The notes beneath the pieces are model-generated. The model had not been told where the DNA came from. It was given only the letters and a program-made list of their open reading frames with translations, and searched no databases. This document shows, piece by piece, positions 1 to 15,400 of a stretch of 15,400 nucleotides of DNA. Made by a program: the position numbers and the translations under genes. The stretch covers positions 1 to 15,400 of IMG/VR virus record IMGVR_UViG_2718217714_000003. One strand, written 5' to 3'. Within the stretch, counting starts at the first letter, position 1. The number at the start of each line of letters is the position of its first letter. This stretch comes from a virus (lineage: Duplodnaviria; Heunggongvirae; Uroviricota; Caudoviricetes).

Positions 1-316
1 TATAATAAACTTACTTTTTTATCATTTTTCCACTTTAACAACATTTTGCTCCACTTTTCCACGATCAAACAACTTGAAATCTGGTTAAAATAACACGCAA
101 CACTATTCTTCTTCCTTGAGTCCGCCCGGAACTCGAAAAACAAACCGAGTTAAAGTCATTTTTCACAAAATCGATTTTGGGTCTCACCAAAATTACGGGG
201 TTGCATACGCATTCGTTTATTTTCGAACGTGTACATACAAATATGCACAAAAATAATCAAAATTATTTTCTGAGATGCATTATGATATGAACACCAATTT
301 CGTATAGAGTCTCACT

Positions 317-907
317 ATGTCTCGAATTTTTGCTTACTGTCGGATATCAACGCTGGATCAGACCATCGAAAATCAACGCCGGGAAATCGAAAGTGCAGGT
401 TTTAAAATCAAACCTCAGCAAATAATCGAAGAACACATTAGCGGCTCAGCAGCAACCAGTGAGCGTCCTGGTTTTAACCGGTTGCTTGCTCGCCTGAAAT
501 GTGGTGATCAATTGATTGTGACAAAACTGGATCGCCTTGGTTGTAATGCAATGGATATCAGGAAAACAGTGGAACAACTGACCGAAACAGGTATCAGAGT
601 GCATTGCTTAGCATTGGGGGGCATTGACCTGACCAGTCCAACAGGAAAAATGATGATGCACGTAATTTCAGCAGTCGCTGAATTTGAACGAGACCTTTTA
701 CTTGAACGCACTCATTCCGGGATAGTAAGAGCCCGCGGCGCAGGGAAACGTTTTGGTCGACCACCTGTGTTAAATGAAGAACAGAAACAGGTGGTATTCG
801 AACGAATTAAGTCAGGTGTAAGTATAAGTGCCATTGCCCGGGAATTCAAAACCTCGCGGCAAACCATTTTAAGAGCCAAAGCAAAACTTCAGACACCTGA
901 CATATAA
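317..907 (+). CDS. pinR: Serine recombinase / DNA invertase, Pin family (196 aa)
   Basis: ATG at 317; N-terminal resolvase catalytic region (YCRISTLDQ, active-site Ser context) and C-terminal HTH; recalled as near-identical to K-12 PinR/PinQ; convergent with tfa as in Rac/Qin. Confidence 0.9.
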
Positions 908-1004
908 AAAATAATCTCGGTGTGAGATGCTTTACGTCTTCCAAGCCCCCTTCCTTGCCGTAAATGGAAAGATACATCTAATTATAGAATTTATATGTTT
1001 TACC

Positions 1005-1580
1005 CTACGGCAGTGCTGGCCATTCAATATCCTGTGCAGTTGACGTATCAACACGGTTCAGCAACACCCGATACTTTTTCCAGGCTTCCAGCAATGAGGT
1101 TTCTTCCTCCGTTGCGATTTCCAGATCTACAGCATCCTGAAGTGGCGCAATATGCTCACTGGCTACCTGCATCAGGCTGTTTTTTGTTTCTTCCGCCTCT
1201 CGGATCCGGAACAGTTTTTCTGCTTCTGCATCTTTCACCCAGGCTGTGCCGTTCCACTTCTGAAACTCCCCTTCCGGCGATAACCAGGTAACATTTTCCG
1301 GTAACGGACCGAGTTCAGAAATAAATAACGCGTCCCCTGACGCTACGTCATAAACCGTTTTACCCCGATGGTCTTCAACGAGATGCCACGATGCCTTATC
1401 ACTGTTGAAAACAGCCACAAAGCCAGCAGGAATATCTGGTGGTGCAATATCGGTACTGTTTGCTGGCAGACCTGTATGAGGCGGAATATATGCGTCACCT
1501 TCACCAATAAATTCATTAGTTCCGGCCAGCAGATTATAAATTTTTATGGTCCGTGGTTGTTCACTCATTCTGAATGCCAT
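1005..1580 (-). CDS. tfa: Tail fibre assembly protein Tfa (191 aa)
   Basis: Protein begins [24 protein letters not shown], matching lambda Tfa/TfaR as recalled; ATG at 1580 overlaps the stf stop (TAATG) indicating translational coupling. Confidence 0.9.
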
Positions 1581-2545
1581 TATGCAAGCCTCACAATATA
1601 GTTAAATGCGATGTTTTTGACGGTGTTTTCCGCGTTACCAGCAGCGTTAACGGTGATGGTGTGTCCATGTGAACCAATCGCAACGGAGTGCGTATGAGCA
1701 CCAATACCGACAGTATGCGCGTGTGCACCTGCAGATGCTGCTGTGCCGGACAGTGAATGGCTATGATTACCATCTGTACTGGTATTCGCTAACCACCCCG
1801 TAGACATACCTACTGAGCCTTGTACACCCCAGGTATTTTGACCTGAGCTTGTATAACCATATTGATAAGTATCTTTAAAAACACTGGGGTTAAATCGACG
1901 GCCATCTCTATGGCTGTGATTACCAGCTGCATTCGTGCTGCCACTTAAACTATGGGTATGCGCACCAGTGTTATTCGTGGATTTAGTGCCGTAATCAAAC
2001 GACGATGTGGTTTTCGTCCCCAAATCCGTACTGGATGCGCTGGCGCTGTGGGTATGCGATTTAATGCCGTCCTGTTCCTGAGACAATACGGCCCGACCAC
2101 TGGCAGGTTTGCCCTTAATCGTCCAGCCACGCATATCAGGGATCACGCCTGACGGATAAGCGGCTGCAAGTTTCGGGTATGCAGATTTGTCAAAAGTCTG
2201 CCCCTGCATCAGGGCATAGCCAGACGGAACGGTATCTGATGGCCACGGGATTGGTGCGCCAGGCGGATAAAACTGCTCTGATGGCGTATAGAGTGAATAA
2301 ACTGTACCGTCCGTTAACCCTTCCGGCTTATTAGCAGAATATGCTGGTGACGTATGAATCGTCACGCTGGCATTACTGGTATAATCCCATTGAATATTTA
2401 CACCAGTCGCATAATTTCCGATTGCAACGTAAATATCGTAAGTATCACCAGATGTATTGACCCAGGCAAAATTTGTAAACCCTGTCGATGTGCGCTGCCA
2501 TAAAGCACCAGTACATGCTGCACGGCGGTGATGGCATACGTGCCG
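1580..2545 (-). pseudogene. stf: Side tail fibre protein Stf, C-terminal fragment only (frame open 2545->1580; first possible start is GTG at 2365)
   Basis: His-rich C-terminus (HSHS/AHTHS repeats, ending [14 protein letters not shown]) typical of lambda/Rac Stf; reading frame opens just after a TGA at 2546-2548 and has no N-terminal anchor domain; out of frame with upstream J. Confidence 0.6.
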
Positions 2546-4287
2546 TCATCGTTCTCACGGATACTCACGCAGCGGAACAGGCGCTGGCGCAGCGTCGGCA
2601 GCTTCAGCCCCCACACGCTGTATCCGGCAACGCCGTCAGGAACACGGCTCACTTTTACCTTCACGCCGTCGGTGACGGACTGGACCTCCACGCTGACCGG
2701 ATTGCCACTTCCGTCAACCAGGCTTATCAGCGTGGTACCGGAGGATGGCAGCGTGATTTCACGGTCGAGCGTCAGCGTCCGGGTCTGGCTGTTCACCGCC
2801 AGCACGCGCCCGCCGATGCTGATACCCGCATAGTCATCATCGCAGATTTCAATGACATCCCCCGGTACATGGCGAAGCCCTTCCGCACCCACGCTGAAGT
2901 CCACGGTCTGCGTTTCCAGCAGTTCCGTTTTAATCAGCCACAGCCCGGCGCGGTGCGCCTGCCCCCGGCTGGTACAGCCAAAGGCATCCATCTTCGTGAC
3001 GTTACGACCGTAACGGGCAATGGCCTGCGTGTCCTCCACAAGCTCTGTCGCCGTCTCCCAGCCGTTATCCGGGTCAATCCAGTTCACCTCAACGGCATTA
3101 TGGCGGTCCTTCAGGGCGCTGAAGCTGTAGCGGAACGGCGCGCCATCATCCGGCATCACCACATTACTGCGGTTATAGGTCCACACCTTATCTGATGGTC
3201 GGTCCTGCACGAACGTCAGCGTCTGCCCGTTCCATACCGGCATACAGCGCATCGCCGAGCAGAAATCACTGAGAACATCCCACGCCTTACGCTGTGTGGT
3301 CAGCCAGGCATTACAGGTGATGCGCGGCTCCGTGCCGCCAAAACCGTCCGGCACCGACTGGTCGCAACACTGGCCGATGACATACAGCGCCCATTTATCC
3401 ACATCCGCCGCACCAAGACGTTTCCCCATGCCGTAGCGCGGGTGGGTCAGCATATCCCACAGACACCAGGCCATGTTGTTGCTGTATGCTGGCTTAAACG
3501 TTCCGTCCCAGATACCGCTGTATTGCCGCGTCTGCGGGTTATAGTTCGACGGCACCTGCAGAATACGCCCGCGAAGATGATAATTACGGCTCACCTGCTG
3601 GCTGCCGAACTGCTCCGAATCCACCTGTACGCCGACCAGTGCCGTGTTCGGGTAGCACTGTTTCACATCGATGATTTCGGTGTATGACGACCAGAGCGTT
3701 TTGTTCTGCAGCTGGTCTGTGGTGCTGTCCGGCGTCATCCTGCGCATCCGTATATTGAACGGGCGCGGCGGCAGGTTACCCACCACCACCGAGGCCAGAT
3801 ACTGCGAGGTGGTTTTGCCCTTAATGGTGATGTCTTTTTCCGTCACCCAGCCACCATTACGCTGGATCTGAACCAGCAGGCGGACTTCCGACGGATTCCG
3901 GTCCCCCTTTGAGGTGGTTTCCACCAGTGCCTGCACGCCGAAGGTAAAGCGCAGACGGTCGATGTTTGCAGACGTAATGGTGCGGGTGATCGGCGTGTCA
4001 TATTTCACTTCCGTACCCAGCACCGTCTCGGAGCCGGAGGATTCAAACCCCTCCGGCGGTGTCTGCTCCTGCTCACCGGCACGGAACACCACCGTGACAC
4101 CGGAGATGTTGGTATTCCCCTCAGTGTCCAGCACCGGCGTACTGTTCAGCAGCACGCTTTTTAATCCATCCACCGGACCTTCAACCGGCCCTTCGCTGAT
4201 GGCATCGATCACACTCAGCAGCTGCGTGGACTTCAGGTTGTCCTTCGCTTCGCGCGGGGTATGCCCCTTACTGCTGCCTTTACCCAT
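2398..4287 (-). pseudogene. J: Tail tip/host-specificity protein J, N-terminal ~578 codons followed by a 51-codon out-of-frame tail (truncated)
   Basis: Starts MGKGSSKGHTPREAKDNLKSTQLL and tracks lambda J (1132 aa) as recalled up to about ...YAITAVQHV, then diverges into unrelated sequence and stops at 2398; C-terminal receptor-binding part absent. Confidence 0.75.
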
Positions 4288-4347
4288 TCCTCACGCTCCA
4301 TAAATGACAAAACCGCCCGCAGGCGGTTTCACATAAAACATTTTGCA

Positions 4348-4644
4348 TCAGCGACCAATCACCACAACCTGACCACCGTCCCCTTCGTCTGCCGTGCTGA
4401 TCTCCTGAGAAACCACGCGAGACCCCACGCGCATTTCCCCGTACAGAACAGGCAGAACATTGCCCTGGGCAACCATGTTATCCAGTGAGGAGAAATAGGT
4501 GTTCTGCTTACCGTTACCCAGCACACCTATTGCTGCCCACTGTGAGGGCGTGACTTTATCGAGCAGCTGTAAAAACCAGTAACCGGCACTACCTGCTGAG
4601 GTGCCATAGGCGACACCCGTTGTTAACTTATCCATGGATTTCAT
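4348..4644 (-). pseudogene. Chimeric ORF: phage-21-type pinholin N-terminus (43 aa, dual-start MKSMDK motif) fused in frame to the C-terminal 55 aa of tail assembly protein I; deletion scar
   Basis: [43 protein letters not shown] resembles S21/EssD pinholin; following [30 protein letters not shown]...VVVIGR matches the lambda I C-terminus; SD GAGGTGGGG precedes the ATG at 4644; the 60-nt gap to the J start matches the lambda I-J spacing. Confidence 0.6.
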
Positions 4645-5233
4645 AACCCCACCTCGCAGACAAAGCGGGTGTAAATTGAGGGAATACAACGTATCGCAAA
4701 AAAGCAGAAACGTAACAGACTCGGAGTCAGTGAATAACTCAGGTATTGAGTTATCAGCTAATATCGAGACTCAAAAAATGGAAAAACCAGCTCGACGGCG
4801 GGTTTAAGCTGTGTGACGAAGTAACCACTCTTAACAGCATAACCAATTTTTTACGTACGTAAACCACTGAATGATATTTATGAGAATGCTACCGAGTGTT
4901 CAAAACACCACCACAAATACATAAGAAAATCTCAACAAATAACCAACAAATAATTTCCAGCGTTATTTTTAGCCAATTTAAATTGAACCTTCAAATCATA
5001 GAGCACTTATAAATAACAACCGTTAATATAAATTGGCTAATAGATTTATTTTTATTCAGCCAAGAGCCATGAATAGGATTCGATAGAAAAAAGTTCAGAT
5101 AAAAATAGAGATCTACTTCACAAATCAAACGAGAAACCAAAACTTACATCTTGAAATAATCATATTGATTAGATGAATATTTATCGCGCAGTGACATCAT
5201 TTTTTAATAATAGTTCAAAAAAAAGGGCTCACG

Positions 5234-6331
5234 ATGAAAAAATTAACAGTGGCAATTTCTGCTGTAGCTGCATCAGTACTGATGGCGATGTCTGCTCAGG
5301 CAGCTGAAATTTATAATAAAGACAGTAACAAGCTGGATCTGTACGGGAAAGTTAATGCTAAGCACTACTTCTCCTCTAATGATGCAGATGATGGTGATAC
5401 TACTTATGCCCGTCTTGGCTTCAAAGGTGAAACCCAAATCAACGATCAACTGACTGGTTTCGGTCAGTGGGAATATGAATTCAAAGGCAACCGCGCTGAA
5501 TCTCAAGGTTCCTCCAAAGATAAAACCCGTCTTGCCTTCGCTGGCCTGAAATTCGGTGACTACGGCTCCATCGATTACGGCCGTAACTACGGTGTAGCAT
5601 ACGACATCGGTGCGTGGACTGACGTTCTGCCAGAATTCGGTGGCGATACCTGGACCCAAACAGATGTGTTCATGACTGGTCGCACCACTGGTGTTGCAAC
5701 CTATCGTAACAACGACTTCTTTGGCCTGGTTGATGGTCTGAACTTTGCTGCTCAGTACCAAGGCAAAAACGATCGTAGCGATTTCGATAACTACACCGAA
5801 GGTAACGGTGATGGCTTCGGTTTCTCTGCTACCTATGAATACGAAGGATTCGGTATCGGTGCAACTTATGCGAAATCTGATCGTACCGACACTCAAGTTA
5901 ATGCAGGGAAAGTTCTTCCTGAAGTATTTGCTTCCGGTAAAAATGCAGAAGTTTGGGCCGCAGGTCTGAAATATGACGCTAACAACATTTACCTGGCCAC
6001 TACCTATTCTGAAACCCAGAATATGACTGTATTTGCTGATCACTTCGTTGCTAATAAAGCTCAAAACTTCGAAGCTGTTGCACAATATCAGTTCGATTTC
6101 GGTCTGCGTCCGTCCGTTGCTTACCTGCAATCTAAAGGTAAGGATCTTGGAGTATGGGGCGATCAGGACTTAGTCAAATATGTTGATGTAGGTGCCACCT
6201 ATTACTTCAACAAAAATATGTCAACTTTCGTTGATTACAAAATCAACCTGCTTGACAAAAATGACTTCACTAAAGCACTCGGTGTAAGCACTGATGACAT
6301 CGTTGCTGTAGGTCTGGTTTACCAGTTCTAA
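5234..6331 (+). CDS. nmpC: Outer-membrane general porin NmpC (OmpC/OmpD family), 365 aa, apparently intact
   Basis: Signal peptide [23 protein letters not shown] then [16 protein letters not shown]; C-terminal ...VAVGLVYQF beta-barrel terminus; SD AAGGG upstream; position after Q on the opposite strand as in DLP12. Confidence 0.9.
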
Positions 6332-6468
6332 TCTGATTACGAAAAAGATATGTTGCGGGAGGCTTTGCCTCCCCAACATATAAGTGGCTCCCTCAAGCCA
6401 CTTCCTTTAGGAGCACAACCTTGCTTCTAACTATATAAACCTTCTGTTATATATTACCCTTTATTTTT

Positions 6469-6495
6469 GGGGGCGTCTCGACGCCCCATTTTTAA
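6469..6495 (+). terminator. Rho-independent terminator downstream of nmpC
   Basis: GGGGGCGT-CTCG-ACGCCCC hairpin followed by ATTTTTAATAATTTTT. Confidence 0.55.
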
Positions 6496-6520
6496 TAATT
6501 TTTAGTAAACAATTGGCATA

Positions 6521-6904
6521 TTAATTAGAGTTATTAACAACGATATCCATCTCTAACCGGATATCTAATGCCATTAACATCCCTTCAATTATACCCTCAG
6601 CCTTCTGTAACCTTTTCCCGATATAACCATCAGAGCAGCAATGCTTACCTGCCAGTGACATGAATGTCATACCGACTACATAATAATCTACTAATAAATC
6701 GTGCAAATCGCTGTTGTTCTTTTTCAGACGGGCCATGCACCCGCAAATGATCATCGCGTCATCGTCACAACATTGCGGGCGAGATTTTACTTTTGAAGGA
6801 ATTAATCCCTTAAAACCGGCAGCAATGGATGACCAAGTTACATCCTCGTGGTTATTAGCCGCCCATGCCCCCCAACGCTCAAGAACCATCTGAATATCAC
6901 GCAT
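6521..6904 (-). CDS. quuD: Late-gene antiterminator Q (phage 82 / DLP12 QuuD type), 127 aa
   Basis: [26 protein letters not shown]... with Cys-rich zinc-binding region ([17 protein letters not shown]); ATG at 6904 chosen over the upstream TTG start in the ORF track. Confidence 0.85.
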
Positions 6905-6927
6905 CAACTTTCCCCACAAAAATCAGG

Positions 6928-7026
6928 CTAGCACGCCAATTGCCAGCAAAAATCAATAAAACGATATAAGCGCAGGCGCGCCCAGCGGCGGCGAAGACGT
7001 TCTGCCATATAAGACTCAAACATCAT
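6928..7026 (-). CDS. ylcG: Small nin-region ORF, YlcG-like (32 aa)
   Basis: [23 protein letters not shown]...; ATG overlaps the rusA stop (ATGA); position between rusA and Q as in DLP12. Confidence 0.45.
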
Positions 7027-7385
7027 TCATCTCCCAGTTCAGTGATGGTCAGTTCCAGCTTCCCACCTTTGGTAACAGGCATCTTCACAACGCGGTAATC
7101 AACGACCTGAACATCATCCAGCCAGAAACCTGCTTTGGTAAGTGCGTCAAAAGCAGCTTTTTGCAGATTATCCAGGTCACGGCGACGGCGATCCGGCATG
7201 TGACACTCAATGCGGATTTTCACAGGAATAGCCAGGCCGATATCCAGCATTGCGTTTTTAATGATTCGGGCGACGTTATCGCGGTATGCCTGCCCCTCTG
7301 CGCTGATGTGCGTGCGCCCGCGATTATGGCGGTAATAGCGATTATTGCTCGGAGGCCAGGGTAATGTGATGTGGTAAGTATTCAC
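7023..7385 (-). CDS. rusA: Holliday-junction resolvase RusA (120 aa, GTG start)
   Basis: ...[25 protein letters not shown]...[27 protein letters not shown]; GTG at 7385 overlaps the ybcO stop (GTGA). Confidence 0.9.
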
Positions 7386-7672
7386 GCCTTGATTACCCCC
7401 TCTTTCAGCCAGATAACCTGCGTTCTCGCCATACCTTCCAGCGCGCATTCTTTTGCGTACTCAGCATCGACAAAATGCGTGCGGCGATCGATTTCGTCGT
7501 GGCAGGCAGAACATGCAATGGTGGCAATCAGGTCTGGCGGTTTAATACCGGTGCCGCACAATCCAGCCAGCCGGATATATGCCAGTACAGACGTTTCAGG
7601 GTTGCCATTACATACGCCAGGGATTCTTACCTGGCATTCCCGACCACGCGCTGCTTTTCTCAAATCAGCCAT
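7382..7672 (-). CDS. ybcO: DLP12 YbcO-like protein (putative nuclease, DUF1364-type), 96 aa
   Basis: [28 protein letters not shown]...[11 protein letters not shown]; ATG at 7672; ninE stop overlaps its start. Confidence 0.8.
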
Positions 7673-7835
7673 GATTCCTCCTTGCTGCCAGTCGCAACCA
7701 TTTTTTATCAACCAGGCTGGCGGTATATCCGAGCAGTGTTGGTATTTCGGATGGCTTCAGCTCAGGTTTACGCTTACGACGATTTGGTACTTTGTAGATG
7801 TGTCCGTTCATGACACGAATAAGCGGTGTAGCCAT
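7665..7835 (-). CDS. ninE: NinE (56 aa)
   Basis: Hand translation of minus strand: [56 protein letters not shown]; ATG overlaps the ybcN stop (TAATG); below the 60-aa ORF-track cutoff. Confidence 0.75.
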   Translation of the reverse strand: MATPLIRVMNGHIYKVPNRRKRKPELKPSEIPTLLGYTASLVDKKWLRLAARRNHG

Positions 7836-8290
7836 TACGCCTCCTGCTTGTCGCGCAGCAGCTGGAACTCGCAGCTCTGCGGAATAGTCAGGTGACAGCC
7901 AATATTCATCGCCCAGGCTTCAACCTTACACAGGAAGACATACATCTCTCCGGTATCAAGATCGGAGGTATGGCGTAACGACTGGATAGTAGTGATTTCG
8001 CCGGTTACGACATCAACCAGGTCCTTGGTTTCATAACCGAGGTATGTGTGTTTGAGAGCATCTTTTACCCATGCTGCGGTAGCGAACGATTTCCCCCTGC
8101 TGATGAGGTATTCACTGATTTCGCTGTACCACATGTGGCTGAGTGCATTCTGGGAAAGACTGCGTCTCTCTCGCCACGGTTTAAGCACCATGCGAAAGCA
8201 TTTGCCTTCCTCCAGATAAGGCTGGATCTGCTGGCCGATAGCGGTGAAGTTGCCGCGATGTAATTTGATGCCGTCTTGTGAGAGGTTCAC
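7835..8290 (-). CDS. ybcN: YbcN (DLP12 base-flipping protein family, NinB position), 151 aa, GTG start
   Basis: [19 protein letters not shown]...[27 protein letters not shown]; GGAGG SD 7 nt upstream of the GTG at 8290. Confidence 0.85.
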
Positions 8291-8388
8291 GCTTCACCTC
8301 CGCAGAGGTCAAACGTTAGATGCAAAGAATTGCAGGTGCATTTCTGCATCTGTGACGGGAGAAGTGAGTTTGGATTGTGTGTGCGCAT
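8287..8388 (-). CDS. ylcH: Small ORF, YlcH-like (33 aa)
   Basis: Hand translation [33 protein letters not shown]; stop overlaps the ybcN GTG (GTGA); position upstream of ybcN as in DLP12. Confidence 0.45.
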
Positions 8389-8870
8389 AAACGTCCCCGT
8401 TTAGCGCAGAAGTCACCGGAGTTGTTCAGGCTCCGATGAGATGATTATGGCGGGTTGATTATTGAAAATCAATTTTGTGGATTTAGGCGCAATATGAAGG
8501 ATCATTAGCAGCTCTAATACCGTTCTGAATCGATTGCTCGCACCCTATTGTGAGCCAGGAAATATTTTTGCTCGATGTAAGTCAAGCCGCCGGCTTCACG
8601 TCGCTCAGATACTTGAGGAAGTGGAATGACATTCTGGCAGGCGGTTAGCATCACCTGCTCGCCATAACCAAGCGAGTGTACAAAGTTCGCTGTCGGTGAA
8701 TCACCTTTTTATTAGAGCGCGCTGCACTTCTCATTGAGGATAATTGGTACCCAGTAGACGTATTTTTTCGCTACTGAGTACCTGTGACGATGGCAATCAG
8801 ATCGGCACTACGACAAGTGAAAAAAATCACATTGTATTAAGCATGATTTCATTAAAAACTGGCCAATAGT

Positions 8871-8899
8871 TATTAAAAGACCCCTTGCGGGGTCTTTTA
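8871..8899 (-). terminator. Bidirectional Rho-independent terminator closing the SIR2 cassette
   Basis: AGACCCC-TTGC-GGGGTCT hairpin flanked by T-runs on both strands (TTTT on plus, TTTTAATA on minus). Confidence 0.6.
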
Positions 8900-8901
8900 A
8901 T

Positions 8902-8985
8902 TTATTGTTTTTTAAGCATTTCCTTGATTTTTTTCTTACTTTCTTCAGAAATTCTGCTTTGGTTGTTGATATTTTTCTGCTTCAT
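8902..8985 (-). CDS. Hypothetical 27-aa Lys-rich small ORF immediately downstream of the SIR2 gene
   Basis: Hand translation MKQKNINNQSRISEESKKKIKEMLKKQ; AAGGGG SD about 4 nt upstream of the ATG at 8985; stop abuts the terminator hairpin; no homology support. Confidence 0.2.
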   Translation of the reverse strand: MKQKNINNQSRISEESKKKIKEMLKKQ

Positions 8986-9021
8986 AAGCCCCTTCACTCT
9001 CAGTTAATCACTGTTCAATTA

Positions 9022-11004
9022 TTAAGCTGGTTTGCTTATACTTTCTTCGCCAGTGCGTAATCCATCAAATGCCTCATCATTGTCTGCTGATTTGTGAGTT
9101 ATGGCTTTCTTTTTATCTGTAGGTATTTCTCTCACATCAGGATTGAGACTTTGAGTCTCATCCTCAGCAGGAACAACCTCTGGTAACTCCGTTTCTTCTT
9201 CGAATGAAACGTTATAACCACGCTCTATAGCTACTAGCTTGACCTTTTCATAAAACTCTGTAGAAATCAAGTCAAAAATCGGCATTGATTGCGTCAATAT
9301 TGTAACTATCTCAGTTTCATCTAATGCTGATAGCACTTCTTCAGCAATGTCCCATTTTTCTAAAAGTATAGCAGCCCCCAGAGCAAGCCAAGCTTCGTTT
9401 TTATCTATCACTTCATTCAGCACTTCCTCAAGCTCTTGTTGCTGTTTTGCTGAAAGCGGCTGCTTTTGTAATTTGTTGCAAAGAACTCTATTTATAAGCA
9501 ATAACTGCTTATGTTTAGACGGTATTGTTCGGGATTCAAGTATGTCCATAAGGCTATTCGCAATTTTGAATTTTTTAGCATCCATTAAGTCCACTAATCC
9601 ATTTACAAGCTTGCCAACTTCACCATCATTCATTTTGTTATAACTTGTTATTCTTTCTATTGACTTTTGTATTTCAGAATCATTATCCAAATGAATATAG
9701 GAACGAAGTATTAATACTTCTGTTTCGAGAGATTTCCCATTAGCCAGATGTTTAGTAGCATATTCTACACATTCATTATACTCTCCAGCACGAAATGCAG
9801 AGTTTGCAATCAAATAATTGGGGGTATTATAAAAATGAATCCCCTCAGGAGAACCAGCAAATTTAGTTTCCTTTAACATTATTTCTAAAGATTTAGTGAT
9901 CGAATTATCATCTAACGATGAGTCTTTCTCTGAAAGAAGTACTTTTATTTTTTTTACAAACTGGCTTACTGTATTCACTCTCCTGACATGATCAGCAAGA
10001 TTATTCATATCTCTTTTAATAATCTCATGCTGGACATCTGCGTCATCTTCTTCAGCTATAGAGAAATATCTATCTAGTTTATTAGATAATGCAGAGTATG
10101 GCTCTACTACCTCTTGCTGCAAATTACAGCCTAATGCGTAATGTAATTCAGCCATGAACTCATCAAATCCATTAATTTTAATAAGATGAAAATGAGGAAA
10201 GCGGGCCAGATTTTTAAGTTGCTCAGAAAGTTTTTCAGTGTCTGAGTCACGGATACACCAATAAATCCCATGAGGAAAACAACTACCGGAATGCAATAAC
10301 GTATTGAGAGTATCCATAATTGAACGGTCGTGTCCCGAGTACCCAATAACGATCATGCCAAATTCAGTTGCAAACTGTCTAAATTTGGCCCTCATGTTAT
10401 CTTCAAGTGACTCAAGCTCCCTTATAGTATTCTTGATATTGTCAAATAAAAAATCACCATGTAATTTTATTATTTTTGGCCGAGCTGTGGTTAAACGTAT
10501 GCTGTTGATACTTGAATCGTGGGCACACACTATTGGTCTCAGATTATTAGAAAAGGTAAAGCAAGCTTCATTGACTAAATCATCGAAGTTAGTCGTAAAA
10601 ATTGTATTAAAATGGCCTTTATCCAATAGATTTGTGAGATAAACGTATCCCCAAGATGGTTTAGCTGCGGTAATACAACTTTCAATAAATTCTCTTCTTT
10701 GAGTTGGTTGATCATATAATGCTTCAAAAAGCTCTGAATACTCATTATCTTTATCGTACCAAACTTGTTTTTTGAGAGCATCTTCTCCATACATTAGAGT
10801 GTAAGCATCTCTCCAGCGCCTTATCATCCCACCAGCACTATCAACACCACTTGAGATACTAGCACCTGCACCAAGAAAAAGAGTAAAATTTGGATGATGT
10901 TGTTTGGTTGAAGTCAGGATGTTAATTAGGTGCTGCTGTGGTCTAATTTTCATATATATACCGAGACATTCCATGAAAGTTATCATCGGTTCCATATGAT
11001 ACAC
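9022..11004 (-). CDS. SIR2-family (sirtuin-like NAD+-binding) protein, 660 aa: N-terminal SIR2 domain, C-terminal alpha-helical domain, acidic tail; candidate anti-phage NADase effector
   Basis: Motifs FLGAGASISSG (Rossmann GAGxS loop), IFTTNFDDL (sirtuin TQNID-like Asn), IIKLHGDF (catalytic His), VIGYSGHD (GTS-like); noticeably lower GC than flanking O/P/nin genes; the ORF-track start is GTG at 11004, in-frame ATGs lie 3, 6 and 10 codons downstream. Confidence 0.85.
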   Translation of the reverse strand: MYHMEPMITFMECLGIYMKIRPQQHLINILTSTKQHHPNFTLFLGAGASISSGVDSAGGMIRRWRDAYTLMYGEDALKKQVWYDKDNEYSELFEALYDQPTQRREFIESCITAAKPSWGYVYLTNLLDKGHFNTIFTTNFDDLVNEACFTFSNNLRPIVCAHDSSINSIRLTTARPKIIKLHGDFLFDNIKNTIRELESLEDNMRAKFRQFATEFGMIVIGYSGHDRSIMDTLNTLLHSGSCFPHGIYWCIRDSDTEKLSEQLKNLARFPHFHLIKINGFDEFMAELHYALGCNLQQEVVEPYSALSNKLDRYFSIAEEDDADVQHEIIKRDMNNLADHVRRVNTVSQFVKKIKVLLSEKDSSLDDNSITKSLEIMLKETKFAGSPEGIHFYNTPNYLIANSAFRAGEYNECVEYATKHLANGKSLETEVLILRSYIHLDNDSEIQKSIERITSYNKMNDGEVGKLVNGLVDLMDAKKFKIANSLMDILESRTIPSKHKQLLLINRVLCNKLQKQPLSAKQQQELEEVLNEVIDKNEAWLALGAAILLEKWDIAEEVLSALDETEIVTILTQSMPIFDLISTEFYEKVKLVAIERGYNVSFEEETELPEVVPAEDETQSLNPDVREIPTDKKKAITHKSADNDEAFDGLRTGEESISKPA

Positions 11005-11058
11005 GATATCCAGTTGGTTCGATCATTTTCGCAACAATAAAATGATGCATTCCACTAT

Positions 11059-11089
11059 CTTATACTCCCTATGTTACCCCTAATGTTAA
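11059..11089 (-). promoter_or_regulatory. Candidate sigma70 promoter for the SIR2 cassette
   Basis: Minus strand TTAACA - 19 bp - TATAAG in the 108-bp P/SIR2 intergenic region; spacer longer than optimal. Confidence 0.2.
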
Positions 11090-11112
11090 CGAGAACTTAA
11101 CACAGTTGTCTT

Positions 11113-11814
11113 TCATGCTCTTGCTCCTTTCAGTCCGAACTTAGCTTTGATTTCTGCGATCTTCGCCAGAGCCTGTGCACGATTTAAAGGTCTACCGCCC
11201 ATGACAGGAAGTTGTTTTACTGGTTCAGGTATCGTCTCACCACGGTTAATTCGCGCTGTCATACAGGTCAGTTCATCGGCAGCCTTGCGCCGTAATTCCG
11301 CGTCAGTCAGCGCATTGGCCCGCATGTTCTGGTACAAGTTGGTAACCAACCAGTAGTGCGCGTTTGATTTCCATGGATAAGACTCTGCGTCCGGATACAG
11401 GCCACGCTTCCGGCAATACTCGTAAACCATATCAACCAGCTCGCTGGCGTTTGGCAGCCCGGCGGTAACGGATGTTTCTTCCCGGCACCAGGCAACAAAC
11501 TGCCCGGGTGATGGCAGGAATGGTCGATTCTGCCGACGGGCTACGCGCATTCCTGCGTTAACCTGTTCCATTGTGGTGATCCCGTTTTCCCGGAAAGCCA
11601 GCACCCACTGGCGGCGGATTTCGTTCAGTTCGTTCTGGTCCCGGTTAGCCAGGCTCGCCGGGAAAGTTGCCAGTAACTGGCTGAACACACCATTGATGAT
11701 CTGCGCTACCAGCTGTACCTGCGGCTTTTCGTCGTACTGTTCCGGCATGTTATTGGCGATCCGACGCATCTGCTCACGATCAAAGTTAACCATCTGTGCG
11801 GCGATGTTTTTCAT
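11113..11814 (-). CDS. P: Replication protein P (DnaB helicase loader), lambda type, 233 aa
   Basis: MKNIAAQMVNFDREQMRRIANNMPEQYDEKPQV... recalled as near-identical to lambda P; ATG overlaps the O stop (ATGA). Confidence 0.95.
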   Translation of the reverse strand: MKNIAAQMVNFDREQMRRIANNMPEQYDEKPQVQLVAQIINGVFSQLLATFPASLANRDQNELNEIRRQWVLAFRENGITTMEQVNAGMRVARRQNRPFLPSPGQFVAWCREETSVTAGLPNASELVDMVYEYCRKRGLYPDAESYPWKSNAHYWLVTNLYQNMRANALTDAELRRKAADELTCMTARINRGETIPEPVKQLPVMGGRPLNRAQALAKIAEIKAKFGLKGARA

Positions 11815-12740
11815 AAATCCACCCCATAAATCCAGTCAGTGTTTGTCAGGTCGAGTTTTGATTTTCCGGCTGTCACGCCTGCCTGTTGCTTGTTACGGTT
11901 GATTTCGAGTTGGGTCCACTTGTCGCGGAGTTTGGCCGGACTTAGCACGTTACCGGACCAGAAGTTGTCCTGGCATGCCCAGCGGAACAGCACGCACATG
12001 TCGCGGTGGTTACGTCCGTCACGTTCACGCATCAGGCGGATATCGTTAGCCCACCCTGCAAAATTCGGTTTTCTGGCTGATGGCGCGATGGTCTTCACCA
12101 TGTCAAACATCCACTCTGCGGCGGTCAGGTCTTCTGCTGTCCCCCACTTGCTGCCGCTCTGAATTGCAGCATCCGGTTTCACCACAGGAAGATCGTTTTC
12201 TGGTTGGTCAGAGGATTCGCCAGAATTCTCGGACGAAAAAGGTTTTATATTGTCTTTTGTTAGTTTGTCTTTTGTGTTTACCTGATTCGGGTAAACGCCT
12301 TTACCTGATTTGGGTAAACTTTTTTTACCTGATTCAGGTAAATTTACCTCTTTCAGGTAAACTTTATTTTTCTTACCTGATTCGGGTAATGTTGACCATT
12401 CACTGACCACATTATTAATGCCGGTATTCCGCCCGCTCTGAATAAAAATCCCACGCTTTACCAGAACACTTTTTGCAGCAGAACACTTGTGCGGCAATAT
12501 CCCGGTTAATTCGGAAAGTTGCTCGTTGCTAACCCAATCCAGTTTTTTATTAAAGCCATATGTTTTGCGCATGACAGCCAGAAAGACCAGAAGCTGGTGC
12601 TGTGTTAATCCGGCCAGCATCACAGCTTCCAGCAACTCATTTGCAATGCGCGTATAACCATCATCGAGATCTGCCACGCGCGGCTCCTTTTGTGCCGCAT
12701 CCGGCACTGGAAAATTGAATATCTCAGCAGTGTTTGCCAT
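11811..12740 (-). CDS. O: Replication initiator O (lambda-type C-terminal P-interaction domain, distinct N-terminal iteron-binding domain), 309 aa
   Basis: Start taken at MANTAEIFNF (ATG 12740), parallel to lambda MTNTAKILNF; C-terminal half (PNQVNTKDKLTKDNIKPFSSENSGESSDQPEND...TNTDWIYGVDL) lambda-like; iterons lie inside the coding region. Confidence 0.9.
   Translation of the reverse strand: MANTAEIFNFPVPDAAQKEPRVADLDDGYTRIANELLEAVMLAGLTQHQLLVFLAVMRKTYGFNKKLDWVSNEQLSELTGILPHKCSAAKSVLVKRGIFIQSGRNTGINNVVSEWSTLPESGKKNKVYLKEVNLPESGKKSLPKSGKGVYPNQVNTKDKLTKDNIKPFSSENSGESSDQPENDLPVVKPDAAIQSGSKWGTAEDLTAAEWMFDMVKTIAPSARKPNFAGWANDIRLMRERDGRNHRDMCVLFRWACQDNFWSGNVLSPAKLRDKWTQLEINRNKQQAGVTAGKSKLDLTNTDWIYGVDL
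12278..12391. repeat. Replication origin iterons: five ~19-bp dyad-symmetric repeats (TTACCTGATTCGGGTAAAC and variants) with adjacent AT-rich region at 12225-12277
   Basis: Repeat units read directly at 12278-12296, 12301-12319, 12326-12344, 12345-12363 and 12374-12391; each is an internal palindrome TTTACC-N7-GGTAAA; location inside O mirrors ori-lambda. Confidence 0.8.
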
Positions 12741-12826
12741 AATTCCTCCCGCAATGAGTGTGTTACGATTTGCACCTGAAAGTCGGTTCTGTTCCAGCAG
12801 ACCGGCTTTCGCCATTTCTGAACCTG

Positions 12827-13366
12827 TCATATCGCCCCCAGCATGGTAGTAACCATCGCCATCAATGGACCAGCCAGATCTGGGTCCACACGAAACATCG
12901 ACACAATACCTTCACTAATTTCCTTCAGTTTCTGGTGGCGTGGTGCGTTGAGAATGACAGCCTGTTTTGCCTCACTGAGTTCCTTTTCCATTTCAGCCAA
13001 CCTAGCCATGAAGCTATCCTGCTCAACCAGGTAACCGCGATATTCCAGCGGTAGTACCGCCAGAATTGCCGGGGTCAGTTCACGCACGTTATTTCGGTAT
13101 TTTTCAGAATCGAATTTGTTATCGAGGAAGCGGAACAGCTTCTGGCGTGCACGGCTGACATCATCAGGGAAATCGATGGTGCCGCCGCCCTGCTCCCGAT
13201 ACTCATTCACAATGAGTGTGGCAACGACATCCTGATTATCTACAGCCGACCAGGCGCGGACGGCATCACGGATTTTTTCGTGGCCTGGCACCTGTTTTGT
13301 TTGAGAACGATTTATCACCGCAGTCGGGCTAAATCCGCTAGTCTGTTGGTATGTAAGTGGTTGCAT
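12827..13366 (-). CDS. YdaT-like protein in the cII position (179 aa)
   Basis: Segments VNEYREQGGGTIDFP and LTPAILAVLPLEYRGYL resemble Rac YdaT as recalled; AAGGAG SD 8 nt upstream of the ATG at 13366; sits between the cro-like gene and O. Confidence 0.7.
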   Translation of the reverse strand: MQPLTYQQTSGFSPTAVINRSQTKQVPGHEKIRDAVRAWSAVDNQDVVATLIVNEYREQGGGTIDFPDDVSRARQKLFRFLDNKFDSEKYRNNVRELTPAILAVLPLEYRGYLVEQDSFMARLAEMEKELSEAKQAVILNAPRHQKLKEISEGIVSMFRVDPDLAGPLMAMVTTMLGAI

Positions 13367-13435
13367 AATTGACTCCTTTAGTTTGAATTGACTGTTAAGT
13401 TGATTGCTTATTGTTAAAGAGCGTGAAATGGAAAT

Positions 13436-13666
13436 TTAAGCTGCGTTCTTTTCGGTGTGTGGAAACAACTTCGGAAGATCCGGGCGAATCTGGTATGCCT
13501 TCACTACTCCACCAGTAGCCGTAACAATGCTGCCGACATGTTCAGGGGATACCTTTGCTTTGTTGTGAAGCCACTTATAGACGGCCTGCTGTGAAACTTC
13601 GCAAGCAGCGCCCAGTTTCTTTTGTGAACCAACGATATTGATCGCTGTTTTGATAGCTGGGTTCAT
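13436..13666 (-). CDS. Cro-like HTH regulator (YdaS-like), 76 aa
   Basis: HTH-like segment GSQKKLGAACEVSQQAVYKWL; GGAGG SD 5 nt upstream of the ATG at 13666; divergent from the repressor gene across an operator-bearing intergenic region. Confidence 0.75.
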   Translation of the reverse strand: MNPAIKTAINIVGSQKKLGAACEVSQQAVYKWLHNKAKVSPEHVGSIVTATGGVVKAYQIRPDLPKLFPHTEKNAA

Positions 13667-13693
13667 AACAACCTCCGTGGTTAATTTGAATCA

Positions 13694-13729
13694 AGATTAA
13701 AACTATGGTTGTTTTTAGTCAACAACCAT
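13694..13729 (-). promoter_or_regulatory. Candidate OR/PR: 25-bp perfect inverted repeat ATGGTTGTT-N7-AACAACCAT overlapping a minus-strand -35 TTGACT with a TAATCT -10
   Basis: Palindrome read at 13705-13729; on the minus strand TTGACT (13722-13717) - 17 bp - TAATCT (13699-13694), about 25 nt upstream of the cro-like SD. Confidence 0.5.
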
Positions 13730-13770
13730 TTTCGTTTGATGGAATAAAACCTTGGTTGTACATTTGGACT

Positions 13771-14460
13771 ATGAAAACAACACTCTCAGAAAGACTTAAA
13801 GAAGCCAGATTAGCGCGAGGCCTTACACAAAAGGCGCTTGGGGATTTGGTCGGGGTTAGCCAGGCTGCTATTCAGAAAATCGAAACAGGGAAAGCTAATC
13901 AAACAACTAAAATCGTGGAGATCGCGAACGCTTTGGGTGTGCGCGCAGAATGGTTATCTTCTGGCGTTGGAAATATGTCAGACAGTACAGTGCAACCAAT
14001 ACAATCAACTGTCAGCCATTCCAAATACTTCAAGATTGACGTTCTTGATATAGAAGTCAGTGCTGGGCCGGGAGTCATCAACCGTGAGTTTGTAGAAGTT
14101 CTACGCTCGGTTGAGTACTCGTTTGACGATGCTCGTCACATGTTCGATGGTAGGAAGGCGGAAAATATCCGCATCATTAACGTGCGTGGTGACAGCATGT
14201 CAGGAACGATCGAACCAGGTGATCTGCTGTTCGTTGATATCACAGTTAAATCTTTCGACGGTGATGGTATCTATGCGTTTCTGTACGACGACACAGCCCA
14301 TGTAAAGCGCCTGCAAATGATGAAGGATAAGCTGCTGGTCATCTCTGATAACAAAAGCTACTCACCGTGGGACCCGATCGAGAAAGACGAGATGAACCGG
14401 GTGTTCATCTTCGGTAAGGTTATTGGGAGCATGCCGCAGACATATAGGAAGCATGGGTAG
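13771..14460 (+). CDS. CI-type prophage repressor: N-terminal HTH-XRE domain plus C-terminal S24 (LexA-like) autopeptidase domain, 229 aa
   Basis: HTH LTQKALGDLVGVSQAAIQKIETGK; Ala-Gly cleavage-site context (EVSAGPG); catalytic Ser in VRGDSMSG and Lys in AHVKRL; start taken at MKTTLSERL (ATG 13771) rather than the upstream ATG at 13705 inside the operator palindrome. Confidence 0.85.
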   Translation: MKTTLSERLKEARLARGLTQKALGDLVGVSQAAIQKIETGKANQTTKIVEIANALGVRAEWLSSGVGNMSDSTVQPIQSTVSHSKYFKIDVLDIEVSAGPGVINREFVEVLRSVEYSFDDARHMFDGRKAENIRIINVRGDSMSGTIEPGDLLFVDITVKSFDGDGIYAFLYDDTAHVKRLQMMKDKLLVISDNKSYSPWDPIEKDEMNRVFIFGKVIGSMPQTYRKHG

Positions 14461-14582
14461 TACCAATTAAAAATTATCAACTGGGCATTGTGCTCATTCA
14501 GTAAAGAACTAATTCCTATCTTTGCTCTAGGTAATAATATTAAACCACCGCAATAATATCTTTACCTAACGGCGTAAGAATC

Positions 14583-14609
14583 CCGGTCACCGTGCCGGGT
14601 TTTCTTTTG
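14583..14609 (+). terminator. Rho-independent terminator downstream of the repressor gene
   Basis: CCCGG-TCACCGTG-CCGGG hairpin followed by TTTTCTTTT. Confidence 0.55.
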
Positions 14610-14735
14610 CCCTCCCCTCATCACACACACCGTTAAAAAAACCACCATAACCTCGCTTCAGTTATCGCTATGCGATTCAAGTCACAAAATAAATCCATCC
14701 TAAATACAACCAGTTATATCTAAAACAACCAATAA

Positions 14736-14778
14736 AACAACTTTTGTTGTTGACGATAAAACAACTATAGTTTTAAAT
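14736..14778 (+). promoter_or_regulatory. Candidate OL/PL: palindrome AACAAC-TTTT-GTTGTT overlapping -35 TTGACG, with TTAAAT -10 after a 17-bp spacer; further AACAAC motifs nearby
   Basis: Palindrome at 14736-14751; TTGACG at 14750-14755; TTAAAT at 14773-14778; same hexamer half-site as the cro/cI intergenic palindrome. Confidence 0.35.
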
Positions 14779-15210
14779 AAGTTCATCGCAACAACACAAC
14801 GATACGGCAACTACCTGATTCACCGTTGCGATGACCGCTTAGATCCGCAGTTTGAATTTCAGCAGGCTTCGGGGAGTGCGAGGGGTGAAACGGACGCGTG
14901 AACGTCGGTGTGACCAGCTGAAATTAACTCAACATTTCATACCTTAGTCGCTTCAACGAGGCGGCTTAGTTATGACAACCGGCGGCCATCCACCGCCTGA
15001 ATACGCGCAGAAGTCTCTATATGTTCAGCAGCCCAGCTTACGGGCAGGAGTTTTTATGGTTCATCAACATTATGGAACGCAGACCGTTAATCGAGGTGCG
15101 GTCATGCCAGGAATGCTGGTCAAACACAAAGATGGTACCTGGACTGCATCAGCTAATTTACGCGGACGGCTTTATCTGCATCGCGGCATCGAGCGCACTT
15201 ATACCCGTGA

Positions 15211-15400
15211 TTTGCTCGTGGAAGTTTTTCTCGACGGACGCGGTACTCCGTTACGAAGCGAGGCTGGGTATTTCCCGGCCTTTCTGTTATCCGAAAGATG
15301 CGCATCGACAGCAAGACATCATGGCTATCAGCTTGTCGTCGTGCAGGAATTGAAGATTTCCGTTTCCATGACCTCAGACACACCTGGGCAAGCTGGCTGA
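15211..15400 (+). pseudogene. int: Tyrosine integrase, C-terminal catalytic fragment (box II region), 5'-truncated, running off the window end
   Basis: Frame opening after the TGA at 15208-15210 translates ...[45 protein letters not shown], resembling the DLP12 IntD C-terminal region as recalled; the same frame has stops at 15154 and 15088 and no upstream frame shows integrase-like sequence. Confidence 0.6.

Follow-up and report, generated by a model that had tools for sequence, protein, structure and literature searches.

The open reading frame at 4348-4644 of the window (the whole 15,400-nt stretch of phage DNA analysed here) is best explained as a pseudogene scar, left when one illegitimate, recombinase-independent deletion of 17,411 bp joined the pinholin gene essD to the tail gene I in a DLP12-type lambdoid prophage at argU, a reading to which we assign a probability of about 0.88. 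An apt annotation for it is essD'-'I fusion pseudogene. The biology is that of ordinary prophage decay, already seen as pseudogene calls in public annotation, and the scar is a new deletion allele of a well-known type of element; its sole surprising element, and a mildly surprising one, is an inverted repeat around the breakpoint. The coordinates of the features are collected in Table 1.

Table 1. Features of the window, with the collinear blocks found in the locus of the undeleted prophage of strain PEC209 (L005).
Feature	Position in the window	Strand	Details
Collinear block	1-2513		L005 18012-20524; BLAST
Collinear block	2508-4516		L005 24920-26928; BLAST
Collinear block	4515-8178		L005 44338-48001; BLAST
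pin-type serine invertase gene	317-907	plus	intact
tfa, tail fibre assembly gene	1005-1580	minus	intact
stf C-terminal remnant (side tail fibre)	1580-2365	minus	
Truncated J (J')	2398-4287	minus	about 591 J codons plus about 37 out-of-frame stf codons
Deletion B breakpoint	2511-2513		exact microhomology GTA; 4,401 bp relative to PEC209
I-J intergenic spacer	4288-4347	minus	60 nt, intact; identical to lambda 15445-15504
essD'-'I fusion ORF	4348-4644	minus	98 aa plus stop
Mechanical ORF	4348-4689	minus	TTG start at 4689
I-derived part of the fusion	4348-4515	minus	55 codons plus stop, lambda gpI residues 169-223
essD-derived part of the fusion	4516-4644	minus	codons 1-43: dual-start MKSM motif, SAR-type TMD1, loop, first 8 residues of TMD2
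Deletion A breakpoint	4515-4516		exact microhomology TA, inside an imperfect 7-mer (5/7)
Inverted repeat (24 nt), I-side arm	4483-4506		20/24 complementary
Inverted repeat (24 nt), essD-side arm	4519-4542		20/24 complementary
GAGG Shine-Dalgarno core	4652-4655	minus	8-11 nt upstream of ATG 4644; read from sequence
AT-rich region, porin gene to essD	4645-5233	minus	94.4% identical to the nmpC-essD spacer of K-12 DLP12
nmpC-type porin gene	5234-6331	plus	Porin_1, E 1e-156; between quuD and essD
SIR2-domain protein gene	9022-11004	minus	660 aa; between P and the nin region; intact
Two further deletion junctions, early left arm	15243-15296		15243/15244 and 15295/15296, flanking a 53-nt island

The fusion is encoded on the minus strand, which the first-pass annotation had not stated, and the plausible start is the ATG at 4644 and not the TTG of the mechanical reading frame, so that the product has 98 aa. 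That annotation had proposed the N-terminus of a phage 21-type pinholin, with its MKSMDK dual start and first transmembrane segment, followed by the last 55 residues of tail assembly protein I, and both halves were borne out. Residues 1-43 (MKSMDK...AAIGVLG) match the Pfam family PF04971 "Bacteriophage P21 holin S" at profile positions 1-39 of 64 (E 1.6e-18), and are identical to EssD of K-12 DLP12 and of PEC209. Residues 44-98 are identical at 55 of 55 positions to residues 169-223 of lambda gpI (PDB 8iyk and other tail-tip structures, E 2.8e-30), with a single synonymous difference from lambda at the nucleotide level. The switch, placed beforehand at about nt 4515, turned out to be exact, since nucleotide identity to essD stops at 4515 and identity to I starts at 4516. 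The good Shine-Dalgarno sequence and the normal 60-nt spacer to J that had been noticed are also there, the ATG of J (4287) coming directly after the spacer.

Regarding what was kept from each parent gene, the fusion has the dual-start MKSM motif and the SAR-type TMD1 of the phage 21-type pinholin, whereas the complete TMD2 and the basic cytoplasmic C-terminus are absent, W36-G43 being all that remains of TMD2 and positions 40-64 of the Pfam profile being unmatched. The SAR endolysin and spannin genes are absent after essD', with rrrD, rzpD and rzoD inside the 17,411-bp deletion. From gpI, the C-terminal beta-strands that run through the gpJ hub (residues about 176-223) are kept, with J 60 nt downstream; residues 1-168 are missing, so that the N-terminal domain and the hydrophobic helices H1/H2 are gone and the plug domain (159-175) is incomplete. 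Gene K, upstream of I, is also deleted.

The window belongs to a DLP12-type lambdoid prophage inserted at the tRNA-Arg gene argU, between fimZ and the ompT/envY region, as judged from the context in strains EC361 and EH01-18-02 compared with K-12. The hallmark of DLP12 is present, namely quuD, then an nmpC-type porin gene in the opposite orientation, and then essD'. The nearest complete genome is that of E. coli EC361 (NZ_AP027417), with 5 SNPs over the 15,400 nt (positions 1634, 1757, 1787, 4567 and 8589), and the change at 4567 leaves the fusion protein unaltered; these differences make the source of the window a close relative of EC361, distinct from all complete assemblies searched. In a search with Rfam no RNA family was found in or near the fusion, the only match being IS009 (RF02111) inside tfa, which is full-length and scores 226.7 bits (1039-1237, minus strand). 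The best PADLOC matches of the SIR2 protein were to Argonaute-associated SIR2 domains (E 5e-63) and to the candidate system PDC-S65 (E 1e-33), and no partner gene was evident; it is probably a stand-alone prophage defence gene.

A near-identical, apparently complete prophage that lacks the deletion was found at the same argU site, between the same neighbouring genes, in PEC209 (NZ_CM168015, 3,328,327-3,369,928). As shown in Table 1, a BLAST search of the window against this locus gave three collinear blocks, which are 99.90-99.96% identical, with 5 mismatches in a total of 8,186 nt, and many protein accessions are common to the PEC209 prophage and the lineage of the window. The order of genes in PEC209 is int, exo, bet, gam, repressor, O, P, SIR2, nin, quuD, porin, essD, rrrD, rzpD, iss and ylcI, and after ylcI nohD, terminase, head genes, tail genes Z to K, I, J, lom, stf, tfa and pinR. 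Relative to this order, the deletion that made the fusion (deletion A) comprises exactly 17,411 bp between the breakpoints in essD and I, and joined nt 130 of essD to codon about 136 of I. Lost with it were the 3' end of essD, 22 complete annotated genes, cos and the first ~135 codons of I; its gene content runs through rrrD, rzpD, iss/bor, ylcI, nohD, the large terminase gene, the head genes and tail genes Z to K, and the lambda-type cos (GGGCGGCGACCT) lies within it, at L005 42207. PEC209 is, on sequence, a close relative and not the ancestor, as it diverges by about 0.5% in the early region and in the chromosomal flank.

The earlier claim that a single deletion had removed everything from inside the holin gene to inside I stood as regards its content, because endolysin, Rz, cos, terminase, head and most tail genes are gone, and no intact lysis or morphogenesis gene was found in the interval; that it was a single event is the parsimonious reading. 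The loss of the late block is likewise confirmed by PEC209, with the correction that it is not the sole deletion, as three further ones were found in the prophage. An inspection of junction A for microhomology, which the first-pass annotation had suggested, showed no filler and TA as the only exact microhomology, embedded in the 7-mer that matches at five positions. The junction thus has the marks of a microhomology-mediated deletion: a collinear parent, no filler, few shared base pairs and neither an IS nor a palindromic core site.

The breakpoint lies within the 12-nt gap between the arms of an inverted repeat (4483-4506 and 4519-4542), the longest one detected by a repeat finder in positions 1-5300. 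Both arms are already present in the parent at L005 26895 and 44342, separated by 17.4 kb, and the deleted segment is flanked by the I arm at a distance of 9 nt and by the essD arm at 3 nt. Within the 48 kb of the parental locus, no other sequence pairs as well with the essD arm in inverted orientation as the I arm does, with 20 of 24 positions against 17 of 24 for the next best, and the complementarity of the arms would place both endpoints of deletion A next to each other. The score of the junction was reached by 2 of 38,657 random junctions drawn from the same prophage, in a test that was post hoc, and for the junction folded as DNA the energy was -14.3 kcal/mol (z = -2.2). No such repeat was found at the other four junctions scored (deletion B, the two of the left arm and one in a BCE049-type remnant described below), with scores that were not above the median of the null.

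Pairing of the essD arm with the I arm would fold the lysis-to-tail block into a loop that could be bypassed or cut out at the top of the stem, and the ends would then be joined, we infer, by end joining or template switching on the 2 bp of homology. Illegitimate recombination on lambda prophages in E. coli resembles MMEJ and starts with resection of a double-strand break (PMC11372144). Pairing across a loop of 17 kb would require an unusually long single-stranded intermediate, which counts against a role of the repeat and for which Red exonuclease processing, rolling-circle replication after abortive induction or conjugative transfer could be proposed as sources. Because the test was post hoc, the classical models delete the stem and the loop measures 17 kb, we regard it as possible but rather doubtful that this pre-existing repeat set the endpoints of deletion A. 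If it did, a loop-out deletion that retains its stem would be a route of prophage inactivation, and in any case the repeat gives a modest, testable clue to how illegitimate recombination selects endpoints that lie far apart.

The bracketing of both endpoints by matched arms also bears on whether the junction could result from several successive, nested deletions. Deletions are frequent in this prophage, with at least four relative to PEC209, which lends such a history some plausibility; however, a survey of 5,426 complete genomes yielded no intermediate, and the position of the arms is simplest to understand if both endpoints were set in one event, so that we consider nested deletions unlikely.

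In addition to deletion A, the joining of J codon about 592 to stf codon about 676 by deletion B took out the 3' half of J (receptor-binding), lom and the 5' two-thirds of stf. This join is out of frame, and for this reason the 629-aa ORF of J' ends in junk. In the early left arm, the 53-nt island between the two junctions is a remnant of the exo/methyltransferase region, and of int no more than the final 303 bp are left; here the deletions measure about 1,900 and about 2,600 bp relative to PEC209, show microhomologies of 0 and 2 nt, and removed gam-bet-exo and a stretch from the methyltransferase gene into int. We infer that deletion A and these three others lock the prophage in the chromosome, with no host lysis, DNA packaging, virion building or excision. 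The immunity region, O/P, the SIR2 defence gene, the nin region, quuD, the porin gene, tfa and pin are retained. Decay went on in the carriers, since about 1.1 kb of O/P was lost in EH01-18-02 (13180-13788 of its locus, L001) and in the SRY strains. In PEC301, an IS2 was gained.

The region of junction A was fully matched in 6 of the 5,426 complete E. coli genomes (EC361, PEC301, EH01-18-02, SRY149, SRY157 and SRY206), with pig and human as hosts and Japan, Laos and South Korea as origins (three records). Junction B and the rest of the window are carried by the same six genomes, which supports one origin of the junctions, and as the six carriers share all deletions there is no sign that junction A recurred independently. 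In a wider collection, the exact 98-aa protein was present on 76 contigs. Its variants in the 90% cluster amount to five singleton non-synonymous substitutions, too few for a selection test.

As for a possible activity of the product, in the pinholin S21 the loop LDQVSPSQ joins TMD1 to TMD2, and TMD2 has been reported as necessary and sufficient for pore formation, whereas the N-terminus times activation (bioRxiv 10.1101/2021.04.20.440580). Since this pore-forming segment is cut to 8 residues in the fusion and its hydrophobic peak is lost (a Kyte-Doolittle maximum of 2.1 in EssD against at most 0.6 in the fusion), pinholin activity is excluded. Lacking both the pore-forming TMD2 and the charged C-terminus, the peptide is most likely inert, whether or not it is translated. 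In gpI, residues 159-175 form the plug and are followed by beta-strands that thread the hub domains of gpJ (PMC11101478); the part kept here has no evident role, as no virion is assembled. No consensus site was found in a sigma-70 promoter scan of 4200-5300, and late transcription would be driven from upstream, by pR' and QuuD. The scar may still be transcribed, and essD is transcribed in K-12 (PMC7918800).

That transcription could equally be invoked for a domesticated gene, in which TMD1 (SAR) would act as an anti-pinholin in trans on the S21-type holins of other prophages, or, in a second version, in which a membrane-tethered C-terminus of gpI would bind the hub of J' or poison the tail-tip assembly of superinfecting lambdoid phages. 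Such proposals draw on the in-frame join with its Shine-Dalgarno sequence and dual start, on the timing and restraint of S21 pore formation by TMD1 (bioRxiv 10.1101/2021.04.20.440580), and on the gpI segment that threads the gpJ hub domains (PMC11101478), domains that J' retains. Nevertheless, an in-frame join arises by chance in one case out of three and is therefore not evidence of function, and the allele is young and clonal, with near-identical copies in the six genomes, so that nothing on selection can be concluded from its conservation. The few protein variants, singleton and non-synonymous, the lack of any PADLOC match for the fusion and the out-of-frame junk at the end of J' add to this, and domestication in either version appears quite improbable.

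The junction could also have been produced by recombination between two prophages, a DLP12 remnant and a separate lambda-like one, or by mosaic acquisition. Many lambdoid phages match the I-J segment at about 98-99% identity, and an E. coli genome contains several such prophages (at a median of 2 places per genome). However, PEC209 has essD and I-J-lom-stf-tfa-pin collinear within one argU prophage, and both flanks are identical to it, with at least 99.9% identity on either side of the junction, which makes an origin from two prophages highly improbable.

Also highly improbable is the action of a site-specific or transpositional enzyme, either Pin, whose gene is intact in the prophage, on pseudo-sites with a TA core, or an IS3- or IS630-type element, for which the shared core of 2 bp, the dyad symmetry around the junction and a resemblance of 9-10 nt to the left end of IS3 would speak. 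Pseudo-sites for Pin or another serine recombinase were rejected, because the parental sites are not palindromic around TA (half-site matches of 5/12 and 3/12) and the centre of the dyad is 3 nt off TA. For an IS-mediated deletion, no IS was found at the junction and the resemblance to the IS3 left end was within chance, and against an excision at TA of the IS630/mariner type, the two inner ends of the segment that was lost do not form an inverted repeat.

With the ORF read as the scar of an illegitimate deletion, its current labels can be corrected. In RefSeq, PGAP describes 4348-4605 (20296-20553 of the EH01-18-02 locus) as "phage holin, incomplete" with a missing N-terminus, though the N-terminus is the holin part, and in GenBank the 98-aa product (BDY56362.1) is labelled "tail assembly protein". 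The window and PEC209 form a natural before-and-after pair, with four deletions mapped to the base (17,411, 4,401, about 1,900 and about 2,600 bp, with microhomologies of 0-3 bp), and document how a lambdoid prophage is disarmed with its cargo kept, that is, the porin gene, the SIR2 defence gene and the immunity region. The carriers also lack, by natural knock-out, the DLP12 lysis module, for which a link to the production of outer-membrane vesicles and to maintenance of the cell wall has been described in K-12 (PMC7918800).

Compared with known systems, the prophage is like DLP12 of K-12 (argU; quuD-nmpC-essD-rrrD-rzpD ... nohD-aaaD'-tfaD) in its site, in the order of quuD, porin gene and essD and in its ompT/envY flank, and both are defective by internal deletion of morphogenesis genes. 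In K-12, in contrast, the block from inside a terminase gene to tfa was lost, and the whole lysis cassette, bor and nohD are kept, the lysis module being integrally conserved and transcribed (PMC7918800), whereas in the window the lysis cassette was lost and I'-J'-stf'-tfa-pin is retained. The argU prophage of PEC209 is 99.9% identical across the retained late blocks and has the same porin, quuD, SIR2, tfa and pin proteins, but carries the 17,411-bp and 4,401-bp segments as well as int, exo, bet and gam. With the phage 21 pinholin S21 (S2171/S2168) the fusion has in common the dual-start MKSMDK and the SAR-type TMD1, and it differs in that TMD2 stops after 8 residues, the basic tail at the C-terminus is missing, a SAR endolysin gene does not follow and pinholes cannot be formed.

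In mechanism, junction A resembles the short-homology illegitimate recombination of E. coli known from the lambda Spi- assay, which likewise shows microhomology of 2-3 bp, no filler and a potential for structure joining the endpoints. Glickman and Ripley reportedly modelled deletion endpoints in E. coli that are juxtaposed by palindromes. The classical hairpin model has both stem and loop removed, over distances of tens to hundreds of nt, whereas at junction A the arms of the stem are retained and the "loop" is 17.4 kb.

The closest parallel in outcome is a BCE049-type remnant located near sitABCD/sitD (L002, NZ_CP042250, 6473-10063), in which an independent deletion of about 17.4 kb removed nearly the same lysis-to-tail block. 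At its junction (about 6670) the first 66 codons of rrrD are joined in frame to codon 3 of J, also on a TA microhomology, but unlike in the window essD is intact upstream and J is full length, forming an ORF of 1,196 aa annotated as gpJ. This junction is present in 79 of the 5,426 complete genomes, at another chromosomal locus, and has no inverted repeat at the join. The two deletions being independent, the block from lysis to tail genes has been lost at least twice in DLP12-like late regions.
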